Below the pieces are notes generated by a model. That model had not been told where the DNA came from. It did not search any database and saw only the letters and a list, made by a program, of their open reading frames with translations. A DNA stretch of 64,000 nt from positions 111,399 through 175,398 of the forward strand of contig JAZTZM010000040.1 of assembly GCA_045637465.1 (NCBI GenBank), given 5' to 3'. Positions 1-64,000 of the stretch are shown in pieces. Source of the DNA: Acutalibacteraceae bacterium (GTDB lineage: Bacteria > Bacillota > Clostridia > Oscillospirales > Acutalibacteraceae). Numbering within the stretch: the first letter of the stretch is position 1; the number at the start of each line of letters is the position of its first letter. A program made the translations under genes and the position numbers.

Positions 1-1
1 G

Positions 2-196
2 GATGCTTCTGCCTGCCTTTATCCCGAATATACGTGGTTTATAAAGGATGCAATTCACGTCGGCTGCAGCCACGGAAGCGAATTCGCACGTTTTGCAATT
101 ATGCTTGCCACAAGCAAGACTCAGCCTACAGTTTATGATAACGAGTTATACCCCAGATTTTTGGAAGTTGATGAGAGTCAGAATTTCATCAGATAA
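2..196 (+). CDS. 3' end of a CDS entering from the left edge (64 codons, ...TQPTVYDNELYPRFLEVDESQNFIR*); function not recognisable
   Basis: Frame 2 is open from the window edge to TAA at 194-196 with protein-like composition. It is followed by a hairpin and T-tract, and is convergent with the nuclease gene at 460-2463. Confidence 0.45.
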   Translation, partial: DASACLYPEYTWFIKDAIHVGCSHGSEFARFAIMLATSKTQPTVYDNELYPRFLEVDESQNFIR

Positions 197-222
197 AAAC
201 AGGACGACAGTGCAAAAAATAT

Positions 223-270
223 CCCCGAAATCCTTGGAATATCAAGGGCTTCGGGGTTTGTTGTTGTTAT
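223..270 (+). terminator. Rho-independent terminator candidate
   Basis: CCCCGAAATCCTTG gaatat CAAGGGCTTCGGGG hairpin (2 mismatches) followed by TTTGTTGTTGTT. Confidence 0.5.
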
Positions 271-459
271 TCCTACTCGTTGCAGGGGCTTGTGTCCTAA
301 ACAATTTTGTTTAGAAGATATTGTACCTGCTGTTCTGATTATTTTGCTTGCCCATATTATCACAGCTGTACGATAAATGCGTATCAAAATCCTATCAGTG
401 GTGATAAAGTGACGAAGGCGCACAAGGTACTCTTTCTTGTGGTTATTACCAAGTTTTGC

Positions 460-2463
460 TTAATGACATTTTTCTTTAAGGAATGCCAGGATTTTAGCCA
501 TATCATTGAGAGAACCTGTTGCATAATAAAAATCTTTTTCTTTTACTACGCAACCGATAATCGGTGAAGAAAGAAAACTCAGAGCAGTTTCAATTTCTTT
601 TATGCTAGGTACAGATAAAAGAGTGGGATTGCTACGTAACGACATATACAAATCTCGGACCGAAAGTTGACCTTTGGTTATAGGATCTTCGCATTCATCA
701 ATAAGACACTGCATTATTCCAATTAATAAAGCTCCACTTTTCTCTGTTTTATTAATATCAGCATCTAAAACGGATAAATCCACTTTTCCGGATTGTTCAA
801 ACACCTTGTGATATGTTGTGATTTTTTGGGGTGTCTTTTGATGAATGTTCAAAAATGCTTCAAGTGAGTCTACATCAAAAAGGGCAACATGATGTTCGGT
901 AGCTCTCTTTATTAATCGTTCATTAAAATCTCTGCCAACAACTGCGATATAGTTGGAACCGTGTTTTTTCTGATGTTCCTTTAAAGTATCAAAATCAACA
1001 AGTCCATCGGTAACTACGCTTGAAGAGGTTGCTTTAGCATCAACAGTAACTACAAAAGAACCTACGGGAGAGCCTGTTGTCTTTAACAACACATCTGTTT
1101 TTCCTGCACCGCCAAGCCATTCAGCATCAAATCCTATCAAGGCAAAGAAATCTCGTACAACTTTTTCGAATTTATCAGGATTATAAGAATCCTTTGAAGC
1201 CATTCTGAGTTCCGCCACGATATCAACATTATCTGCAACGGTAGTTCCATTGATTAAAGTTTCAAGTTTTTCAATACCAAAAGCGTTTCCGTATCGCTCT
1301 AAAAACAACTTGCCTCTATTAGTTAATGTGAATTTTTCTGCTGAAAGATTCATCACCAGTTTTGCTTGTTTTAAAATTGCAATACGGTTATTGATTTCAG
1401 ATACATTTTCTTTATCGAATCCATAGGAAACTTTGGCAAGTGTTGCAAGTTCTTTAGTTGAAAGGTTGCTATCTTTCAACTCTAAAAGGATTTCAAAGAA
1501 AAACAAATACCTTAATTGGAACAACGGTAGCAAAGATAAAGTATCTTTATTCTCCATCCAAGAATATCCCAAATCAGTTACAGCGTAAGACGTATTTGTT
1601 TTCCGTTCAATAAGTCCCATTGCAGAAATGGTATTTAAAGCACTTCGTGCTGAAGAATCTTTGATGTTGTATTTTTTTAAGGCAAATTTATTGATTGATT
1701 CAATTTCATTGTCATCGTTTATTTGAGTTAAAAATTCAAATAATGCCTTTTCAAATTCGTTTATTTTTCCTGGGAAGTATCCAAAGCCCGATTTCCTTAC
1801 AGAATTTTTGTTTTCTTGAAAATATGTAACAAACTGATCATCGAGAATCAGCTTATCTTCGGACAAAGTATCATCTTTACCGTGTGTTATACTTTCCGGC
1901 ATAATAGGATTTACTGTTTTCAAGAAATCTTTTCCCTTATCGGTAATGCTGTAAAGTAATGAAAATTCCTGAAACTCAATCAAGCCGAATTGTCTTAGCC
2001 ATACTAAACGATTATTAATAGTCGTGGTTATTTTCCACGCCATATCGTATTCATTAACAGCAATGTTAAACAGTTCTCGTGATGTTTTTGGGGAATCAAG
2101 ATAAAAAAGGATTTCTGCAAAAAATTTAACGTTTGCACAAAAATAAGCAGCAAGATATAAATTGTCCTCAGAGTCAAGCCATAGCTTTGCTGCTTTGGTT
2201 AATACCCACTTACCGTTACTTGCTCTTTCAACAAAGCTCATTGCACTCAATTGATGTACACACAAATGATTCAAGGTACTCTTGCTATTACTTTCCTCTA
2301 ATTGTGGCACTTGATCTAAAGGATCGTTGTTTTGAACGGCAAGCAATAACTCTTTAAGATTAGATACTATAACATTCTTTCCACCGGGGATGCTCGGTGT
2401 GGAGTGTACTTTGTGACTCCAGTCTTTAGTTTTCGGATATTCGGAAACAGGTACAGTATACAT
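460..2463 (-). CDS. FokI-like (PD-(D/E)XK) nuclease with four N-terminal winged-helix-like modules and a C-terminal extension of about 120 aa; candidate type IIS-like restriction/defence endonuclease
   Basis: 667-aa ORF. Residues about 430-540 (DFFALIGFDAEWLGGAGKTDVLLKTTGSPVGSFVVTVDAKATS...) align by eye with the FokI cleavage domain (EFFMKVYGYRGKHLGGSRKPDGAIYTVGSPIDYGVIVDTKAYS...), giving D457/D475/K477 as the D...D-x-K triad. Repeated ...LTKAAKLWL / ITDKGKDFL / VTDLGYSWM / LTNRGKLFL modules occur upstream. The gene and its flanks are visibly AT-rich compared with the rest of the window. Confidence 0.65.
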   Translation of the reverse strand: MYTVPVSEYPKTKDWSHKVHSTPSIPGGKNVIVSNLKELLLAVQNNDPLDQVPQLEESNSKSTLNHLCVHQLSAMSFVERASNGKWVLTKAAKLWLDSEDNLYLAAYFCANVKFFAEILFYLDSPKTSRELFNIAVNEYDMAWKITTTINNRLVWLRQFGLIEFQEFSLLYSITDKGKDFLKTVNPIMPESITHGKDDTLSEDKLILDDQFVTYFQENKNSVRKSGFGYFPGKINEFEKALFEFLTQINDDNEIESINKFALKKYNIKDSSARSALNTISAMGLIERKTNTSYAVTDLGYSWMENKDTLSLLPLFQLRYLFFFEILLELKDSNLSTKELATLAKVSYGFDKENVSEINNRIAILKQAKLVMNLSAEKFTLTNRGKLFLERYGNAFGIEKLETLINGTTVADNVDIVAELRMASKDSYNPDKFEKVVRDFFALIGFDAEWLGGAGKTDVLLKTTGSPVGSFVVTVDAKATSSSVVTDGLVDFDTLKEHQKKHGSNYIAVVGRDFNERLIKRATEHHVALFDVDSLEAFLNIHQKTPQKITTYHKVFEQSGKVDLSVLDADINKTEKSGALLIGIMQCLIDECEDPITKGQLSVRDLYMSLRSNPTLLSVPSIKEIETALSFLSSPIIGCVVKEKDFYYATGSLNDMAKILAFLKEKCH

Positions 2464-2713
2464 TTTATATCTCCCTTATAGCGTTGATATTATCTCAATT
2501 AACTATGATCTTGTTATAAAATTATTATAACACAGATATTTCCACTAATCAACAGGCTTATTAAGGTTATATCAAGATCAGATTATTAAAGTTTTATGTT
2601 TAGAAAAAGAACTGCTTTTGACCACTTGATACTGTACTTTCAGTGTCACCGACACTTTAAAAAAATAAAGCACCCTTACTGTCGTTTCCGTAATTCTGTA
2701 TATTTCATTTTTG

Positions 2714-2742
2714 TTGACAGCGAAAAGCTAAGGCTGTATAAT
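2714..2742 (+). promoter_or_regulatory. Sigma-A type promoter for the ABC exporter operon
   Basis: TTGACA (2714-2719), 17-nt spacer, TATAAT (2737-2742), about 35 nt upstream of the 2776 start. Confidence 0.6.
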
Positions 2743-2775
2743 TCTTCTATATAAAAATAATTTCGGAGATCAGGA

Positions 2776-4491
2776 ATGAAACGAATTTTATCTTATCTCA
2801 GGCCTTTTCGCTTGCGTATGCTCGTCGGCTTTTTAATCAAGGTCACGGGCACTATGGCGGAGCTTGTTTTACCGTACATTTTAACATATATACTCGAGGA
2901 TGTAATCACCGAACTCAACGTCGGCAAGGTTGTCGGCTACGGCGGAGCTATGGTGATTTTTGCTATTGTCGCGTGTCTTGGAAATATCATCGCAAACCGT
3001 ATGGCAGCGAGGGTTACGACAAACTTCTCAAAGGCGATGCGAAAGGAGCTTTTTGAAAAAACGCTCTATCTTTCGTCGGCTGATACCGATGCGTTTACGA
3101 TTCCTTCGCTTGAATCCCGAATCACAACGGATACGTATAACGTTCATAACTTTATCGGTATGATGCAAAGAATGGGTGTCAGAGCACCTATCCTGCTTCT
3201 CGGCGGAATTTCGCTCACGCTTATTATGGACCGCGTGCTGGCTCTTGTTATGATTGCGACTCTGCCGATAATCTTCATAACGGTTTACGGCATTTCCCGA
3301 AAGGGTGTACCGCTTTATACCCGTGTGCAGAAGTCGGTCGACAGTATGGTACGTGTTGCAAGAGAGGATACACAGGGAATCAGAGTTATCAAAGCTCTTT
3401 CAAAGAATGAACACGAAAACCGCAGATATGACAAGGTCAATGCCGAACTTTCCGGGCAGGAAAGACGCGCAGGTACAATTATGGGCATAGTCAACCCATC
3501 AATGACACTTCTTATGAATCTCGGTATTGCCGCCGTTGTTGCGGTTGCGGCACTCAGAGTGGATAAGGGCTTGTCCTCACCTGCAACGGTTATTGCTTTT
3601 ATGCAGTATTTCACCCTTATTTCTATGGCGATGATGTCGCTTTCAAGAATGTTTGTTATGTATACAAAGTGTGCGGCTTCTGCCAACCGCATTGCAGAAG
3701 TGCTCGACACTACCGATAAGTTCGATGTTGTCGAAGATAACGGTGAAGACGACGGTATACATATCGAATTTGACAACGTATCGTTCTCGTATTTAGGCAA
3801 AAAGAACAATATTCAGAATATTTCGCTCTCACTCAAAAAAGGCGAAAGACTCGGCATCATCGGTGCAACGGGCAGCGGTAAATCAACATTTATAAAGCTA
3901 TTGCTGCGTTTTTATGAGCCCGGTTCGGGCGAAATCCGGATAAACGGCAAAAACATTAAGTCCTACAGCCGTGAACAGCTGACATCAATGTTCGGTGTAG
4001 CGTTGCAGAATGATTTCATTTATGCCGACACAATTGAGGAAAACATCCGCTTTGGCAGAGATGTATCAAAGGAAGATATAATCAAAGCGGCAAAGACCGC
4101 ACAGGCACACGATTTTATAACCGCCACGGCGGACGGCTATTCACATATGCTTTCTTCAAAGGGAACAAATCTTTCCGGAGGGCAGAGGCAGAGAGTGCTT
4201 ATCGCACGTGCGATTGCATCCAAACCCGAAATACTTATTCTTGACGATTCATCCTCTGCACTTGACTACAAGACCGATGCAAATCTTCGAAAAGCACTTG
4301 ACGATGATATGTCAGACTCAACGGTTATCACCGTCGCACAGAGAGTAAGCTCGGTCAAAAACTGCGACCATATCATCGTTATTGAAGACGGTCAGGTTAT
4401 CGGTCAGGGCAAGCACGAGCACCTTCTTGAAAACTGTGCCGAATACCGTGAAATCAGCGAATCCCAGATGGGAGGTGCCTTTGTTGAGTAA
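2776..4491 (+). CDS. ABC transporter, fused permease/ATP-binding subunit (exporter type, heterodimer partner 1)
   Basis: Six-TM N-terminal half. Walker A GATGSGKST, signature LSGGQRQR, Walker B ILILDD. Confidence 0.9.
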   Translation: MKRILSYLRPFRLRMLVGFLIKVTGTMAELVLPYILTYILEDVITELNVGKVVGYGGAMVIFAIVACLGNIIANRMAARVTTNFSKAMRKELFEKTLYLSSADTDAFTIPSLESRITTDTYNVHNFIGMMQRMGVRAPILLLGGISLTLIMDRVLALVMIATLPIIFITVYGISRKGVPLYTRVQKSVDSMVRVAREDTQGIRVIKALSKNEHENRRYDKVNAELSGQERRAGTIMGIVNPSMTLLMNLGIAAVVAVAALRVDKGLSSPATVIAFMQYFTLISMAMMSLSRMFVMYTKCAASANRIAEVLDTTDKFDVVEDNGEDDGIHIEFDNVSFSYLGKKNNIQNISLSLKKGERLGIIGATGSGKSTFIKLLLRFYEPGSGEIRINGKNIKSYSREQLTSMFGVALQNDFIYADTIEENIRFGRDVSKEDIIKAAKTAQAHDFITATADGYSHMLSSKGTNLSGGQRQRVLIARAIASKPEILILDDSSSALDYKTDANLRKALDDDMSDSTVITVAQRVSSVKNCDHIIVIEDGQVIGQGKHEHLLENCAEYREISESQMGGAFVE

Positions 4492-6286
4492 ATCTAAAGA
4501 AAACAATACAGTTCACAAAAGAGACAACAAAGGCATTATGATAAGGCTCGGCAGATATGTAATCAGCCAGTGGCATCTGTTTATCCCTGCGGTCATTTTT
4601 ACTTTGCTGTCAAATCAGCTTTCCTTGCTCGGCCCGCGTTATTCGGGTGCGGCTATTGATGCAATCGAATCCGTATCGGGTGTGGATTATCCCGTCGTGT
4701 GGGAAAACGTTATCAAAATGATAATCTGCTACGCGGCATCTGCCGTGCTTTCCTACGTTCTTGCGGTTGTTATGATTCACCTGAGTCAGAAAATTACCTA
4801 TAAAATGAGAAAAGAGCTTTTCGAAAAGCTCAACACTCTGCCCGTAGGATATTTTGACACCCATTCAACGGGCGATATAATCAGCCACCTGTCATACGAT
4901 ATCGACACTATCAACAGCACACTTTCGCACGACCTGGTGCAGGTAATGACGAGCGTTTATACGGTTGTCGGTTCGCTTATATTTATGTGGCAGATTTCAA
5001 AGGTAATGCTGCTGATCTTTGTTTTCACGGTTCCCGTTTCAATTCTATTCACCCGTTACCGTTCAAAAAAGGTCAGACCCCTGTTCCGTGAAAGGTCGAA
5101 GAAATACGGCGAGCTTAACGGCTACGCGGAAGAAATGCTTTCGGGAGCAAGAACAATCGAAGCCTACGGAAGACAGGATGTAATTTCGGCACGCTTTAAT
5201 GACCGCAACGAGGATGCGATGAACGCCTACTACAATGCGGAATATAACGCGGCATTACTGTTCCCGACAATCAATCTTATCAACAATATCTCGATAGCAC
5301 TGGTGGCAATCTTCGGCGGAGTTCTGTATATGTATTCGCAGAGCGGAACGGTTGCTGCAGGTACAATGTTCTTTATCTCACTCGGCGGTGTTGCACAGTT
5401 CGTTCAGTATTCCCGCAAGTTTGCAGGACCCATCAATGAATTTTCAAATATTCTGCACGAATTCCAGTCCGCTTTTTCTGCCGCGGAACGCGTTTTCAGA
5501 ATATTGGACGAAGAGCCTGAGCCTCTCGACTTGCCTGACGCAAAGGACTTGAAGGAAGTAGAAGGCCATGCTGAGCTCGATGATATCACATTCGGTTACA
5601 CTCCCGAAAAAACAATTCTCAAAAATGTTTCGGTCACCGCATCAAAAGGACAGACCGTTGCAATAGTAGGACCCACAGGTGCAGGTAAGACAACGATTAT
5701 CAATCTGCTTATGAGGTTTTATGACCCGCAGTCGGGAGAGATTCGTATCGACTCAAATCCCGCACTTAAAATAATACGCTCGGATTTACGACTTGCGTTT
5801 ACGATGGTTCTGCAGGATACGTGGCTTTTCTACGGCTCGGTTTATGACAACATCGTCTACGGAAAAGAGAACGCAACAATGGAGCAGGTAAAAGCGGCAG
5901 CTAAGGCGGCTAAGATTGATTCTTACATCGAAAGTCTGCCCGACGGCTATAATACCGTACTTTCCGATGACGGTGTAAATATCTCCAAGGGTCAGCGACA
6001 GCTCATTACGATTGCCCGCGCGTTCCTCTCGGATGCCCCTATGCTGATTCTCGACGAAGCGACATCAAATGTCGACTCAAGAACTGAGATTCAGATTCAG
6101 AGTGCGATGAACGACCTTATGGAAGGACGCACCTGCTTTGTTATCGCGCACCGTCTTTCGACCATACAGAATGCCGACACAATTCTTGTTGTCAGGGACG
6201 GTGAAATCACCGAGCAGGGCACTCACGACGAACTGATAAAGCTCGGCGGATTTTACAGTACACTCTACAACTCACAGTTTTCATAA
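4484..6286 (+). CDS. ABC transporter, fused permease/ATP-binding subunit (heterodimer partner 2)
   Basis: Walker A GPTGAGKTT, signature ISKGQRQL, Walker B LILDEATS. The start is placed at TTG 4484 (or 4481) behind GGAGG at 4471-4475 and overlaps the upstream stop. The track start at 4382 lies inside the previous gene. Confidence 0.88.
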   Translation: MSKSKENNTVHKRDNKGIMIRLGRYVISQWHLFIPAVIFTLLSNQLSLLGPRYSGAAIDAIESVSGVDYPVVWENVIKMIICYAASAVLSYVLAVVMIHLSQKITYKMRKELFEKLNTLPVGYFDTHSTGDIISHLSYDIDTINSTLSHDLVQVMTSVYTVVGSLIFMWQISKVMLLIFVFTVPVSILFTRYRSKKVRPLFRERSKKYGELNGYAEEMLSGARTIEAYGRQDVISARFNDRNEDAMNAYYNAEYNAALLFPTINLINNISIALVAIFGGVLYMYSQSGTVAAGTMFFISLGGVAQFVQYSRKFAGPINEFSNILHEFQSAFSAAERVFRILDEEPEPLDLPDAKDLKEVEGHAELDDITFGYTPEKTILKNVSVTASKGQTVAIVGPTGAGKTTIINLLMRFYDPQSGEIRIDSNPALKIIRSDLRLAFTMVLQDTWLFYGSVYDNIVYGKENATMEQVKAAAKAAKIDSYIESLPDGYNTVLSDDGVNISKGQRQLITIARAFLSDAPMLILDEATSNVDSRTEIQIQSAMNDLMEGRTCFVIAHRLSTIQNADTILVVRDGEITEQGTHDELIKLGGFYSTLYNSQFS

Positions 6287-6318
6287 TTTCTCTCGGTTAT
6301 AGTCCTTTTAAAACAAAA

Positions 6319-6347
6319 CCACCCGAAACCTGACGGTTTTCGGGTGG
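6319..6347. terminator. Bidirectional terminator hairpin between convergent ABC and guaA-like genes
   Basis: CCACCCGAAACC tgac GGTTTTCGGGTGG with A/T runs on both sides. Confidence 0.6.
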
Positions 6348-6363
6348 TTGAACTTTTATGATA

Positions 6364-7347
6364 TTATTCCCATTCAATTGTGCCTGTGGGCTTCGGGGTG
6401 AGGTCGTAGAGGACACGGTTGATGCCTTCAACCTCTGTTGTGATTCTTGCTGTGATTGTGTTGAGGACGGAGTAAGGAATCTCCTCGATTGTGGCTGTCA
6501 TAGCGTCTGTTGTGTTGACAGCGCGGATGATTGCGGGCCAACCCTCGTAACGCTTGCCGTCTCTTACGCCAACGCTCTTCATATCGGGCACAGCGATGAA
6601 GTACTGCCATACCTTGTATGCAAGACCTGCGTTGTCAAACTCCTCACGGAGGATTGCGTCTGCCTCACGCAGTGCGTGAAGTCTGTCGCGTGTGATTGCG
6701 CCAAGGCAACGTACACCGAGACCGGGGCCGGGGAAGGGCTGACGGTCAACCATCTCTGCGGGAAGACCAAGCTCTCTGCCGACTACGCGAACTTCGTCTT
6801 TGTAAAGGAGCTTGATGGGCTCAACAAGACCGAAGTGAAGGTCCTCGGGGAGGCCGCCAACGTTGTGGTGAGCCTTAACGCCCTTGCTCTCGATAATGTC
6901 GGGGTAGATTGTGCCCTGTGCAAGGAAATCAACGTCGTCTGCGAGCTTGCGTGCTTCCTCAGCGAAGAGGTAAACAAACTCGTTACCGATAATTTTTCTC
7001 TTTGTTTCGGGGTCTGCAACGTCAACGAGCTTGTCGAGGAAACGGTCTGTTGCGTCGACGTAGATAAGGTTTGCATCAAGTCCGTTCTGGAAAACTTCGA
7101 TTACGTTTTCGCTCTCGCCCTTACGCATAAGGCCGTGGTTAACGTGAACGCAGACGAGCTGCTTGCCGATAGCTTTGATGAGAAGTGCTGCAACAACAGA
7201 GCTGTCAACACCGCCGGAGAGTGCGAGAAGAACTTTTTTGTCGCCAACCTGCTCGCGTACGAGGGCAACCTGCTCATCGATGAAAGCGGCTGCAAGCTCA
7301 GGTGTGGTGATGCGTGCCATTGATTCGGGTCTCTTGTTTGAATCCAT
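6364..7347 (-). CDS. guaA: GMP synthase ATP-pyrophosphatase/dimerisation module only (GuaA C-terminal half; subunit-B-like), no glutamine amidotransferase domain
   Basis: PP-loop LALSGGVDSS, conserved ...GTIYPDIIES...HHNVGGLP... and C-terminal ...KPTGTIEWE. AAGGAGG lies 9 nt upstream of the ATG, and the 327 aa begin exactly at the ATP-PPase domain. Confidence 0.88.
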   Translation of the reverse strand: MDSNKRPESMARITTPELAAAFIDEQVALVREQVGDKKVLLALSGGVDSSVVAALLIKAIGKQLVCVHVNHGLMRKGESENVIEVFQNGLDANLIYVDATDRFLDKLVDVADPETKRKIIGNEFVYLFAEEARKLADDVDFLAQGTIYPDIIESKGVKAHHNVGGLPEDLHFGLVEPIKLLYKDEVRVVGRELGLPAEMVDRQPFPGPGLGVRCLGAITRDRLHALREADAILREEFDNAGLAYKVWQYFIAVPDMKSVGVRDGKRYEGWPAIIRAVNTTDAMTATIEEIPYSVLNTITARITTEVEGINRVLYDLTPKPTGTIEWE

Positions 7348-7399
7348 TATATGTTTCCTCCTTAGAGTAAATTAACATCTTAAAAAAAAATGATGATTT

Positions 7400-7428
7400 A
7401 TTATAAAATATCCTTGCGCAAAAATCAA
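7400..7428 (-). promoter_or_regulatory. Sigma-A type promoter for the guaA-like gene
   Basis: On the minus strand: TTGATT (7428-7423), 17 nt, TATAAT (7405-7400). Confidence 0.6.
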
Positions 7429-7585
7429 CAGTATTTTTACCGCTAATTGACCTGTATATTAAATTTTTTTTGTGCAATTATCATTTTGAGCCTCAGATAT
7501 GCCTGAAAAGCGGTTGGAAACGCATTGTATAACAGCCTTTACTGTGATATACTCGTATTATGAAGCACACGGGAGGAAAGAAGCG

Positions 7586-8380
7586 ATGAAAAAAACCGTA
7601 GTTCTTTTGACGGGTGGCAGCTCCGGTATAGGCAAAGAAACCGCGCTTGCGCTCAGCAGGGCAGGCTGTACCGTTTATGAAGGCAGCCGCAGAGAAAGCA
7701 GTATCGACGGCATAACGCACATCACGCTCGACGTTACGGATGAAGCTTCGGCTCAGGCGGCGGCACGTGCCGTAGCGGAGAAAGAGGGCGCAATCGACAT
7801 ACTTATCAACTGCGCAGGCTCGGGAATTTCGGGCGCTGTTGAGTTCACACAGCTTGAAGATGCCGAGCGGCAGATGGATATAAACTTTTTCGGCACGGTC
7901 AATATGACAAAGGCTGTGCTGCCGTATATGCGCAAGGCAGGCAGCGGCAGAATCGTCAACATCAGCTCCGTTGCCGCAACATTTCCCATACCTTTCCAGA
8001 CCTATTACTCCGCATCAAAGGCGGCGATAAATGCCTATACTCTGGCGCTTGCAAATGAGGTCAGGGCTTTTGGCATTACGGCTGTTGCCGTGCAGCCCGG
8101 AGATATAAAAACTCAGTTCACCGCATCCCGTGCAAAATCTGCCGAGGGTGACAGCGAATACGGCGGCAGAATCAGCCGCAGTGTTGCCAAAATGGAGAAG
8201 GACGAAGAGAACGGAATGAGTGCCGAAAAAGCAGGCGCAATGATTGCAAAGATTGCACTTAAAAAGAAATCAAAGCCGCTTTGCACACTCGGCTTGAGCT
8301 ATAAGCTGCTGTGCTTTGCAGGTAAGGTGCTGCCCGTGTCACTTGCAAATAAAATAATCGGCTCGATGTATGCAGGATAA
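7586..8380 (+). CDS. Short-chain dehydrogenase/reductase (SDR) family oxidoreductase
   Basis: TGGSSGIGKE Rossmann motif, NISS...YxxSK catalytic pattern. ATG at 7586 sits behind GGAGG (7572-7576). The 29-aa N-terminal extension in the track was rejected. Confidence 0.85.
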   Translation: MKKTVVLLTGGSSGIGKETALALSRAGCTVYEGSRRESSIDGITHITLDVTDEASAQAAARAVAEKEGAIDILINCAGSGISGAVEFTQLEDAERQMDINFFGTVNMTKAVLPYMRKAGSGRIVNISSVAATFPIPFQTYYSASKAAINAYTLALANEVRAFGITAVAVQPGDIKTQFTASRAKSAEGDSEYGGRISRSVAKMEKDEENGMSAEKAGAMIAKIALKKKSKPLCTLGLSYKLLCFAGKVLPVSLANKIIGSMYAG

Positions 8381-8390
8381 ATTAAAACAG

Positions 8391-8428
8391 AAGAAGGCTT
8401 ATGAGAATCTGAACTCATAAGCCTTCTT
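8391..8428. terminator. Bidirectional terminator between convergent SDR and GH38 genes
   Basis: AAGAAGGCTTATGAG ... CTCATAAGCCTTCTT perfect 15-bp stem followed by TTTT. Confidence 0.65.
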
Positions 8429-8429
8429 T

Positions 8430-10847
8430 TTATATTGTGTCTGTCGGTGTCAGTTTTTCGCCGTCGAATATAAACGTGCTGAATTCAAATGCACCCAGTT
8501 TTATTTCAGCAGATGTTTCAGCGATTTTAAGCGTTGCTGAGGCAGGCTTATCGGTTGAGTTGAATACTCTGAGCAGAATTCCGTCATCCTTTTTGCAAAG
8601 CCTTGTGAGTATTACGTTGCCGTTATCAAGCTCAACTGAGGTTTCTTTTTTCTCACCAAGACCTGACGGGAAGAACGAAAGCGCAATGCACGGCTCGTTG
8701 AAAAGCTGTGCCTGCATATCGATAAGGTTTGTGTCAGCTGTTAATCTGTAGCTGAACTCGCGCTCGCCTATGTCGATTCTGTCGTGTGTGCGGTCTGTGT
8801 CGGCAAGGGGTCTGTCACCAATCGGGTGAGCGGAATATACGGGTGTGCGAAGCAGAGAAATGCCAAGCACGTTTTTATCAACACTGCCGCCGTGAGTGCC
8901 GTTGTTGATTACTGCAAGGCTGTTTTTGCCGTCAGTAATGCTGCACCATTTCTGGTAAACGGCTTCTTTACCCTCGGTGCGAAGCTGCTCTGTGCCGAAT
9001 GCTGTCTGACCGTAAAAATCGGGGTTGTCAAACAGAGAATCAAAGTTGAGTTTATAAAATCTGCTGCTGTCGTTTGAGAGCATACGTATTTTAAGGTCTA
9101 TATAGTTGCCGTTTTTGGGCAAGGTATAGGTCACGCTTGCAAACGAATTGCCGCAACCGAAAATCGCCTGGATTTTAAGCCTTACCGCACCGTTTTCAAT
9201 TACCCTTACGTTGCCCGTTTTTTCGTCGGGATAACCGTTGAATGCGTTGGCTTTCTCGTCGCTGAGAAGTGTGAAGCGGTCAATTACATCGTTGAAGCTG
9301 TCAACCGTCATACCCCACGGGTCTTCGTTGTCACGGCTTGCAGTGATGTTTGCACTGCCTGCTTTGAGCATATCAACGCCGTTGACACGGTATCTGTCAA
9401 TAAGTCCCGTCTTTTTGCTGATGAGCACCTGCATTGTGCCGTTGTCAAAGGTGAAGTGTTCATCGGTCTGCTCGCAGGGTTCAATCTTTCGCTTGGGATA
9501 GTTCTCCACGTGAAGCTCACAGTCAAAGCGGTTTATGCTCATCGGCTCAAGCTCTGCTCTGAAGCAGACCCTCTTGCGCCAGTCAAGGCTGAACGTGCAA
9601 GCCTCTTTTTCATTCTGTGCGGGCAGGTAGTTGCCGTTTTTGCCGCGCACACTTACAAGCGTTACCTCGTTTTCGTTCCAGTTCTGGTCCTGCAGCTGGA
9701 ACTCAACCTCAACGTCCTGAACCACCTTATACGGATGCGGATTGAATACGAGAACGGGAATTTCGCCGTCCTTCGCCTTTGGCTGACCCGAGCAAAGTTT
9801 GAAGAAAGCCTTGTTCTTGTATCGCTCGGTAATTTCGTTACCGTATGAGAGCAGACGCAGGCAGTCTTCCTCCGCCGCCTTTATGCTTGTGCCGGGCAGA
9901 ATATCGTGGAACTCGCAGAAGAGCAGCGCTTTTTCCGCTTTTTCAAGCTCTGTTTTGTCGTATGTAACGCCGCTGAGTGCGAGCATTTTTTCGCATACGC
10001 TAAGCTCGTTTTCAAGTCTGCGGTGAGCCTGCTTGATGCGTGCCATTGTTGTGTAACAGCCAATCATTGTGTAGTTGAGCGATTTGTCAAAAACCTCAAG
10101 ATCGGATTTGTTGATGCGCTCAAAATAATTCTCACAATAAGAGTGCCTGAGACCTTGTTCCGGGTGCTCCTTCATATATTCCGCAATTGTCTGCAGATCA
10201 ACCCTTGACGGGCCGCCGCCGTGGTTACCTATGCCCCAGAATGTCATATTGATGCCGTCGGCATATTCACGCTCAAGCGCAAGGTTGATTTTGTTTATCA
10301 CCTTGCCTTTTCCTGTGTTATAGCCGCCGCTTAACTTGTGCGCAATTATCTCACTGCCGTCAAAGCCGCGCCAGATGAAATCGTGCTCTGCATCAATTCC
10401 TGACGGACGCATAAACACATAGGAATCATAGCCGCATTTTTTAAGTATCTGCACAAGACCTTTTGAGTGACCGAACGGGTCAAAGTTTATTGCGGTTGTC
10501 GGTGTTACGCCGAATTTTTCTTTGAAATATTTTCTGCCTGTTTCAATCTGACGGATGAAGCTTTCGCCGCAGGGCATAACGCAGTCGGGCTGAAGATACC
10601 AGCCGCCCATAATGCGCCACTTGCCCTCGCTTACAAGGCGCTGTATGCGTGCAAAAAGCTCAGGCTCGTTTTCTTCAACCCATTCGTAAAGCACGGATTC
10701 GTTGTGGTTGAATATAAAGCCGTCAAACTCATCGCAGAAATCTGCCGCAACGCGGAAGGTTGATATAGCCTCGGCAATTCCCTCGGGTCGTTGCCACAGC
10801 CATACCGGGTCAAGATGTGCGTTGCATATCATATGTAATTCTTTCAT
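8430..10847 (-). CDS. Glycoside hydrolase family 38 alpha-mannosidase (cytoplasmic, about 805 aa)
   Basis: N-terminal ...HMICNAHLDPVWLW..., FIFNHNESVLYEW and GGWYLQPDCVMP motifs typical of GH38. No signal peptide. Start taken at ATG 10847 (alternative 10868 overlaps the upstream gene). Confidence 0.85.
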   Translation of the reverse strand: MKELHMICNAHLDPVWLWQRPEGIAEAISTFRVAADFCDEFDGFIFNHNESVLYEWVEENEPELFARIQRLVSEGKWRIMGGWYLQPDCVMPCGESFIRQIETGRKYFKEKFGVTPTTAINFDPFGHSKGLVQILKKCGYDSYVFMRPSGIDAEHDFIWRGFDGSEIIAHKLSGGYNTGKGKVINKINLALEREYADGINMTFWGIGNHGGGPSRVDLQTIAEYMKEHPEQGLRHSYCENYFERINKSDLEVFDKSLNYTMIGCYTTMARIKQAHRRLENELSVCEKMLALSGVTYDKTELEKAEKALLFCEFHDILPGTSIKAAEEDCLRLLSYGNEITERYKNKAFFKLCSGQPKAKDGEIPVLVFNPHPYKVVQDVEVEFQLQDQNWNENEVTLVSVRGKNGNYLPAQNEKEACTFSLDWRKRVCFRAELEPMSINRFDCELHVENYPKRKIEPCEQTDEHFTFDNGTMQVLISKKTGLIDRYRVNGVDMLKAGSANITASRDNEDPWGMTVDSFNDVIDRFTLLSDEKANAFNGYPDEKTGNVRVIENGAVRLKIQAIFGCGNSFASVTYTLPKNGNYIDLKIRMLSNDSSRFYKLNFDSLFDNPDFYGQTAFGTEQLRTEGKEAVYQKWCSITDGKNSLAVINNGTHGGSVDKNVLGISLLRTPVYSAHPIGDRPLADTDRTHDRIDIGEREFSYRLTADTNLIDMQAQLFNEPCIALSFFPSGLGEKKETSVELDNGNVILTRLCKKDDGILLRVFNSTDKPASATLKIAETSAEIKLGAFEFSTFIFDGEKLTPTDTI

Positions 10848-10854
10848 TGCTTTT

Positions 10855-12858
10855 TCACTCCAGAACAAGGTAGCCGCATACGCCGAGTGTTACCTTGCCG
10901 CTTACTGTTTCGCCGTTTACTACGTTTTTGTATTCTCTGTCAAGCTCAATCTCAGCAACGTCATCCGTGAAATTCATAACGAATACGGTGTCGCCTCTTT
11001 TTCTGACGGTTACGTTTTCGGGTGTGACAATTTCTGCATCGGGTGCGATTGAAAGCTGTGAAATGAGATTGTTGCAAAAATCCGCCGTGAAGCTGTCATC
11101 GTTGCGGAAAGCGGCATAATATGCCTTGCCCTTGCCGAATGAGTTTACGGTGAGTGCAGGCATACCTGCGTAAAAATCTTTGCCGTATGTGGCAAGCACC
11201 TCTGCTGTGTTTGCGTGGATGATGTCGCATATATGCACAACGTCATAATCCTTGCCGCCGTAGGTTGCAACGTTTTTCATACCCTCGGGCAGTGAATCCG
11301 TCTCTTCACACCATACGCCGAAAACCTGCTTGAGGTTGTTTGCCGGCCAACCGCCGAGGAAGCACATATCGTTGCTGTCAACAAAGCCGAAGAGATAGCC
11401 TGCAACAAAGCTGCCGCCGTCGGAAACGTATTTTTCAATTCTTTCTGCCGTGCCGTCCTTGAGCATATAGAGGTAGGGGGCAATAACCAGGTCGTACTGT
11501 GAGAAGTCCGCATCCATCGGGATAACGTCAACGGCAATGCCCATATCGTAAAACGGCTTGTACCACTTGACGCATTCGCCAACGTAATCTCTTTTGAGGT
11601 TGTTGAAGCCGCAGTAATGCTTTATTGCCCAGGAATTTTCCCAGTCGTAAACAATGGCAACCTTTGCGTTGCTGTAGCCGCCGACAACACTGCCGAGCTT
11701 TTCGAGCACTGTGCCGAGGCGTGCAACGTCACGGAAAACCCTTGTGTTTTCGTGACCGCAGTGGTCAACAACGGCACCGTGATATTTTTCGTGTCCGCCC
11801 TTGCTCTTTCGCCACTGGAAATACTGCACGCTGTCTGCGCCGTGGGCAATTGACTGGATTGAGGAGAGCTCCTGCATGCCGGGCTTTGGCAGCTTGTTTA
11901 TATCGTGCCAGTTGACGAGTGAGGGTGTGCTCTCCATCATAAAGAACGGCTGACCGCCTTTCATCGAGCGGAAAGCATCGTGCACAAAGGCTGTGTTTAC
12001 GGCAATTGCAGGGTTTTCGCCCTTATCCCACGCAGGGTAATTGTCCCACGAAATCAGGTCGAGGTGAGAAGCAAATTTCTGGTAGTCGATGCCGTAGTAC
12101 ATATTCATAAAGTTTGTTGTAATCGGGACGTTGGGTGTGATTTCGCGCAGCGGGGCAATCTCGTTTTCGTAGAAAGATATGTGGCTGTCGGAAACAAACC
12201 TGTTCCAGCAAAGCTTCATTGCCGAAACGTGGTTTTCACCTCTGTTTTTGGGTGAGTTAATCTGGCTCCAGTCGTTCATACGGTGGCTCCAGAATCCGTT
12301 CCACCATTTTTCGTTAAGCTCTTCAATATCGTTGTGATAGTATTCTCTTACCCAGTTGCGGAAAGCCTCCTGACAAAGTTCGCAGTGACATTCGCCGCAG
12401 TATTCGTTTGAGATGTGCCACATTTTGAGCGCAGGGTGGTTTTTGTAACGCTCAGCGATAATGCGGTTGATTTCGCGCACCTTCTGTCTGTATATCGGAG
12501 AGGTCAGGCAGTGGTTGTGGCGCACGCCGTATTCGTTGCGTATGCCGTTTTCTTCAACACGGAGCACCTCGGGATATTTCTGTGCAAGCCATGCAGGTCT
12601 TGCACCCGAAGGCGTTGCGAGAATTACGTCAATTCCGTTTGCGTGGAGCTTATCCATCATCGTGTCGAGCCAGCCGAAGTTGTATACGCCCTCTTCAGGC
12701 TCGATAAGCGACCAGGAGAAGATGCTGATTGTAGCACTGTTTACGTGTGCAAGCTTCATCAGGCGCATATCCTCGTCCCATATTTCGGGCGTGTTTATCC
12801 ACTGGTCGGGGTTGTAATCGCCGCCGTGAATTATGTGATCAAAAAATTTTTTGTTCAT
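10855..12858 (-). CDS. Glycoside hydrolase family 42 beta-galactosidase
   Basis: GGDYNPDQW..., ...WHISNEY (acid/base Glu region), ...FMMESTPS (nucleophile region), about 667 aa as expected for GH42. Confidence 0.88.
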   Translation of the reverse strand: MNKKFFDHIIHGGDYNPDQWINTPEIWDEDMRLMKLAHVNSATISIFSWSLIEPEEGVYNFGWLDTMMDKLHANGIDVILATPSGARPAWLAQKYPEVLRVEENGIRNEYGVRHNHCLTSPIYRQKVREINRIIAERYKNHPALKMWHISNEYCGECHCELCQEAFRNWVREYYHNDIEELNEKWWNGFWSHRMNDWSQINSPKNRGENHVSAMKLCWNRFVSDSHISFYENEIAPLREITPNVPITTNFMNMYYGIDYQKFASHLDLISWDNYPAWDKGENPAIAVNTAFVHDAFRSMKGGQPFFMMESTPSLVNWHDINKLPKPGMQELSSIQSIAHGADSVQYFQWRKSKGGHEKYHGAVVDHCGHENTRVFRDVARLGTVLEKLGSVVGGYSNAKVAIVYDWENSWAIKHYCGFNNLKRDYVGECVKWYKPFYDMGIAVDVIPMDADFSQYDLVIAPYLYMLKDGTAERIEKYVSDGGSFVAGYLFGFVDSNDMCFLGGWPANNLKQVFGVWCEETDSLPEGMKNVATYGGKDYDVVHICDIIHANTAEVLATYGKDFYAGMPALTVNSFGKGKAYYAAFRNDDSFTADFCNNLISQLSIAPDAEIVTPENVTVRKRGDTVFVMNFTDDVAEIELDREYKNVVNGETVSGKVTLGVCGYLVLE

Positions 12859-12908
12859 AACGTGTCACATCCTGTCAGATTTCTTTTTTTAAAACTATAA
12901 CACAAATC

Positions 12909-12950
12909 AAAAAATAAAAGCAAGCACTTACCGGAAGATAAGTGCCTGCC
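12909..12950 (-). terminator. Terminator after upp
   Basis: Minus strand: GCAGGCACTTATCTTCCGGTAAGTGCTTGC hairpin followed by TTTTATTTTTT. Confidence 0.6.
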
Positions 12951-12963
12951 TGAAAAACTTAAT

Positions 12964-13605
12964 TTATTTTGTGCCGAAAAGTCTGTCGCCTGCGTCACCG
13001 AGACCGGGCAGAATGTAGCCGTTTTCGTTGAGGCAACGGTCAAGTGTCGATACGAAGATGTGAACGTCGGGGTGTTCCTCAGCAACACGGCTGACACCCT
13101 CAGGTGCACCGATAACTGCCATAAACTTGATGTTTTTGCAGCCGCGCTTTTTGAGCTGAGCGATAGCGTCGCAGGCACTGCCGCCTGTTGCGAGCATCGG
13201 GTCAACAAGAAGCACAAGCTTGTCTTCAATGCCCTCGGGCAGTTTGCAGTAGTATTCGCAGGGCTCAAGTGTCTCCTCGTCGCGGTAGAGACCGATGTGA
13301 CCTACCTTTGCGCTGGGGAAGAGCACGTGAACACCGTTGACCATACCCAGACCTGCTCTGAGGATGGGCACGATTACGATTGAGTTATCTTTTACCACCT
13401 GCTGCTTGCAGGTTTCAAGCGGTGTCTGCACCTCGATTTCAACCGTGGGCACACCCTCTTTAAGACATTCAAAGGTCATCAGCGTTGTGATTTCTTCAAT
13501 CAGCTCTCTGAATTCCTTCATGCTTGTCTTTTCGTTTCGGAGAATTGCGATTTTGTGATTTACGAGCGGATGGTCAAATATCGTAACGTTTTTGTAGTTT
13601 TCCAT
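12964..13605 (-). CDS. upp: Uracil phosphoribosyltransferase
   Basis: Full-length similarity to Upp: ...FDHPLVNHKIAILR..., PILRAGLGM, DPMLATGGS PRPP loop. Confidence 0.95.
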   Translation of the reverse strand: MENYKNVTIFDHPLVNHKIAILRNEKTSMKEFRELIEEITTLMTFECLKEGVPTVEIEVQTPLETCKQQVVKDNSIVIVPILRAGLGMVNGVHVLFPSAKVGHIGLYRDEETLEPCEYYCKLPEGIEDKLVLLVDPMLATGGSACDAIAQLKKRGCKNIKFMAVIGAPEGVSRVAEEHPDVHIFVSTLDRCLNENGYILPGLGDAGDRLFGTK

Positions 13606-13620
13606 AAAGCTTCACTTTCC

Positions 13621-15003
13621 TTAATTCTTCTTGTTTTTCTGTGATTTTTTGAGCACGGCATTTGTGATGATACCGAGGATGAGTGCGCAGGCGATTGCCG
13701 TGATGGTGACCTTGCCGATGGAGATTGCCATGCCGCCGATACCGCTGATGAGAATTACGGAAACGGTGAAGAGGTTTGCGTTGTCCTCAAGGTCTACCTT
13801 GCGTATCATCTTAAGACCCGAAACCGCGATGAATCCGTAAAGTGTGATGCATACGCCGCCCATAACACAGCCGGGGATTGAATCGAGGAACGCGATAAAC
13901 GGAGAGATGAATGAAACGAGAATTGCCATTGCGGCAGTTGCCGAGATTGTGATAACGGATGCGTTGCGTGTGATTGCGACACAGCCGACGGATTCGCCGT
14001 AAGTTGTGTTGGGGCAGCCGCCGAAAACAGCGCCTGCAACCGAGCCGATACCGTCACCGAGAAGTGTGCGGTGAAGGCCGGGATTTTCAAGCAGGTCTTT
14101 GCCGATAATGCTGGAAAGGTTTTTGTGGTCTGCGATATGCTCGGCAAAAACAACGAATGCAACGGGCACGTAAGCAACTGCTATTGTTATAAGATAGTTT
14201 ACGTTAAATTCTTTAATGCCTGTGAATGCTTTGAGGAATGTAAATTCGGGCACTGCAACAAAGGTGTTCACGCCGACACCGTTTTCAACAAGAGCCGTAA
14301 AGGGTGCAAAGTCGATAATCTTGAGCGCATCAATATGTGCAGTGTAGCCGATAACGGTGAATACCATTGCAACGGCATAACCTGCAAGCACACCGATGAT
14401 AAACGGAATGAGCTTTATTTTTTTGCTGCCGTAGGTTGAGCAGAGCATAACGACGAAAAGTGTGACGAGAGCGCAGAGAAGAGAAAGCCAGATGTTTGTG
14501 CTCATAATGAATGCGCCGTTGCTGTCCTGAGGGCCGTAGGAGAAAACGTCTTTTACAGCGGCGGAAGCAAGGGAAAGACCGATAAGCGCAACCGTCGGGC
14601 CGATAACAGCCGCAGGCATAAGCTTGTTAATCCAGCCAACACCGACAAACTTGACGATAACTGCGAGCAGGACGTAGACGAGTGCGGCAAAAGCTGCACC
14701 GAGAACAATGCCGAGATAGCCGAGTGCCATTGACGATGCACCTGCAAAAGCGGCAAGCATTGAGCCGATGAACGCAAATGATGAGCCGAGGAATACGGGG
14801 CTGCGGAATTTTGTGAAGAGCTGGTAGACGAAGGTGCCTATACCTGCTCCGAAAAGAGCTGCTGATATTGACATACCGTTGCCGACGATTGCCGGCACGG
14901 CAATTGTTGCCGCCATAATTGCAAGCAGCTGCTGGAATGCCAGAACGATGAGCTGACCGAATTTCGGTTTGTCGTGGATGTCGTATACGAGTTTGTTACT
15001 CAT
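13621..15003 (-). CDS. Uracil/xanthine permease (NCS2 family)
   Basis: Polytopic membrane protein with NCS2-type motifs (...FAEHIADH..., ...GCPNTTYGESVG...). Sits 15 nt upstream of upp in an operon-like arrangement. Confidence 0.88.
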   Translation of the reverse strand: MSNKLVYDIHDKPKFGQLIVLAFQQLLAIMAATIAVPAIVGNGMSISAALFGAGIGTFVYQLFTKFRSPVFLGSSFAFIGSMLAAFAGASSMALGYLGIVLGAAFAALVYVLLAVIVKFVGVGWINKLMPAAVIGPTVALIGLSLASAAVKDVFSYGPQDSNGAFIMSTNIWLSLLCALVTLFVVMLCSTYGSKKIKLIPFIIGVLAGYAVAMVFTVIGYTAHIDALKIIDFAPFTALVENGVGVNTFVAVPEFTFLKAFTGIKEFNVNYLITIAVAYVPVAFVVFAEHIADHKNLSSIIGKDLLENPGLHRTLLGDGIGSVAGAVFGGCPNTTYGESVGCVAITRNASVITISATAAMAILVSFISPFIAFLDSIPGCVMGGVCITLYGFIAVSGLKMIRKVDLEDNANLFTVSVILISGIGGMAISIGKVTITAIACALILGIITNAVLKKSQKNKKN

Positions 15004-15134
15004 ACTAAAACCCTCTCTGATTTTATTTGACAGTTTAGTTTCTGTCTTTGTTCTGAGTTTAGCACATATGTTTTATAAATTCAATCAAATATTGATATTA
15101 GCAGACATATTTTTACAAGATATTGTGTTTTTAT

Positions 15135-15170
15135 TCAAAAAAGCCGCTTCACTCACGGTGAGGCGGCTTA
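15135..15170 (-). terminator. Terminator after the lipoprotein gene
   Basis: Minus strand: AAGCCGCCTCACCGTGAGTGAAGCGGCTT hairpin followed by TTTTTT. Confidence 0.6.
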
Positions 15171-15184
15171 AGGAAAATATGAGA

Positions 15185-16015
15185 TTAATACTTCACATCG
15201 TAATCCTTGACGAATGTGAAACCGATAACAAGGTCGTGCGTGCCGAACATATTGACGGTTATGTTGAGTGTGAGCGGTGTGGAGTAAACGATGTGTGTCA
15301 CCTGGTCTGTTTCCTTATCAACGGTTGCGGTGATTTCACAGTTATAGTATTCTGTCGTGAATTTTTCGACAAAGGGTGCTTTCTCCGCAACCTCGCCTGC
15401 CTCAATTACGTCGCATACTGCGCCGATACCTGAGCCTGCAGTGGGGCTTGTCTGGCTTTTGAGCTTGATATATATTTCATATGTATCGCCGTTGTCGGTG
15501 CAGGTTGCCTTGCTGACGTATGAGGGGTCAAGCTTGCTGACGTAGCTCTGACCGGGTACGATGAAGTTTTCTTTGATTGCATCCTTGCCCGTGTATACTA
15601 TCGGGTCGGTGTCATCTTTCATAAAAGAAGATATCATGCTGTCAGCTGTTGACTGAAGACCTGCGGGCACAACAAGTCTGTCTTTGTTGACAATACGCTT
15701 TTCAAAGTTCTTGGTAACGGATGAAGCGCTTGTCTTGATTTTGTTTGCGCTTTCGTTAAACAGCTCAACAATATCCTGTGTTGAGGAGGGTAACTGCGGC
15801 TGAGTTGTTGTTTCTGTTGTTGTTTCAGCCTCGGTTGTTTCAACCTGAGTTGTTGTTTCCGCTGTTGTTTCTTCTGTCGGAACGGTGTCTGCGACTGTTG
15901 TCTGAGCAAGCGCATCCGCGGTCGGCTGTGTTGTCTGCTCTGGAGTTTCCTTGTTGCCGCAGGCGGCTGTTGTTAACATTATTGCCGCAAGGCATATAAC
16001 GGTGAGCTTTTTCAT
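15185..16015 (-). CDS. Lipoprotein of unknown function with a Thr/Glu-rich linker
   Basis: Signal peptide plus lipobox (MKKLTVICLAAIMLTTAAC), followed by a TTQ/ETT low-complexity tract and a globular C-terminal domain. Confidence 0.75.
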   Translation of the reverse strand: MKKLTVICLAAIMLTTAACGNKETPEQTTQPTADALAQTTVADTVPTEETTAETTTQVETTEAETTTETTTQPQLPSSTQDIVELFNESANKIKTSASSVTKNFEKRIVNKDRLVVPAGLQSTADSMISSFMKDDTDPIVYTGKDAIKENFIVPGQSYVSKLDPSYVSKATCTDNGDTYEIYIKLKSQTSPTAGSGIGAVCDVIEAGEVAEKAPFVEKFTTEYYNCEITATVDKETDQVTHIVYSTPLTLNITVNMFGTHDLVIGFTFVKDYDVKY

Positions 16016-16226
16016 ATTTATAATTCCCCCTGAGTTTTCTGTTTGCGAATTAAAGTATAATCCTATTTGCAGAAAATTTCAATAGAGAAGAGTTACGGAA
16101 AAGTAACCTGACAAGAAATTACTGCTTGAAAAGGTTTTTGCCGTATGATAAAATATTTTTATGCTTCGACACACGTAACGTACAATGCTTTTCAGAGGAG
16201 CATTTTTTATTTGATAAGGAGAAGAA

Positions 16227-17495
16227 ATGAAGACACCTGATATTCTTGTAAAAAAAGCACAGGAGCTTGAAGAGAAGATGCAGAGGATTTTTCCGTCCCT
16301 CGCACCCCTTGCAAAGCAGTGCTTTCTCAACACAATCGAAACAACAACCAAACAGCTCGACGACGGCACATATTTCGTAATCACGGGCGATATCCCTGCG
16401 ATGTGGCTGCGTGACAGTGCGGCACAGCTCAAACCCTACATAAAATATGCCGCAGAGGATGAGGAGCTTAAAGCAATCCTGCGCGGTGTTATCGCAAGGC
16501 ACGCTTCTTATGTCAACCTCGACCCGTATTCAAACGCTTTCAATGCCGAGCCCTGCCCCGATAAGTGGAAGGATGCATCCGATTTTGATCACGATCTGAT
16601 ATGGGAGCGCAAATATGAGGTTGATTCTCTCTGCGCTTCGGTTTACCTTATGTATGAGTATTATAAGGTGGCAAAGGATCCGCTTGTGCTCACGGCAGAA
16701 ACCGAGAAAATGCTTGAAACAATTGCGGATCATTTCATAAAAGAGCAGCACCACAAGGAAAATTCAACATACTTTTTTGACCGTAAAAACTGCCCCGTTT
16801 CCGATACGCTTCCCTTTAACGGCTACGGCAGACCCGTCAACTTCACGGGTATGACCTGGTCGGGCTTCCGTCCGTCGGATGATTCGTGCATATTCAACTA
16901 CCTTGTGCCGTCAAATATGATGGCTGTTGTTGCAATGCGCAAAGCTGCCGAGCTTGCAAAGGACGGTTTCGGCAACGCTGACCTTGCGGAAAAATGCCTT
17001 AAGCTGTCTGCGGAGATTGATGACGGTATCAGAAACTATGCCGTTGTAAACCATCCGAAGTACGGCAGGATTTATGCCTATGAAACAGACGGTTTCGGCA
17101 ATTACAATCTTATGGACGATGCAAATTCGCCCAGCCTCCTTGCCGCACCCTATCTCGGCTACTGCGATAAGGATGATGAACTTTACGTCAACACTCGCCG
17201 TTTCATCCTCTCAAAGGATAATCCCTATTATTTCGAGGGCAAGGCGGCAAAGGGTGTCGGCAGCCCGCACACACCCAAGAACAATATCTGGCACATCGCT
17301 CTTACAATGCAGATTATCACAAGCTCCGACAAGGAAGAAATCCGCGAATGTCTTGAGATGATAAGCAACACCCACGCAGGCACAAACTTTATGCACGAGT
17401 CGTTCAATATGGATGACCCGTCTGACTTTACAAGGGTCTGGTTTGCCTGGGCAAATACACTCTTTGCGCAGATGCTCGAAGGGCTTGAGGGCTGA
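16227..17495 (+). CDS. Glycoside hydrolase family 125 (DUF1237) exo-alpha-1,6-mannosidase-like protein
   Basis: ...VITGDIPAMWLRDSAAQ..., ...YEVDSL..., ...FAWANTLF... signatures recalled for GH125. No signal peptide. Confidence 0.82.
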   Translation: MKTPDILVKKAQELEEKMQRIFPSLAPLAKQCFLNTIETTTKQLDDGTYFVITGDIPAMWLRDSAAQLKPYIKYAAEDEELKAILRGVIARHASYVNLDPYSNAFNAEPCPDKWKDASDFDHDLIWERKYEVDSLCASVYLMYEYYKVAKDPLVLTAETEKMLETIADHFIKEQHHKENSTYFFDRKNCPVSDTLPFNGYGRPVNFTGMTWSGFRPSDDSCIFNYLVPSNMMAVVAMRKAAELAKDGFGNADLAEKCLKLSAEIDDGIRNYAVVNHPKYGRIYAYETDGFGNYNLMDDANSPSLLAAPYLGYCDKDDELYVNTRRFILSKDNPYYFEGKAAKGVGSPHTPKNNIWHIALTMQIITSSDKEEIRECLEMISNTHAGTNFMHESFNMDDPSDFTRVWFAWANTLFAQMLEGLEG

Positions 17496-17638
17496 GTTAA
17501 AAACAAATCTGAGGTTTGCACGGTAAATACTGTGTGCAAACCTCTTTTTTATATTGAAATATTTTATTATTGGTGTTATACTGTAAAGGACACAAAGCGG
17601 TCTTTAACCCGATTTTACATAAGAAAGGACGATGAACT

Positions 17639-20600
17639 TTGGCAGAAAACAAAAATCTTGACGCTTTTGCCGGTCTTGATGCGATGGATGCTCACGTTGA
17701 CGATTGGCGTGACGCCGTTAAGGGCAAGCAGAGAGGTATCTTCTCTTTTGATGACGTTGTAAACGTCAAGCTCAAGACACTTAAGAAAAGAATTTACACA
17801 GACATCGAATCTATCCCCGCATGGAAGATGAAGGAATGCATCTACAAGGGTGTAGGCGATTACGAATATCTCTACGATGAGTGGAAGGATCTTAACGTTG
17901 GCGACCGTTGGGGTAACAACGGCTGGAGCGCTTTCTTCAAAAACTCATTCGAAATTCCCGAGCGTTTTGCAGGCAAGAAGGTTACACTCAACGTCTATTT
18001 CGGCGGTGACTCACTTCTTTCACTCAACGGTGAGCCTTATCAGGGTCTTGACCCCTTCCGTAACAGCGTTCTTCTTTCCGATTGTGCTGAGGCAGGCAAG
18101 CACTACGATGTTGATATCGAGTCTTACTATGTATGGCACTCAAACGAGTCAACAGTAAAGACTCTTTCCTGCTCATTCATCGGTGTTGTTGACCCCGTAA
18201 TCGAAGAAGTTTATTGGGATTTCAAGACAATCTTCAACGCACTGTTTATGCCTGTTCTCGACACAGGTATTGCAGAGCTTATCCGCTCCGCACTTAAAGA
18301 AGCTTTCACACACGTTAACTTCGACGTTGACGGTGACGAGTTCAAGGCAGGTCTTCTTGCTGCTCAGAAGGTTCTTAAGGACAGAGTTTACAACAACACA
18401 AACTACAAGACCGAGGGTATGATTGACCTTATCGGTAACTCCCACCTTGATATCGTTTTCATGTGGGCATACAAGGAGTACGTCCGTAAGCTCGGCAGAA
18501 CTCACGCAACAATGCTTCGCCTTATGGAGCAGTACCCCGACTTCATCTTCTCACAGAGCACAGCTCCCACATACATCGAGATGGAGAAGAACTATCCCGA
18601 AATGTTCGAGCAGGTCAAGAAGCGCATTGCAGAGGGCAGATGGGAATACATCGGCGCAATGTGGGTTGAGCCTGACTGTAACCTTATTTCAGGTGAGTCC
18701 TTTGTCCGTCAGCTTCTTCACGGCGTAAGATACGCTGAGAAGACATTCGGCATCACACCCAAAACCTGCTGGGTACCCGACGTATTCGGTAACGGCTACG
18801 CAATGCCCCAGATTCTCAAGAAGGCAGGCGTTGAGTATTTCGTAACTCACAAGATGGGAATCTGGAACGATACCAATCCCTGGCAGTACAACACATTCTG
18901 GTGGGAAGGCCCCGACGGCTCAAAGATCTTCTCAACAGTTCCTCCCTCACACTTCATCGGTACAGTTGAAGCTGACTCACTCAAGATGAGCTGGAAGAAG
19001 TACACAGACAAGGCTACAATCGGCGAGTCAATGTACTGCTACGGCTGGGGTGACGGCGGCGGCGGTGTTGACACCGAAATGCTCGAGTACGTCAAGCGTT
19101 ATAAGAATTTCCCCGGTCTGCCCGCAACCCAGACAAGCAAGATTGAGGATTCACTTGCTCGTATGAAGGCAAAGGCAACAGACACAAACATTCCCACATG
19201 GAAAGACGAGCTTTACCTTGAGGAGCACAGAGGTGTTCACACCACAAAGGCTCTTCTCAAGAAGCTTAACAGATACAGCGAAAACCTCTACCGTCAGGCA
19301 GAAATCTTCGCAAGCATCGCAAGAGGCTACGGCTATGAGTATCCGCTTGCAAAGCTCAACGAGGGCTGGCAGATGATTCTCACAAACCAGTTCCACGATT
19401 CACTTCCCGGCTCACACATCACAGAAGTTTTCGGCGACCTTTGCGCAATCTATAACGATATTATCGCAATCGGCGAAAGCGTACGTGACGAAGCACTCAA
19501 CGCAATTGCAGGCAACATCGGTGCAGGCAACAAGTACGGCAAGCCCTTCGCTCTGTTCAACTCCCTCGGCACAGCTGCAACCTCAAAGGTTGAGCTTCCC
19601 TACAAGGATGTTGAGATTTACGATGCTGACGGCAACAAGGTTCCCGTTCAGGCTTACACAAAGCTCGACGGCACAAAGGTTCTCGTCTTTGTTGCAAAGG
19701 ACGTTCCTGCTGTCGGTTACAAGGTATACTACACCAAGGAAGCTGCTGTTGCTGAAGCTAAGGCAGTTGAGAGCGCAGACATTGAGAACGATAACTTCAG
19801 CCTCAAGTTTGACGCAGCTGCTGAGCTTGTTTCAATCTTCGACAAGAAGAACAACAGAGAAGTTCTCGGCGGCAAGGGTAACGTATTCCGCATCTACGAA
19901 GACCTTCCCGGTAAGTACGATGCATGGGATATCGTTGTAACTTACACAGACCGTGAGTTCGAGACAGAGGCAGGCAAGGTTGAGAGCGTTGTCACAGGCG
20001 ACGTATTCACCTGCGTTACTGTTACAAAGAACATCATGAAGTCTGTTCTCAAGCAGAACATTATGATTTATAATGAGCTTGACAGAATCGACTTTGATAC
20101 ATTCATCAGCTGGCACGAGCAGGAGAAGCTCCTCAAGGTCGGCTTCGACGTTGATATCAAGGCACAGAAGTATACAAGAGATATCGCATACGCAACAATC
20201 GAAAGCTCCAACTACCGCCACAATCCCTACGATAAGGCTAAGTTCGAGGTTTCTGCTCACAACTTTATCGATATGTCTGAAGAGGGCTACGGCCTTACAA
20301 TCCTCAACGATTGCAAGTACGGTTACGAGGTAAACGAGCAGAGAATGATCATCACTCTCCTCAAGGCTCCGATGAACCCCGACCCGCAGTCAGACAGAGG
20401 CGACCACTACTTCACATACTCACTCTATCCGCACGCAGGCGGCTGGAAGGATGCAGAGACACTCGTCAGAGGTCTTGAGTTCAATAACCCGATGCTTCCC
20501 GTTGACCTTGCAGATGAAGCAAAGGGCGCAGAGAGCGGCTCATTCATCAGCGTTGACGGCAAGAACGTTACACTTGAAGCTGTCAAGAAGTGTGAGGATG

Positions 20601-20803
20601 AGGATGCTTACATCGTACGTTTTGTTGAGAAGGCAGGCAGAAGAACAAAGGTTACAGCCGAGTTCTTTGCTGAAATCGCAAGCGTCAGCGAGTGTAACCT
20701 CCTTGAGCGTGAGGATGTTGCAGCAGACATCGCAAGCGGCAAGACTCTCAGCTTCGAGATCAATCCGTTTGAAATCAAGTGCTACAAAGTTAAAGTAAAA
20801 TAA
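17639..20803 (+). CDS. Glycoside hydrolase family 38 alpha-mannosidase (large, about 1050 aa form)
   Basis: ...IGNSHLDIVFMW..., ...GAMWVEPDCNLISGES..., ...QFHDSLPGS... GH38 motifs. TTG start with a moderate RBS (AAAGGA). Confidence 0.88.
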   Translation: MAENKNLDAFAGLDAMDAHVDDWRDAVKGKQRGIFSFDDVVNVKLKTLKKRIYTDIESIPAWKMKECIYKGVGDYEYLYDEWKDLNVGDRWGNNGWSAFFKNSFEIPERFAGKKVTLNVYFGGDSLLSLNGEPYQGLDPFRNSVLLSDCAEAGKHYDVDIESYYVWHSNESTVKTLSCSFIGVVDPVIEEVYWDFKTIFNALFMPVLDTGIAELIRSALKEAFTHVNFDVDGDEFKAGLLAAQKVLKDRVYNNTNYKTEGMIDLIGNSHLDIVFMWAYKEYVRKLGRTHATMLRLMEQYPDFIFSQSTAPTYIEMEKNYPEMFEQVKKRIAEGRWEYIGAMWVEPDCNLISGESFVRQLLHGVRYAEKTFGITPKTCWVPDVFGNGYAMPQILKKAGVEYFVTHKMGIWNDTNPWQYNTFWWEGPDGSKIFSTVPPSHFIGTVEADSLKMSWKKYTDKATIGESMYCYGWGDGGGGVDTEMLEYVKRYKNFPGLPATQTSKIEDSLARMKAKATDTNIPTWKDELYLEEHRGVHTTKALLKKLNRYSENLYRQAEIFASIARGYGYEYPLAKLNEGWQMILTNQFHDSLPGSHITEVFGDLCAIYNDIIAIGESVRDEALNAIAGNIGAGNKYGKPFALFNSLGTAATSKVELPYKDVEIYDADGNKVPVQAYTKLDGTKVLVFVAKDVPAVGYKVYYTKEAAVAEAKAVESADIENDNFSLKFDAAAELVSIFDKKNNREVLGGKGNVFRIYEDLPGKYDAWDIVVTYTDREFETEAGKVESVVTGDVFTCVTVTKNIMKSVLKQNIMIYNELDRIDFDTFISWHEQEKLLKVGFDVDIKAQKYTRDIAYATIESSNYRHNPYDKAKFEVSAHNFIDMSEEGYGLTILNDCKYGYEVNEQRMIITLLKAPMNPDPQSDRGDHYFTYSLYPHAGGWKDAETLVRGLEFNNPMLPVDLADEAKGAESGSFISVDGKNVTLEAVKKCEDEDAYIVRFVEKAGRRTKVTAEFFAEIASVSECNLLEREDVAADIASGKTLSFEINPFEIKCYKVKVK

Positions 20804-20825
20804 GATAAATCAAAACAAAACAATT

Positions 20826-20861
20826 AAACCGACCTGTGATTGCGATCACGGGTCGGTTTTT
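20826..20861. terminator. Bidirectional terminator between GH38 and the ribokinase-family gene
   Basis: AAACCGACCTGTGAT tgc GATCACGGGTCGGTTT followed by TTT. Confidence 0.65.
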
Positions 20862-20868
20862 GTATAGG

Positions 20869-21771
20869 TTATATCAATTCTTCAACACGGGGCATTGATG
20901 CGGCGGCACCCATACGGCTGACGGCTATGCTGCCTGCTTTGTTGCCCATATCGCAGGCGGCGTAAATATCGCCGCTTCGCTTATATTCAAGCGCCATTGC
21001 CGCTGTAAAGCAGTCGCCTGCAGCCGTTGTGTCAACAACGTTGGCAGGGTATGGCGGCATTATACGCAGGTCTTTGCCGTCATATACGGCACAGCCTCTT
21101 TCGCCGAGCTTGAGCACGATGTATTCCGCCTTGCTTCTTTCTTTGAGAATCTCCGATGAGCGGAGTATGGCTTCTTCACTGTCGGGTAAAATCCCCGTCA
21201 GTGCAAGGGTTTCGCTCTCGTTTGGTGAGATTATTGTTGCGCCCTGCATTTTTTCAAGCGAAAACTGTTTTGCGGGTCCGCAATCGATAACGGTGATGAT
21301 TCCCTTTGAAATTGCACGGTTTACGCACTGCGTGACAACCTCTTCTGCCGTTTCAAACTGCACAAGCAAAAGGTCAAGGTCATCCGTTATAAATTCTGCC
21401 GCTTCGTCAGGGTCGATTTCAGCGTTTGCACCCTCGTATACGACGATTCGGTTTCTGCCCTCTCCGTCAAGGAGGATTGCCGCCATACCCGTCTGTGTGC
21501 CTGCGGTTGAAACGCCTGAGCGGTCAATTCCGTTTGATTCAAGGTTTTCAAGGAGCTTTCTGCCGTTTGTGTCGTCTGCAACCTTGCCTATCATCCTTGT
21601 GTCAGCGCCGAGCTTTGCAAGGGCTGATGCCTGGTTTGCTCCCTTGCCTCCGCAGGAGTAGCTGTATTCTGTGCCGAGCACGTTTTCGCCGATGTCGGGC
21701 ACTCTCTCCATTCCGAGAATGATATCCATATTTATGCTGCCGACAACTGCGGCACGTATGAAGCTGTACAT
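20869..21771 (-). CDS. PfkB-family sugar kinase, ribokinase-like
   Basis: ...VVGSINMD..., GGKGANQA, C-terminal ...DTTAAGDCF... PfkB signatures. Confidence 0.85.
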   Translation of the reverse strand: MYSFIRAAVVGSINMDIILGMERVPDIGENVLGTEYSYSCGGKGANQASALAKLGADTRMIGKVADDTNGRKLLENLESNGIDRSGVSTAGTQTGMAAILLDGEGRNRIVVYEGANAEIDPDEAAEFITDDLDLLLVQFETAEEVVTQCVNRAISKGIITVIDCGPAKQFSLEKMQGATIISPNESETLALTGILPDSEEAILRSSEILKERSKAEYIVLKLGERGCAVYDGKDLRIMPPYPANVVDTTAAGDCFTAAMALEYKRSGDIYAACDMGNKAGSIAVSRMGAAASMPRVEELI

Positions 21772-21787
21772 ATTTTCTTCACTCCGA

Positions 21788-22447
21788 TTAAAGTGCGGCT
21801 CTGAATTCGTCTGCCGCGGCTGTCATAGCCTTATCTTTTATGAAAAGTCCGCTTGTGCCCAGCACGAATATATCTGCGCCTGCAGCGCTGAGCTTTCTGC
21901 CGTTTTCGGGGCTCATATTGCCGTCAACCTCAATAGGGATGTATCTGTCAGCCTTGCTGAGCAGCTCTCGTGCGGCGGTTACCTTTTCCTGTGCGCCGTC
22001 AAACATTTTCTGTCCTGCAAAGCCGGGTGTAACCGTCATCACAAGCGCCATATCAATGCTGTCCGTAAAGCTTTCAAGGCAGGAGAACGGAGTTGTCGGG
22101 TTGATTGCAAGACCTGCCTGACAGCCGTGAGCGCGTATAAGCTCAAGCGTTTTACCCACGTTTTCATCCGCTTCATAGTGTACGCAGATAACGTCACCTT
22201 TATCAAGCTTCATTCTGTCGATAAAGCGTGCGGGATTATTTACCATCATATGCACGTCAAGCGGTATATCGGTTATTGATTTGAGCGCGTTTACAAAGTC
22301 AAAGCCGAGCGTGATGTTGGGCACAAAGCTGCCGTCCATTATATCGATGTGAAGATATTCGATGTTTGCAGCCTCAAGCTCTTTCACGGCTTTTTCAATA
22401 TTGTTGAGGTCAGCGCACATCATTGAAGCCGAGAGAAGTTTTGCCAT
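21788..22447 (-). CDS. Ribulose-phosphate 3-epimerase family protein (Rpe / allulose-6-P epimerase-like)
   Basis: ...SMMCADL..., HIDIMDGSFVPN, ...VMTVTPGFAGQ... motifs. Confidence 0.88.
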   Translation of the reverse strand: MAKLLSASMMCADLNNIEKAVKELEAANIEYLHIDIMDGSFVPNITLGFDFVNALKSITDIPLDVHMMVNNPARFIDRMKLDKGDVICVHYEADENVGKTLELIRAHGCQAGLAINPTTPFSCLESFTDSIDMALVMTVTPGFAGQKMFDGAQEKVTAARELLSKADRYIPIEVDGNMSPENGRKLSAAGADIFVLGTSGLFIKDKAMTAAADEFRAAL

Positions 22448-22538
22448 ATTTCTTTTCCTGCCTTTGGTTGATATTTAAACGGATTATAACACAGAGAAAA
22501 TAAAAATAAAAGAAAAACCGCATATTTTTTACAAATCC

Positions 22539-22567
22539 TTGAAGTGAGTAAACATTTATATTATAAT
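22539..22567 (+). promoter_or_regulatory. Sigma-A type promoter candidate for the GH92 gene
   Basis: TTGAAG (22539-22544), 17 nt, TATAAT (22562-22567). Confidence 0.5.
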
Positions 22568-22608
22568 TGATAATAATCCTAATATTGGAAAAAACAGGGG
22601 GATTTGAT

Positions 22609-24867
22609 ATGTGGAAGATTATCAGAATTTTTGTTTCGCTTTTTGTAACGCTTGAAATGAGTATTACGGGGCTGTTCAACGGTGTCACACCAAAGAAGGT
22701 TGATATGCCTCAGATTCCCGAAACCGAATACGGCAAGTACGTTGACCCGTTTATCGGCACTGGCGGTACACCGTGGACCTGCGGCATGGTCAGCCCTGCG
22801 GCAACCGTACCCTTCGGCTCTGTCAGACTCGGACCTGATACGTGTTTCCTCGGCGGTGCATATATCTTTAAGACTAATACCTCCGGCTATTATTATGAGC
22901 ACGGTCATATCAGAGGTTTCAGCCACTCCAGACTTTCCGGTACGGGTGCTGAAGACTATTCAATGTTCAGAGTTACTCCTGCCGTAGGTAACGGCAAGGC
23001 AGGCGTGATGGCATATTCACACGCAAATGAGCAGGCTTCACCGGGCTATTACGCTGTCTATCTTCCCAGCGTAGGCTGCCTTGCGGAGATGACTGCTGAT
23101 GTACATACAGGTGTTCACAGATACACCTTCAATTCTTCCAAGGATGCAAGGCTGTTTATCGACGTCACAAGTGCCGCTGCAAAGTCACAGTCACGCGACG
23201 GTAAGGTTGAATACAACCCCGAAACAGGTGTAATCACAGGCAGCTGTCTGCTCTTTGGCTCTTTTGCCGGCAGATACGACGGTCTGCCCACATACTTTGC
23301 CGCTGTTGCGGATAAACCCATCAAATCGGTTGATATCACACCTGATTCGGAAAACTGTTCAATTGATATCAATTTCGGTGACCTTAAGGATCAGAGCGTT
23401 GAGCTCAAGATCGGCATCAGTTTTGTCAGCACCGAAAACGCAATGCTCAACCTCAAGGCTGAAACAGACGGTCTCACCTTTGACGGTGTGCGCGAAAAGG
23501 CAGCAAAAACGTGGAACGATGAGCTCTCCGTTATAAAAATCGGCACGGATGACGAAGACAAAAAGACAGTTTTCTACACAGCGCTTTACCACAATATGAT
23601 AATGCCGACCAACTTCACCGACGTAAACGGTGAGTATCTCGGCTTTGACAAGCAGACACACGTTGCAGAGGGTTATACCTACAGAACGGATATGTCGCTC
23701 TGGGATACCGTGCGCTCAACACATCCGCTTTACACCCTTATCGCTCAGGATATACAGGTTGACTGCCTTAAGAGCCTTGTTACAATGGGAACACAGGGCG
23801 TCGGCGTTCTTCCCCGTTGGCCTCAGGGCGCAGGCTATGCAGGCTCAATGATGGGTGACGTTGCAAACATTATGGTAACCGAAAGCTACCTCAAGGGCAT
23901 CAGAGATTTCGATGTTGAAGCAGCATACGGCTTTATGAAAAACTCTTCGGAGAATCCTTCACCAAAAGCAGGCCGTGAGCACGTAAACGAATACAATCAG
24001 TACGGTTATGTTCCTCAGGACCTTTGCCCCGGCAACGAATCCGCAAGCCGCACAATCGAGTATGCCTGGGAGGATGCAGCAATCGCAACACTCGCAGGTG
24101 AGCTCGGCTACACAGAGGATGTTGAAAGATACTCCGAAAAGGCAATGTACTACAAGAATATCTTTGACCCCGAAACAAAGTATTTCCGCGCAAGAAACTC
24201 CGACGGCAGCTTTGAGAAGCGTTTCAGCCCCTATATGACAACGTTCTACGATATGATTATGATCAATAAGTATGCCGACTACTACTGTGAGGGCAGCGCA
24301 AGACAGTGGCGCTGGAGCGCAACACACGATATCGACGGTATGATTGAGCTCTTTGGCTCAAAGGATTATTTTATCAGCGAGCTTGAGGACTTTATGGAGG
24401 ATGCTTCACTCAACAGAGCTGCAATTGACCCGGGTCACGGCTTCTGGATTGGCAACCAGCACGATATCCACACACCGTATCTCTTTGCAAACGCAGGCAG
24501 ACCCGACCTGACACAGAAATGGGTCAGATGGACGCTTGAAAACCGCTTCAGCACCGATATAAACGGTCTCGACGGCAACGATGACGGCGGCACAATCAGC
24601 TGCTGGTATATATTCTCTTCAATGGGCTTCTATCCGCTTGCGGGCACAGATAAATACTGGCTCGGCTCTCCTAACCTTGACAGTGCCGAAATCAACCTTT
24701 CAAACGGCAACGTGCTCAAGGTCAAAGCAATCAACCAGTCAGACGACAATATCTACGTAAGCTCCGTTACACTCAACGGTGTTGAGCTTGATGGTTGCTA
24801 CGTAACGCACGAGCAGCTTATGGCAGGCGGCGAGCTTGTTTTCACAATGAGCAACACCGCAAAATAA
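22609..24867 (+). CDS. Glycoside hydrolase family 92 alpha-mannosidase, N-terminal signal/anchor
   Basis: ...VDPFIGTGGTPWTCGMVSPAATVPFGSVRLGPDT... and ...GLDGNDDGGT... are typical GH92 motifs. ATG at 22609 sits behind GGGGGA. The N-terminus is hydrophobic (MWKIIRIFVSLFV). Confidence 0.88.
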   Translation: MWKIIRIFVSLFVTLEMSITGLFNGVTPKKVDMPQIPETEYGKYVDPFIGTGGTPWTCGMVSPAATVPFGSVRLGPDTCFLGGAYIFKTNTSGYYYEHGHIRGFSHSRLSGTGAEDYSMFRVTPAVGNGKAGVMAYSHANEQASPGYYAVYLPSVGCLAEMTADVHTGVHRYTFNSSKDARLFIDVTSAAAKSQSRDGKVEYNPETGVITGSCLLFGSFAGRYDGLPTYFAAVADKPIKSVDITPDSENCSIDINFGDLKDQSVELKIGISFVSTENAMLNLKAETDGLTFDGVREKAAKTWNDELSVIKIGTDDEDKKTVFYTALYHNMIMPTNFTDVNGEYLGFDKQTHVAEGYTYRTDMSLWDTVRSTHPLYTLIAQDIQVDCLKSLVTMGTQGVGVLPRWPQGAGYAGSMMGDVANIMVTESYLKGIRDFDVEAAYGFMKNSSENPSPKAGREHVNEYNQYGYVPQDLCPGNESASRTIEYAWEDAAIATLAGELGYTEDVERYSEKAMYYKNIFDPETKYFRARNSDGSFEKRFSPYMTTFYDMIMINKYADYYCEGSARQWRWSATHDIDGMIELFGSKDYFISELEDFMEDASLNRAAIDPGHGFWIGNQHDIHTPYLFANAGRPDLTQKWVRWTLENRFSTDINGLDGNDDGGTISCWYIFSSMGFYPLAGTDKYWLGSPNLDSAEINLSNGNVLKVKAINQSDDNIYVSSVTLNGVELDGCYVTHEQLMAGGELVFTMSNTAK

Positions 24868-24879
24868 GGAGATTTGACA

Positions 24880-26763
24880 ATGGCAACGATAAAAGCAATA
24901 ATCGGTTTTATTGAGGTTGTTTTGCTTTCGTTTTTCGCAATCCCGATAGGTGACGATGTAAGCTACAGCTCAACAACCTACGTGCCGCCTGAGGTCACAA
25001 CCCCGATGTATATTGTCGAGGACGGTGCGAGCGATTTTGTTATTGTAACTTCCGATTCACCCGATGAATGCATTCTCACAGCCGTTGATGAGTTTCAGAC
25101 CTATGTCGAGAAGCTCAGCGGTGTTGAGTTCCGATATGTTACCGAGTCGGAGTATGACGGCGGCAAGGCAATTGTCGTTGGCGAAACAAAGCTTGAAGCG
25201 CAGATAACACAGGTTGACCGAGAATCAATCGGTGCGGACGGATTCCTGCTTTATTCGGACGGTACATACCTGCTTATCGCAGGCGGTGACAGCAGAGGCA
25301 CGCTCTACGGTGTGTACACACTGCTTGAGGAGTATTTCGGCGTGCGTTGGTTTACACCTACGCTTGAGGTTGTGCCCGAAAGCAAAGACCTTGTTGTCGA
25401 TGCGGCACTCAACCGCACGGTCAGACCCTCGTTTGCAATCCGTCGTAATGCCTGCCCCGGCTCAACGGATAACTACCGCGCAAAGATGAAGGTAAACGTT
25501 TCATTCTGGAACGAAGCGCCCGAATACGGCGGCGCACTCACCTATGTGCTCTGGGATGTTACACTCGACAAGCTTGTGCCTGATGCACTTTTTGCAGAGC
25601 ACCCCGAATACTTTGCAATGAATCCCGACGGCACACGCACAACGGATCACGTCTGCCTTTCACATCCCGACGTGCTCCCGATTGCGATTGAAAACGCAAG
25701 GCAGGCAATTCTCGATTGCCCGAGAGAAACCTCCGACCATATTCACATCGGTCAGAAGGATAATTCCAACTACTGTCACTGTGAAAACTGCACAGCGCTT
25801 TACGAAAAGTACGGCAGCGTTTCTGCTCCGACACTTATTTTCACAAATAATTTTGCCGATGCGCTTGACGATGAATTCCCGAATTTCACGTTCACTTTCT
25901 ATGCATACGGTGAAACAGACCGTCCTCCGCAGGACCTTACGCTCAGATGTAACGACAACGTTGTGCCCGTGCTCTGCGGCATTCACAGAGCCTGTCGCAG
26001 CCATCCGCTGACGGAATGCGGCGCACAGGATGGCAACGAAACCTTTCTCAACCTCTACGGCGAAAACGAGCCGACGGTTGCACAGGATCACGCAAACTGG
26101 GTGAAAGTTGCGGACAGAACCTATATCTATGATTACACAATCAACTTCCTTAACTCAATGCAGTTCTTCTCAAACTTTGAAACCCTTCAGCCGACAATGC
26201 AGTATATGCGCGATATCGGCATCACGGGCTATGTCTACAACTGCGGTGACGGACACTCTGCCGCATTTAATGAGCTGAGAAACTACCTCTACTGCAAGGT
26301 TATGTGGGATGTTGACTGCGACGTTGAATACCATATGACGGACTTCCTCAACGCCTATTACGGCGAGGCTGCCGCACCGTATATCAGAGAGATTCTTGAC
26401 GTGCAGACCGCACAGATCAAAAAGACGGCTCACGCTTTTGATTTTGACTGGCACTATCAGTCGGGCTACTATCCGCTTTCAACAGTTATGAAGCTTGATG
26501 TGCTTTGGGACAAGGCACTCGGCGCTGACGTAACGGACGAGCAGATGTTCAACGTTGAGGTTGCAAACCTCAGCTGGGAATACTTCAAAGCTAACCAATT
26601 CCTCGGCGAGTATTTCTTCCTCAATCCTTGGCGATTGCAGGCAAATGAGGAGCTGTACGATGCGATGATTTCGCACAATATTGACAGGGTTTCTTCCTTC
26701 GGTCTGATTCCGCAGGATAAGAGCACGGTTGATTTTATGCTCCGTCCCTTCAACTGGAAATAA
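24880..26763 (+). CDS. DUF4838-family protein (glycosidase-like fold, function unproven) with an N-terminal membrane anchor
   Basis: ...GTLYGVYTLLEEYFGVRWFTP... and a Cys-rich HCxC...C region, recalled as DUF4838. ATG 24880 is 8 nt after AAGGAG and 13 nt after the GH92 stop. Confidence 0.65.
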   Translation: MATIKAIIGFIEVVLLSFFAIPIGDDVSYSSTTYVPPEVTTPMYIVEDGASDFVIVTSDSPDECILTAVDEFQTYVEKLSGVEFRYVTESEYDGGKAIVVGETKLEAQITQVDRESIGADGFLLYSDGTYLLIAGGDSRGTLYGVYTLLEEYFGVRWFTPTLEVVPESKDLVVDAALNRTVRPSFAIRRNACPGSTDNYRAKMKVNVSFWNEAPEYGGALTYVLWDVTLDKLVPDALFAEHPEYFAMNPDGTRTTDHVCLSHPDVLPIAIENARQAILDCPRETSDHIHIGQKDNSNYCHCENCTALYEKYGSVSAPTLIFTNNFADALDDEFPNFTFTFYAYGETDRPPQDLTLRCNDNVVPVLCGIHRACRSHPLTECGAQDGNETFLNLYGENEPTVAQDHANWVKVADRTYIYDYTINFLNSMQFFSNFETLQPTMQYMRDIGITGYVYNCGDGHSAAFNELRNYLYCKVMWDVDCDVEYHMTDFLNAYYGEAAAPYIREILDVQTAQIKKTAHAFDFDWHYQSGYYPLSTVMKLDVLWDKALGADVTDEQMFNVEVANLSWEYFKANQFLGEYFFLNPWRLQANEELYDAMISHNIDRVSSFGLIPQDKSTVDFMLRPFNWK

Positions 26764-26808
26764 GAGGATGGAAAAAAAGCGAAGACCGTATAAAATTATA
26801 TAAATAAA

Positions 26809-26853
26809 GGGGGTTCTGCAGGACCGAAATCCTGTCAGAACCCCTGAAATTTT
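26809..26853. terminator. Terminator hairpin between DUF4838 and LOG genes
   Basis: GGGGGTTCTGCAGGA ... TCCTGTCAGAACCCC (one bulge) with flanking A/T runs. Confidence 0.55.
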
Positions 26854-26988
26854 ATACTGCAAACAAACTACGCCACTCGACGTACCTTTGTACGCCTTCG
26901 GACTGGGTTTGTTCGCTCTTCATCTTTTTTTCTATCCTCTGAATTAAGCTGTAATTAACAAAAAATACAGAATTTTTTGCAACCTTTA

Positions 26989-27573
26989 TTAACCATCTTT
27001 GAGCTGTTTTACCGTGAGCGTATCGTCAACGGGTGTTTCGATGTATGCAATAAGCTCATCAAGGTCTGAGGTTGTTGTGAAAAGGTTGTTGCAGTTTTCG
27101 CGGATGAAATTCTTTTCAACAGCGCTCTCGATTACTGCGTTGAGTCCGTCATAATAGTTGAGGATGTTGTATACGGCAATCGGCTTGTTGTGTCTGCAAA
27201 GCTGTTTGAGCGTAAGTATCTCAAAAAACTCTTCATACGTGCCGATTCCGCCAGGGGTGATGACAAATGCATCTGCGTGGTCTTCCATTATCTGCTTGCG
27301 CTCACGCATTGTGTCGGGTGTGATAAGCTCATCACACTCCTCGAAAATTGCCTCGACGCTTTCTTCACCGAAAAACTTGGGGATGACACCGATTATGTGT
27401 CCGCCCTGCTTTTTAATTCCTCTTGCCGCGGCACCCATAAGTCCGTTTGCACCGCCGCCGAATACAAGTGAATGGCCTCTTTTTGCAAGCTCTTCACCCA
27501 TAATTTCCGTCTGTCTGATATATTCGGGGTCAATTGTCGGTGACGCTGCACCGTAAACACAAATTCTCATCAT
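26989..27573 (-). CDS. LOG-family (TIGR00730) nucleotide phosphoribohydrolase-like protein
   Basis: ...LVFGGGANGLMG... and ...PGGIGTYEEFFE... LOG signature. Confidence 0.85.
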   Translation of the reverse strand: MMRICVYGAASPTIDPEYIRQTEIMGEELAKRGHSLVFGGGANGLMGAAARGIKKQGGHIIGVIPKFFGEESVEAIFEECDELITPDTMRERKQIMEDHADAFVITPGGIGTYEEFFEILTLKQLCRHNKPIAVYNILNYYDGLNAVIESAVEKNFIRENCNNLFTTTSDLDELIAYIETPVDDTLTVKQLKDG

Positions 27574-27788
27574 AAATGCTCCTTTCCGATATTATATATA
27601 ATATGAGAAATCGTATGAAAAATCAACATTAAAATAAAAAGAGCCTGTAACGGCATATTCCGCTTATGCAAAAAGGCTGATTTTTGCCCGTAATTTTTGT
27701 TACGTGTGTTTTTTATAAATTGTTGATTTATTATATTAAAAATGCTATATTATATTCTAAGTAACTATATATAAGGGGGCGGTTTATT

Positions 27789-29096
27789 GTGGCTGAACTG
27801 AAAAGCTTTTTTGCACAGAATAAAGGTAAATGGCTTTGGGCGGTTGCGGCTTTTGCACTTTGTGCGCTTTTGCAGGAGTATGTGTTTCCCTTCCTGCTGT
27901 TGATTGCCTACATAAAAACCGTCAGCTTTAAAAAGCTGTCTCTTCGAACAGTCAGCGTCCCCGGCGTATTTCTTCTGCTGTTTGCGGCGTGGCAGATAAT
28001 CGGTCTGTTTTACAGCGGCTCAGCGGTTTCGGGTCTGTCGGGTGTTGCGATATGGCTTGCCGGATTCGTTTCCGTCATTATGATGAGCAGAAGCATTGAC
28101 ACTCCGCTCAGGCTTGACACGGTTATGTTTGCAGGCTCAATCGGCGGAGGTGTTGCAGGCGGTATCGGCGTAATGCAGATGGTGCTCTTCCACTATGGTG
28201 AGCTTATCTGGGCACCGCTCAAAACAATGTTTAACCCTTTCTGGCATCAGCTTGATAACCTTGTTGCAAAGCTGGCAATCAACTATCTTCTGCCCGACTT
28301 TGCAAGAAAATATATTCAGCGCACCGAATTTATTTCAATCGAAGAGCGTGCAAGCAGCACCTTCACAAACCCCGTTATGTTTGCCGCTTTCCTGACGATG
28401 ATGCTGCCGCTTGCAGTTTACTGTATGTTTTATCTTAGCGGCAAGGGTAAAAAGCTGGTCAGCTTCGGCTGTGCGGTGCTCATTGTCGGCGGCATTGCAG
28501 CATCATATTCAAGAGGTCCGTATCTTGCGCTTGCGGCATCGTTTATCGTGCTGCTTTTCTACGGCGGCAAACGCACTCTTGCCCTACTCGGCATCGGTGC
28601 AGGCGGAATTGCCGCGGTTGCGGTTGTGGCGGACGGTGTTTTCAAACGCTTGCTTACACTTTTCAACGGCAACGATATTTCGGTCAACACCCGCTCGGAT
28701 ATCTGGCGTGCCTGCTTCGATATGCTCAAGGGTCACTGGGTTTTCGGCTACGGTACGGGTGTCAACAACGTGCGTGAGCAGCTTCACGGTACATACAACA
28801 TAAACCAGCCGCACGCACATAATATTTTTATTCAGACTACGCTTGAAAACGGCATTATCGGCACAGCGCTTCTTCTGGGTTCATTCATCGTGTTTGGCAT
28901 AATGATGCTCAGGCTCTGCCGCAAAGGCAAAAAAGAGCGCGCCGTTGCAATCACACTCATCGCTTCGCTTCTGTCTTTCTGCGCCTGCGGTATGACGGAT
29001 TGCCTTTTCTACGGACTCAAGCTCAACATCTATATGATGATGTTCTTCGGCCTTGCGTCTGCGGCGGTGAATATTTACCTTAAGAAGAAAGAATAA
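27789..29096 (+). CDS. O-antigen ligase (Wzy_C) family polytopic membrane protein
   Basis: About 11 predicted TM stretches, ...SYSRGPYLAL... and a ...H..HN.F.. loop typical of the family. GTG start behind AAGGGGG. Confidence 0.72.
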   Translation: MAELKSFFAQNKGKWLWAVAAFALCALLQEYVFPFLLLIAYIKTVSFKKLSLRTVSVPGVFLLLFAAWQIIGLFYSGSAVSGLSGVAIWLAGFVSVIMMSRSIDTPLRLDTVMFAGSIGGGVAGGIGVMQMVLFHYGELIWAPLKTMFNPFWHQLDNLVAKLAINYLLPDFARKYIQRTEFISIEERASSTFTNPVMFAAFLTMMLPLAVYCMFYLSGKGKKLVSFGCAVLIVGGIAASYSRGPYLALAASFIVLLFYGGKRTLALLGIGAGGIAAVAVVADGVFKRLLTLFNGNDISVNTRSDIWRACFDMLKGHWVFGYGTGVNNVREQLHGTYNINQPHAHNIFIQTTLENGIIGTALLLGSFIVFGIMMLRLCRKGKKERAVAITLIASLLSFCACGMTDCLFYGLKLNIYMMMFFGLASAAVNIYLKKKE

Positions 29097-29124
29097 CACA
29101 TTATTTTAAAGGACGAGGTTCAGC

Positions 29125-31320
29125 TTGGTTAATGATGAAACAGAAATCATCGGTATCGTCGAAGACGTTTCGGTGCATATTGAAGAGACCGGCTTTACCG
29201 TGCTTGAGCTGTCGAGCGATGATGAATTCATCACCGTTGTCGGCGTGCTGCCCGATGTTGCAGTCGGTGAAAAGCTGACCGTCAGGGGCAACTATGATAC
29301 GCATCCGCTCTACGGCAGACAGTTCAAGGCAAAATCCTTTGCGCGCTCGCTTCCCTCAAGTGCGCAGGATTTATACAAATACCTTTCTGCAGGCACTGTC
29401 AAAGGCATAGGCCCTGCAACAGCGCAGAAAATTGTTGAGGAATTCGGTGACGATGCATTTGACATTCTCGAAAATCATCCCGAAAAGCTCAGCAAAATCA
29501 AAGGTATCTCAAGGCAGAAGGCGAACACAATCTGCGAGGAGTTTTCGCGTCAGTTTGCCGTCAGACAGACTCTTATTGCGCTCGAAAAATTCGGTATGAC
29601 CGCAAGAGAGAGCCTTAACGCATACAAAATTTTCGGCTTCAATGCCGTTGCTATGATTAAAACAAATCCGTACATTCTCTGCGCGGAGAGCATAGGTGTC
29701 AACTTTGAGCGAGCCGATGCAATTGCATCGTCACTGCCGGACAAGCCCGAGCAGATGCACCGCATACGTGCAGGTGTGCTTCACGTGCTCCGCCACAACC
29801 TCGGCAACGGTCATACCTGCTGCCCGAGAGATAAGCTGGCTCTGCCGGCAACCGAGCTGCTCGGTGTTGAGGAGCAGCTTTTGCGTGAAGCAACGGATGC
29901 ACTTATCAGCGACAGACAGCTTGTCAGCGAAGATCTTGACGGCAGGGAGTTCCTTTTTCTGCCATACATACACAGAAGTGAAAAAAATGCCGCAAGGCGC
30001 ATCAAGGTACTCTGCTCATTTCCTCCTGCAGGCAAACCTACACTGCTTCAGGATATTGAGGATATTGAGAATATGCTTTGCATAAGATATGAGCAAAAGC
30101 AGAAGGCGGCAATCATCACCGCTGTTGAAAAAGGTGTGCTTATACTGACCGGCGGTCCCGGTACGGGTAAGACAACCACGATAAACGGTATGATATCGCT
30201 GTTTCAGAAGGATAATCTGCGAATTGCGCTTGCTGCACCTACAGGCAGGGCGGCAAAACGGATGAGCGAAATCACGGGTATGGAGGCAAAGACCATTCAC
30301 AGACTGCTCGAGGTTGAGTGGGATGATGAAGACAATCAGGCATTTTCCAGAAATGAGCGCAACCCGATTGAGGCTGACGTGCTTATTGTGGATGAGCTGT
30401 CGATGATTGATATTCAGCTTTTCTCAAGCCTGCTCGATGCTCTGCCTCTCGGCTGCCGACTGATAATGGTGGGCGATTCCGATCAGCTTCCGCCTGTCGG
30501 CGCAGGCAACGTGCTCCACGATATGATAGGCAGCGGTATGCTGCCCGTTGTTGAGCTTAAAGAGGTGTTCCGTCAGGCTCAGCGCAGTGTGATTGTCACA
30601 AACGCACACAGAATTGTTTCGGGTGAAAACCCCGACCTTACAAGAAAAGACGGAGACTTTTTCTTCTTGCCCAGAAGAGTCGGTTCTCAGGCGGCAGATA
30701 CCGTTTGTGAGCTTTGTGCAAACCGTCTGCCAAAGGCTTACGACTATTCGCCGATAACTGATATTCAGGTGCTCTGCCCCTCCAGAAGAGGCGAAATGGG
30801 CACGTATAACCTCAACCGCCGTTTGCAGGAGGTAATAAATCCCCCCGATAAGAGGAAGAATGAAATTACCGTTGGTATGTTCCGCTTCCGTGAGGGCGAT
30901 AAGGTAATGCACATCAAAAACAACTACGACATCCTCTGGAAAAAGCCTGACGGCGAAGAGGGCAGCGGAGTTTTCAATGGCGATATCGGCACGATTGAGT
31001 CGATAAGACCCGACGGTATGACAAAGATAGTTTTCGATGACGGCAGAGAGTGCAGCTACTTCCCCGATACGATGAGGGAGCTTGAGCTTGCCTATGCCGT
31101 TACCGTGCACAAAAGTCAGGGCAACGAGTTTGAGGCGGTTGTTATGCCCGTGCTCAACACACCCGAGCTTCTCAGCTACCGTAACCTGCTTTACACAGCG
31201 GTTACAAGGGCGAAAAAGCTGATGATAATTGTCGGCAATGAGGAGCAGATATACAGAATGGCGCGCAACGATAAAAAGGCAAGGCGCTATTCGGCACTCA
31301 GACATTTTCTGCTTGAGTGA
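29125..31320 (+). CDS. recD2: RecD2-type SF1B ATP-dependent DNA helicase
   Basis: Walker A GGPGTGKTT, ...LIVDELSMID..., ...MVGDSDQLPPVG..., ...TVHKSQGNEF..., HhH region ...GIGPATAQKI.... Confidence 0.9.
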   Translation: MVNDETEIIGIVEDVSVHIEETGFTVLELSSDDEFITVVGVLPDVAVGEKLTVRGNYDTHPLYGRQFKAKSFARSLPSSAQDLYKYLSAGTVKGIGPATAQKIVEEFGDDAFDILENHPEKLSKIKGISRQKANTICEEFSRQFAVRQTLIALEKFGMTARESLNAYKIFGFNAVAMIKTNPYILCAESIGVNFERADAIASSLPDKPEQMHRIRAGVLHVLRHNLGNGHTCCPRDKLALPATELLGVEEQLLREATDALISDRQLVSEDLDGREFLFLPYIHRSEKNAARRIKVLCSFPPAGKPTLLQDIEDIENMLCIRYEQKQKAAIITAVEKGVLILTGGPGTGKTTTINGMISLFQKDNLRIALAAPTGRAAKRMSEITGMEAKTIHRLLEVEWDDEDNQAFSRNERNPIEADVLIVDELSMIDIQLFSSLLDALPLGCRLIMVGDSDQLPPVGAGNVLHDMIGSGMLPVVELKEVFRQAQRSVIVTNAHRIVSGENPDLTRKDGDFFFLPRRVGSQAADTVCELCANRLPKAYDYSPITDIQVLCPSRRGEMGTYNLNRRLQEVINPPDKRKNEITVGMFRFREGDKVMHIKNNYDILWKKPDGEEGSGVFNGDIGTIESIRPDGMTKIVFDDGRECSYFPDTMRELELAYAVTVHKSQGNEFEAVVMPVLNTPELLSYRNLLYTAVTRAKKLMIIVGNEEQIYRMARNDKKARRYSALRHFLLE

Positions 31321-31344
31321 TAAAGAAAAGGAGGAAAACCTATA

Positions 31345-31887
31345 ATGGAAAATTTTACGTTTGATGACGGCATTGAGCCGGGCGGACTCAGGTCGCGCAA
31401 TGAAATAAAGGTGCTTGTCTGCTATCTGCTTGCAGGTGTGGATGAGAGAATAACAAGAAGTCAGCTCTGTGAGATTGCACTTGATAAGGGTCTTGCAAAT
31501 TATTTCGAGGTCAATCAGGCTGTGAGCGAGCTTATCGAAAACGGTGCAGTGGTTTCTGATTTTATCGAGTGTGAGGAGTATCTCAGCGTCACCGATAAGG
31601 GTCGCTCATCCTCGAAAATGCTCGAGAGTCAGCTGCCGCGCTCTGTCAGAGAGAAGGCAATCAACGCCGCAATAAAAATGCTCACCCTTGCCAAGCGCAA
31701 GCGTGAGAATAAGGTTGAGGTCGAAAGGCTGGAGGATGGCGGTTTCCACGTAACCTTCACGATGGAAGAGATGATGAAGCTGACGATTTATGTCGCCGAC
31801 GAAATGCAGGTTGAAACGGTCAAGAATAATTTCTATGAAGACCCGATAAAACTGTATTCGGGCATTATAGCTTCACTTACAGTGTGA
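31345..31887 (+). CDS. DUF4364-family protein
   Basis: 180 aa starting ...GGLRSRNEIKVLVCYLL.... Family assignment is from memory of DUF4364. A good RBS (AGGAGGA) lies upstream. Confidence 0.65.
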   Translation: MENFTFDDGIEPGGLRSRNEIKVLVCYLLAGVDERITRSQLCEIALDKGLANYFEVNQAVSELIENGAVVSDFIECEEYLSVTDKGRSSSKMLESQLPRSVREKAINAAIKMLTLAKRKRENKVEVERLEDGGFHVTFTMEEMMKLTIYVADEMQVETVKNNFYEDPIKLYSGIIASLTV

Positions 31888-31891
31888 TAAC

Positions 31892-32138
31892 GAATTGGTT
31901 TACCAATTCAAATCATGTTGCACAGCAACAAATCATGGCAATAAGCCAAATCATGCGCAAGCAAATCATCAGGATATAAAAATAATGATACAAACTTACC
32001 TCGGTGTCGCTGACTTAACTTTGCGTATCAACTTTATTGAGGTATTAAAAATATGATTTGCCTGACGGCATGATTTGATTTCTTCGAAATCGTGATTTGT
32101 AAAATAAATTTTACATGATTTGTGTTTTTTTAAAACAC
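31892..32138. repeat. Composite hairpin-array element, copy A: 4x [G..C hairpin + AAATCAT], insert, then 4x [ATGATTT + G..C hairpin]
   Basis: AAATCAT at 31910, 31930, 31948, 31963. ATGATTT/GTGATTT at 32053, 32070, 32092, 32115. Each is flanked by a small hairpin (for example GAATTG/CAATTC, GTTGC/GCAAC, GCC/GGC, GATTTC/GAAATC, GTAAAAT/ATTTTAC, GTGTTTT/AAAACAC). Confidence 0.85.
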
Positions 32139-32196
32139 ATTTTATATATTAGGTAATAAACTCAAAGTATATTATAAAACGAAAGGCTGATAAAAA

Positions 32197-33861
32197 ATGG
32201 CAAAGTATACAATAGGTCTCGATTACGGCACGCTTTCCGGACGTGCGCTTATCGTCAACGTTGAAACAGGCGAGGAGCTTGCAAGCAGCGTTTACGAATA
32301 TCCCCACGCAGTTATGGATGAGAAGCTTCCCTGCGGCAAAAAGCTCGGTCAGGACTGGGCGCTTCAGCATCCGCAGGATTACATAGACGTGCTCAGCATC
32401 ACAATCCCCGACGTTATCAAAAAGAGCGGTGTTGATGCTGATGATATTATCGGTGTCGGTATCGACTTTACGGCTTGTACGGTGCTCCCCACAACAAAGA
32501 GCGGCACTCCGCTCTGCTTCCTTGATGAGTATAAGTCAGAGCCGCACGCTTACGTAAAGCTCTGGAAGCACCATGCTGCACAGGCACATGCAACACGCCT
32601 TAACGATATCGCAATCGAAATGGGTGAGGAGTGGCTTGAGAATTACGGCGGCAAAATTTCCTCCGAGTGGGCAATTCCGAAGCTCTGGCAGATTCTTGAC
32701 GAAGCTCCCGAAATCTATGAGAAGGCAGAGCGTTTCATCGAGGCTACAGACTGGGTTGTATGGCAGCTCACAGGTGTTGAAACACGCAACTCCTGCTGTG
32801 CAGGCTATAAGGCAATGTGGAATAAGACCACAGGCTATCCCTCAAACGAATTCTTCAAGGCTCTCGACCCGAGAATGGAGAACGTTATCGACGAAAAATT
32901 CGGCAGAGAGGTGCTTGCAAGCGGTAAGTGCGCAGGCTACATCACAGAAGAGGCTGCAAAGCTCACAGGTCTTAAACCCGGTACAGCTGTTGCCGCAGGT
33001 ATTATCGACGCTCATATTTTTGTTCCCGCTGTCGGTGTATCAAAGCCCGGTGAGATGGTTGCAATTATCGGCACGTCAACCTGCCATATGATGATGTCAG
33101 ATGTTGAGAAGAAGGTAAAGGGCATCTGCGGTGTTGTTGCAGACGGCATTATGCCCGGCCTTTACGGCTATGAAGCAGGTCAGAGCTGTGTCGGTGACCA
33201 CTTCGGTTGGTTTATTGACAACTGCCTGCCCGAAAGCTACTACAAAGAAGCTCAGGAGAAGGGTATCAATATCCACAAGCTCCTTCGCTCCAAGTGTGAG
33301 GCACAGAAACCCGGCGCAAGCGGACTTGTCGCACTCGATTGGTGGAACGGCAACCGTTCAATCCTCGTTGACGTTGACCTTACGGGTATGATTGTCGGTA
33401 TGACACTTCGCACAAAGCCTGAAGAAATCTACCGTGCACTTATCGAGGCAACGGCATACGGCACAAGAATGATTATTGAAAACTACCGTGAGCAGGGCGT
33501 TGAGGTCAACTCCTTCTATGCCGCAGGCGGTATTTCACAGAAAGACCCGATGACAATGCAGATTTATGCAGATATCATCAAAATGCCCATCAAGATTGCA
33601 GGCTCAGACCAGGGCGGTGCACTCGGCTCAGCTATCTTCGGTGCAGTTGCCGCAGGCAGTGAGAAGGGCGGCTATGACGACGCTTTCTATGCTGCAAGCA
33701 TTATGGGTAAGGTTAAGGACGTTGTTTACGAGCCTATCAAGGAGAATTCCGATATTTACGATAAGCTCTATGCAGAGTATAAGATTCTTCACGATTATTT
33801 CGGTCAGGGCGGTAACGACGTTATGAAGCGCCTTAAGGCAATCAAGGGCGAGAACGAATAA
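32197..33861 (+). CDS. araB: L-ribulokinase (FGGY family)
   Basis: The N-terminus [25 protein letters not shown]...[11 protein letters not shown] closely resembles Bacillus AraB. Length is 554 aa. Confidence 0.88.
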
Positions 33862-33895
33862 TTCGGAATTATATTAAATTTAAGGAGGCAAGGCT

Positions 33896-34642
33896 TTGAA
33901 GAATGACCGACGCAGAATACATCTTATTGATGAGATAAGAGGTCTGTCAATAATACTTATGGTGTTTTACCACGGCTTCTTTATGCTCGGTTATTTTTTC
34001 GGGATAGAGTTTCTTGCAAAGGCGCAGACCTTTTTTGAACCGCTTCAGCCTGTTTTCGCCTGCCTCTTTATCTTTATTTCGGGCATATCGTCAAACCTTT
34101 CACGCAGCAATTTCAAGCGTGGCATAAGGCTGCTTGCAATTGCTCTCGGGTTTACGCTGGTTACGGCGGTTATACTGCCGAAATTTGACATAACGGGCGC
34201 AGAGATTTATTTCGGCGTGCTTCATCTGCTGAGCGTTTCGATGCTGCTTTATGCTTTGCTCAGACCGCTGCTTGCAAAGGTTAACACAACTGTCGGCATA
34301 CTTGCGACGCTTGTGCTTTTTGCGGTGAGTTATACTGTGCCAAAGGGCAATCTCATTGGGCTTGATTTGCCCGATGCGCCGTATAACCTCGGCTTTCTTG
34401 CTCCGCTCGGTTTTCCGGGTGAAGGTTTTTATTCGGCGGATTATTTTCCGCTTATTCCGTTTGTTTTTATGTTTGTTGCCGGCACGTTTTTCGGCAGACT
34501 CGCAACGTCGGGCAAGCTGCCTGAGTGGTGGTATGTTTCGCGTTGCAAGCCTCTGGCGGTTGTCGGCGGCAAAACGCTTATAATTTATATACTCCATTGG
34601 CCGATTATATTTTTAATAGGCTTGATAATCTCGCTGTTTTAA
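33896..34642 (+). CDS. DUF1624 (heparan-alpha-glucosaminide N-acetyltransferase-like) membrane protein
   Basis: ...RIHLIDEIRGLSIILMVFYH... N-terminal motif and multiple TM segments. TTG start 7 nt after GGAGG. Confidence 0.68.
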   Translation: MKNDRRRIHLIDEIRGLSIILMVFYHGFFMLGYFFGIEFLAKAQTFFEPLQPVFACLFIFISGISSNLSRSNFKRGIRLLAIALGFTLVTAVILPKFDITGAEIYFGVLHLLSVSMLLYALLRPLLAKVNTTVGILATLVLFAVSYTVPKGNLIGLDLPDAPYNLGFLAPLGFPGEGFYSADYFPLIPFVFMFVAGTFFGRLATSGKLPEWWYVSRCKPLAVVGGKTLIIYILHWPIIFLIGLIISLF

Positions 34643-34703
34643 TGTATAATGGGCACAGGTATATGTTCAGAAATTAAGAATTATAAAGTAAGGGTGACTT
34701 ATT

Positions 34704-35051
34704 ATGGAGAAAAACAGAGTCAGACTCAACATCTGCGGTGCAGATTACAGCATTACAACAGAGGACGATCCCAAGTACGTTATGGCGCTTGGCGATGAGC
34801 TTGATGCAGCTCTCACAAAGACACTTCGTGAGAACAGCCGTCTTTCCGTAACACAGGCTGCTATCCTTGCAGCTCTCGAATATGCTGATATGTACAAGAA
34901 GGCAGAAGTAAGCGCAGACAATCTCCGCGGTCAGATCAAGGAATATCTTGAGGATTCCGCACGCTCCAAGATGGATGCAGAGATTGCAAAGCGTGAGGTC
35001 GAAAGACTTACAAGAGAGCTTCAGAACGCTCAGGCAAAGCTCGGTGGTTGA
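34704..35051 (+). CDS. zapA: Cell division protein ZapA
   Basis: ...VRLNICGADYSITTEDDPKYV...LSVTQAAILAAL... followed by a coiled-coil tail. Confidence 0.85.
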   Translation: MEKNRVRLNICGADYSITTEDDPKYVMALGDELDAALTKTLRENSRLSVTQAAILAALEYADMYKKAEVSADNLRGQIKEYLEDSARSKMDAEIAKREVERLTRELQNAQAKLGG

Positions 35052-37089
35052 GGTATTAGCTCCTGCCGGAACATATGAAGCTGTTGAGGCGGCGGTGCGC
35101 TGTGGCGCAGACGCTGTTTACCTCGGCGGCAAAGTGCTGAATGCCCGCCGAAATGCGGGCAATTTCAGTTTTGAGGAGCTTAAATCGGCAACAGAATATT
35201 GTCACGTCAGAGGCACAAAGGTTTATCTGACGCTTAATACGCTCGCTTCGGATGCTGAACTTAAAAATGATGTTCAGTGTGCGGTGCGCGATGCCTGCGC
35301 GGCAGGTGTTGACGCTCTTATCATTCAGGATATGGGCGTTTTTCGTCTTGCAAAAATGTGTGCGCCCACAATGCCGCTGCACGCTTCAACACAGATGTCG
35401 GTGCATACGCTCGCAGGTGTAAAGCAGCTTGCAGAGATGGGCTTTTCCCGTGCGGTGCTCGCAAGGGAGCTTTCGCTTGATGAGATTGAATATATAGTTA
35501 AAAATTCACCTATTGATATAGAAGTGTTTGTTCACGGTGCGCTTTGTATGTGCGTTTCGGGTCAGTGCCTGATGAGCGCAATGCTCGGCTCACGCAGCGC
35601 AAACAGAGGGCTTTGTGCCCAGCCTTGCCGCTTGCCCTTTGCCGCAACCGACGGCACGGGCAACGACCTGAGCCTCAAGGATCTGTCAGCGATTGATTAC
35701 CTTGAAAAGCTTCGGGAAATCGGCGTAAAATCGTTCAAAATAGAGGGCAGAATGAAACGCCCGGAATATGTCGCCGCCGCTGTTACAGCGTGCAGAAAGG
35801 CGCTTAAAAACGAAAATGATGCTGTTTTGCGTGATCAGCTCCGCGGTGTGTTCTCACGCTCGGGTTTTACGCACGGCTATCTGACGGGTGAGCTTGGCAG
35901 GGATATGTTCGGCATCCGCCGTAAGGATGACGTTACTGCGGCACAGCCGGTGCTTAAAGAGCTTGCAAGGCTTTATGAAAAGGAGACACCCCGTGTCGGT
36001 GTTGATTTTATGTTCTGCGCCTATGAGGGCGAAACGGCAAGCCTCTCCGCAAAGGCGGCGGGCAAGAGCGCTTTTGTGCTCGGTGATGTCGAGGCACAGC
36101 CTGCACAGAACGTTCCTCTGACAGAAGAAAAGGTGCGCCAGCAGCTCGAAAAATGCGGCGGCACACCATTCTTTGTGAGCAGTATCGAGACGGATATTGA
36201 TGATAATATCAGCCTGCCTTTGTCGTCAATAAATGCACTCCGCAGAGCAGCTTTTGATAAACTCTACGAAGAGTTAAAACGCCCTTACAACCACGGTTTC
36301 AGGCCAATTAATGTGGAAAACTATGTGAAAAAAGTGAAAAACCCACAGTTTTTCGCACGTTTTTCTAAGTTTGAACAGGCAAAAGCAGTTTGGGAAAATG
36401 TGGAAAAGGTTATTCTTCCACTCTCCCAGGCACAGAAATCTGCAGAGAAAAATGCGGCAAAAACAGTGGCTGAAATACCGAGAGTATTTTTTGGGAAAGA
36501 GGACACGGTGCTCGAAAAACTGCGTGCTTTAAAACAGCTCGGAGTAGAGTGGGCAGCGTGCTCAACGCTTGATGCCGTTTACCTTGCAAAAAAGGCTCAG
36601 ATGCGGATTGTGCTGAGTATGGGAAGCAACGTTTTCAACTCGCTGAGCGCAGTGCAGGCAGAGGAGCTTGGCGCGGAAAAAATTGTTCTTTCGCCCGAAC
36701 TTACACTTATGCAGGCTTCGAAGGTTGGCGGTAAGAGCGAAAAGGGACTCATCGTTTACGGCAAGCTGCCGCTTATGATAACACGCAACTGCCCCATAAA
36801 GAACGGTACGGACTGTGCTCACTGCGGCGGCAAACGAAAGCTGACCGACAGGCTCGGCGTGGAATTTCCCGTGGTGTGTGAAAACGGCTATTCGCAGGTG
36901 CTCAATTCAAGACCGATTTATATGGCTGACAGACTGAGTGAAACCGCATTTGCCGATTTTAATCTGCTCTGGTTTACGGACGAGAGCGGTGATGAATGTA
37001 AACAGGTGCTTGAAAAGTATATGAGCGGTGCACCTGCACCCGACACAAAGGATTTTACACGCGGACTGTATTACAGAGGTGTGGAATAA
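35044..37089 (+). CDS. Peptidase U32 family protein
   Basis: ...EVLAPAGTYEAVEAAVRCGADAVYLGG..., ...E.F.HGALC...SGQC..S.....RSANRG.C.Q.CR... U32 signature. The start is uncertain. GTG at 35044 overlaps the zapA stop, and the track start at 34948 lies inside zapA. Confidence 0.82.
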   Translation: MVEVLAPAGTYEAVEAAVRCGADAVYLGGKVLNARRNAGNFSFEELKSATEYCHVRGTKVYLTLNTLASDAELKNDVQCAVRDACAAGVDALIIQDMGVFRLAKMCAPTMPLHASTQMSVHTLAGVKQLAEMGFSRAVLARELSLDEIEYIVKNSPIDIEVFVHGALCMCVSGQCLMSAMLGSRSANRGLCAQPCRLPFAATDGTGNDLSLKDLSAIDYLEKLREIGVKSFKIEGRMKRPEYVAAAVTACRKALKNENDAVLRDQLRGVFSRSGFTHGYLTGELGRDMFGIRRKDDVTAAQPVLKELARLYEKETPRVGVDFMFCAYEGETASLSAKAAGKSAFVLGDVEAQPAQNVPLTEEKVRQQLEKCGGTPFFVSSIETDIDDNISLPLSSINALRRAAFDKLYEELKRPYNHGFRPINVENYVKKVKNPQFFARFSKFEQAKAVWENVEKVILPLSQAQKSAEKNAAKTVAEIPRVFFGKEDTVLEKLRALKQLGVEWAACSTLDAVYLAKKAQMRIVLSMGSNVFNSLSAVQAEELGAEKIVLSPELTLMQASKVGGKSEKGLIVYGKLPLMITRNCPIKNGTDCAHCGGKRKLTDRLGVEFPVVCENGYSQVLNSRPIYMADRLSETAFADFNLLWFTDESGDECKQVLEKYMSGAPAPDTKDFTRGLYYRGVE

Positions 37090-37146
37090 GCCTTGTTTTT
37101 AAAGGTAGTCTGTGATAAAATAATTACAGTTTCTCAAAAAGCTAAT

Positions 37147-37323
37147 GAATTGATTCTAATCAATTCAAATCATGGAGCGTAAGCGAGAAATCATGGCGTT
37201 TACGCCAAATCATGTGACAGCAAATCATTTTAATTTTATTTTATGATTTGCCTTACGGCATGATTTGATTTAAAAAATCATGAATTGCAAAATTTTTATT
37301 TTGCATGATTTGCGATAAGTCGC
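37147..37323. repeat. Composite hairpin-array element, copy B: 4x [hairpin + AAATCAT] directly abutting 4x [ATGATTT + hairpin]
   Basis: AAATCAT at 37167, 37188, 37207, 37222. ATGATTT/ATGAATT at 37243, 37260, 37280, 37305. Hairpins are GAATTG/CAATTC, GGCG/CGCC, GCC/GGC, GATTT/AAATC, GCAAAAT/ATTTTGC, GCGA/TCGC. Confidence 0.85.
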
Positions 37324-37324
37324 A

Positions 37325-37418
37325 TTTATTGAGGTATCAAAAACGGAAAGGCAGAGAATAAAGCTTTCCTCGGTGTCTCGATGTCAAATAGTAAATCAAT
37401 TTTATTGAGGTATTAAAA
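37325..37418 (+). promoter_or_regulatory. Structured 5' leader of the DUF896 gene with a duplicated SD-containing 13-mer and a single anti-SD
   Basis: TTTATTGAGGTAT at 37325 and again at 37401 (the real RBS). GGAAAGC/GCTTTCC hairpin at 37345-37369. CCTC anti-SD at 37368-37371. Confidence 0.45.
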
Positions 37419-37625
37419 ATGGAACAGTGGGAATATGACAGAATAAGTGAGCTGACAAGGATTGCGCGTGAGCGTGAGCTGACACCTGAAGAGCAGGAAG
37501 AGCGTGCAGACCTGAGAAGAAGGTATATTGATTCCTTCAAGCGCAGCCTGACTTCACAGCTTGACGTGACTTATATCGTTGACGAAAAGGGCAACAAAAC
37601 CAAACTTGAGCGTAAGAAAAAATAA
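37419..37625 (+). CDS. DUF896 (UPF0291, YnzC-like) small protein
   Basis: 68 aa, ...RINELARKSK-type helix (ISELTRIARERELTPEEQEERADLRRRYIDSFK) typical of DUF896. Confidence 0.8.
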   Translation: MEQWEYDRISELTRIARERELTPEEQEERADLRRRYIDSFKRSLTSQLDVTYIVDEKGNKTKLERKKK

Positions 37626-37649
37626 TTTAACACTGAGAGGTGCTTTAAA

Positions 37650-38504
37650 ATGTATAATTTTTCAATCGGCGTAATTATTGACTCGTTCCGTCTTCCTATC
37701 AAGGATGCGGTGAAGAAGGCAGCTGAGGTTGGTGCTCAGGGCATTCAGGTCTATTCAACAAGGGGCGAAATGGCTCCCGAGAACCTTGATGCTGCTGCAC
37801 GTGCCGAGTTCAAAAAGTTGGTTGAGGGCAACGGCCTTGTTATCTCCGCTCTCTGCGGTGACCTTGGCGGCGGCGGATTCAGCTTTGCTGACAGAAACCC
37901 CGAGAAGATTGAGAAATCAAAGAGAATTCTCGACCTTGCAAAGGAGCTTGGCACAAACGTTGTAACAACACACATCGGTGTTGTGCCTGAGGATAAGAAC
38001 CACGACAGATATAAGGTTATGCAGGAGGCTTGCTACGAGCTTTCACGCTATGCTGACGAAATCGGTGCTCATTTCGCAATTGAAACAGGTCCCGAAACAT
38101 CCGCAGTGCTCAAGGATTTCCTCGATTCACTCGGCTCAACAGGTGTCGGTGTAAACCTTGACCCCGCAAACCTTGTTATGGTAACAGGTGACGACCCCGT
38201 AGGTGCGGTTTACAACCTTCAGAAGTATATCGTACATACACACGCTAAGGACGGCGTTCAGAATTTTGTTGAAGATCCCGAAATTGTTTACGGCCTTAAG
38301 AAGAGACCCGTTGACGTTATTGTCACAGGCGATTCGTTTGATGAAGTTCCGCTTGGCGAAGGCAGTGTTCCGTGGGATGGCTACCTCAAGGCACTTGACG
38401 ATATCGGATATAAAGGCTTCCTTACAATCGAGCGTGAGGTCGGCGACAATCCTGCAGAGGATATCCGTAAGGCAGTTAAATTCCTGGAGGATCATATCAG
38501 ATAA
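37650..38504 (+). CDS. Sugar phosphate isomerase/epimerase (xylose isomerase-like TIM barrel)
   Basis: AP_endonuc_2-type pattern ...FAIETGPE..., ...NLDPANL..., ...HAKDG.... RBS GAGAGG upstream. Confidence 0.82.
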   Translation: MYNFSIGVIIDSFRLPIKDAVKKAAEVGAQGIQVYSTRGEMAPENLDAAARAEFKKLVEGNGLVISALCGDLGGGGFSFADRNPEKIEKSKRILDLAKELGTNVVTTHIGVVPEDKNHDRYKVMQEACYELSRYADEIGAHFAIETGPETSAVLKDFLDSLGSTGVGVNLDPANLVMVTGDDPVGAVYNLQKYIVHTHAKDGVQNFVEDPEIVYGLKKRPVDVIVTGDSFDEVPLGEGSVPWDGYLKALDDIGYKGFLTIEREVGDNPAEDIRKAVKFLEDHIR

Positions 38505-39364
38505 TGAAATTCTCAGTCAGTTCATACAGCTTTCAGCGTCTGCTGAACAGCGGAAAGTATACACAGCTTGATCTTATAAATGTCGCAAAAGAGATGGGCT
38601 TTGACGGTATTGAGTTTATCGACCTTATGCCGACAGACGGTATGAGCGACCTTGAATATGCGGCGGTGCTCCGTGATGCGGCAGAAAAAGCAGGCATCGA
38701 GATTGTGGCTTATACAATCGGTGCGGACTTCCTTGGCGAAAAAGGATGGGAGGCAGAGGCACAAAGGCTTTACGGTCAGGTCGATGTGGCTTATGCTCTT
38801 GGTGCCAAACGTATGCGTCACGATGCAACGGGCGGCTTTAAGGGCGCAGACGCAAAGTATAAGAGCTTTGACAGCGCGCTGCCGATTCTGGCTGACGGAT
38901 GCCGCAAGGTTACCGAGTATGCCGAGCAGAAGGGAATTGCAACAATGGTCGAAAACCACGGCTATTTCTGCCAGGATTCCGTAAGGGTTGAGAAGCTTGT
39001 TAACGCAGTTGCTCACCCGAATTTCGGTCTGCTTGTCGATATGGGCAACTTTATGTGTGCCGACGATGAGCCTGCGACTGCAGTCGGCAGAGTTGCAAAT
39101 TATGCAAAGCACGTCCACGCAAAGGATTTTCATAAGAAGAGCGGCAACGGCCCTGACCCGGGCGACGGCTTCTTCCGTACACGCGGCGGTGATTACCTCA
39201 GAGGTGCTGTTGTCGGTCACGGTGACGTGCCCGTTTATCAGTGTGTTCAGACCCTTAAACGCAGCGGTTATGACGGATATGTCAGCATCGAGTTTGAGGG
39301 CGTTGAGGATAACGAGTGGGCAATCAAAACAGGCCTTGCAAACCTGAAAAAATACGCGGAATAA
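38504..39364 (+). CDS. Sugar phosphate isomerase/epimerase (xylose isomerase-like TIM barrel), second paralog
   Basis: ...MVENHG..., ...LLVDMGNF..., ...HVHAKD..., ...SIEFEG.... The start overlaps the upstream stop (TAATG). Confidence 0.82.
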   Translation: MKFSVSSYSFQRLLNSGKYTQLDLINVAKEMGFDGIEFIDLMPTDGMSDLEYAAVLRDAAEKAGIEIVAYTIGADFLGEKGWEAEAQRLYGQVDVAYALGAKRMRHDATGGFKGADAKYKSFDSALPILADGCRKVTEYAEQKGIATMVENHGYFCQDSVRVEKLVNAVAHPNFGLLVDMGNFMCADDEPATAVGRVANYAKHVHAKDFHKKSGNGPDPGDGFFRTRGGDYLRGAVVGHGDVPVYQCVQTLKRSGYDGYVSIEFEGVEDNEWAIKTGLANLKKYAE

Positions 39365-39384
39365 AGTTTTGCCCCGAAATTGAA

Positions 39385-39432
39385 TAAAAAAATAACGGCT
39401 TGAGAAGGTTGATCCCTCTCAGGCCGTTTTTT
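39385..39432. terminator. Bidirectional terminator between TIM-barrel and GH3-family genes
   Basis: AACGGCTTGAGAAGG ttgat CCCTCTCAGGCCGTT with an A-run before and a T-run after. Confidence 0.65.
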
Positions 39433-39442
39433 AGTTCAGAAT

Positions 39443-41188
39443 TTATTCGTCATTCTTGTGCTCGTTGTAGTAATCAATGGTTGATGATTCTGCTGTGAGC
39501 ACGTGTGAGAAGAAGAACTCTTCTCTGGGCTTGGTGTTGATAACCGTAACAGGTTTGATCTGGTTGAGAACAACACCCTGTGCGCGGAGATTCTCTCTGT
39601 AATCCCAGTATGTGTTGGGGTTGAGGATGAGAATTTCGGGACGGTTGAGCATACCCCAACGTCTATACTTGTAGTACTTCTCGTTAACGTCTTTAAGCTC
39701 TTCGTCAAGAATGTCAATCATTTCCTGGCGCTTCTCTTCGCTTACGTCGCCCTTAAGCTCTGCAAAGAGACAGTAGCGGGGAGGATTGGAGGAGAAATCG
39801 GGATAGAAGCTGTAGCCGACGAAATCGGAGCTTGTTCTCTCGAACATCTTCTTTGCTGCGTAGTCAACCATTGCGGTTGTTGTCTTTTCGTTGGCAACGT
39901 TCATGCTCAGGTTCTTTCTGTAAAGGAACTCGATAACGGGTGTATCGTTATGCATTCTTGTAACCTGAACGATATCCTCCATACGGTATCTGTAAAGACC
40001 TGAAGAGTTTGTAACAACAAGCTCATACTTTTTGCCAACCTCAACCTCGTTGATAAGCAGGGTCTTTGGTGTTTCTGTCTCCTCTTCTTCAGCGTCATCG
40101 TTTACGGGGATGAACTCGAAGAAGATGCTGTAGGGGATAAGTGCGCTGTCGTGTGTGTCAAGCTCTGTCGGCATTGCGAAGAAGCCTTCAGCAGCAGCGT
40201 AACCCATATTGTGAATCGGAACGTTGTCACCGATTGAGCGGCGGAGCTTTTCAACGTAAACCTTGAGGTTTGAGCCGATCATACCGTAAGCGAACGTAAG
40301 TCTGGGCCAGATTCTGGGTGCGATGGGTGTATCGAAGCCCTTGCGGAATTCTTTGCGGAGGAATTCTGCTCTCTTGGGGTTGGGCTTAAGCTTCTTTTCG
40401 TATTCTGCACGAAGCTCGGGTGTGATCTTGATGTTTTCGCCGATTGTGCCGTGCTCGATATCGTCGCAGAGCTGTTCCCAGTTTTCCTCAAGGTAGTCAA
40501 ACATTGTTGTAACAAGAGTTATAACAATACTACCGATGTAGGAAACCTTCTCTTCCTGAAGTGCGAAACGAAGCTGAAGATATGATGTGTCAAGCAGCTC
40601 CTCGTGCTCAGGATAAAGCAGAGAAACGGGAGAGGTGACGAAGAAATTAGAGAAAGGCTTGAGATATGTCAGCGGAACCTGACCGGCACCGTTGCACATC
40701 TTGCCGTCTTCAAGCTTGTGACCTGTAAGGATAATAACGAGCGGACCCATGATAGCGGGCAGCTTTTTGCCCATGTGCTTTTTGATGTGGCGGGATGTTA
40801 CGGCAACAGTGCAGGAGAAACCGCAGCACTGCATATTCCACAGGTCAAAAATTGATTTGGGAAGAATCTTCGGCTTGCCGACACTGCCTGATGATGAGCA
40901 GTAACGGATGTTGGCACCCGTGTACATAATATTCTTCTCTCTGTTGTGGATCATACGGTCTACGAGCGCGTCGTAATCTTCGTAGGTTGAAAGCGGAACC
41001 TTTGAACGGAAATCTTCTAAACTGTGAATGTTGGCAAAATCTAACTTCTTGCCGAGTTCACAGTTCTTGTTTTTTCTGATGATTTTGTTGAGAAGTTTCT
41101 TCTGAGCTTTCATCGGGTTCTTTGACGTACGCTCAAATTTGGCGAGGGTTACTTCGCCAAGCAATGCGCCTAAATCTGAAAAATTCAT
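39443..41188 (-). CDS. GH3-family (auxin-responsive GH3-like) acyl-adenylate-forming enzyme, bacterial homolog
   Basis: 581 aa. N-terminal ...NPMKAQKKLLNKII..N...ELGKK..F..I.S.EDFRSKVPLSTYEDY... and ...SSGSVGKPK.. P-loop-like motif, as recalled for PF03321. Confidence 0.8.
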   Translation of the reverse strand: MNFSDLGALLGEVTLAKFERTSKNPMKAQKKLLNKIIRKNKNCELGKKLDFANIHSLEDFRSKVPLSTYEDYDALVDRMIHNREKNIMYTGANIRYCSSSGSVGKPKILPKSIFDLWNMQCCGFSCTVAVTSRHIKKHMGKKLPAIMGPLVIILTGHKLEDGKMCNGAGQVPLTYLKPFSNFFVTSPVSLLYPEHEELLDTSYLQLRFALQEEKVSYIGSIVITLVTTMFDYLEENWEQLCDDIEHGTIGENIKITPELRAEYEKKLKPNPKRAEFLRKEFRKGFDTPIAPRIWPRLTFAYGMIGSNLKVYVEKLRRSIGDNVPIHNMGYAAAEGFFAMPTELDTHDSALIPYSIFFEFIPVNDDAEEEETETPKTLLINEVEVGKKYELVVTNSSGLYRYRMEDIVQVTRMHNDTPVIEFLYRKNLSMNVANEKTTTAMVDYAAKKMFERTSSDFVGYSFYPDFSSNPPRYCLFAELKGDVSEEKRQEMIDILDEELKDVNEKYYKYRRWGMLNRPEILILNPNTYWDYRENLRAQGVVLNQIKPVTVINTKPREEFFFSHVLTAESSTIDYYNEHKNDE

Positions 41189-41327
41189 TGTACACTTCCT
41201 TTACCTTATAAATCATTGAATCGGGATGTTTTAAATCATACAGGGTTATTATAGCATATTTAGAAAAATAATAATTCTAAAAAAGAAAAATAAAAGCAAA
41301 ATAAGCAGAAAATATGTGGAAAATATA

Positions 41328-41357
41328 ACAGACAGGTAACAAAATGTACCTGTCTGT
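41328..41357 (-). terminator. Terminator after gdhA
   Basis: ACAGACAGGTA ... TACCTGTCTGT 11-bp stem immediately downstream of the gdhA stop. Confidence 0.55.
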
Positions 41358-41364
41358 CGAATTA

Positions 41365-42708
41365 TCAGATAAGGCCCTGTGCCATCATAGCGTCGGCAAC
41401 CTTCTGGAAGCCTGCGATGTTAGCGCCTGCAACAAGGTCGTAGCCGAAACCGTAAGCTTCAGCAGCTGCTGCAGATGAGTCGTGGATGTTCTTCATAATC
41501 TGCTTGAGCTTTGCGTCAACCTCTTCTTCAGTCCAGCTGTATCTCATGCTGTTCTGGCTCATCTCAAGTGCGGATGTTGCAACGCCGCCTGCGTTTACAG
41601 CCTTTGAGGGAGCAACTGCCTTGCAGTTTTCCTTGAGGTATTCGAGAGCATCGTTTGTTGTGGGCATATTTGCAACCTCGATGTAGTAGGGAACACCGTT
41701 TGCAACAAGTTTCTCAGCCTCAGCCATATTGATTTCGTTCTGTGTTGCGCAGGGCATTGCAATGTCAACCTTAACGCCCCAGGGCTTCTCGCCTGCGTGG
41801 AATTCAGCGCCGAACTTGTCTGCATAATCCTGAACCTTGTCGCGACCTGAAGCACGCATCTCGAGCATATATTCAATCTTCTCGTCTGTTGAGATACCGT
41901 CTGCATCGTAAACGTAGCCGTCGGGACCGGAGATTGTGACAACCTTACCGCCAAGCTCAGCAATCTTCTTTGCAGCGCCCCATGCAACGTTACCGAAGCC
42001 GGAGAGAGCAACTGTCTTGCCCTTGATGTCTTCGCCGAAGTGCTTGAGCATTTCTACTGCGTAGTAGGTTGCGCCGTAGCCTGTAGCTTCGGGACGGATG
42101 AGTGAACCGCCGTATGAAAGACCCTTACCGGTGAGAACACCGTTCTCAAATACGCCCTTGATGCGCTTGTACTGACCGTAGAGGTAGCCGATTTCTCTGC
42201 CGCCTACGCCGATGTCGCCTGCGGGAACGTCAATGTCGGGTCCGATGTGTCTGTAAAGCTCAGTCATATAAGCCTGGCAGAAGCGCATAATCTCTGCATC
42301 GCTCTTACCTCTGGGGTCGAAGTCGGAGCCGCCCTTTGCGCCGCCGATGGGAAGACCTGTAAGGCTGTTCTTGAAGGTCTGCTCAAAGCCGAGGAACTTC
42401 ATGATGCCGCTGTAAACTGAGGGGTGGAAACGAAGGCCGCCCTTGTAGGGACCGATTGCACCGTTGAACTGAACACGGTAGCCTGTGTTGACGTGGACCT
42501 TATTGCTGTCGTCAACCCAAGTTACACGGAATGTGATCATTCTCTCGGGCTCAACCATTCTCTCGAGGAGTGAATACTTCTCGTATTCGGGGTGATTATC
42601 GATAACGGGCTTGAGAGAAGCGAGAACCTCTGTTACGGTCTGCACAAACTCAGGCTCGTTTGCATGCTTTTCAGCAACGCTTGCTATTACTCTGTCAACG
42701 TAATTCAT
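41365..42708 (-). CDS. gdhA: Glutamate dehydrogenase (hexameric 50-kDa class)
   Basis: Near-colinear with C. symbiosum GDH (MNYVDRVIASVAEKHANEPEFVQTV...GGAKGGSDFDPRGKSD...). ATG at 42708 sits 9 nt after GGAG. The TTG at 42723 used by the track adds 5 aa. Confidence 0.95.
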   Translation of the reverse strand: MNYVDRVIASVAEKHANEPEFVQTVTEVLASLKPVIDNHPEYEKYSLLERMVEPERMITFRVTWVDDSNKVHVNTGYRVQFNGAIGPYKGGLRFHPSVYSGIMKFLGFEQTFKNSLTGLPIGGAKGGSDFDPRGKSDAEIMRFCQAYMTELYRHIGPDIDVPAGDIGVGGREIGYLYGQYKRIKGVFENGVLTGKGLSYGGSLIRPEATGYGATYYAVEMLKHFGEDIKGKTVALSGFGNVAWGAAKKIAELGGKVVTISGPDGYVYDADGISTDEKIEYMLEMRASGRDKVQDYADKFGAEFHAGEKPWGVKVDIAMPCATQNEINMAEAEKLVANGVPYYIEVANMPTTNDALEYLKENCKAVAPSKAVNAGGVATSALEMSQNSMRYSWTEEEVDAKLKQIMKNIHDSSAAAAEAYGFGYDLVAGANIAGFQKVADAMMAQGLI

Positions 42709-42766
42709 GGTATAATTCTCCAATACAAATAAAAATTGCGCTTTTTATATAGACGCGATGTAGAAA

Positions 42767-42795
42767 ATTATAATGCCGAGCGTATGAAAATGCAA
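42767..42795 (-). promoter_or_regulatory. Sigma-A type promoter candidate for gdhA
   Basis: Minus strand: TTGCAT (42795-42790), 17 nt, TATAAT (42772-42767). The -35 lies within the first ATGCAAGAT repeat. Confidence 0.55.
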
Positions 42796-42931
42796 GATTT
42801 TTTTTGAGAAATTTCATTTTTGGCGAATTAATTAGGTTTTTATACTCAAATTATGCAAGATGTGTGCAAAATGTGCAAGAAAAACGGCAACGTTGAAAAA
42901 TGTTATGCAAGATTTCCTGCAAAAGCATAAC
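42790..42931. promoter_or_regulatory. Cluster of ATGCAAGAT / TGCAA(G/A)A repeats plus a GTTATGC-N16-GCATAAC inverted repeat in the gdhA-glnN intergenic region
   Basis: ATGCAAGAT at 42790, 42853, 42905. TGCAAGA at 42874. TGCAAAA at 42865 and 42918. Inverted repeat at 42902-42908 / 42925-42931. Confidence 0.5.
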
Positions 42932-43115
42932 GGCATTCATTAAGTGAATTTTCGCTTTGTTTTATTTTAGCTGAACCGAGCGGAAAGAGGGCAAAAAACA
43001 CAGCGTTTGTTCTCTTTTTTTGCATGGTTTGCGCTCATGATTATATAAAAATACCAAAAGGTAACGGCTCTGTGTGAACGTTTGCTTGTATATACGACGA
43101 AATTTGAATATTTAA

Positions 43116-43144
43116 TTGAAATGGGAGATGCTTTATGATAGAAT
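43116..43144 (+). promoter_or_regulatory. Sigma-A type promoter candidate for glnN
   Basis: TTGAAA (43116-43121), 17 nt, TAGAAT (43139-43144). Confidence 0.4.
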
Positions 43145-43200
43145 GACAACGTATTTTCGGATTTTATTTTCTTTGTTTACGAAAGGTTTGGTGCTTTCCC

Positions 43201-45294
43201 ATGATGAAGGATATCCCCGAGCTGTTTGGCAGCCTTGTGTTCAACGATGACGTTATGAGCGCACGTCTGCCCAGGGAGATTTACAAATCGCTTCATAAGA
43301 CCATAGAAGAGGGCAAGGCTCTCGACATCACGGTTGCAAATGCAGTTGCCGCAGGTATGAAAGACTGGGCGATTGAGCACGGCGCAACCCACTATACCCA
43401 TTGGTTCCAGCCTCTCACCGGCATCACCGCCGAGAAGCACGACAGCTTCCTTTCTCCGCAGGCAGATGGCAGAGTTATAATGGAGTTTTCGGGTAAGGAG
43501 CTCATCAAAGGTGAGCCTGACGCTTCATCGTTCCCCTCAGGCGGTCTGCGTGAAACCTTTGAAGCACGCGGCTACACAGCCTGGGACCCCACATCATACG
43601 CATTCATCAAAGACGATTCACTCTGCATCCCCACAATTTTCTGCTCGTTCGGCGGCGAAGTGCTTGATAAAAAAACACCCCTCCTGCGTTCGATGGAGGC
43701 CATCGATGCCAAGGCAACACGTCTGCTCAAGCTTATGGGCGATGATCAGGTGACGCGTGTCAGCTCAACCGTCGGTCCGGAGCAGGAGTATTTCCTTGTT
43801 GATAAGCAGACCTACCGCAAACGCCGTGACCTTGTTATCACGGGCCGCACACTCTTCGGTGCAAAGCCGCCCAAGGGTCAGGAGCTTGACGACCACTATT
43901 TCGGCGTAATCAAGCCCAGAGTAAAGGCGTTTATGAAGGAGCTCAACGAAGAGCTCTGGAAGCTTGGCGTTTACGCAAAAACAGAGCATAACGAGGCTGC
44001 ACCTGCTCAGCACGAGCTTGCGCCCGTTTTCACAACCACAAACACTGCAGCTGACCACAACCAGCTGACAATGGAAATAATGAAAAAGGTTGCCGACCGT
44101 CACGGTCTTACCTGCCTGCTTCACGAGAAGCCCTTTGCAGGCGTAAACGGCAGCGGTAAGCACAACAACTGGTCACTCTCCACAAACTACGGCAAAAACC
44201 TTTTCAAACCCGGCAAGAAGCCGCAGGATAATCGCGTCTTCCTTGTTTCACTCTGTGCAGTGCTTGAGGCAGTTGACCGCAGTCAGGATCTTCTTCGTAT
44301 CGTATCTGCTTCTGCAGGTAACGATCACCGTCTCGGTGCGGCAGAAGCTCCGCCCGCAATCATCTCCGTTTTCCTCGGTGACGAGCTGACAGAGATTCTC
44401 GACGCTGTTGAACGCGGCGAGCACGGCGAAAACAAGAAGAGCGAAACGGTTGTAACAGGTGTTGAAGTTCTTCCCGATTTCAAGAAGGACACAACGGACC
44501 GTAACCGTACATCTCCCATTGCATTCACCGGCAACAAATTTGAGTTCCGTATGCTCGGCTCATCATTCTCAATTGCCGATATCAACACGGTTATCAACAC
44601 AGCGGTTGCCGATGTATTTGATAGACTTGCCGACAGACTTGAGGCTTGTAACGACGTTGATGCAGAGCTTGACAAGTGGATGTCAGAGACAATCACAGCC
44701 CACAAGCGAATCGTATTCAACGGCAACAACTACAATCAGGCATGGATTGACGAGGCTCACCGCAGAGGTCTGTTTGAACTCAAGACAACAGCTGATGCAG
44801 TTCCGCTTTTTGTCAGCGAAAAGAATGTTGAGCTCTTCACAAAGCACAAGATTTTCACCAAGAGTGAGATGGCATCGCGCTGTGAAATTATGCTTGACAG
44901 CTACTGCAAGGTGCTTCACATTGAGGCGCTCACAATGCTCGAAATGGCACGCAAGGAGATAACACCTGCTGTTGTGACATACACTAACGAGATTGCAGAA
45001 AACGTCAGCCTGAAGAAGAATATAGGCATCCTTTCCGAAAACGATGCAACACTTGCACTCTGCAAGAAACTGACAGAGCTCACAAATGATCTTTGCACAA
45101 AAACAGCAGCACTTGACAATGCAGTAGTTGGTCTTGATCACGCAGGCACAAGCCTTGATGCTTCATCATACTGTCGCGATATGCTCCTGCCCGCAATGAA
45201 TTCGCTGCGTGCGGTTGCTGATGAGCTTGAAACAATTGTTGCAGAAAAGCATTGGCCGTATCCGACATACAGCGAGCTTCTTTTCAACGTATAA
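43201..45294 (+). CDS. glnN: Glutamine synthetase type III
   Basis: 697 aa. N-terminal ...[13 protein letters not shown]...LPREIYKSL... and ...[16 protein letters not shown]... GS catalytic region typical of GSIII. Confidence 0.9.
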
Positions 45295-45310
45295 TTAAAT
45301 TCACATTCAA

Positions 45311-45340
45311 AGGAGAGCACGGCTCTCCTTTTTTATTTTT
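45311..45340 (+). terminator. Terminator after glnN
   Basis: AGGAGAGC acg GCTCTCCT followed by TTTTTATTTTT. Confidence 0.6.
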
Positions 45341-45382
45341 AAAAATAAAATTATTTTTATCTGTTCGTTTTTTTGTATCAGC

Positions 45383-45513
45383 ATAAAAACTACTTTCAAA
45401 AAGGGTTTTTAAGCTCCCCTTGAAGGGAGCCGGATTTGCCGCAGGCAAAGACTGAGGGTTGCATTGATTTGTTATGCGGCATAAAGCCGCAGTCACTTTT
45501 GTCACGCGTAACA
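45383..45513 (+). repeat. About 130-bp direct repeat, copy 1 (chain of short hairpins)
   Basis: ATAAAAACTACTTTCAAAAAGGG..AAGCTCCC.TTGAAGGGAGCCGGATTTGCCGCAGGCAAAGACTGAGGGTTGC...ATGCGGCATAAAGCCGCAGTCACTTTTGTCACGCGTAACA. Nearly identical to 46804-46932 apart from an internal stretch of about 12 nt. Confidence 0.85.
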
Positions 45514-45918
45514 AAAGTAACCAAAAATACTTTTTTGCTATAAGCACTCCGCTACGGCTGACGGATTAAACTCCGTTCGTTTAATCGGAACGCAAAAGTG
45601 CATTCCGATTACCGTTACGGCTATTAATATAAATCAGATTTTGCACGTTTTATCTGCCGCCTACGGACACTCACTCGGATATTCATAAAAGCACATCGCC
45701 GTCAGCATGCTCCGCTCAAAGTCACAGCATTTGTCATTTATTATGGGATGATATTTTTATGCTTTTCTTCCCGTTTACTATAAGCAAAAGACGGAGGATT
45801 GCAGAAACATAGTAATTTTATTCTTATAACAATCCTCAGTCACTTTGCTCAGGATGACATTGACAGAAATAAACATTGGATATATAATAAGATCAAACAA
45901 AGAAAGGTGATAAAAAAC

Positions 45919-46623
45919 ATGAAAAAATTATTATCAATTCTTCTTGCGGTTATTCTTGCTTTTTCTGCATTCACAATGGTTTCGTTCGCTGAAGAAACCA
46001 CCGACGCACCTGCAGACGTTACCGACGCTCCCACAGACATCAGTGATTCTATGTATGCTAAGTGGATGGATGAGCAGCTCAACAGCAATGTTGCCAACGC
46101 GGAACTTGCCATAGAAGCGACCTTTTCCGGCGAAGACGCGCCAGTTAACATATACATAAAAGGCGGTAAAATAGCTATAGAAATTTCGCGCAAAATTGGA
46201 TTATTTAATTCAAAACTTAAAATGATAACTGACATTAACAGCGGAAACATTAAAATTTATTTTCCTATTCTTCCTTTTTTCTATATGAATTTTGATGCCT
46301 CGAGTGATTACGTTAATGATTTTGCAGATATTCCGTTGGTTGATTACTCAGATCTTGTTCTTGAAAGCGTGGGCAAAGTGCAAGAGTCCGGAACGGAATA
46401 TTATGTTGAAGAATTCAGAAACACTGAAGTAGATGCGGATATGGACTGTTATTTCAAAGACGGAGAGTTAGTCCGCATAGAAATGCACGGCTCTGATTCA
46501 AGTGCATTTATAGCAGAAGTTTCTTGCGATGTTTCCGACAAAGACGTAGAGCTTCCGTTCTATGCATTCATCGATGTGACACCGCTTCTTACTTTGTTCG
46601 AAACCTTATTCGGATTAATCTAA
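45919..46623 (+). CDS. Secreted protein of unknown function (low-GC cassette gene)
   Basis: Signal peptide MKKLLSILLAVILAFSAFTMVSFA behind AAAGGTGA. Visibly AT-rich coding sequence. The 40-aa upstream extension in the track was rejected. Confidence 0.75.
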   Translation: MKKLLSILLAVILAFSAFTMVSFAEETTDAPADVTDAPTDISDSMYAKWMDEQLNSNVANAELAIEATFSGEDAPVNIYIKGGKIAIEISRKIGLFNSKLKMITDINSGNIKIYFPILPFFYMNFDASSDYVNDFADIPLVDYSDLVLESVGKVQESGTEYYVEEFRNTEVDADMDCYFKDGELVRIEMHGSDSSAFIAEVSCDVSDKDVELPFYAFIDVTPLLTLFETLFGLI

Positions 46624-46630
46624 ACAACGC

Positions 46631-46665
46631 AAAGCCTGCAACGCTTTTGTTGCAGGCTTTTTTAT
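46631..46665 (+). terminator. Terminator of the cassette gene
   Basis: AAAGCCTGCAAC gctttt GTTGCAGGCTTT followed by TTTAT. Confidence 0.65.
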
Positions 46666-46803
46666 ATCCGTATTGCTGGTCATTCTTAAGCGTTAAGCGA
46701 AGAATCTTTTTCGGCTCCCTCATTGAGGGGGCTGTCAGTGCAGCTGACTGAGGGAGTTTAAGATCCTTCACTTCGTTCAGGATGACATTGGTAAATGGTT
46801 TTG

Positions 46804-46932
46804 ATAAAAACTACTTTCAAAAAGGGGTTTTAAGCTCCCTTTGAAGGGAGCCGGATTTGCCGCAGGCAAAGACTGAGGGTTGCAAAAATAATATGCGGCA
46901 TAAAGCCGCAGTCACTTTTGTCACGCGTAACA
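46804..46932 (+). repeat. About 130-bp direct repeat, copy 2
   Basis: Same sequence as 45383-45513, in the same orientation. Confidence 0.85.
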
Positions 46933-47028
46933 ACGTAGGGGCAGCTACCAGCCGCCCGTTTATTTTGCATCATTACAAAAGTATTGTCATTCTGAGCGGC
47001 AGCGAAGAATCTTAAAACATAACTAGGC

Positions 47029-47063
47029 AATAAAAAATGACACCCTCGAAATGAAGGTGTCAT
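47029..47063 (-). terminator. Terminator after jag/khpB
   Basis: Minus strand: ATGACACCTTCATTTCGAGGGTGTCAT followed by TTTTTTATT. Confidence 0.6.
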
Positions 47064-47068
47064 AATTT

Positions 47069-48064
47069 TTATTCTTCTGTTGCTGCAGGCTTCTTCGGCT
47101 CAATCTTGCCGTAGCGGCTTGCGTTGGAGATATCCGAACGGGGTGCACGCTGTGCCTGCTGAGGAGCAGACTGTGCGGAGCTGTTTCTGTTGCCGCGGTT
47201 GCCGCCTCTGTTATAGCCGCCCTTGCCGCCTCTGTTGTTGTAGCGACGTGAGTCGGGGTTTGTGGGCTTAACGCCTTCAGCAAGTGTGATTACAACCTTG
47301 CGCTCGCTGTCTGAACCGACGGAGTGAGATTCAACACCCTCAATCTCCTGGATTGTTGTGTGGATAATTCTGCGCTCATAGGGGTTCATAGGATCGAGCA
47401 CTGCGTTTCTGCCGTTGCGGAGAACCTTTGCTGCGTTGCGCTTTGCAAGCTCGCGAAGTGTTTCTGCACGCTTCTCACGGTAGTTGCCGATGTTGACGGA
47501 AACACGCTTGTAGTTTTCCTTATCCTTGTTCATATTAAGACGTACAAGGTACTGGATTGCGTCGAGAGTTTCGCCTCTGCGACCGATTACTACGCCGTAG
47601 TTTTCACCGCAGTCAAGCTCAATTGCAAGGCCTTCATCTTCTTCTGAGAAGGATATCTCGCAGGATTCGATGCCGAGACCTTTGAGAATAGAGGTGATAT
47701 ATGCCTTTGTGCCTTCAAATGCACCGGGGTTTGCAACGGGCTTCTTTTCTTTTGCTGCGGGAGCTGCTGCAGCAGCCTTGGGTGCAGGAGCAGCCTTGTT
47801 TGCCTTCTTTTCCTTTGCAGGTTTTTCTGCAGGTTTTTCTGCAGGTTTTACTGCAGGTTTTGCTGCGGGCTTCTCGTCGGGAATTTCGTAAAATGCTTTA
47901 ACCTTTGCGGGGGTTTCTTTGCCGAAAATGCCGAAAGCCTTTTTCTTGGGCATTTCGACAACTGTAAACTGAACATCTGCTTCAAACGGTGCGTTGAGCT
48001 GAACTGATGCGTTCTCGCGTGCCTCGTCAACCGTTTTGCCGATGCCGATTGCTTCTTTAATCAA
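47069..48064 (-). CDS. khpB: Jag/KhpB RNA-binding protein (Jag_N, KH, R3H) with a long Pro/Ala/Lys linker
   Basis: N-terminal MIKEAIGIGKTVDEARE.., ...VVIGRRGETLDAIQYL..., ...MNPYERRIIHT... R3H. The linker is encoded by 12-bp tandem repeats at 47817-47876. Confidence 0.88.
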   Translation of the reverse strand: MIKEAIGIGKTVDEARENASVQLNAPFEADVQFTVVEMPKKKAFGIFGKETPAKVKAFYEIPDEKPAAKPAVKPAEKPAEKPAKEKKANKAAPAPKAAAAAPAAKEKKPVANPGAFEGTKAYITSILKGLGIESCEISFSEEDEGLAIELDCGENYGVVIGRRGETLDAIQYLVRLNMNKDKENYKRVSVNIGNYREKRAETLRELAKRNAAKVLRNGRNAVLDPMNPYERRIIHTTIQEIEGVESHSVGSDSERKVVITLAEGVKPTNPDSRRYNNRGGKGGYNRGGNRGNRNSSAQSAPQQAQRAPRSDISNASRYGKIEPKKPAATEE

Positions 48065-48085
48065 GTTGTTTTACCACCTTAAGTG

Positions 48086-49093
48086 TTATTTTTTCTCGTC
48101 TTTCTTTTTCTCCGCCACGATTTTCTGGTTGTTTTCTTTTGAACGGCGGTAGATTGTCTCTTCGACCATATTTGTTGCGATAACCTTGTCGGAACTGTAG
48201 AAGTGACCGGTTATAAGTGTCTGAATGAATGAATAGATGTTGTTGATGATCCAATAAATACCAACTGCTGCGGGGAACAATGTGACCATGTATGCGGAGA
48301 AAAGGGGCATACCGAAGGTCATACAACCCATCATAGCGTTGTTTGTTGCGCCGGGGTTGTTGCGCTTCTGGCGCATCTGTGTGATGAGTGACGTTGCCAC
48401 TGATGTGATGAATGAAAGAACAGGAATAAGCAGAAGAATGTTGACTGTTTTGAAACTGGGGGCGTCACCAAGGTTGACACCGAAAAACTGGAACTGTGAA
48501 GTAGCAAAATTCTGTATCTCGTCAACAATAGTGTCAAGGTTGTTGACAGCTGTTCCTTTTTCAATAAGGTAATCTTTGACTGCGCCGATGTTGTTAACCA
48601 TCTGAAGTTCAATCTGATAATCAGAGGGGTTTTTGATGCCGAGTTCGGGTGCGATTGCTTTGAAAGCAGTCTTGAAGGTTTCGATAACCTCTGACGGAAC
48701 TTTGAGGATGAATGTCAACGGCTTGTAAACCGCGCCATAGAGACCGATAATGATGGGGAACTGAATAAGTAAGGGAAGGCAGCCCTGATTCATGGGGTTG
48801 AAGCCTTCGCGCTGATAAAGAGCCTGCTGCTCTTCCTGAATTTTCTGCTGAGCGTTTCTGTCGCCCTTGTATCTTTCCTGAATTCTGCGGATTTTAGGCT
48901 GAAGTCTTGCCTGCTTGGCTGTGCTTTTCTGCTGCTTGATTGCGCTGGGAAGCAGAATAATTTTGAAAACAAGCGCAAAAAGAGCAATTGCTACAAAATA
49001 GCTGCCTGCATCAAAGAAAATATCAACCAGACCGTAAAACTGACCGAGCAACCAACCAAACGGTACAGCAAGTATTTCTCTGAAAAATTCCAT
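48086..49093 (-). CDS. yidC: Membrane protein insertase YidC/OxaA family
   Basis: ...LPSAIKQQKSTAKQARLQPKI..., ...NPMNQGCLPLLIQFPI... motifs. The ATG at 49093 (MEFFREIL...) overlaps the yidD stop. The longer track ORF reads through yidD in another frame. Confidence 0.9.
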   Translation of the reverse strand: MEFFREILAVPFGWLLGQFYGLVDIFFDAGSYFVAIALFALVFKIILLPSAIKQQKSTAKQARLQPKIRRIQERYKGDRNAQQKIQEEQQALYQREGFNPMNQGCLPLLIQFPIIIGLYGAVYKPLTFILKVPSEVIETFKTAFKAIAPELGIKNPSDYQIELQMVNNIGAVKDYLIEKGTAVNNLDTIVDEIQNFATSQFQFFGVNLGDAPSFKTVNILLLIPVLSFITSVATSLITQMRQKRNNPGATNNAMMGCMTFGMPLFSAYMVTLFPAAVGIYWIINNIYSFIQTLITGHFYSSDKVIATNMVEETIYRRSKENNQKIVAEKKKDEKK

Positions 49094-49329
49094 TAATCGT
49101 CCTCCGTGTGGTTTTTCTTCGGGGGTACCGGATCGTACCCGCCGGGGAACAAAACATTGCACCTCAAAAGCCGGCGTATTGCCAGCAGACTGCCAAAAAA
49201 CAAGCCGTGAACCTCTAACGCCTGCATCGCATATTCGGAGCAGGTCGGATAATAGCGGCACATAGGTGGCTTGTGTGGCGAGATTTTTTCGCGGTAAAAG
49301 CGAATTAACCGCAGCAGAACCTTTTTCAT
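49093..49329 (-). CDS. yidD: Membrane protein insertion efficiency factor YidD
   Basis: ...[27 protein letters not shown]....G... is the canonical YidD motif. Confidence 0.92.
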
Positions 49330-49667
49330 CAGTGTATAACACCCGCCTGCTTCAAGTGATTGAAAATAATTGTTTCAAGCTGAGTGCTTTTGAGGTATTT
49401 TGTTTTGCTTCTTGCGACAAAAACGATGTCCCAGCTGCCTTCTACCTGAGGTAGTGCTGCGCGGAACGCCGCCCTTATCACTCTGCGGGAGCGGTTGCGT
49501 TCAACTGCATTGCCGATCTTCTTACTTGTAGTAATTCCGACACGACAAATACCCGCACGGGTCCTTGCTACATAAGTTACCAGTGCAGGATTTGAATAGA
49601 CTTTGCCGCGGCTGTATGCGCGGCGGAAGTCGATGTTACGATTTAAGGATGTGATAGTTGAAGCCAT
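49329..49667 (-). CDS. rnpA: Ribonuclease P protein component
   Basis: 112 aa, ...[23 protein letters not shown]... RnpA signature. The stop overlaps the yidD start. Confidence 0.92.
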
Positions 49668-49698
49668 AACCGTTCGCCTTGTGAGCTCTTACCCGAAA

Positions 49699-49833
49699 TT
49701 AGTAAGAGAGCTGCTTTCTGCCCTTTGCTCTGCGACGGGCGAGAACCTTACGGCCGTTTCTGTCCGCCATTCTCTTGCGGAAGCCGTGCTCCATCTTGCG
49801 ATGACGCTTCTTGGGCTGATAAGTCCTTTTCAT
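49699..49833 (-). CDS. rpmH: 50S ribosomal protein L34
   Basis: Not in the ORF track (44 aa). Hand translation gives [44 protein letters not shown]. Confidence 0.95.
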
Positions 49834-49924
49834 TGTGCATAACCTCCATTCAAGGTGTGATTTATGACCAAAGCGGTGAAAAGTATACTGGCATTATACT
49901 CCACTTTAGACCTTACAAGGTGCT

Positions 49925-49954
49925 ATTATATAACAAAAATGCCTGCTGTGTCAA
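49925..49954 (-). promoter_or_regulatory. Sigma-A type promoter for rpmH-rnpA-yidD-yidC-jag
   Basis: Minus strand: TTGACA (49954-49949), 18 nt, TATAAT (49930-49925). Confidence 0.6.
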
Positions 49955-50145
49955 CCTTTTTTTGCATTTAGGCACATCTTGTGCCCACGCTCAATATTGA
50001 GCGCAAGATGGTGCGAACACAGGTCTGAAAAGCTGAAGAGAGCGCCGGAAATAACCTCGCGGCGGCAACAAGTTTTACTTTGCGCTTGTGTTTTATATCA
50101 GAATATGATATTATTAAGAAAATTTTTTAAAAAGGAGGTTGTCCG

Positions 50146-50952
50146 ATGGCTCAACACGACAAGAACAAATCGTTGCTCGTGCTTGCAACAGCAATAATAA
50201 TACCGTGTGTCGTGCTGACGTTGTGTGTGGTGCTGTTCATCAATATCAACGAAAATAAAAAGAGAGAGCTTGCCGCCGGTCAACCGCTTGAAGAGTCTCA
50301 CGGCCTGGCAGAGGGATATTCAATACCCGAAGACGCAATGTACCTCTGGCAATACGATTGGGACGAGATAAAGGATGAAAGTACATCAGGAGTGGAAGGT
50401 GAATCAGTATCAGAGAGTGCAACGGAATATACTGTTGATCCTGAGCTGAGCTCGCTTCTTATGCTGGGTGACGAAGAACTCACGGATATAATGCAGGATA
50501 TCTACAACAATATTATTCCGTACGAAGAGATGAGCAAAATGCGCGAGGAGATCACAACAGATATCTTCAACGGCGAAACCGTGGTTGCAAAGAAGCTTAT
50601 CAACAACGAAAACTGTATAGGTGCAACTATATATATCAAGGGCGAGTATACTGCATCAACCTTCGGTGTGTTGACTGTCAAGGTCAAAGAAACAGGTTTC
50701 CCGGCTCCTCAGCACAAGTTCCTTTACGACCTTGCAATCGGAATGTGTACCGACACGGATAAGAGTGACAAATCCAGGGATATGTCTGTGGTAAAAACCG
50801 GCAACGGTATGACGGTTGTAACCGTTATGTTCCCGCCGGATAAATGCCTGCCCCTTTCTCAGATTTCAAAAATCGATATAGAATCATCATACAGCTTATT
50901 CCGTGATATAAACGGCGAAAAGTTGGAGGTATTCAATGTCTCGGCAAGTTGA
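50146..50952 (+). CDS. Membrane-anchored protein of unknown function
   Basis: RBS AAGGAGG. N-terminal TM helix (LLVLATAIIIPCVVLTLCVVLFI), acidic linker, and a globular C-terminal domain with no recognisable motif. Confidence 0.7.
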   Translation: MAQHDKNKSLLVLATAIIIPCVVLTLCVVLFININENKKRELAAGQPLEESHGLAEGYSIPEDAMYLWQYDWDEIKDESTSGVEGESVSESATEYTVDPELSSLLMLGDEELTDIMQDIYNNIIPYEEMSKMREEITTDIFNGETVVAKKLINNENCIGATIYIKGEYTASTFGVLTVKVKETGFPAPQHKFLYDLAIGMCTDTDKSDKSRDMSVVKTGNGMTVVTVMFPPDKCLPLSQISKIDIESSYSLFRDINGEKLEVFNVSAS

Positions 50953-51715
50953 TAAAAACGTGAACAGCGCTTCGGTTCACGCAGGTCACAGAGACAGGGT
51001 GCGCGAAAAATACAACACCAACGGTCTTGACGGCTTTGCCAATCACGAGGTGCTGGAGCTGCTTCTTTTCTACGCAAACAAAAGGGGCGACACAAACCCT
51101 GTTGCGCATCGGCTGATTGAGCGGTTTGGCTCGCTTTCTGCCGTGCTTGAGGCAAGTTATGACGACCTGATTTGTGTTGACGGCATAGGTGATTCTGCGG
51201 CAACGCTTATTACAATGGTGCCTCAGCTCTTTCGAAGATATTCTGCCGATAAAGTTGACAAAGTAAAAGTAATTTCCGATTTTGAAGATGCAAAAGCGTT
51301 CCTTGTGCCGCGCTTTTTCGGCTTACAGAACGAGCGTGCCGGCATAATCTGCCTCGATGCTCAGGGCAGGGTAAATAATTTTATTTTTGTTTCCGACGGT
51401 TCGCTCAAACTGGCACAGATTGATGTGCGCAAAATTGCTCAGCTTGCACTGCAGAATAACGCCGACAGTATCATTCTTGCGCATAATCACCCCGGTGGCT
51501 TTGCCACGCCCTCACGCAACGACGTTGAAGCGACAAAGCTGCTCATAAACGCACTCGGTCTTATCAATATCCGCGTTGCGGATCATATAATTATCAGCGA
51601 TGAAGATGTTTTTTCAATGGCTTCAAGCCACAGGTTTGCGCCGGTGTTTATGGCAGTATCTGCCGAGTCAGCTCCGAGCACGGGCGTTAGTATGAGCCAG
51701 GGCGATGAAGGCTGA
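50936..51715 (+). CDS. radC: RadC-like JAB/MPN domain protein
   Basis: ...GHRDRVREKY..., HhH ...LICVDGIGDSAA..., JAMM-like ...ILAHNHPGG...PS..D.... Overlaps the upstream gene by 17 nt. Confidence 0.88.
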   Translation: MSRQVDKNVNSASVHAGHRDRVREKYNTNGLDGFANHEVLELLLFYANKRGDTNPVAHRLIERFGSLSAVLEASYDDLICVDGIGDSAATLITMVPQLFRRYSADKVDKVKVISDFEDAKAFLVPRFFGLQNERAGIICLDAQGRVNNFIFVSDGSLKLAQIDVRKIAQLALQNNADSIILAHNHPGGFATPSRNDVEATKLLINALGLINIRVADHIIISDEDVFSMASSHRFAPVFMAVSAESAPSTGVSMSQGDEG

Positions 51716-51741
51716 AAACAAAAAAGTTAATATTTCGTCTG

Positions 51742-51777
51742 AATAACACCTTTCTTCGCGAAGGGTGTTATTTTTTA
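51742..51777 (+). terminator. Terminator after radC
   Basis: AATAACACCTTTC ttcgc GAAGGGTGTTATT followed by TTTT. Confidence 0.65.
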
Positions 51778-51808
51778 TACAATATTATATAGCGGACAAT
51801 CCGTGCAA

Positions 51809-51842
51809 ATAAAAAATGCTGTGAGCAAAATTCTCACAGCAT
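51809..51842 (-). terminator. Terminator after rlmD-like gene
   Basis: ATGCTGTGAG caaaatt CTCACAGCAT with T-runs on both strands. Confidence 0.6.
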
Positions 51843-51848
51843 TTTATT

Positions 51849-53216
51849 TTATCTTTTTTGTTGGACCAAAGAAACAACCGTTTCGACGTGGGCGGTGCGG
51901 GGGAACATATCGACGGGTGTTATGAGGTTTGTGCCGTCTGCTTCTTCTATAGTATAGCCGAGAGTCGCAAACACCGCGCAGTCTCTTGCGAGCGTTGCAG
52001 GGTCACACGATACGTAAACCACACGCTCGGGCGACATTTCAGCAACAGTTTTTATAAGCTCTGCGTCACAGCCCTTTCTTGGCGGGTCGAGGATTATTAC
52101 ATCGGGTCTGATGCCTTCACTTTTGAGCTGCTGTGCCGCCTGAGCGGCATCCGCGCAGATAAAGCGTGCGTTGGTGATTGAGTTAAGCTCGGCGTTTTTC
52201 TTTGCGTTTTCAATCGCGGGAGCAACAATCTCAACACCGATAAGCTCCTTAACTTTTTTCGCCATTGTCAGACCGATTGTGCCGACACCGCAGTACATAT
52301 CAAGCAGCACTGTGTCGGGTGTGAGACGTGCATATTCCGCCGCAATCGAATACAGCTTTTCCGTCTGGTCACGGTTGACCTGATAGAATGAAAGCGGTGA
52401 TATTTCAAATTTTGTGCCGAGGAGTGTGTCTGTGATTTCCGCTTTGCCGAAAAGCGTTTTTGTTTTTTCGCCAAGCACAACGTTTGTGTTTTCTTTGTTT
52501 ATGTTTATGCTCAGTCCTGTTGCACCGAGCGGCTCGATAGCTTCCCACAGCTTGTCTGCGCAGGGCAGTGAATTGCCGTTTATGACGATACATACGGAAA
52601 TCTCATCGCAGTCCTTTGATGCGCGTATATAAAGGTGGCGCACAAGACCGACACCTGTTTTTTCGTCATAGACCGATATGCCGTTTTCATCAATGAAGTT
52701 GCGCATTACGTCTGCAATTTCGGAAAACTTTTGCGGCTGAAGGCGGCAGGCTGTGCAATCTATAATATTGTGGCTGTGGAACGAATAAAAGCCGAGCTTT
52801 GCCTTGCTGTTTTCGATGCCTGCAGGCAGCTGTGCCTTGTTGCGGTAATAATCCGTGCGGTCACTGCCGACAATTTCAAGAAGCTTTACGTCAAGTCCAC
52901 CGATTCGTCTGAACGCATCGGCAACCTTCTGCTGCTTTATTTTCAGCTCTGCGCCGTATGTGATATGGCGGTATACGCAGCCGCCGCAACGGTTGAACAC
53001 GGGGCAATCCGATTCTGTTCTGTCGGGTGACGGTGATATTATGCTCATTGCCTTTGCAACAGCGTAGTTCTTTTTGACCTTTATCGCGTGGGCAAGCACG
53101 GTATCGCCAACCGCAGTGTTGCTGACAAAAACTGCCATCCCGTCTTTGTGACCTACTCCGTTTCCTTCGGCGGTCATCCCTGTTATCTCAAGTTCAAATT
53201 CATCATTTTTTCTCAA
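51849..53216 (-). CDS. rlmD: 23S rRNA (uracil-5-)-methyltransferase RlmD/RumA family (TRAM + Fe-S + SAM MTase)
   Basis: TRAM N-terminus (...ELEITGMTAEGNGVG...), Cys cluster C..F..CGGC..., ...LLDMYCGVGTIG..., ...ILDPPRKG..., ...VYVSCDP.... Confidence 0.88.
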   Translation of the reverse strand: MRKNDEFELEITGMTAEGNGVGHKDGMAVFVSNTAVGDTVLAHAIKVKKNYAVAKAMSIISPSPDRTESDCPVFNRCGGCVYRHITYGAELKIKQQKVADAFRRIGGLDVKLLEIVGSDRTDYYRNKAQLPAGIENSKAKLGFYSFHSHNIIDCTACRLQPQKFSEIADVMRNFIDENGISVYDEKTGVGLVRHLYIRASKDCDEISVCIVINGNSLPCADKLWEAIEPLGATGLSININKENTNVVLGEKTKTLFGKAEITDTLLGTKFEISPLSFYQVNRDQTEKLYSIAAEYARLTPDTVLLDMYCGVGTIGLTMAKKVKELIGVEIVAPAIENAKKNAELNSITNARFICADAAQAAQQLKSEGIRPDVIILDPPRKGCDAELIKTVAEMSPERVVYVSCDPATLARDCAVFATLGYTIEEADGTNLITPVDMFPRTAHVETVVSLVQQKR

Positions 53217-53676
53217 GTGTTTTACCTCTGCGATATTTAATGATATTTATAATAACCTTATATATGACGTATCCTGCGGTAACGCCGACTGCACCGCCGA
53301 TTGCGTCAATCAGAATATCTGTGAGCTGAAACGCCCTGCCCTCGATAAACAGCTGATGTATTTCATCAGTCAGTGCGTAGAATACGCCGATGACAAAACT
53401 TGGTATTATGAGCGGCTTTTGTGCTGTGTGATAAAGTGCGTTGAACAGCAGCAGACCAAGTCCGCAGTATTCGAGCGCGTGTGCGATTGATCGGAATGCG
53501 TCGTGACCTATGTATTCGATAAATTTTGTTAATATCTTTGCGAAAAAATCCATAACGCTCAGGCTTAATTCGGAAGACTGTGCCGCAGGCTGATGCGACA
53601 GCACAAAGATAATTGCCATACATACGGCAACGAGAAGCCAGCTTACCGATATAAGAGCTTTTCTTTTTGTGTTCAT
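53203..53676 (-). CDS. VanZ-like family membrane protein
   Basis: 157 aa, four TM stretches, ...ALTDEIHQLFIEGRAFQLTDILIDAIG... VanZ motif. Confidence 0.8.
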   Translation of the reverse strand: MNTKRKALISVSWLLVAVCMAIIFVLSHQPAAQSSELSLSVMDFFAKILTKFIEYIGHDAFRSIAHALEYCGLGLLLFNALYHTAQKPLIIPSFVIGVFYALTDEIHQLFIEGRAFQLTDILIDAIGGAVGVTAGYVIYKVIINIIKYRRGKTLEKK

Positions 53677-53695
53677 TCAATTGTTCCCTTTTGCT

Positions 53696-55324
53696 TTATT
53701 TGAGCAGCTCTGCACAGGTGAGCTGAACCATATTTCCCGAATGAAGGATTTTAACTCCCGTCATCTTCTCAGCTGTTGCGACGTATCTGCTTGTGTAAAA
53801 CAGCGGCAGGAAAACAGCGTTTTGCACAAGGTAATTCTGTGCGGCTGTGCAGCCTTCAACAACGCTCTGCGGTGAACCTGCGGCAGAAAGCTGGTTGAGA
53901 AGCTTGTCAAAATTCTGCGATGAGAAACGGCAGACGTTTGCTCCGCCGCCAAAGGAACGCATAAACTCGACGGCTGTCTGCGCGTCTGAGGTTATTTTTG
54001 AAAGTGCACACTGGTAGTCGCCCGATTTTACACGGCGTTCAAGTTCATCTGCTTCAACAACTTCGACTCCTGCTGTCAGATCTAAGCCGAAGAGCTGCTG
54101 CCAATCCTGTATTACCTTGCGCATTGCATCCTCTTCTTCAGCTGTGCAGAGCACGGTGACTCGGCAACCGTTGCCCTGAGTGAATTCGTCATAGTATTTT
54201 TTTGCGGTAACGGCGTTGTATGCAGGTAAGCCGATCTGCGGTGCAACCTCGGAATACGGTCTGCCCTCAACGGTACATGATGCGGGAACAATTCCGGTTG
54301 CCGTTGTTGTCATGTTTGTGATGCCCGAACGTATTACGTCATATTTTGTTGCCAATGCAAGTGCCAGACGCATTTTCGGGTTCTGCATTGTTTCGTCGGC
54401 GCAGTTGAACATAAGACCCCATACGCCGTTGTTGATTTCGTGCACGGTGCATTTTTTCTTTGCTTCTTCTACCTGCGCTGCGGTGAGCGGTGCTACGGCA
54501 TACGTGCCGTCGAGCAGGTTATCCAGAATAACTTTTTCATCCTGCGTGAATGCATATGTTACGGAATATATGGGCGCCTGCGAAGCTTCGTTATCGGGGT
54601 TACTGCGCAGAACAATATTGCTCTTTTCATACCAGCGTGAAAGGTAGAACGGACCGTTGCACAGCACGTACTCTGCGCCGAGTCCGTAACGACCCTTTGT
54701 TGCTTCGAAGAATGCACGGTTGCACGGTGCGGTAACAGGCTCGGCAAGCATACGGATAAATTCCGAGCCGGTGTATTCAAGCTGAATTTCAAGCGTGTAA
54801 TCGTCTATTGCTCTCACACCAAGTCCGGTGACGGGCAGTTTGCCGCTGTTGACTTTTTCGGCATTTTTTATCATAAATAGCTGCTGAGCGTAAGGCGACT
54901 GTGTTTCAGGGGCAAGCGCACGCTGTATGCCGAATACAAAATCGTGTGCGGTTACGCGAAGGTCAATTGCCGTTTCGTAGTTTTCGCCGAAAATTTCTTC
55001 GTGGTTTGAGTTGATGTGCCATTTGCTGTCTTTTCTGAGTCTGAAAAGGTAAGCAAGTCCGTCGGGAGAGACCTGCATATCTGATGCGGCGGCAAGCACG
55101 ATTTTGCCGTTTTCATCTGCTTTCATCAGGCTTTCGTAGCAGTTTGCGGCAACCGTCAGGCTTTCGTTGCTGTAGGCAGTCTGTGGGTCAACAGAGGTTG
55201 GCTCTTTTGGCAGAGGGCATCTCAGCTCAGCATTTCTTACGGTTTTGGAGCAGCCTGTCAGTGAGCTGCAGGCAATAATGAAGATAAGTGCGGTGGATAA
55301 TATTCTTAATGCGTTTTTTGTCAT
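53696..55324 (-). CDS. ABC transporter substrate-binding lipoprotein, family 5 (peptide/nickel type), orphan
   Basis: Lipobox ...IIACSSLTGC at the ATG 55324 start. Length and ...SKWH...F..A..P... pattern fit SBP_bac_5. No permease or ATPase genes are adjacent. Confidence 0.78.
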   Translation of the reverse strand: MTKNALRILSTALIFIIACSSLTGCSKTVRNAELRCPLPKEPTSVDPQTAYSNESLTVAANCYESLMKADENGKIVLAAASDMQVSPDGLAYLFRLRKDSKWHINSNHEEIFGENYETAIDLRVTAHDFVFGIQRALAPETQSPYAQQLFMIKNAEKVNSGKLPVTGLGVRAIDDYTLEIQLEYTGSEFIRMLAEPVTAPCNRAFFEATKGRYGLGAEYVLCNGPFYLSRWYEKSNIVLRSNPDNEASQAPIYSVTYAFTQDEKVILDNLLDGTYAVAPLTAAQVEEAKKKCTVHEINNGVWGLMFNCADETMQNPKMRLALALATKYDVIRSGITNMTTTATGIVPASCTVEGRPYSEVAPQIGLPAYNAVTAKKYYDEFTQGNGCRVTVLCTAEEEDAMRKVIQDWQQLFGLDLTAGVEVVEADELERRVKSGDYQCALSKITSDAQTAVEFMRSFGGGANVCRFSSQNFDKLLNQLSAAGSPQSVVEGCTAAQNYLVQNAVFLPLFYTSRYVATAEKMTGVKILHSGNMVQLTCAELLK

Positions 55325-55497
55325 TTTTTTAACAACTCGCTTTATATTGTGGATTTGGTTTGAAATAATAACAATATATCTATTATATATCATCACAAGC
55401 AATAAGGCAATTGTTTTTGAAGCACATAGCAAAAAAAGAAATCAATAAAAAGGAAACGCAAAAACATAAAATTTTTGTGCAATTTCTAAAAAAATTA

Positions 55498-55526
55498 TTG
55501 AAAAAGAGAAAAGGTTATGTTATAAT
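55498..55526 (+). promoter_or_regulatory. Sigma-A type promoter for the EF-G paralog
   Basis: TTGAAA (55498-55503), 17 nt, TATAAT (55521-55526). Confidence 0.6.
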
Positions 55527-55622
55527 TCACCATAGTATTCGTTTTTTGAGCGAATATCGTTTAATTCTAAACACACAATCGGTCTGTGCCCGGAAAGGCA
55601 CGGCTGTAAGGAGGAAACCACA

Positions 55623-57674
55623 TTGAAAGCGTATAACGCAAAAGACATTCGTAACATTGCACTTGCTGGCCACGGCGACAGAGGTAAGACAACTCTCGCC
55701 GAAGCTATGCTTTATATTGCCAAGGCAACTGACCGTCTCGGCCGTGTTGCAGACGGTAACACAGTACTTGACTTTGACGCAGAAGAGAAGCGCCGCACAG
55801 CGTCCGTCTCTACTGCTGTTGCTCCGCTCGAATGGGGCGGCTGCAAGATAAATCTTCTCGACACTCCCGGTATGTTCGACTTTGCAGGCGGCATTGCTGA
55901 GGGTATGCGCGCTGCAGAGTGTGCACTTATCGTTGTCGGCGGCAATATGGAAAAATTTGACGTCGGTGCAGAGAAGGCTCTTAAAGCTGCCAATAAGCGC
56001 GGCATCGCAAAGATGTTTGCTGTCACAAGACTTGACACAGAGCAGAACGACTTCTACCGTACGTTCAACACCATCGTTGCTCAGGTCGGTGCTTCCGCCT
56101 GCCCGATGATTGTTCCTCAGATTGTTGACGGCAAAATTGTAAGCTACGTAAACCTTGTCACAAACAAGGCTTATTCATACACATACGGCAATGCAAACGA
56201 GATTGCTATGCCCGATGACGACAGAGTCAATGCCATGAGAGACATTTTCACTGAGGCTGTTGCTTCCGCAGATGATGAACTTATGGAAAAGTTCTTCGAG
56301 GGTGAAGCATTTACTCAGGAAGAAATCGTCAAGGGTCTCAAGCAGGGTATTGTTGACGGTACAGTTGTGCCTGTATTTGCATGCGCAGGCTACACAATGG
56401 ATGCTGTCGATATGCTCCTTGACTGTATTGCAAACTTCGCTCCCGATGCTACAAACGCAGGCGAGGGCGGCGTTGAGTGCGATGAAAACGGTCCGCTTGC
56501 AGCTATCTGCTTCAAGACGGTTGCTGACCCGTTCGTAGGTAAGATGTCCTACTTCAAGGTTATTTCCGGTAAGCTCACATCAGATGTAGCTGCTGTCAAC
56601 TCACGCACAGGCGAGCCTGAGCGTATGGGCAAGCTCGTTACCGTACGCGGCGGCAAGCAGGAAGATGCCGCTTGCATCCCTGCAGGTGATATCGGTGCTG
56701 CAACAAAGCTTGCAAACACAATCACAGGCGATACACTTTATGCACCCAAGAACGAGGTTATTCTTGATCCCGTTTCCTTCCCTGCACCCTGCTTCTCAAT
56801 GGCAGTCAACGTCCGCAAGAAGGGTGAAGAGGAAAAGGTTGCTTCCGGTATGATTCGTCTTTGCGAAGAAGATCCTACCATTATGTTCCAGATAAACAAG
56901 GAAACACGTGAGCAGGTCGTCAGCGGCCTTGGCGAGCAGCACCTTGACGTTGTCAAGTCAAAGCTCAAGTCCAAGTTCGGTGTTGAGGTTGATCTCACTG
57001 TTCCCAGAGTTGCATACAGAGAAACGATCCGCAAGGTTATTGACAAGCAGGGTCGCCATAAGAAGCAGTCCGGCGGTCACGGTCAGTTTGGTGACGTATG
57101 GATTCGTTTTGAGCCGTATATGGGCGAAGAGGATTTCGTATTCACATCTGACGAAGTTGTCGGCGGTGCTGTTCCGAAGAACTTCTTCCCCGCAGTTGAA
57201 AAGGGCCTTCGCGACTGTATCGCAAAGGGTCTTATCGCAGGCTACCCGATGGTAGGCATCAAGGCTGCTCTTCACGACGGTTCTTACCATCCTGTTGACT
57301 CATCCGAAATGGCATTCAAGACTGCTGCCGCTCTTGCGTTCAAGGCTGCTATCCCCGAGGCACAGCCCACAATCCTTGAGCCTGTAGGTCTTCTTAAGGT
57401 ATATATGCCCGAGTCAAAATTCGGTGACATCATGGGTGATATCACAAAGCGCCGCGGTCGCGTTATCGGTATGGGTCCGTCCGATGAGCCTGCTCTTCAG
57501 GAATTTGTTGCTGAAGTTCCCATGGGCGAAATGGGCGATTTCGCAACCGTTCTCCGTCAGGTTACTCAGGGCAGAGGTCACTTCACCTTTGAGTTTGTCC
57601 GCTATGAGGATGCTCCGATGAACGTTCAGCAGAAGGTTATCGAAGACGCAAAGGCAAGAATGGAAGAAGAATAA
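55623..57674 (+). CDS. Elongation factor G family GTPase (EF-G paralog)
   Basis: G1 AGHGDRGKTT, G3 DTPG, five-domain length (683 aa). TTG start behind AGGAGGA. Not located in an str operon context. Confidence 0.88.
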   Translation: MKAYNAKDIRNIALAGHGDRGKTTLAEAMLYIAKATDRLGRVADGNTVLDFDAEEKRRTASVSTAVAPLEWGGCKINLLDTPGMFDFAGGIAEGMRAAECALIVVGGNMEKFDVGAEKALKAANKRGIAKMFAVTRLDTEQNDFYRTFNTIVAQVGASACPMIVPQIVDGKIVSYVNLVTNKAYSYTYGNANEIAMPDDDRVNAMRDIFTEAVASADDELMEKFFEGEAFTQEEIVKGLKQGIVDGTVVPVFACAGYTMDAVDMLLDCIANFAPDATNAGEGGVECDENGPLAAICFKTVADPFVGKMSYFKVISGKLTSDVAAVNSRTGEPERMGKLVTVRGGKQEDAACIPAGDIGAATKLANTITGDTLYAPKNEVILDPVSFPAPCFSMAVNVRKKGEEEKVASGMIRLCEEDPTIMFQINKETREQVVSGLGEQHLDVVKSKLKSKFGVEVDLTVPRVAYRETIRKVIDKQGRHKKQSGGHGQFGDVWIRFEPYMGEEDFVFTSDEVVGGAVPKNFFPAVEKGLRDCIAKGLIAGYPMVGIKAALHDGSYHPVDSSEMAFKTAAALAFKAAIPEAQPTILEPVGLLKVYMPESKFGDIMGDITKRRGRVIGMGPSDEPALQEFVAEVPMGEMGDFATVLRQVTQGRGHFTFEFVRYEDAPMNVQQKVIEDAKARMEEE

Positions 57675-57692
57675 TATTATTGATGGAATTTC

Positions 57693-57726
57693 AGTCGGGC
57701 ACCTCGAAAGGTGCCCGACTTTTTTA
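57693..57726 (+). terminator. Terminator after the EF-G paralog
   Basis: AGTCGGGCACC tcgaaa GGTGCCCGACT followed by TTTTT. Confidence 0.75.
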
Positions 57727-57900
57727 TATAAATATGCTTGCAACAGGGTTGGGTTTTGTGGTAAAATGATCAAAGTGGAGTCGGCGATTGATGGTGGATA
57801 TGTTTCGGTTAACGATGAAATGCCTTGCCGACTGTTTGTGTGCTGACTTATGTGATTGTCAGTTAAGTTAAAGCGAAAAATCAACAAGGAGATAAGCGAA

Positions 57901-58998
57901 ATGATTTGTAGAAAATGCGGAGCAGACATTCCGGATAACAGTACGGTATGCGCTGTTTGCGCTTCAACTATAGTAAAACGTGAACCCGTTTCTCAGCCTG
58001 TGGCGCAGCGCCCCATGGCACAGCGCCCTGTTCAGTCTGCGGTACAGAATTCTGAGATACCCCGTCCTGTAGAGTTCCGTTCCGCACCTATTCAACCTAT
58101 AACACCGCGCCCTATGCCTACTCAGCCTGTGGCACAGCGTCAAGCTCCCACACAGCCTGCGACACAGTGTCAAGCTCCTGCGCAGCCTGTGGCACAACGC
58201 CCTGCGGCACAGCGTCCCACAGCACCGCCCCCTGTAGGGTTCCGCCCTGCGCCTGCTCGCCCTGCACCGGCTCGTCCTGCGGCACCGAAACCTGAGCAGC
58301 CGCGTCCTGAACAAGCAAAGCCTGCAGTGCACAAACCCGAACAGGCACATCCCGAGGCAGTGAAGCCTTCGGCTAAGATTTCCAAGCAGTCACGCCCTGC
58401 AAAAAAGAAGTCTGCGGCACAGCTTTCCAAACAGCTGCGTAAAAAAGTTGTCGGACTTGTGGCACAGGTTAAAAACATACTGAAGTCCGATGATGAAAAG
58501 AAGAAAAAATTTATTTCTCTGGTCGGTGGTATAAGCGCTGCCGTGTTGATTGTTCTTGTTGTTCTCTTCTCTTCGCTTGGAAAATTCTTCGGCAAATTAG
58601 AACTTTACGATACCCTCAGCACCTGCGAATGGGAATGTGAAACAGAGAAGACAAGCGGATATTTCGGCTACAGCTATAACGATACCGAAGAAATACGTTT
58701 CAATTATCCCGAGTTCGGATTCAAAGGAATCGCTACGTTTGATGAAAGCAGATATGAATATAAAATCAAAAGCTCAAAGAAGATTGTAATTGACGGCATA
58801 AAATACAAGGTAAAGTTTAATGACGTCGATGGCGACGGTGTGCACGACGAGATGATATTTGAAGCCTCCGGCAAAGATAAAGAAAACGCAAAATTTGCAA
58901 AAAATTGGGAATGTACAAGCGAATACCACGGCGAGTTCAAAGTTTTTGAAGATACCTGGAGCTTTGTTGTCAAAGGCTGGCAGAATATGTTGAAATAA
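57901..58998 (+). CDS. Zinc-ribbon protein with a Pro/Gln/Ala-rich repeat region, one TM helix and a C-terminal globular domain
   Basis: MICRKCGADIPDNSTVCAVCAS zinc ribbon. (P)VAQRP / PTQP / APARP repeats. TM helix ISLVGGISAAVLIVLVVLFSSL. ATG 57901 sits behind AAGGAG. Confidence 0.78.
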   Translation: MICRKCGADIPDNSTVCAVCASTIVKREPVSQPVAQRPMAQRPVQSAVQNSEIPRPVEFRSAPIQPITPRPMPTQPVAQRQAPTQPATQCQAPAQPVAQRPAAQRPTAPPPVGFRPAPARPAPARPAAPKPEQPRPEQAKPAVHKPEQAHPEAVKPSAKISKQSRPAKKKSAAQLSKQLRKKVVGLVAQVKNILKSDDEKKKKFISLVGGISAAVLIVLVVLFSSLGKFFGKLELYDTLSTCEWECETEKTSGYFGYSYNDTEEIRFNYPEFGFKGIATFDESRYEYKIKSSKKIVIDGIKYKVKFNDVDGDGVHDEMIFEASGKDKENAKFAKNWECTSEYHGEFKVFEDTWSFVVKGWQNMLK

Positions 58999-59003
58999 AA
59001 ATT

Positions 59004-59043
59004 CCTCCTATGATAGTTTTTCTACCATAGGAGGTTATTTTTT
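59004..59043. terminator. Bidirectional terminator between the zinc-ribbon gene and the B12 uptake operon
   Basis: CCTCCTATG ... CATAGGAGG followed by TTATTTTTT, with an A-run upstream. Confidence 0.6.
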
Positions 59044-59045
59044 GC

Positions 59046-59558
59046 TTATATTCTGTTTTTGTTTGCTCTTCTGAGTATTGCAATCAGCGGACATATCAGA
59101 AGTCCGCAACAAAGGTTACTGACCGCGTGAGTAACGTCAAAAGGCAGACCTGCGACAATCCATGCAATCATACCCTTGAAATTCAGACCGAAAAGAAGAG
59201 CCTGGGCAGGGGCGTAGAGTATGCCGTAAAACAGACCGTGTGCCGCGCAGACAAGCGAATAGACAACGGGTCTTATTTTTTTTGGCATATTTTTCGGCAG
59301 TAACATAACTGCACCCCAGAGCACGGTCCATATGTACAGGTATGGTATCCACCAGGTTGCAAATCCGTTGAGCAGACCTGTGACAAACACAAAAATATAC
59401 AGCGGATATAGCGCTTTTTGCCTGTAAACAACGGTTATCGCCACGATAAACGTGCCTATGAGATGGATATTCGGCAGCAGGTCCATCAGTATTTTTGAGG
59501 CGTACATCATTGCGCCCAGCATACTGAAAACTGCTGTTTCGCGAAGTTTCAGCTTCAT
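59046..59558 (-). CDS. Small polytopic membrane protein, probable ECF-type S component (CbrT-like candidate)
   Basis: 170 aa with 5-6 TM segments. The start overlaps the stop of the DUF4430 gene, and the gene lies under a cobalamin riboswitch. The family call is inferential. Confidence 0.5.
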   Translation of the reverse strand: MKLKLRETAVFSMLGAMMYASKILMDLLPNIHLIGTFIVAITVVYRQKALYPLYIFVFVTGLLNGFATWWIPYLYIWTVLWGAVMLLPKNMPKKIRPVVYSLVCAAHGLFYGILYAPAQALLFGLNFKGMIAWIVAGLPFDVTHAVSNLCCGLLICPLIAILRRANKNRI

Positions 59559-60004
59559 TTCTGTGCCCTTAATGAATACACGGCGCCTGCGGTTATGTCG
59601 GTTACGTCAACGCCTGTGGGCGCCATTTCACCGTTGATGTAAAATGCCCAGTACATACCGTGCGTGTCGTAATCAACCGTAATGCCGTTTACTGTTTTGA
59701 CATAGAGACCGTAAGGACCTTCTTCACCCTGAATCAGATTAAGCTCCTGAAGCGCTTCACCGACGATCTTTTTGTCGGTGCTGATTTCAAAGGCGGTTTC
59801 GTTTCCGTCAGGGTCTGTTACCGTGAACGTGAATTTTGTTGCACCCTCACCAATCGGTGTTGCATCCTGAGTGGAGGATGTTGCCTCGGCAGTCTGAGGG
59901 GTTTCGGGTGTGTTGTTACAGCCGAATGTAAACAGTGCTACAGCCGCAATGAGCACGGTACAAACAGCAGCACGCAACACTTTTTTTGCAAGTGTTCTCT
60001 GCAT
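59555..60004 (-). CDS. DUF4430 (transcobalamin-like) lipoprotein, probable extracellular cobalamin-binding protein
   Basis: ATG 60004 behind AAGGAG. Lipobox LFTFGC. ...YGLYVKTVNGI......YWAFYINGE... is typical of DUF4430. The 24-aa extension in the track lies inside the riboswitch. Confidence 0.75.
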   Translation of the reverse strand: MQRTLAKKVLRAAVCTVLIAAVALFTFGCNNTPETPQTAEATSSTQDATPIGEGATKFTFTVTDPDGNETAFEISTDKKIVGEALQELNLIQGEEGPYGLYVKTVNGITVDYDTHGMYWAFYINGEMAPTGVDVTDITAGAVYSLRAQK

Positions 60005-60069
60005 AGTTTGTTTTCTCCTTATTTTTTTATGTTTTGTCCCTCTTCTGCCGGCACTCGCGGCGTTTTGCT

Positions 60070-60245
60070 CGGGCAATTGTCATCCGGGTATTTCGACTGC
60101 GGTGCGTGCTTATTTCACCTTCTCAAGATTATTCTCAATGGCTTGTCCCCGATTTGCGGCATCGGGCAGAAAAAAGCAAAAAACGTTGCACCTCACGGCG
60201 ACGGGCTCGTGCAGGAGTTTCACCTGCTTCCCCGACAATGACCTA
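60070..60245 (-). promoter_or_regulatory. Cobalamin (B12) riboswitch
   Basis: Minus strand reads GGTCATTGTCGGGGAAGCAGGTGAAACTCCTGCACGAGCCCGTCGCCGTGAGG...AGTCGAAATACCCGGATGACAAT. This matches the conserved GGGAA-N3-GGTGAAA.TCC...CCCG.C.C.GT core. The 5' ATTGTCGGGG can pair with the 3' CCCG-GAT-GACAAT. Confidence 0.7.
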
Positions 60246-60248
60246 TTG

Positions 60249-60277
60249 ATTATAGCATATTGTTTTGTTTTCGACAA
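60249..60277 (-). promoter_or_regulatory. Sigma-A type promoter driving the riboswitch operon
   Basis: Minus strand: TTGTCG (60277-60272), 17 nt, TATAAT (60254-60249) with an upstream TGC. Confidence 0.55.
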
Positions 60278-60395
60278 TATTATGCAAAACATCGCAATTA
60301 TAAAAATTTTTAAAAAAATTATGCTCCAGATAGTGACAAATCGTTTTATATATATTATTATATATAAGATATAAAAGAATGCGGAGGCGTTTTCT

Positions 60396-62084
60396 GTGTT
60401 GAATTTATTTAAAATCATTATGGCTATCGTAACTGCCTTTTCAGGTCTGGGTTCTCACATCAGTTTTGCGACATTTGAAGAACTTTTTACGGATTCTTTA
60501 TCTCTTGTCATTTCACGCTCGGATTTCCTTGAAGATATGGGCGATGAGAGTGTTGTGGCGGTTGACGAAAACTACGGATACGCTCAGAATACCGTGTTGC
60601 TGTTTTTTGCCGAGGATGCAGGCTTTTTCAAAAAACTCAATGCTCTGCACGAAACAGGCGGTGTCACTGTGGGCAGTATGCCCGAAATGAATCTCTGCGT
60701 TATAAAAACTCCGCATATGAGCTTAGATGAACTTAATGCTTATTGCGAAAAGATGATGGAGCACGATGCGGTTGCACTGGCAACAATATGCCCTGCACAC
60801 AGACTCGAAGAGCAGTATACACCTGACGATCCGTTTACCGAGTACGATTGGTACACGGAGGAGTGGAACGAAGAAAGCCCCTACGGCAACAACTGGTGGC
60901 TCGAGGCTATTGACGCACGCGGTGCATGGGGTTATGACAGCCTTTATGAACAGATTGATATCGGCGTTGTTGACGGCGGATTCGAACTTGATCACGATGA
61001 CCTCAAGGGCAAAATTACTTTCCCGAACAGGTTTGAAGAATCGCGCAACCGCTCCGACAGCCACGGCACGCACGTTGCGGGAATTATCAGCGCAAAGGCT
61101 GATAACGGTGTCGGCATAAGCGGAATCTGTCAGGATGCGGAGCTTATCTGCGTTGATTGGACTCCGTCTGACGATCAGATCTGGTTTCCCGATGCTGCCG
61201 TTCTTTTCGGACTCGGTAAGGTTGTTAAGGCAGGGGCGAAGGTTGTCAATTTATCCGTCGGCATGTCTAATTCCATCTCATCGGGTGACAACGAATTCTC
61301 CTCAATTGTCAATTTCTTTGATGCAATGATTTATTCATACTCAATGGGTTCATTACTGAGCAAGGGTTATGATTTTGTTGTTGTTCAGTCCGCCGGCAAC
61401 GGAAACGAAGACGGCTATGCCGTATCCGCTTCACAGAACGGTCTTTTCTGCGGCATCAGAGATTTCGGTGCTTTCCTTCCATTTATCGGTGTTGACAAGC
61501 AGGATCTTCTTGACAGAATTATCATTGTCGGCAGTGCAGGTGTTGAAGTAGGCGGCTACGTTCAGGCAAACTCATCAAACGTAGGCAATGCGGTCGATAT
61601 ATGTGCTCCCGGTATAACGGTTTACAGCAGTGTTACCGACAACAGCTACGGCGCAAAATCGGGCACTTCAATGGCGGCTCCGATGGTTACAGGTGTGGCA
61701 TCACTTGTGTGGGCGGTCAATCCCGACCTTACCGCTCCTGAGGTAAAGAAGATTGTATGTGAAAACACAAAGGATTTTGCAGAACCTTCACCTGAAAAAT
61801 ATTTTAGCGACGTAGGTCACCAAAGGTATCCGATGGTCAATGCCAAGCTTGCTGTTGAAGCGGCGCTTGTGCAGAAAGGTAACGTTGCCTCTGTCGCGTT
61901 CAGCGGCTATTCAAAAGAAGCGGTAACCTTTACGGATGACAGCGGCACGGAGTTTATGTTCGAAACAAACGAACAGGGTGAGCTCAGCTGTGTTCTGCCG
62001 CTTGGCAATTACAGCGTAGTGTCGCAAGGTATAGATAAAAACATAGAAATCAATGAGAATATAAACATCACAGTCGGAGGATAA
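60396..62084 (+). CDS. S8 (subtilisin) family serine peptidase with an N-terminal anchor/propeptide and a C-terminal beta-rich extension
   Basis: Catalytic triad contexts VVDGGF (Asp), DSHGTHVAGII (His), GTSMAAPMVTG (Ser). GTG 60396 lies 8 nt after GGAGG. Confidence 0.88.
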   Translation: MLNLFKIIMAIVTAFSGLGSHISFATFEELFTDSLSLVISRSDFLEDMGDESVVAVDENYGYAQNTVLLFFAEDAGFFKKLNALHETGGVTVGSMPEMNLCVIKTPHMSLDELNAYCEKMMEHDAVALATICPAHRLEEQYTPDDPFTEYDWYTEEWNEESPYGNNWWLEAIDARGAWGYDSLYEQIDIGVVDGGFELDHDDLKGKITFPNRFEESRNRSDSHGTHVAGIISAKADNGVGISGICQDAELICVDWTPSDDQIWFPDAAVLFGLGKVVKAGAKVVNLSVGMSNSISSGDNEFSSIVNFFDAMIYSYSMGSLLSKGYDFVVVQSAGNGNEDGYAVSASQNGLFCGIRDFGAFLPFIGVDKQDLLDRIIIVGSAGVEVGGYVQANSSNVGNAVDICAPGITVYSSVTDNSYGAKSGTSMAAPMVTGVASLVWAVNPDLTAPEVKKIVCENTKDFAEPSPEKYFSDVGHQRYPMVNAKLAVEAALVQKGNVASVAFSGYSKEAVTFTDDSGTEFMFETNEQGELSCVLPLGNYSVVSQGIDKNIEINENINITVGG

Positions 62085-62086
62085 GA

Positions 62087-63256
62087 ATGGAACCCGGTAT
62101 TGTTGCGGCAAAGCTGATGGCTTACGTAATTGACGGTGTTGATCTGCAGACACAAACCGATATGAGTATAGATCACGATGCTCTTTTCGGGTTTGCCAAA
62201 TCACACAGTATAGATAACGTTGTCGGCTTGGCTCTGGAAAAACTGAATATGATGCCGCCGCAATACAGACAGGCTTATTCAAGATCCTACAAGATATCTC
62301 TTATGCGTGAAGCAACGCAGGAGATTGAAACACAGGAGATTTGTGCTGAGCTTGAGCGGCTCGGTATAAAATATATGCTGCTCAAAGGCAGCGTGATGAA
62401 GCACCTTTATCCCACACCCGACCTTCGCTCAATGTGCGATGTTGATATTCTTTATGATACGGCGTTTGCCGATAAGCTTACTCCGCTTATGGAGGAACAC
62501 GGCTATGAGCTCTTTGAAGCGTCAGGCACGGGCGACATAAATCTTTCTTATATCAAAAAACCGTTTATGAATATCGAGTTTCACGGTGTGCTGATTGACA
62601 AGGACGTTCCGCTTTACAATGCTTACTTCGGTGAGAATTTTGAGCACACGGTGCCCGATGAAGGCTTCAGGGTAAAATACCCCGATGAGGATTTTTTTGT
62701 GTTTATGATGGCGCACCTTGCCAAGCATTATTTTAACGGCGGTACGGGTCTGAGGTCGCTTGCGGATATATGGCTCTACCTACGTAAAAAGCCGCAGCTG
62801 AATATGACAGCGATAAAAGCAAAGCTCAGACAAATCGAGCTGGATGAATTCACCGACATAATTATCGGTGTCAACGGTGTGCTGTTTGACGGCAACGAGC
62901 CGACGGCTCAGCAAAGCGAAGTGATCGACTATATTTTTCACAGCGGCACTTACGGCACGGTTGACCAGAAGTCAGAGAATAATATGCAAGGCAAAAGCAA
63001 AGTCGGATTTTTGTTTCAGCGTCTTTTCCCTGACAGAGATTTTATGGCGATAAACTATCCTGCCGTCAGAAAATGTGTTTTACTGTTGCCGTTTTTCTGG
63101 ACTATAAGACTTGTGAAAATCTTGGTAAGAAAAGATTACAAGGGCAGTGACGTCAGTATGGTAATGAGTCTGGATGCTTCACAGCTTGATGCGAGAAGAA
63201 TTCCCGGCAAGCCTGAGGTGGATTATAACTATAACAACCGAAAGGAAGATAAATAA
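62087..63256 (+). CDS. Uncharacterised nucleotidyltransferase family protein (PF14907-like)
   Basis: ...YMLLKGSVMKHLYPTPDLRSMCDVDILY... matches the family N-terminal signature as I recall it. Starts 2 nt after the S8 stop, behind GGAGGA. Confidence 0.7.
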   Translation: MEPGIVAAKLMAYVIDGVDLQTQTDMSIDHDALFGFAKSHSIDNVVGLALEKLNMMPPQYRQAYSRSYKISLMREATQEIETQEICAELERLGIKYMLLKGSVMKHLYPTPDLRSMCDVDILYDTAFADKLTPLMEEHGYELFEASGTGDINLSYIKKPFMNIEFHGVLIDKDVPLYNAYFGENFEHTVPDEGFRVKYPDEDFFVFMMAHLAKHYFNGGTGLRSLADIWLYLRKKPQLNMTAIKAKLRQIELDEFTDIIIGVNGVLFDGNEPTAQQSEVIDYIFHSGTYGTVDQKSENNMQGKSKVGFLFQRLFPDRDFMAINYPAVRKCVLLLPFFWTIRLVKILVRKDYKGSDVSMVMSLDASQLDARRIPGKPEVDYNYNNRKEDK

Positions 63257-63604
63257 ATGATCAGAAGAGCAGAAGAAATGAAGAGCGCAGTAAAAGTAAA
63301 TATGCGCGAGGGTGACGGTCAGGTTGTCGTCACAAATATGCTTGAAGCAGGCGAGTATAAAGGCAAGTCAAGGCTTCTTGCAACGCTTACCCTCGAGCCG
63401 GGTTGCTCAATCGGTGAGCACGTGCACGAGAATGAAGAAGAGATTTTTTACGTTGTTGAGGGCGAAGCTCAGTATTACGACGACGGTGAGTGGGTCACAC
63501 TTAATAAGGGTGACAGCTGCCTTTGCCTTGGCGGTCAGAAGCACTCAATCGCAAACCGCAGCGACAAGACACTTGTTGTTGTCGCAGTAATTCTCACATA
63601 CTAA
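63257..63604 (+). CDS. Cupin domain protein
   Basis: 115 aa, G.H.H...EE (GEHVHENEEEIFYVVEG) and G...H...N cupin motifs. The start abuts the upstream stop. Confidence 0.8.
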   Translation: MIRRAEEMKSAVKVNMREGDGQVVVTNMLEAGEYKGKSRLLATLTLEPGCSIGEHVHENEEEIFYVVEGEAQYYDDGEWVTLNKGDSCLCLGGQKHSIANRSDKTLVVVAVILTY

Positions 63605-63634
63605 GTAAACTATTCTGAAAGGAATCTGAATAAA

Positions 63635-64000
63635 ATGCAGTGGACAGGTCTTAACGAATTAAGAGAAAAATATCTCGCTTTTTTTGAATCAAAAGAGCAC
63701 CTGAGGATGCCGAGCTTCTCGCTTGTTCCTCAGGGTGACAAGAGCATCCTGCTCATCAACGCAGGTATGACTCCTATGAAAAAATATTTCACAGGTGAGG
63801 TAACTCCCCCCAGCAAGAGAGTTACAACCTGCCAGAAATGTATCCGTACACCCGACATCGAAAACGTCGGCAAAACAGCACGTCACGGCACATACTTTGA
63901 AATGCTCGGCAACTTCTCATTCGGCGATTACTTCAAGCGTGAGGCAACAGCCTGGGCTTGGGAATTCTTCACCAAGGTGCTTGAGATTCCCGAAGAGCTT
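63635..64000 (+). CDS. alaS: Alanine--tRNA ligase, 5' part (runs off the right edge)
   Basis: [40 protein letters not shown]...K.YF.G......[32 protein letters not shown] is the canonical AlaRS N-terminus. Confidence 0.93.

Follow-up and report, generated by a model that had tools for sequence, protein, structure and literature searches.

In FokI, a recognition domain containing winged helices (wH) reads sequence rather than modification, and cleavage domains of its type usually depend on site binding and dimerisation for their control. The type IV enzyme Mrr consists of two domains, Mrr_N and Mrr_cat. Solitary restriction-type nucleases form a growing and poorly charted share of bacterial immunity. 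Winged-helix domains read 6mA in other families, and stand-alone fusions of a wH domain to a nuclease are 6mA-dependent type IV enzymes (PMC11037411), while hypermodified phage DNA is the target of a type IIS-like nuclease that lacks a methylase (PMC12191111). Literature searches returned no paper on the architecture described below and no characterised member of its family.

The window analysed here is a 64,000-nucleotide stretch of the genome of an Acutalibacteraceae bacterium (assembly GCA_045637465.1, contig JAZTZM010000040.1, positions 111,399 to 175,398). On its minus strand, an open reading frame of 667 aa (460-2463, stop codon included) encodes a nuclease preceded by an array of winged helices. 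Since the gene is never accompanied by a protective methylase, we read this AT-rich gene as most likely a single-gene barrier against foreign DNA. Our overall proposal, which we hold with moderate confidence, is that it encodes a horizontally acquired restriction-type DNA endonuclease that works alone, without need of a cognate methyltransferase, and provides single-gene defence, probably of a type IV-like kind.

AlphaFold models the whole protein with a mean pLDDT of 89. Upstream of the nuclease lie four winged-helix modules of two alternating types, all encoded on the minus strand: the A-type wH1 (aa ~25-100, 2164-2391) and wH3 (aa ~215-307, 1543-1821), and the B-type wH2 (aa ~101-190, 1894-2163) and wH4 (aa ~308-399, 1267-1542). 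In profile-profile comparisons with hhalign, residues 25-105 matched residues 215-312 at 97.7% probability, and residues 100-190 matched residues 312-405 at 98.6%. The four helix-turn-helix-like modules noted in the preliminary description are therefore true internal repeats by hhalign, in agreement with the AlphaFold model, from whose secondary structure wH1 was also recognized. The N-terminal region is a duplicated wH pair, wH1-wH2 plus wH3-wH4, in which the B-type members are similar to Mrr_N. Within it, wH4 matches Pfam HTH_45 at aa 355-395 (31.4 bits against a cut-off of 25.5) and carries an invariant R360. The Mrr_N-like wH2 matches Pfam Mrr_N at aa 147-182 below the cut-off (27.3 bits against 29.5), and aligns weakly with FokI residues 108-137 when the family profile is compared with the PDB. 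It is the best-conserved region of the protein, with W143, R152 and W155 invariant. A flexible linker (aa 400-413, 1225-1266, minus strand) joins the array to the nuclease; it is the sole segment with a pLDDT below 50 and the least conserved in the alignment.

The domain that follows (aa 414-545, 829-1224, minus strand) belongs to the PD-(D/E)XK nucleases. Pfam Mrr_cat (PF04471) covers aa 426-536 and scores 24.7 bits, more than its curated cut-off (21); an NCBIfam search gave nothing meaningful. A LGG..K.D......GSP....VD.K stretch aligns with FokI. With the single sequence, FokI was a marginal hit in the PDB (E 0.067); with a 63-member family profile it was the best match (1fok, E 2.4e-5), spanning the D...DxK stretch, aligning query positions 399-479 with positions 388-469 of the FokI chain, with D457, D475 and K477 falling on the PD...DTK residues of FokI. 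Foldseek, run with the full model, likewise ranked FokI first (2fok_B, E 7.5e-12, probability 1.0, ~660 columns), followed by Nt.BspD6I (E 3e-5), HindIII (E 6e-4) and the BpuJI recognition domain. The catalytic codons on the minus strand are those of E433 (1165-1167), D457 (1093-1095), D475 (1039-1041) and K477 (1033-1035), giving a catalytic motif of D475-A-K477. None of the four residues varies in the 63-member alignment, whose members range from Clostridia to Actinomycetota, and all are at least 97% conserved across 97 full-length homologs down to 35% identity. Both the assignment to a FokI-type nuclease and the D/D/K triad on which it was originally based thus stand, and the conserved residues, the Mrr_cat match and the FokI profile match together predict an active enzyme. 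Among the 63 relatives, Mrr_cat was matched by 49 and Mrr_N by 36 (Pfam, E<=0.01), while PF09254 (FokI_cleav_dom) was matched by none at that threshold and was absent for the focal protein at E<=1; some homologs carry weak or faint precomputed PF09254 matches. The family is Mrr-type by sequence profile, yet its closest solved structure is FokI. The PADLOC candidate PDC-S02 gave a partial match (E 4.5e-7), aligning aa 278-446 with profile positions 93-262 of 390.

Beyond the nuclease, aa 546-667 (463-828, minus strand) comprise a long helix (aa 563-590) and a fifth winged helix, wH5. Modelled alone, this extension folds with a pLDDT of 94.8 and a pTM of 0.87. The extra C-terminal domain of the preliminary description is therefore real. 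Because the FokI cleavage domain itself runs about 114 residues beyond its catalytic Lys, the net excess over FokI is about 75 residues and not 120. A fold search returned weak, generic winged-helix matches alone (MecI, Fur, ORC, cullin WH-B; best E 0.11, all at E>=0.1), naming no specific family.

The gene sits in a discrete single-gene cassette of low GC content (266-2578), made up of a promoter, the nuclease gene and a 3' tail. These borders were drawn from an 83%-identical cassette copy in an unrelated context (L033), whose nucleotide homology covers exactly 266-2578. The 5' end, ATCTTGATATAAC..., is common to copies in at least four other contexts. The 3' tail (266-410), which holds a short hydrophobic frame on the plus strand, is about 91-93% identical to that of L033, as against 79% for the open reading frame. 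The cassette has its own sigma-70-type promoter (2524-2552, minus strand), with a -35 TTGATT, a 17-nt spacer and a TG-extended -10 TATAAT (10/12 in a consensus scan), and an AAGGGAG ribosome-binding site lies just 5' of the nuclease ATG. The -35, the -10 and the ribosome-binding site line up among homologous loci in unrelated contexts. A 22-nt inverted repeat (2506-2580; arms 2506-2527 and 2559-2580, 82% complementary) flanks the promoter as a candidate operator. Rfam matched no family within or around the cassette.

A host terminator hairpin of bidirectional shape (223-256), directly beyond the cassette 3' end, is kept in two related genomes that lack the cassette (G001 and G009) and is part of the neighbouring gene, not of the insert. 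The insertion site has a lipase-like gene on one side and an ABC exporter on the other. The exporter does have its own promoter, as proposed earlier (a 12/12 consensus match at 2714-2742), while the convergent coding sequence previously listed as truncated at 2-196 is the 3' end of a gene for a 489-aa secreted protein without a Pfam match. The focal locus and a 90%-identical copy are both flanked by housekeeping genes.

Several observations bear on the origin of the cassette. GC content is 0.346 over 264-2625, compared with 0.474 in the remainder of the window and 0.441 genome-wide. At the same site, sister genome G001 carries about 87 unrelated bp in place of 264-2625, a 2.36-kb insert; G009 was dropped as a second empty site, synteny being broken on both sides. 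None of the 40 relatives searched, 24 of them other species of the genus, had the nuclease gene. Horizontal acquisition, with which its AT-richness had been considered consistent, is supported. The cassette ends show no target-site duplication and no terminal inverted repeat, and the only candidate, a 19-nt direct repeat that is weak (79% identity) and lies at 298-316 and 2587-2605, is located off the ends. A sharply bounded cassette without a recombinase raises the small question of how such single defence genes move.

A word search found 115 homologs, and the family comprises 683 clusters at 50% identity (E<=1e-3), spread over Clostridia, Bacilli, Actinomycetota, one archaeal MAG contig and plasmids; none occurred among 50,697 phage records. 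Some are named "restriction endonuclease" by NCBI. Gene GC is lower than flank GC in 65 of 75 loci, and copies of the cassette in unrelated genomes and on plasmids share its ends and have a promoter of their own. Other insertion sites, among them one between GH3 and folate genes and one 3' of a trp operon, reveal no common target and no flank homology. Integrases, toxin-antitoxin genes and defence systems are frequent near the homologs. Examples are Pycsar-like genes and a reverse transcriptase, a type III R-M system and a PvuRts1I/SRA enzyme, a RelB/PIN pair and, separately from that pair, an integrase; a Priestia plasmid homolog has an ABC-three-component system, AbiH and an integrase nearby. 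The neighbour tallies include integrases, recombinases, transposases, AbiEii, HepT/MNT and Fic. Over 80 homologous loci the gene has no conserved partner, be it a methyltransferase or another gene, and the most frequent neighbour family occurs in no more than 8; the recurrent families among the 293 nearest open reading frames include no DNA methyltransferase family. The nuclease and wH5 also recur together behind other N-termini, either a single wH pair or an EVE domain plus a wH pair, and the EVE-fused relatives, too, are found in defence islands.

The wH1-wH4 modules form an N-terminal DNA-reading array, which the 14-residue linker tethers to the FokI/Mrr-type cleavage domain. If the enzyme works like FokI and the modular modification-dependent enzymes, the array would pick out foreign DNA and the tethered nuclease would cut close by, probably after pairing with a second nuclease domain, as in FokI. 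The C-terminal helix and wH5 may aid this pairing, or may restrain the nuclease until the array is engaged. Host DNA would most likely be spared by not carrying the determinant that the enzyme reads; the likeliest such determinant is a modification, or a hypermodification, carried by the DNA of phages or plasmids, a rare sequence being less likely. The genomic contexts suggest anti-phage or anti-plasmid defence by one gene on a 2.3-kb self-promoted cassette. Among the points against this proposal, the recognition domain of FokI contains winged helices and reads sequence, and not all contexts are defence islands, as the housekeeping neighbours of the focal locus and of the 90%-identical copy show.

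Is the determinant a common methyl mark? In a genomic-conflict test, carriers of the nuclease did not avoid C5 or Dam-class methyltransferases: the former were found in 27 of 46 carrier genomes and in 57 of 121 genomes of the class baseline, and the latter (D12) in 14 of the 46, a count made in carriers alone. A common methyl mark as trigger is thus unsupported. Because both enzyme classes are common in carriers, a generic 5mC or 6mA target is unlikely, the Dam-class count speaking against a G6mATC trigger, and we rejected a generic 5mC- or Dam-6mA-dependent enzyme. The tally excludes these generic marks only and is compatible with context-specific marks or phage hypermodifications. DpnI was absent from the PDB profile and fold searches, with no match to its wH or its nuclease, and the wH modules of the focal protein have no detectable kinship to the 6mA-sensing wH of the DpnI type. 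Conserved as it is across phyla, wH2 is easier to reconcile with one unchanging ligand than with diverse recognition sequences. The focal protein has wH modules only and no EVE, but its EVE-fused siblings with the same cassette point to modified-base reading. The nuclease is probably type IV-like.

A bolder form of this proposal, which we regard as speculative and rather unlikely, is that the duplicated wH pair constitutes a new reader of foreign DNA, exchangeable with EVE ahead of the conserved FokI/Mrr-type effector cassette of nuclease and wH. It would sense either hypermodified phage-type DNA, whatever the common methylation of the host, or a long composite sequence, and in the latter case nature would have its own version of the engineered array-plus-FokI nucleases. 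On this view the family is an undescribed class of single-gene immune nuclease that spreads on a 2.3-kb cassette without a recombinase. For the family in general, identification of the trigger would reveal how one effector cassette exchanges tandem winged helices and EVE as its sensors, and could yield a new reagent, which would cut either modified DNA or long sites and have a shifted cleavage domain of the FokI type.

The alternative that survives best, although we consider it doubtful, is a rare-cutter or selfish, homing-like nuclease, whose array of four or five winged helices would read a long sequence missing from the host, either excluding particular mobile elements or spreading its own cassette. 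A 2.3-kb cassette with sharp ends in unrelated genomes, its own promoter and no recombinase would suit such an element; the closest structures (FokI, Nt.BspD6I and BpuJI) are sequence readers; and the failure of carriers to avoid common host methyltransferases is consistent with it. However, homing needs a common target and flank homology, and the insertion sites, being unrelated, provide neither; the gene is also intergenic and free-standing, not within an intron or intein. A homing endonuclease in the strict sense was rejected on the insertion sites. Against a rare-cutter, the reader modules are strongly kept across phyla, which would be unusual if specificity diversifies, and the EVE-fused siblings indicate the reading of modified bases.

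Ranking behind it, and improbable in our estimate, is an abortive-infection or toxin-like role, in which the enzyme, auto-inhibited by the C-terminal helix and wH5 or by the array, would be released by an infection cue to degrade DNA indiscriminately. In favour of it, this solitary gene lies near toxin-antitoxin and Abi-type genes at several loci, the flexible tether and the extra C-terminal domain could gate the nuclease, and the inverted repeat surrounds the promoter. Yet no antitoxin-like partner is conserved, the large and conserved DNA-reading array favours direct discrimination of DNA, and site binding and dimerisation normally govern FokI-type domains.

The preliminary description had also allowed for a type IIS system whose methylase lies outside the window. 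The FokI-like architecture and catalytic motif would suit a classical type IIS enzyme with a cognate methyltransferase elsewhere in the genome, as would the "restriction endonuclease" label of some homologs, but this is now very unlikely. The flanks of the gene contain no methyltransferase, as reported earlier, and this absence extends to the whole genome and to the roughly 80 homologous loci, none of which has one linked. The host genome (99.3% complete) was searched for PF02086, PF00145, PF01555 and PF02384. It has no Dam-class (PF02086) or C5 (PF00145) enzyme and no N6_N4 (PF01555) enzyme above cut-off, and its sole PF02384 (N6_Mtase) gene lies within an apparent type I hsdM-hsdS-?-hsdR operon. 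The only clear host DNA methyltransferase gene thus looks like part of a type I operon, so that a type I (6mA) system seems to be present in the host, which also gives no support to a common methyl mark as trigger. No DNA methyltransferase is annotated on a complete 26-kb Staphylococcus plasmid with a homolog. On the host-genome tally of the families searched we rejected a classical R-M system with a distant methylase, and the remaining options of the preliminary description, a type IV-like enzyme or a single-gene defence or homing-type nuclease, are favoured. Least probable of all, and scarcely credible, is a DNA-binding regulator or chromatin-type protein with a vestigial nuclease domain, which the five winged-helix modules and their weak matches to transcription-factor and chromatin wH families might recall, but which is opposed by catalytic residues (E, D, D, K) that never vary within the 63-member alignment and by a patchy, horizontally transferred distribution unlike that of a host regulator.

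We compared the nuclease with described systems. Like FokI (1FOK/2FOK) and Nt.BspD6I, it has an N-terminal wH/HTH recognition region, a linker and a C-terminal PD-(D/E)XK domain, and these two are its closest solved structures over the whole length, although identity is only 14-16%. It has in common with FokI the GG..K.D...GSP...VD.K motif, but four winged helices from a duplicated pair stand in place of the D1-D3 subdomains, a C-terminal helix and fifth wH are added, and the linked cognate methyltransferase of FokI-type type IIS R-M systems is missing. EcoKMrr (Mrr_N plus Mrr_cat) is composed of the two Pfam families matched by the focal family, and both genes are solitary, without a methyltransferase. 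The focal protein is, however, more than twice the length of Mrr, with five wH modules instead of one, and its D-A-K catalytic motif is akin to the D-T-K of FokI, whereas the Mrr catalytic domain has "PD-QXK" (PMC11037411). DpnI, HhiV4I and FcyTI (Helbrecht et al. 2024, PMC11037411) similarly combine a wH and a nuclease in stand-alone genes that are rarely near methyltransferases, and the order of the focal C-terminal cassette, nuclease then wH, resembles the DpnI-like PD-(D/E)XK-wH order (PMC11037411). The EVE/PUA-nuclease enzymes (Lutz et al. 2019, PMC6765204) follow the same modular logic of reader plus nuclease as the focal family; the published EVE enzymes use HNH nucleases, and EVE with PD-(D/E)XK is rare (PMC6765204), whereas the siblings described here join EVE, one wH pair and the nuclease with wH5. 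Finally, the END nucleases (Yee et al. 2025, PMC12191111) provide a precedent for a methylase-less, type IIS-like nuclease acting in anti-phage defence, although, unlike the focal protein, they are built from a PLD nuclease and an inactive EndoIII sensor (PMC12191111).

The nuclease gene is an intact open reading frame on the minus strand (window 460-2463) encoding a protein of 667 aa. A Pfam search placed Mrr_cat (PF04471) at aa 426-536 of this protein (24.7 bits against a cut-off of 21), together with an HTH_45 winged helix (31.4 bits); at aa 147-182, Mrr_N matched below its threshold. The preliminary description had proposed a FokI-like cleavage segment built around D457, D475 and K477. As a single sequence, the nuclease motif WLGGAGKTDVLLKTTGSPVGSFVVTVDAKATS aligned to FokI HLGGSRKPDGAIYTVGSPIDYGVIVDTKAYS with an E-value of 0.067; a profile of 63 family members reached FokI at 2.4e-5, which, with the Mrr_cat match, bears the proposal out. 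In the profile alignment these residues fall on those described in the literature as D450, D467 and K469 of FokI. Along with E433, they do not vary among the 63 aligned homologs, and in a set of 97 homologs with identities down to 35% their conservation is 97% or higher. Among the 63 members, Pfam detected HTH_45 in 51, Mrr_cat in 49 and Mrr_N in 36 at E<=0.01, while PF09254, the FokI cleavage domain, was found in none at that threshold. By sequence, therefore, the nuclease family is Mrr-type; its modelled structure and general layout resemble those of FokI.

An AlphaFold2 model built with the family alignment reached a mean pLDDT of 89, with aa 400-413 as its sole disordered stretch. Profile-profile comparison of sub-alignments matched aa 25-105 to aa 215-312 (97.7% probability) and aa 100-190 to aa 312-405 (98.6%), in agreement with the four winged-helix-like repeats claimed earlier; these profile matches show the N-terminal 400 residues to be a duplicated two-module unit, with four winged helices ordered A-B-A'-B'. 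The B modules, which are Mrr_N-like, are the best-conserved part of the protein, and W143, R152, W155 and R360 are invariant. C-terminal of the linker lie the nuclease core (aa 414-545), a long helix (aa 563-590) and a fifth winged helix, wH5. The extra C-terminal domain noted previously is indeed a separate fold: modelled alone, the long helix and wH5 gave a pLDDT of 94.8 and a pTM of 0.87, and in fold searches matched generic winged helices only (best E 0.11). The top PDB match of the whole model in Foldseek was FokI (E 7.5e-12, probability 1.0, about 660 aligned columns), followed by the FokI-like nickase Nt.BspD6I (3e-5), HindIII (6e-4) and the BpuJI recognition domain. TM-scores were low (0.24-0.28), which we ascribe to the several domains of the protein being oriented differently.

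A word-indexed search returned 115 homologs, the majority of them Clostridia sequences from gut and rumen metagenomes; where a name is given, which is seldom, it is 'restriction endonuclease' or 'hypothetical protein'. With sequences clustered at 50% identity, an exhaustive search gave 683 clusters at E<=1e-3, of which 187 reached E<=1e-30. The four-winged-helix build is complete in 195 of 261 retrieved sequences; the remaining relatives keep the nuclease, helix and wH5 as a cassette behind a different N-terminus, either one winged-helix pair only (about 470-500 aa) or the modified-base reader domain EVE followed by one pair (about 625 aa). The cassette is thus common to the focal protein and its EVE-fused siblings. 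In one case, P0232 (1085 aa), an ADP-ribosylglycohydrolase, a dual-specificity phosphatase, EVE and one winged-helix pair precede the cassette, an unusual multi-enzyme architecture of defence type. Carriers, many of them metagenome-assembled genomes (MAGs), include many Lachnospiraceae and Oscillospiraceae MAGs, several Bacilli genera, Streptomyces and other Actinomycetota, with single contigs from MAGs labelled Methanobrevibacter and Halorhodospira. The Methanobrevibacter-labelled contig (L075, 2.9 kb) holds a copy with 34% identity, which points either to transfer between domains or to faulty binning. Full-length copies occur on plasmids of Bacillus, Priestia, Staphylococcus and Gordonia, and haloarchaeal plasmids (hits H7-H12) match the nuclease and wH5 cassette only (aa ~414-660). 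No copy was found in 50,697 phage records.

The gene lies in a zone of low GC (0.30-0.37 from about window 300 to 2750). The GC content is 0.346 for window 264-2625, 0.474 for the remainder of the window and 0.441 genome-wide, and the sister genome G001 has no such insert; the AT-rich island described earlier therefore stands. None of 24 other congeneric species carries the gene, nor does any of 16 genomes from other families within the order. In G001 the ABC exporter downstream is 96.5% identical in nucleotide sequence; the terminator hairpin (window 215-263) is retained, as is the sequence beyond about 2626, and about 87 unrelated bp lie between the two where the host has 2.36 kb. In an unrelated Oscillospiraceae MAG (locus L033), an 83%-identical copy shows nucleotide homology confined exactly to window 266-2578. 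The insert's 5' end, ATCTTGATATAAC..., was found again in at least four other contexts, and its 3' end, ...GAGTAGGAATAAC, is common to the host and L033, adjoining the neighbour's terminator hairpin in both. Upstream of the ATG, the ribosome-binding site and both promoter hexamers (−35 and −10) can be aligned across copies in unrelated contexts, indicating that the gene travels with its own promoter as a mobile, self-promoted insert. Gene GC was below flank GC in 65 of 75 loci (median difference −7.7 GC points). No target-site duplication, terminal inverted repeat or recombinase was found for the insert. A selfish cassette, or a cutter of long sequence sites, would be housed in an insert with these same features, its own promoter and its missing recombinase alike, and we regard this reading as unlikely.

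The promoter is bracketed by a 22-nt inverted repeat (82% complementary, window 2506-2580), which could be an operator; since the protein is rich in winged helices, autoregulation there is conceivable. The distal 145 nt of the 3' tail (window 266-410; L033 8064-8206) are about 91-93% identical between the two unrelated genomes, more than the nuclease reading frame (79%). On the plus strand, antisense to the nuclease 3' UTR, a frame from TTG at 290 reads MCPKQFCLEDIVPAVLIILLAHIITAVR (stop 374-376); it includes a hydrophobic helix and extends further in L033. Host and L033 differ in this frame by 2 synonymous and 6 non-synonymous changes. The tail has no Rfam match and an RNA fold z-score of −2.4, and could encode a small membrane (type I toxin-like) peptide or be a site for insert mobility.

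At the focal site the flanks comprise a secreted protein, glycoside-hydrolase-type genes and an ABC exporter pair, with no methyltransferase among them. The neighbour at 2-196 is convergent, as the preliminary description held; the truncated CDS noted there is the 3' end of a gene that extends upstream to G000 C40:110125-111594 (L001 10726-12195) and encodes 489 aa with a signal peptide and no Pfam match. Its paralog family has 12 matches in the host and 6-15 in each congeneric genome searched; the order's other families, as far as searched, gave none. Within the genus, gene content varies at a hotspot that runs from the rhamnosidase-type genes to the ABC exporter. In G001 (L026, G001:C20, 2540-11825) about 9.3 kb replaces the secreted-protein gene and the nuclease, containing a 969-aa protein-kinase and NACHT protein, three unknown ORFs and GH3. 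In the relative G009 (L021, G009:C26, 5154-7931 and 10220-11875) an SMC_N-like 925-aa protein and an N6_N4 DNA methylase adjoin the ortholog of the 489-aa protein gene.

Across 80 loci, 704 neighbouring ORFs, called by a simple longest-ORF heuristic, were clustered. The commonest family, generic ABC ATPases, occurred in only 8 of the 80, so the nuclease gene is solitary, without a conserved partner. Among 293 proteins from the two nearest ORFs per side, the recurrent Pfam families included AAA_14/DUF4143, phage integrases, serine recombinases, rve transposases, TnpV, Schlafen/AlbA_2, ResIII, PLD, HNH, AbiEii-type ATPases, HepT/MNT and Fic, but no DNA methyltransferase family; defence and mobile-element neighbours are thus frequent. 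The earlier statement that no methyltransferase is visible accordingly holds at the focal flanks, and none recurs near the 80 loci. A Trichococcus copy adjoins a PvuRts1I-N/SRA enzyme and a type III R-M system, a RelB/PIN pair lies beside one locus and an integrase beside another, and EVE-fused relatives are likewise sited among defence genes. The Priestia plasmid copy is found with an ABC-three-component system, AbiH and an integrase. On a Staphylococcus plasmid of 26 kb the neighbours are an Fst toxin and a recombinase; the PLSDB gene tables, which are incomplete, list no DNA methyltransferase for this plasmid. A 57% homolog adjoins Pycsar-like genes, PRTase-CE and a reverse transcriptase, a block missing at the same site in a second assembly. 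In this pair (L007 and L008, past 9004) the homolog follows a trp operon, and the extra block, whose Pycsar-like genes are PycTM and a guanylate-cyclase-type gene, looks like a defence-island indel directly beside the nuclease gene. An Abi-type nuclease activated by infection would share this company and this want of a fixed partner; we hold it to be less likely again than a selfish cassette or long-site cutter.

Methyltransferases of four families (PF02086, PF00145, PF01555, PF02384) were sought. The host genome (99.3% complete) has no PF02086 or PF00145 gene, and its only PF01555 match, sub-threshold, is a 476-aa gene that, from its N-terminal sequence, looks like an rRNA uracil-methyltransferase. 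The sole clear DNA methyltransferase gene is a PF02384 gene of 650 aa in a four-gene operon (G000 C18:138875-146962; other ORFs 384, 613 and 1,042 aa), which by sizes and order looks like a type I hsdM-hsdS-(613 aa)-hsdR operon, the PF02384 gene alone being profile-checked; the 613-aa gene could have an accessory or defence role within the operon. Of 46 carrier genomes, 27 have a C5 methyltransferase, against 57 of 121 class-baseline genomes, and 14 have a Dam-class enzyme, a count without a matched baseline. This test for genomic conflict argues against the simplest methyl-mark triggers: with methyltransferases common in carriers and an apparent type I system in the host, a modification trigger would have to be context-specific or a phage-type hypermodification. 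The lack of a methylase and of a PF09254 match sets the protein outside the FokI R-M family, and a classical type IIS enzyme with a distant methylase is very improbable, its FokI-like fold match notwithstanding.

An intact FokI/Mrr-type nuclease is thus tethered to a five-winged-helix scaffold, and that the protein is a non-catalytic DNA-binding protein is the least credible reading of all. In general terms, it is probably a methylase-independent, restriction-type defence nuclease. The winged-helix array would pick the target DNA, the tethered nuclease would cut close by, probably dimerising transiently in the manner of FokI, and the host would be spared because the determinant is missing from it. 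The leading specific form, type IV-like modification dependence, is put forward tentatively; it draws on the argument that stand-alone winged-helix-nuclease fusions should be modification-specific (PMC11037411) and on a precedent in which hypermodified phages are restricted by a type IIS-like nuclease that has no methylase (PMC12191111).

Literature searches found no paper on an architecture of five winged helices with a FokI/Mrr-type nuclease. The five modules and the DxK motif set the protein apart from a plain Mrr, whose catalytic motif has the PD-QXK form (PMC11037411), whereas the D-A-K motif of the focal family has the FokI form. The likeness to FokI is one of layout, and that to Mrr and other modification-dependent enzymes one of solitary genetics.

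Follow-up and report, generated by a model that had tools for sequence, protein, structure and literature searches.

Intervening sequences carrying an S23p open reading frame (ORF) have counted as "selfish elements" since 1990-93, yet to our knowledge neither their origin nor their movement was ever demonstrated. It has also been noted repeatedly, without explanation, that bacterial intergenic DNA holds an excess of heptameric repeats. Intervening sequences of 23S rRNA with an S23p ORF are described from Leptospira, Coxiella, Brucella and Haemophilus (Ralph & McClelland 1993; PMC4990558), and according to the literature such cassettes insert into helices of the 23S rRNA. In the Coxiella intervening sequence, GACAGAT heptamers, in 3-4 units, precede the S23p ORF, and the ends form a 28-bp stem that RNase III cuts; excision of the sequence by this enzyme was shown experimentally (PMC4990558). 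Intergenic heptameric repeats are also described from Xanthomonas (GGGAATC) and Nostoc (GGGGAYT), where the runs mostly comprise four heptamers, ~70 gene-less inverted pairs occur per genome, and the pairs vary between related species (Rehm et al. 2015, PMC4692102). Rehm et al. read these runs as G-quadruplex formers, left their function unexplained and made no mention of a four-helix-bundle gene (PMC4692102).

Two arrays in the window, the 64-kb stretch of Acutalibacteraceae DNA analysed here, are very probably arms of cassettes of the PF05635 family. Copy A (31892-32141, given like all features below on the + strand) lies between a DUF4364 gene and an FGGY kinase gene, both protein-coding. 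Direct reading of window positions 31500-32500 confirmed an eight-unit array of four [hairpin + AAATCAT] units, an 83-nt centre and four [heptamer + hairpin] units, in exact agreement with the layout and coordinates given in an earlier note on this DNA. The left arm (31892..31969) consists of GAATTGgtttacCAATTC (31892-31909; stem GAATTG/CAATTC) with AAATCAT at 31910-16, GTTGCacaGCAAC (31917-29; stem GTTGC/GCAAC) with AAATCAT at 31930-36, GGCaataaGCC (31937-47; stem GGC/GCC) with AAATCAT at 31948-54, and GCgcaaGC (31955-62; stem GC/GC) with AAATCAT at 31963-69; the hairpin of this fourth unit, GCGCAAGC, matches the GCGNNAGC mini-hairpin motif. The centre (31970..32052, 83 nt) occupies the position that the four-helix-bundle gene has in full-length elements. 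In the right arm (32053..32141) each heptamer precedes its mini-hairpin: ATGATTT (32053-59) with GCCtgacGGC (32060-69; stem GCC/GGC), ATGATTT (32070-76) with GATTTCttcGAAATC (32077-91; stem GATTTC/GAAATC), the single variant GTGATTT (32092-98) with GTAAAATaaATTTTAC (32099-114; stem GTAAAAT/ATTTTAC), and ATGATTT (32115-21) with GTGTTTTtttAAAACAC (32122-38; stem GTGTTTT/AAAACAC), followed by a terminal ATT.

Within the window, ATGATTTG occurs 14 times against 4.1 expected, a count reached by none of 100 shuffles, and 13 of the 14 occurrences fall within copy A and a second array at 37145-37326. The constancy of the 7-mer, with its one GTGATTT exception, stands as the earlier note had it, but its statement that the hairpins vary needs a correction: they are not free, differing between positions and between lineages and being conserved position by position among Acutalibacteraceae copies. 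Its suggestion that the two arms could form one long branched fold agrees with the predicted minimum-free-energy folds, and its exclusion of CRISPR is sound, the repeat being 7 nt long (against ~23-55 nt, with unique spacers and cas genes, in CRISPR arrays), the "spacers" position-conserved hairpins, and cas genes being absent nearby. A cmscan search of positions 31000-38500 against Rfam (E<=10) returned noise only, with all scores far below the gathering thresholds.

The second array, copy B (37145-37326), has the same 4+4 arm layout with 14 nt between the arms. Its left arm (37145..37228) opens with a variant heptamer, ATGAATT, and continues with four units that each end in AAATCAT and contain, in order, GAATTG/CAATTC, the non-hairpin GGAGCG..GCGAG, GGCG/CGCC and G..GC. 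The centre (37229..37242) is a 14-nt A/T spacer, tttaattttatttt, with no gene, and the right arm (37243..37326) reads ATGATTT+GCC/GGC, ATGATTT+GATTT/AAATC, ATGAATT+GCAAAAT/ATTTTGC and ATGATTT+GCGA/TCGC, then ATT. Several hairpins differ from those of copy A on both sides of the stem (GTAAAAT/ATTTTAC against GCAAAAT/ATTTTGC, and GTGTTTT/AAAACAC against GCGA/TCGC), and the orthologue of copy B, L016 1576-1799, likewise shows compensatory differences. Copy B lies between the genes for a peptidase U32 and a DUF896 protein, which are unrelated to the neighbours of copy A, and a shared arabinose operator was rejected on this ground. A leader-peptide reading of the ATGATTT units was also rejected, the unit lengths having no 3-nt phasing.

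Directly after copy B comes a segment that we call the C module (37326..37418; bounded by TTATTGAGGTATCAAAA and TTATTGAGGTATTAAAA), which forms the leader and ribosome-binding site of the DUF896 gene, whose ATG start is at 37419. The 83-nt centre of copy A is mostly the same module (...cttaCCTCGGTGTCgc...atcaacTTTATTGAGGTATTAAAA), a separate repeat of ~75 nt. In other loci it is found between arms, in tandem, beside arms or as the DUF896 leader, its orientation relative to the arms differs (L013 against window copy A), and it has no match in Rfam. We considered and rejected the idea that the centre of copy A is a remnant of the four-helix-bundle gene or of its leader: the module is a separate repeat, found outside arms too and in both orientations.

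The earlier note had proposed a search of relatives for the repeated pattern. A scan that took a single genome from each species and looked for three closely spaced ATGATTTG gave at least 119 DNA stretches; among the matches listed, about 40 were arrays in gut or rumen Clostridia, the rest being unrelated tandem repeats. The hosts among these matches are Acutalibacteraceae, Christensenellaceae, Oscillospiraceae, Lachnospiraceae and several genomes named "Clostridia bacterium", and one 138-kb Acutalibacteraceae contig bears at least eight arrays. Copies from Acutalibacteraceae show a conserved hairpin at each of the eight positions; from one lineage to another the stems change and the heptamer does not. 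Two arm arrangements were found, '----++++', as in the window, and '++++----'. When the ORFs of 34 array-bearing Clostridial loci were clustered, the sole protein that recurred beside arrays in different genomes was a PF05635/TIGR02436 member, a four-helix bundle of ~120 aa known as "23S rRNA intervening-sequence protein" or S23p, which forms an Avd-like pentamer; no transposase-like protein, recombinase or Y1/HUH nuclease was recurrent in the same set. Close homologues of this protein number 4292 at E<=1e-20, and tblastn added further gene-bearing cases, including two Bacteroidota with contiguous TGATTT-type repeats and no hairpins. The plasmid collection gave no match (blastn, distant mode) and the phage collection matched in protein mode with two unannotated gut contigs only; one of the two has hairpin-spaced ATGAAAT/ATTTCAT units.

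The gene-bearing copies tie the arms to the gene. In L221, the locus of P0005 (84% identical), two genes each lie within [hairpin+AAATCAT]x4 and [ATGATTT+hairpin]x3-4, and the stems follow the order of the window (GTTGC, GGC, GC ... GATTTT, GTAAAAT, GCGTTTT); those of the downstream arm, GATTTT/AAAATC, GTAAAAT/ATTTTAC and GCGTTTT/AAAACGC, come in the same order as in the right arm of copy A. The stem order of the left arm of copy A is that of the upstream arms of the gene-bearing elements in L221 and L043, and the gene-bearing copies of L221, L043 and L063 share the heptamer and the stems of the window with the order kept. The four-helix-bundle ORF of L043 extends into the right arm, ending within its first unit with the TGA of the second heptamer as stop codon, and the ORF-arm junction of L221 reads alike. 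Since the ORF ends within an arm unit, gene and arm are fused and not merely juxtaposed. Searching the 64-kb window by tblastn with three such proteins gave no match, and the window copies are gene-less derivatives, not full members of the family: they have its arms and no PF05635 ORF. Both "gene lost" and "never had gene" are compatible with copy A, whose centre is an unrelated module and not a gene remnant.

An independent sample of 80 metagenome loci, fetched by the four-helix-bundle protein alone, gave the general architecture. A 6-mer present at least three times upstream, with its reverse complement at least three times downstream, flanks 31 of 66 PF05635 genes as compared to 2 of 46 other ORFs in the same loci, and by eye the flanks consist of heptamers repeated in tandem and in inverted runs, among them GTAAAGT, TTGACAA, AGTGAAT, GGAATTC, TAAAAGG and ACATTAA. 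In all, ~30-40 heptamer sequences were distinguished; an arm usually comprises 3-5 units, most often 4. Most lineages have heptamer arms without hairpins, whereas the Clostridial form puts a mini-hairpin between heptamers; a hairpin-spaced version of the ATGAAT/ATGAAAT type is present in L120 and likewise in a phage-like contig. Proteins from loci that share a heptamer in different contexts are more alike than usual: their identities are 81, 68 and 62%, where the median is 51% and the 95th percentile 60%. The cassettes are tightly packed between the stop of a host gene and the start of the next, and their gene is co-directional with the upstream neighbour in 59 of 64 cases and with the downstream neighbour in 53 of 67. 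One cassette lies between tRNA-Leu and tRNA-Gly, and accB and accC enclose the orthologue of the crystallised pentamer XCC0516, which has GGGAATC GGGAGTG GAGAATC GGGAATC on one side and an inverse run on the other. Across phyla, the cassette gene has ~4 tandem heptamers on one side and ~4 reverse-complement heptamers on the other, and it occupies short spacers of host transcription units in the sense direction, among them mRNA operons and a tRNA operon. For gene-less copies, orientation relative to the neighbours showed no clear bias on crude and noisy ORF calls.

A side observation concerns stop codons. As 7 is coprime to 3, three stop-containing heptamers close all three reading frames, and the upstream run carries a stop codon on the sense strand in 37 of 42 heptamer classes against 23 of 42 on the antisense strand. 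In the window arrangement the stop-bearing reading points outward, and we do not rely on this point.

Among the known elements close to this architecture are the 23S rRNA intervening sequences. Both have PF05635 cargo and terminal inverted repeats built of heptamers (3-4 units in Coxiella, ~4 per arm here), both sit inside a host transcription unit, and both exist in ORF-less and ORF-decayed versions; the intervening sequences are regarded as selfish elements. However, the window copies lie in mRNA intergenic spacers, flanked by protein-coding genes, and have no ORF, so that they are not 23S rRNA intervening sequences in the strict sense of an insertion in helix 25 or 45. G...C mini-hairpins stand between their heptamers and prevent the arms from forming a plain continuous duplex; excision of this hairpin-spaced form by RNase III would be a possibility, its folds being predicted ones. 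The Xanthomonas and Nostoc heptamers differ from the window arrays in being contiguous, with no hairpins; the link to them is the XCC0516 orthologue, which is flanked by runs of exactly the GGGAATC type. The earlier note could assign the array to no known element class, a view that no longer holds: the arms are the flanks of PF05635 cassettes, of which a 7-nt period is the general hallmark.

The hairpins of the Clostridial form carry a strand signature. In 182 spacers between consecutive ATGATTT from related Clostridial loci, a flush Watson-Crick stem (from first to last base) of at least 3 bp was found in 81%, against 2.5% in shuffled spacers, and one of at least 4 bp in 59% against 0.5%; the first base is G in 172 and the last base C in 178. 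These spacers hold 54 distinct stems, and a non-hairpin unit, CTCG...CTCC, recurs at position 2 in several lineages. Stems are symmetric between strands and loops are not, and loop composition is the informative strand test; stem mismatches, another possible test, are few in number (G:T 3, A:C 5). Loops of the 169 hairpins are mostly of 3 nt (87) or 4 nt (59), and G..A loops number 85 of 169 on the hairpin-AAATCAT strand (GNA 50, GNNA 31; GAA alone 33) against 1 of 169 on the opposite strand, a bias present in both arm arrangements (52/96 against 0, 19/37 against 1 and 11/17 against 0). The hairpins are selected for, on one strand, across 54 different stems. Array unit 4 is frequently GCGAAGC, GCGCAGC, GCGAAAGC or GCGCAAGC, all fitting the GCGNAGC/GCGNNAGC motifs, mini-hairpins whose stability is extraordinary in DNA and far lower in RNA (PMC13037366; PMC3201870). 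The strand with the favoured loops is the opposite DNA strand in the two arms. Loop asymmetry and DNA mini-hairpin motifs together suggest that the element works as a single folded strand, more probably of DNA, and with two-fold symmetry. Computed folds are more stable than those of shuffled sequences, with z-scores of -5.0 and -5.6.

Comparison of strains indicates that the element is apparently mobile. Ten contigs encode a DUF4364 protein identical to that of the window; in nine the site is empty, with only 35-38 nt leading up to the kinase gene, and in one (L205) it is occupied by a copy A-like element. L205 and the window have the right arm and right flank in common and differ widely in the left arm and centre, which suggests module exchange between copies. 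When empty and occupied sites were compared, neither a target-site duplication nor a clean junction was seen: in the occupied allele about 8 nt are replaced relative to the empty site, and ~25 nt beside the right arm of copy A have no counterpart in the empty one. Because of this ~25-nt difference, replacement of the allele by recombination, instead of transposition, is possible. In strains with an identical DUF896 protein, the copy-B site has arms together with one or two C modules, or a C module between the arms, the number of modules at the site being 1-3 per strain; other states without ATGATTT arms have a (CGCAATT)x4 run with a palindrome, or the same run followed by a 202-aa ORF.

In several respects the window element resembles a MITE, being short, non-coding and multi-copy, with terminal inverted arms, related to a longer gene-bearing element and polymorphic in its insertion (nine empty sites and one occupied beside an identical DUF4364 gene, and a variable copy-B site). 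The "recombination or mobile (MITE-like) element" of the earlier note is supported by this presence or absence between strains and by derivation from a gene-bearing element. It differs from MITEs in that its arms are arrays of short modules and not a simple terminal inverted repeat, and no target-site duplication was found in the empty-occupied comparison. In addition, the parent gene is not a recognisable transposase and encodes only the four-helix-bundle protein, a family for which we know of no catalytic activity or domain.

For the function of the arms we tentatively propose a mechanism, which as a whole we consider possible rather than probable. On a folded single strand, stable mini-hairpins would display invariant 7-nt linkers, the relevant strand being the one that reads hairpin-AAATCAT, on opposite DNA strands in the two arms; a two-fold symmetric process at the DNA level fits these opposite strands better than a single transcript would. 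The heptamer strings are putative cis sites of the pentameric four-helix-bundle protein, which for gene-less copies would be supplied in trans from elsewhere in the genome. Binding of heptamers by a pentamer is suggested by the solved relatives 2RLD and 2GSC, with five chains each, and by the homologue Avd, of which all five protomers contact one RNA stem-loop (bioRxiv 10.1101/2023.10.23.563531). Avd, a protein of diversity-generating retroelements, is a homologous pentameric four-helix-bundle barrel (2GSC/2RLD vs Avd; PMC10053308), and its binding of a structured nucleic acid by all protomers is a further likeness. In contrast, the window element has no reverse transcriptase, template repeat or variable repeat, and the partner RNA of Avd is a single 11-bp stem-loop and not a string of heptamers. 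In transcripts, heptamer-to-heptamer pairing of the arms is predicted to give a ~28-bp interrupted stem, which may resemble the RNase III-cut stem of the rRNA intervening sequences and, by analogy, would make insertions tolerable.

Four other explanations fit the data less well. The inverted arrays could be pre-existing landing pads for four-helix-bundle genes, C modules and other cargo, the window copies being empty or differently loaded. This would account for the variable content between arms (some enclose a four-helix-bundle gene, some only 14 nt, some 1-2 C modules and some a different sequence of 140-300 bp), for C modules in either orientation relative to the arms, as in L013 and window copy A, and for the ~70 gene-less heptamer pairs of Xanthomonas (PMC4692102). 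It is nevertheless unlikely: the four-helix-bundle ORF is fused to the arm, with its stop at the TGA of the second heptamer, a shared heptamer goes with more similar proteins across contexts (81, 68 and 62% against a median of 51%), and the entire gene-less unit is present or absent between strains. An alternative is a REP/BIME-like repeat that owes its spread to a nuclease of the HUH type (RAYT or IS200/IS605 TnpA-like) with its gene elsewhere, the four-helix-bundle gene being a frequent passenger. REP/BIME-RAYT systems, IS200/IS605 ends and integron attC sites all depend on hairpins of one DNA strand with an adjoining conserved single-stranded motif; in REPs, GTAG adjoins the hairpin foot. 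The invariant motif at the foot of our hairpins, the inverted arms, the intergenic location in many copies per genome (at least eight arrays on one 138-kb contig) and the loop bias (85 against 1), a signature typical of single-stranded-DNA systems, are of the same kind. Yet the four-helix-bundle protein alone, and no transposase-like protein, HUH nuclease or integrase, recurs among the ORFs of the 34 Clostridial loci, and each arm has four different hairpins, eight per element. Furthermore, the heptamer arms of most lineages are hairpin-free, so that hairpin recognition cannot be the basic mechanism, and we consider this alternative quite improbable.

A similarly low probability is given to an RNA element useful to the host, be it a bidirectional mRNA-end protector, a processing site, an insulator separating the genes of an operon, or an independent structured or sponge RNA. 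Predicted folds far more stable than shuffles, the array between co-directional genes, an accompanying C module with a possible sequestered ribosome-binding site, and the intervening-sequence stems that are known RNase III substrates (PMC4990558) are consistent with such a role. The array is, however, dispensable, being absent from nine of the ten contigs with identical DUF4364; the flanking genes are unrelated among copies; triloops of the DNA mini-hairpin type dominate (87 of 169 loops are of 3 nt); and Rfam has no match. With the favoured loops on opposite strands, neither transcript would have both arms in the favoured form, and for this reason the protein-sponge RNA suggested in the earlier note is not supported. 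Its terminator or insulator may exist as a side-effect. Its iteron is not supported. An array bound as double-stranded DNA (iteron, operator or centromere-like) by a protein reading ATGATTT would make sense of an invariant heptamer in direct and inverted repeats, and repressors that bind heptads are known, the omega protein of inc18 plasmids among them. But the heptamers are spaced 15 to 25 bp centre to centre, the spacers keep their palindromy through 54 different stems, which has no role in duplex binding, and copies occur at unrelated loci and are polymorphic between strains; this explanation is highly improbable. An ORF fused to an arm, relatives free of hairpins, a dispensable array and asymmetric loops are together best accommodated by reading the arrays as cassette arms, and we regard this reading, taken as a blend of identity and mechanism, as reasonably probable.

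The S23p intervening-sequence kind of element was already known and is poorly understood; its hairpin-spaced, gene-less, mRNA-intergenic form is new. In the searchable literature, heptamers near PF05635 genes were found for the Coxiella case only and the general link between PF05635 genes and heptamer arrays was not found; family descriptions or subscription journals may hold it. A single scheme, in which a four-helix-bundle gene framed by ~4+4 inverted heptamers lies in the sense direction within a transcription unit, unites the Clostridial arrays, the Xanthomonas GGGAATC pairs, XCC0516 and the rRNA intervening sequences. The Clostridial arrays offer a tractable system, with occupied and empty strains that have identical flanking proteins, an invariant heptamer and a signature that names the strand. 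A bolder proposal, which we put forward as doubtful, is that PF05635 genes with inverted heptamer arms are a widespread and unrecognised class of mobile cassettes without a transposase, in which an Avd-like pentamer would read ~4-5 heptamers on a folded single DNA strand, one protomer per heptamer, and direct insertion just after stop codons in transcription units, gene-less copies being mobilised in trans. If true, this would explain together the origin of the rRNA intervening sequences, the excess of heptamers in intergenic DNA and the hairpin arrays of Clostridia.

The C module, a sequence of about 75 nt, is a repeat distinct from the hairpin-heptamer arms. It occupies positions 31990-32052, in the centre of copy A, and 37326-37418, directly after copy B, and further copies lie at the comparison loci L004, L006, L039, L042, L050, L083, L105, L205 and L210-L219. 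Its pattern is ...GGCAC/GACAGAGG..TTTCCTCGGTG..ATCAACTTTATTGAGGTATTAAAA, often followed by ATG. The module is placed between arms, in tandem, on both sides of one arm or as the DUF896 leader, with one to three copies at a single site depending on the strain. Rfam gave no match for the C module. A CCTC stretch in it could pair with the GAGG ribosome-binding site.

In several lineages the hairpin at position 2 gives way to a conserved non-hairpin unit, which reads GGAGCG..GCGAG on one strand and CTCG...CTCC on its complement (many arrays, e.g. 37174-37187 in the window, and L004, L011, L048, L091 and L105); in L011 it surrounds an inner hairpin. Two loci, L097 (1-1506) and L082 (6305-6632), carry long arrays of about 30 tandem units of ~41 nt that include ATGATTT, ATGAATT and ATTGATTT together with the hairpins GTACC/GGTAC and CCCCAAA/TTTGGGG, and these look like runaway expansions of a related unit. 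Three AAATCAT-like heptamers (AATTCAT, AAATCAT, AAATCAT) without hairpins at 41182-41239 of the window may be a decayed arm or a chance occurrence; they lie immediately upstream of a GH3-family gene on the minus strand.

At the site of copy B, between the peptidase U32 and DUF896 genes, strains without ATGATTT arms have in their place a run of four CGCAATT-type heptamers together with a palindrome of 13 bp (~1330-1400 in L212/L214, also in L211/L217), followed in two contigs by a 202-aa ORF for which Pfam gave no hit. This run with its palindrome may be another cassette type at the same hotspot.

In L120-L199, loci fetched by the four-helix-bundle protein (PF05635) alone, the sense strand of the heptamer runs upstream of the gene is rich in purines (mean 0.65), and a stop codon is present in 37 of 42 heptamer classes in the sense direction versus 23 of 42 in antisense; given the 7-nt period, every one of the three frames meets a stop by three repeats. 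Many close homologues of the protein lie on contigs of only 500-1300 bp in the homologue hit table, as would be expected if repeated arms break assemblies.

Cassettes also occur inside host operons. A Christensenellaceae genome has three '++++ ... ----' elements inside 4 kb of sequence (L093, 2806-6648), between co-directional genes. Their cargo is not the same: one carries a four-helix-bundle gene, the others ~300 bp and ~140 bp. Two of the host genes have their stop codon inside the terminal heptamer or a few bases from it. The four-helix-bundle cassette of L049 (3780-4676; arms (NGTGATTT)n and (AAATCACN)n) is located between tRNA-Leu and tRNA-Gly genes, all on one strand; like the rRNA intervening sequences, it resides in a stable-RNA operon. 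In Xanthomonas campestris accB-accC (L231), the orthologue of the crystallised protein XCC0516 is itself a cassette, with four GGGAATC-type heptamers on one side and their inverse on the other (620-665 and 1030-1075). The GGGAATC repeat family of Xanthomonas, left unexplained previously (PMC4692102), is thereby tied to PF05635 genes.

Follow-up and report, generated by a model that had tools for sequence, protein, structure and literature searches.

Organization of the Locus

The window, i.e., the whole 64,000-nt stretch of contig JAZTZM010000040.1 that was analyzed, contains two copies, A and B, of a hairpin-array element, both of which lie within co-directional gene clusters. The genes are arranged in the order RecD2, DUF4364, copy A, FGGY kinase, DUF1624, ZapA, U32 peptidase, copy B, DUF896, and two AP_endonuc_2 genes, and the two copies are in direct orientation around a 5-kb block. 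DUF896 starts 93 nt downstream of copy B. Each unit of the element comprises a short, perfectly paired hairpin with a closing G-C pair and, after it, the 7-mer AAATCAT (the linker); there are four units per arm, and the second arm is inverted. The features are as follows, with the basis of the assignment in parentheses where the sequence, a 14-arm alignment, or the covariance model R1 (see below) was used.

37144 to 37326, no strand: copy B, a complete 4 + 4 hairpin array, short form, gene-less (sequence and model R1)
37144 to 37228, + strand: left (F) arm of copy B (sequence)
37144 to 37166: start of the F arm, AAT (37144 to 37146) followed by H0, GAATTG-attctaat-CAATTC (37147 to 37166)
37167 to 37173, 37188 to 37194, 37207 to 37213, and 37222 to 37228: F-arm linkers AAATCAT
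37174 to 37187, 37195 to 37206, and 37214 to 37221: F-arm interlinker parts, namely, a spacer, a hairpin, and a spacer
37229 to 37242, no strand: 14-nt inter-arm loop of copy B, A+T
37243 to 37326, + strand: right (R) arm of copy B (sequence, 14-arm alignment, and model R1)
37243, 37260, 37280, and 37305: R-arm linkers ATGATTT, ATGATTT, ATGAATT (variant), and ATGATTT
37250 to 37259 and 37267 to 37279: R-arm hairpins GCC/GGC and GATTT/AAATC
37287 to 37304 and 37312 to 37323: R-arm hairpins GCAAAAT/ATTTTGC and GCGA/TCGC, the latter followed by ATT
37324 to 37418, + strand: module M, approximately 1.3 tandem copies (partial, 37324 to 37346; full, approximately 37347 to 37418)
31889 to 32141, no strand: copy A, long form (F arm, 31889 to 31969; module M, 31970 to 32052; R arm, 32053 to 32141)

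Copy A shares the 4 + 4 layout of copy B and additionally contains the 83-nt module that separates its arms; the site of the 14-nt loop of B is occupied in other copies by module M or by a PF05635 gene. Each copy has a single variant among its four R-arm linkers, ATGAATT in B and GTGATTT in A. The original prediction, which was made from the sequence alone, described the 4 + 4 arrangement, the blocks shared by A and B, and the stem differences between them, and all of these were found as stated when the sequence was read again. A small correction concerns two spacers of copy B: the second spacer, GGAGCGtaaGCGAG, has a GC core with flanking tandem G/A and no plain Watson-Crick hairpin, and the stem of the fourth, GTGACAGC, is 2 bp at most.

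Occurrence of the Array Motifs in the Window

The motif AAATCATG occurs 11 times in the window, compared with 4.1 expected occurrences, and all 11 are inside A or B; the 8-mer is absent from the window outside the arrays. The spaced pattern AAATCAT-N6-26-AAATCAT gives nine matches in the window, where 0.05 is expected, and the folding z-scores range from -4.7 to -6.8 on either strand. Model R1, a covariance model for which 14 related right arms, all gene-less, served as the input, finds nothing in the 64 kb other than A and B, the sole two copies in the window. The right arms score 110.6 bits (A) and 83.6 bits (B; 37243 to 37326, + strand), and the left arms are matched more weakly on the opposite strand, at 45.3 bits (A) and 34.6 bits (B; 37144 to 37228, - strand). 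Scans of the arrays for promoters and terminators gave weak consensus matches only.

Conservation of the Hairpins and Linkers

Among 211 distinct inter-linker spacers, which were collected from the family described below, 73% have at least three perfect end pairs, compared with 2.7% of the shuffles. The spacers begin with G in 200 of the 211 cases and end with C in 182, so that the conserved core becomes C-AAATCAT-G. Orthologs of both copies are found in other contigs (loci outside the window are given L numbers): L112 is syntenic with positions 29124 to 34546 of the window at 84% and includes the ortholog of copy A, and L022 is syntenic with positions 35552 to 41344 at 82% and includes that of copy B. 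Two stems of copy A are changed on both sides in L112, i.e., GAATTG/CAATTC to GAATCG/CGATTC and GTAAAAT/ATTTTAC to GCAAAAT/ATTTGC. In the alignment of the 14 right arms, 96.9% of the cells are paired; 10 cells in four pairs carry a two-sided change, one-sided changes, G-U ones included, are absent, and the covariation score is higher than those of all 500 shuffles and all slid controls. The stem variation among copies is compensatory and not random, the outcome on which the original prediction had staked its structural argument, and the hairpins are maintained as structures, not merely copied. Its preference for selection on structure over duplication alone is borne out by these double changes and by the comparison with the shuffles, but a part of the pattern reflects exchange of modules. 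Because the arms of L215 are mosaic (see below), the compensatory pattern did not arise solely by stepwise substitution in situ.

The stems are approximately 98% Watson-Crick (723 pairs vs. 18 nonstandard ones), a composition more usual in palindromes of DNA than in helices of RNA. When each arm is read in the hairpin-AAATCAT direction, the loops of both are GAA, GCA, GTA, or GNNA; on one and the same strand, the bias is mirrored, with GNA in one arm and UNC in the other. G.T also exceeds A.C on the hairpin-AAATCAT strand (10 vs. 4 and 11 vs. 3), the second count being a mild G.U excess of the F arm on the PF05635-sense strand. Owing to the GNA/GNNA loops and the mild G.T excess in each arm, the two arms look functional on opposite strands. 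Minority variants of the linker are mirrored in the partner arm in 3 of 84 cases, compared with 2.9 from shuffles, and the linker is therefore conserved as a sequence and not as a pairing partner. A ladder model, in which the arms pair linker to linker with stacked four-way junctions, was rejected as a selected feature on the same counts.

The linkers are 15 to approximately 40 bp apart, without helical phasing. This spacing bears on the possibility that they are double-stranded DNA iterons bound by a host protein of the nucleoid-associated or partition type, with the palindromic spacers being incidental or serving for spacing only. Such iterons would be consistent with the invariant 9-mer C-AAATCAT-G, which is present four times per orientation, with the confinement of the 8-mer to the arrays, and with the perfect palindromes, which suit reading at the DNA level. 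However, the spacing is unphased, the loops have a strand-specific GNA bias, and the hairpin potential and the G-C closing pair, which are unnecessary for duplex binding, have been kept through full turnover of the sequence; we therefore regard the iteron reading as improbable.

Dispersed Family in Gut and Rumen Clostridia

In a scan of 185,579 species genomes in which three spaced AAATCATG were required, 119 loci were obtained, and approximately half of these are unrelated tandem repeats. The matches outside the Clostridia (Borreliella, Nostoc, and others) were set aside as ordinary tandem repeats without hairpins. Approximately 45 loci have the design of A and B, and they are all Clostridia MAGs from animal guts, often with several copies per locus and many per genome, of the Acutalibacteraceae, Oscillospiraceae, Ruminococcaceae, Christensenellaceae, and unclassified Clostridia; one 138-kb contig holds at least 10 array copies. 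Most of the data stem from MAGs and short contigs. The arm pairs are 4 + 4 in 45 of 85 and of equal size in 55 of 85. The stems differ wholly between lineages, with a high G+C content in L012 and L084 and a high A+T content in the window, whereas the linker is constant. Copy B is thus an ordinary, miniature, noncoding representative of a family of palindromic hairpin arrays that is dispersed among gut and rumen Clostridia. The size of this dispersed family, the strain polymorphism, and the relation to Gut-1 and PF05635 described below go beyond the account given in the original prediction.

Two arm orders were observed: the AAATCAT arm leads in the window, and the ATGATTT arm leads in, for example, the Christensenellaceae locus L093 and the RGIG4012 loci. 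Both orders (F-R and R-F) are mostly found between co-directional genes, and the arrangement of the flanking genes does not separate them. The orientation of the array relative to the flanking genes is the same in 10 cases, opposite in 5, and mixed in 4. Hairpin spacers were present in 0 of 59 viral pattern matches, and the pattern scan gave no plasmid match.

Strain Polymorphism and Turnover

Strains were compared by means of contigs that encode exactly the DUF4364 or the DUF896 protein of the window. Differences in presence at orthologous loci, a possibility raised in the original prediction, were found at both sites. At locus A, nine contigs with the identical DUF4364 (L210 to L214 and L216 to L219) are without the element, and their DUF4364-kinase spacer is just 35 to 39 nt (...TAAaaaattttttcaaatataaaacgaaaggctgataaaaaATG); among the contigs with this protein, the element is carried only by the window and by L215, in which the left arm is L112-like and the right arm is window-like. 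The filled and empty alleles of locus A differ by the element and an extra tail of approximately 35 nt, and a clean target-site duplication is not readable, so that cut-and-paste insertion in its simple form is no more than a candidate mechanism. Seven contigs with the identical DUF896 have no array at locus B or have other sequence in its place. It is present in L200, L203, and L206 with differing hairpin sequences; approximately 75 nt of other sequence replaces it in L201, L204, L205, and L207, and a 202-aa ORF, for which no Pfam family is on record and no NCBIfam match was obtained, is found in its place in L202, L208, and L209. Conversely, the element of L019 is situated between two genes, and the same site is empty in the window.

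Inversion, which the original prediction had envisaged for the inter-arm segment, was observed in two forms: the whole element is flipped between the orthologous loci L021 and L068, with breakpoints AATG...CATT, and module M is flipped once relative to the arms. Strains therefore differ, at the level of the DNA, by gain, loss, inversion, and reshuffling of the elements, and A and B are dispensable for the neighboring genes. Copy B together with its intergenic region is 92% identical to L022, compared with 82% for the surrounding syntenic block, which is mostly coding; this difference could reflect either a function at the level of the host or concerted evolution among the copies.

As A and B flank the 5-kb block in direct orientation, they might be taken for the ends of a composite segment, mobile or invertible, that contains the FGGY kinase, DUF1624, ZapA, and U32 genes, and the bracketing of this block had been noted in the original prediction. 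However, L210 and L202 belong to one contig (SRR22345191_21115), which keeps the complete DUF4364-FGGY-DUF1624-ZapA-U32-DUF896 block with neither array, and other strains have one of A and B without the other. Since the block is intact in a strain that lacks both arrays, it is not a cargo of A and B, and a composite segment of this kind is refuted. The repeats are a source of strain-level structural variation, and likely of assembly breaks, in gut and rumen metagenomes.

Module M and the DUF896 Leader

The segment within copy A is an independent repeat of approximately 76 nt, which we named M (...CCTCGGTG...TTATTGAGGTATTAAAA) and which is found alone or in tandem, inside or outside the arrays. 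The suggestion that copy A had undergone an insertion between its inverted arms is accordingly upheld, and in the fuller elements a gene is found at this position. Adjacent to copy B, M supplies the 5' leader and the Shine-Dalgarno sequence of DUF896 (ATG at 37419), and it precedes DUF896 in each strain variant, whether the array is present or not. Within M, CCUCGGUG can pair with UAUUGAGG, and because the G.U pairs used here work on the + strand only, this pairing suggests an anti-Shine-Dalgarno helix at the RNA level. Module M is a feature separate from the array.

The 93-nt distance to the DUF896 start and the 92% conservation of the intergenic region in L022 could be understood if copy B were a dedicated cis-regulatory leader of the DUF896 operon, like a riboswitch or an attenuator. 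Strains with identical DUF896 but without the array nevertheless retain module M and the ribosome-binding site, and the element is also found beside unrelated genes in both orientations. As the array-free strains encode the identical DUF896, a leader of this type was rejected; it is largely refuted and very improbable. A mini-ORF that would encode a leader peptide, MICLTA, starts at the first R-arm linker behind a Shine-Dalgarno sequence of module M, and it was dropped because the frame is not kept in copies with another hairpin length.

Association with PF05635 Genes

All ORFs within 1.5 kb of the arrays were clustered at 48 loci, and only the PF05635 protein family turned up repeatedly as a neighbor of arrays in independent MAGs. 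No transposase-like family was recurrent within this distance at the 48 loci, and neither the elements nor their immediate surroundings yielded a transposase, recombinase, or nuclease. The recurring protein has 117 to 124 aa and matches PF05635 (23S_rRNA_IVP) with E values of 1e-25 to 1e-27 as well as TIGR02436 (four helix bundle protein). The 64-kb window contains no PF05635 gene; fuller relatives of the element carry or abut one.

The gene is found between the arms in the order F arm-gene-R arm (L122, L033, and L046) or R arm-gene-F arm (L120 and L093), or it follows both arms, which are then directly upstream, in the order R arm-F arm-gene (L123 to L127 and L047). L122 is a complete element that consists of H0, four units, a ribosome-binding site, the gene, and four inverted units, and the arms of L120 comprise 8 + 8 units. 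The MAG in which L046 has the gene between its arms also holds many gene-less copies of the window type. Arrays are commonly directly upstream of the ribosome-binding site of the PF05635 gene. R1 matches arms beside PF05635 genes with E values of 1e-8 to 1e-3.

In the reverse direction, with the protein as the starting point, 80 metagenomic loci were fetched. The closest PF05635 relatives have AAATCAT/AATTCAT hairpin arrays alongside, and more distant relatives have the same design with the linkers ATTTCA(C/T)/(G/A)TGAAAT, TATCAC, GATATA, and TATCGC. Upstream of the gene, the most frequent 6-mer is a member of the AWWTCA(C/T) linker family at most of approximately 70 PF05635 loci, usually in both orientations. 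The linker sequence changes with the PF05635 clade, a correlation that could result from co-inheritance instead of recognition.

To our knowledge, PF05635/TIGR02436 is a widespread family with no known function and no known catalytic activity, which includes homologues of Avd (a DGR accessory protein) and the ORFs of 23S rRNA IVS. The PDB entries 2RLD and 2GSC contain five chains each. The PF05635 protein is a pentameric four-helix bundle (PMC4990558) and is related to Avd of the diversity-generating retroelements (PMC10053308). In the literature, we found no report tying PF05635 genes to flanking hairpin arrays.

Relation to Gut-1 and Other Known Systems

We know of no function that has been found for the Gut-1 RNA since 2010. 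Its consensus is UGAAAU-hairpin-GUGAAAU-hairpin-GUGAAAU-hairpin-GUGAAAU with C(UUC)G loops, i.e., three hairpins and four GUGAAAU linkers, which together make up one arm. Gut-1 (RF01706) was reported by Weinberg et al. in 2010 from human-gut sequences as a probable noncoding RNA, and it is described as a single-arm sRNA of unknown function, with no mention of an inverted partner, a gene association, or polymorphism (PMC2864571). RF01706 matches the GTGAAAT-type arms beside PF05635 genes at 52 to 80 bits (L141, L130, L136, and L120). Gut-1 therefore represents a single arm; as in the AAATCAT arrays, this arm has an inverted counterpart and lies beside PF05635 genes.

The AAATCAT arrays have in common with Gut-1 short, G-C-rich hairpins and a gut Clostridia-type source, and the window copies likewise have at least three short hairpins, an invariant 7-nt linker, and stem covariation; R1 weakly cross-matches Gut-1-type arms. 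On the other hand, the linker of the window copies is AUGAUUU/AAAUCAU and not GUGAAAU, no Rfam family matches A or B at gathering or relaxed thresholds, and RF01706 has no match in the window at its gathering threshold (50 bits), nor at E <= 10 over positions 31500 to 37800. Because the architecture and the gene context are common but the model fails and the linker is different, the window copies are a sister variant of Gut-1, not members. This sister family, with its different linker, has spread gene-less through Acutalibacteraceae genomes, in which its copies are strain-polymorphic, and it extends Gut-1 by the palindromic organization, the strain polymorphism, and the tie to PF05635. Two orphans, Gut-1 and PF05635, are now linked, and each gains a testable partner.

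The REP/BIME and REPIN-RAYT systems of Proteobacteria consist of hairpin repeats with an adjacent motif, which form inverted pairs and can number up to hundreds between genes; they also surround a single-copy gene, the subtype of which corresponds to that of the repeats. Similar to REPINs, the arrays are dispersed intergenic inverted doublets that are kept at orthologous sites and vary between strains, and they share with REPIN-RAYT a single-copy gene amid like repeats, matching subtypes, and many gene-less inverted doublets. They differ in that each arm contains four iterations of the unit, the motif is located between the hairpins and is not a 5' GTAG, and the gene encodes a 120-aa four-helix-bundle protein and not an HUH/Y1 transposase (RAYT). 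MITEs with structured repeats (Correia, BOX, RUP, and ERIC) are small, noncoding, modular, dispersed, and foldable, with inverted ends. The arrays are likewise small and modular with optional internal modules, and their arms correspond to terminal inverted repeats with the ends AATG...CATT; however, no transposase-encoding parent was found, the larger elements bear only the PF05635 gene, and the internal periodic hairpin-linker design is distinctive to the arrays.

The 23S rRNA IVS of Coxiella and Leptospira, with their S23p/IVP ORFs, resemble the arrays in that a PF05635/TIGR02436 gene is inside or next to inverted repeats, and the ORF is enclosed by such repeats in L122, L033, L046, L093, and L120. 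The differences are that A and B are situated between protein-coding genes and not in helix 25 or 45 of 23S rRNA, that the arms are hairpin arrays and not a simple stem, and that the window copies are ORF-less. In the IVS of Coxiella, the homologous ORF is immediately preceded by two to four tandem heptamers (GACAGAT); 23S rRNA IVS are seen as selfish, with their mode of mobility unknown, and they are excised as RNA by RNase III (PMC4990558).

Proposed Recognition of the Arms

Taken together, copy B is rather likely a gene-less, REPIN/MITE-like member of the Gut-1-related hairpin-array family, the linker of which is read on a folded single strand. Each arm would be read in this form on its hairpin-AAATCAT strand, with the hairpins serving as spacers that display the invariant linker, and a sequence-specific factor would recognize the linker. 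Because the linker sequence tracks the PF05635 clade, the foremost candidate for this factor is the PF05635 pentamer encoded in the same lineage, and gene-bearing and gene-less arrays may be related to each other like the RAYT gene and REPINs. Loops of the d(C-GNA-G) type confer stability on mini-hairpins. From the near-perfect pairing and loops of this type, we infer that the single strands are more likely DNA than RNA. The array would be transcribed within the U32-DUF896 operon as a passive, stable structured block, for which no specific regulatory role is indicated.

The array may instead act mainly as RNA, either as a Gut-1-like structured RNA or as a UTR element, with the turnover at the DNA level being secondary; as a UTR element, it might serve for binding of PF05635, RNase processing, or REP-like protection from exonucleases. 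This possibility, with the UTR roles included, appears unlikely to us but far from negligible: the sister motif Gut-1 is classed as a probable noncoding RNA (PMC2864571), IVS elements with the same gene family are cut out as RNA by RNase III (PMC4990558), many arrays directly precede the PF05635 ribosome-binding site, A and B would be transcribed in their co-directional clusters, and the F arm has the mild G.U excess (11 vs. 3) on the PF05635-sense strand. Nevertheless, the approximately 98% Watson-Crick stems and the alignment of 14 copies without one-sided G-U changes are at variance with an RNA, as are the occurrence of elements in both orientations relative to transcription, the lack of linker covariation between the arms, and the failure of the window copies to match any Rfam family even at E = 10. 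In addition, owing to the loop bias that is mirrored between the arms (GNA vs. UNC on a single strand), a single transcript would not see equivalent units.

Within the favored reading of the linker on folded single strands, PF05635 and the Gut-1-type arrays may tentatively be viewed as a hitherto unrecognized two-part system like RAYT and REPINs, in which the protein recognizes the lineage-specific 7-nt linker and thereby drives or maintains the dispersal of gene-less arrays such as copy B in Clostridia genomes; we hold this to be possible rather than probable. If true, it would extend to the heptamer and AATCWT arrays beside the PF05635 genes of the Coxiella IVS and of Bacteroidota. The binding of the protein to the array, the form of the nucleic acid, and IVS-type mobility via such arrays can now be tested. 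At two loci of Bacteroidota or Ignavibacteriota, a PF05635 gene is located between inverted AAGATTAC/ATGATTT-type repeats without hairpins.

Gut-1 arms and PF05635 genes

Rfam matches to the Gut-1 RNA (RF01706) each correspond to a single arm of an inverted hairpin array, in which a GTGAAAT arm, a centre, and an ATTTCAC arm follow in that order. In the four loci listed below, which were fetched from other genomes or metagenomes (L numbers), genes of PF05635 (the 23S rRNA IVS or S23p family) lie just downstream, and tRNA genes are near. This inverted-array, PF05635, and tRNA setting is absent from the original Gut-1 description.

Matches to Gut-1
L141, 2277-2353 and 3291-3367
L130, 1934-2009 and 2193-2268
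L136, 2268-2362
L120, 4622-4930

In several independent contigs (L123, L124, L125, L127, and L047), the array and its PF05635 gene directly follow a gene with the C-terminus ...VDMFPWTEHVE, which we take to resemble an RumA/TrmA-type RNA methyltransferase; this recurrence suggests a preferred location. PF05635 genes outside the Firmicutes have inverted arrays on both sides; the repeats are AAGATTAC/ATGATTT or AAGATTA, and hairpins are absent. A gene-less version also occurs. In the Coxiella IVS, GACAGAT heptamers precede the S23p ORF upstream (PMC4990558).

Hairpin-free arrays
L050, 420-960, inverted, flanking a PF05635 gene, Saprospiraceae
L031, 7100-7700, inverted, flanking a PF05635 gene, Melioribacteraceae
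L040, 685-843, palindromic, gene-less, Bacteroidota

Spacer with tandem G/A

One array spacer that recurs is GGAGCG-loop-GCGAG (or TGAGCG...GCGAA). Tandem G/A takes the place of Watson-Crick pairs on either side of its GC core, and the spacer is strand-specific. It is found at window 37174-37187 and at the equivalent array position in many loci, where it and a plain GTTGC/GCAAC hairpin alternate.

Module M

Module M is a repeat of approximately 76 nt that ends in TTATTGAGGTATTAAAA and occurs in tandem, within arrays, or alone. It contains a Shine-Dalgarno sequence, and CCUCGGUG, located upstream, could sequester this by pairing that includes G.U, on one strand only. The DUF896 leader is module M in all strains examined, and the module may be a mobile translational leader that is independent of the arrays.

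Copies of module M
window, 31970-32052
window, 37324-37418
L045, 4880-5040
L007, 1080-1240
L079, 6370-6460

Locus B without the array

Exactly where the window carries array B, between the U32 and DUF896 genes, some strains have an ORF of 202 aa, which lacks an NCBIfam match and has no recorded Pfam family. Other alleles (L201, L204, L205, and L207) are array-free and contain three CAATTCG copies, an 11-bp hairpin (ATTATTGCATA...TATGCAATAAT), and ATGAATG; they could represent a decayed array or a different one.

Alleles at locus B
L202, 1812-2420, 202-aa ORF
L208, 502-1110, 202-aa ORF
L201, 2330-2410, array-free (likewise L204, L205, and L207)

Other features of the window

Across the whole 64 kb, AAATCATG has zero occurrences outside arrays A and B, versus approximately 4 expected by chance. 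A cobalamin riboswitch (RF00174, 39.9 bits) lies on the (-) strand at window 60086-60233.
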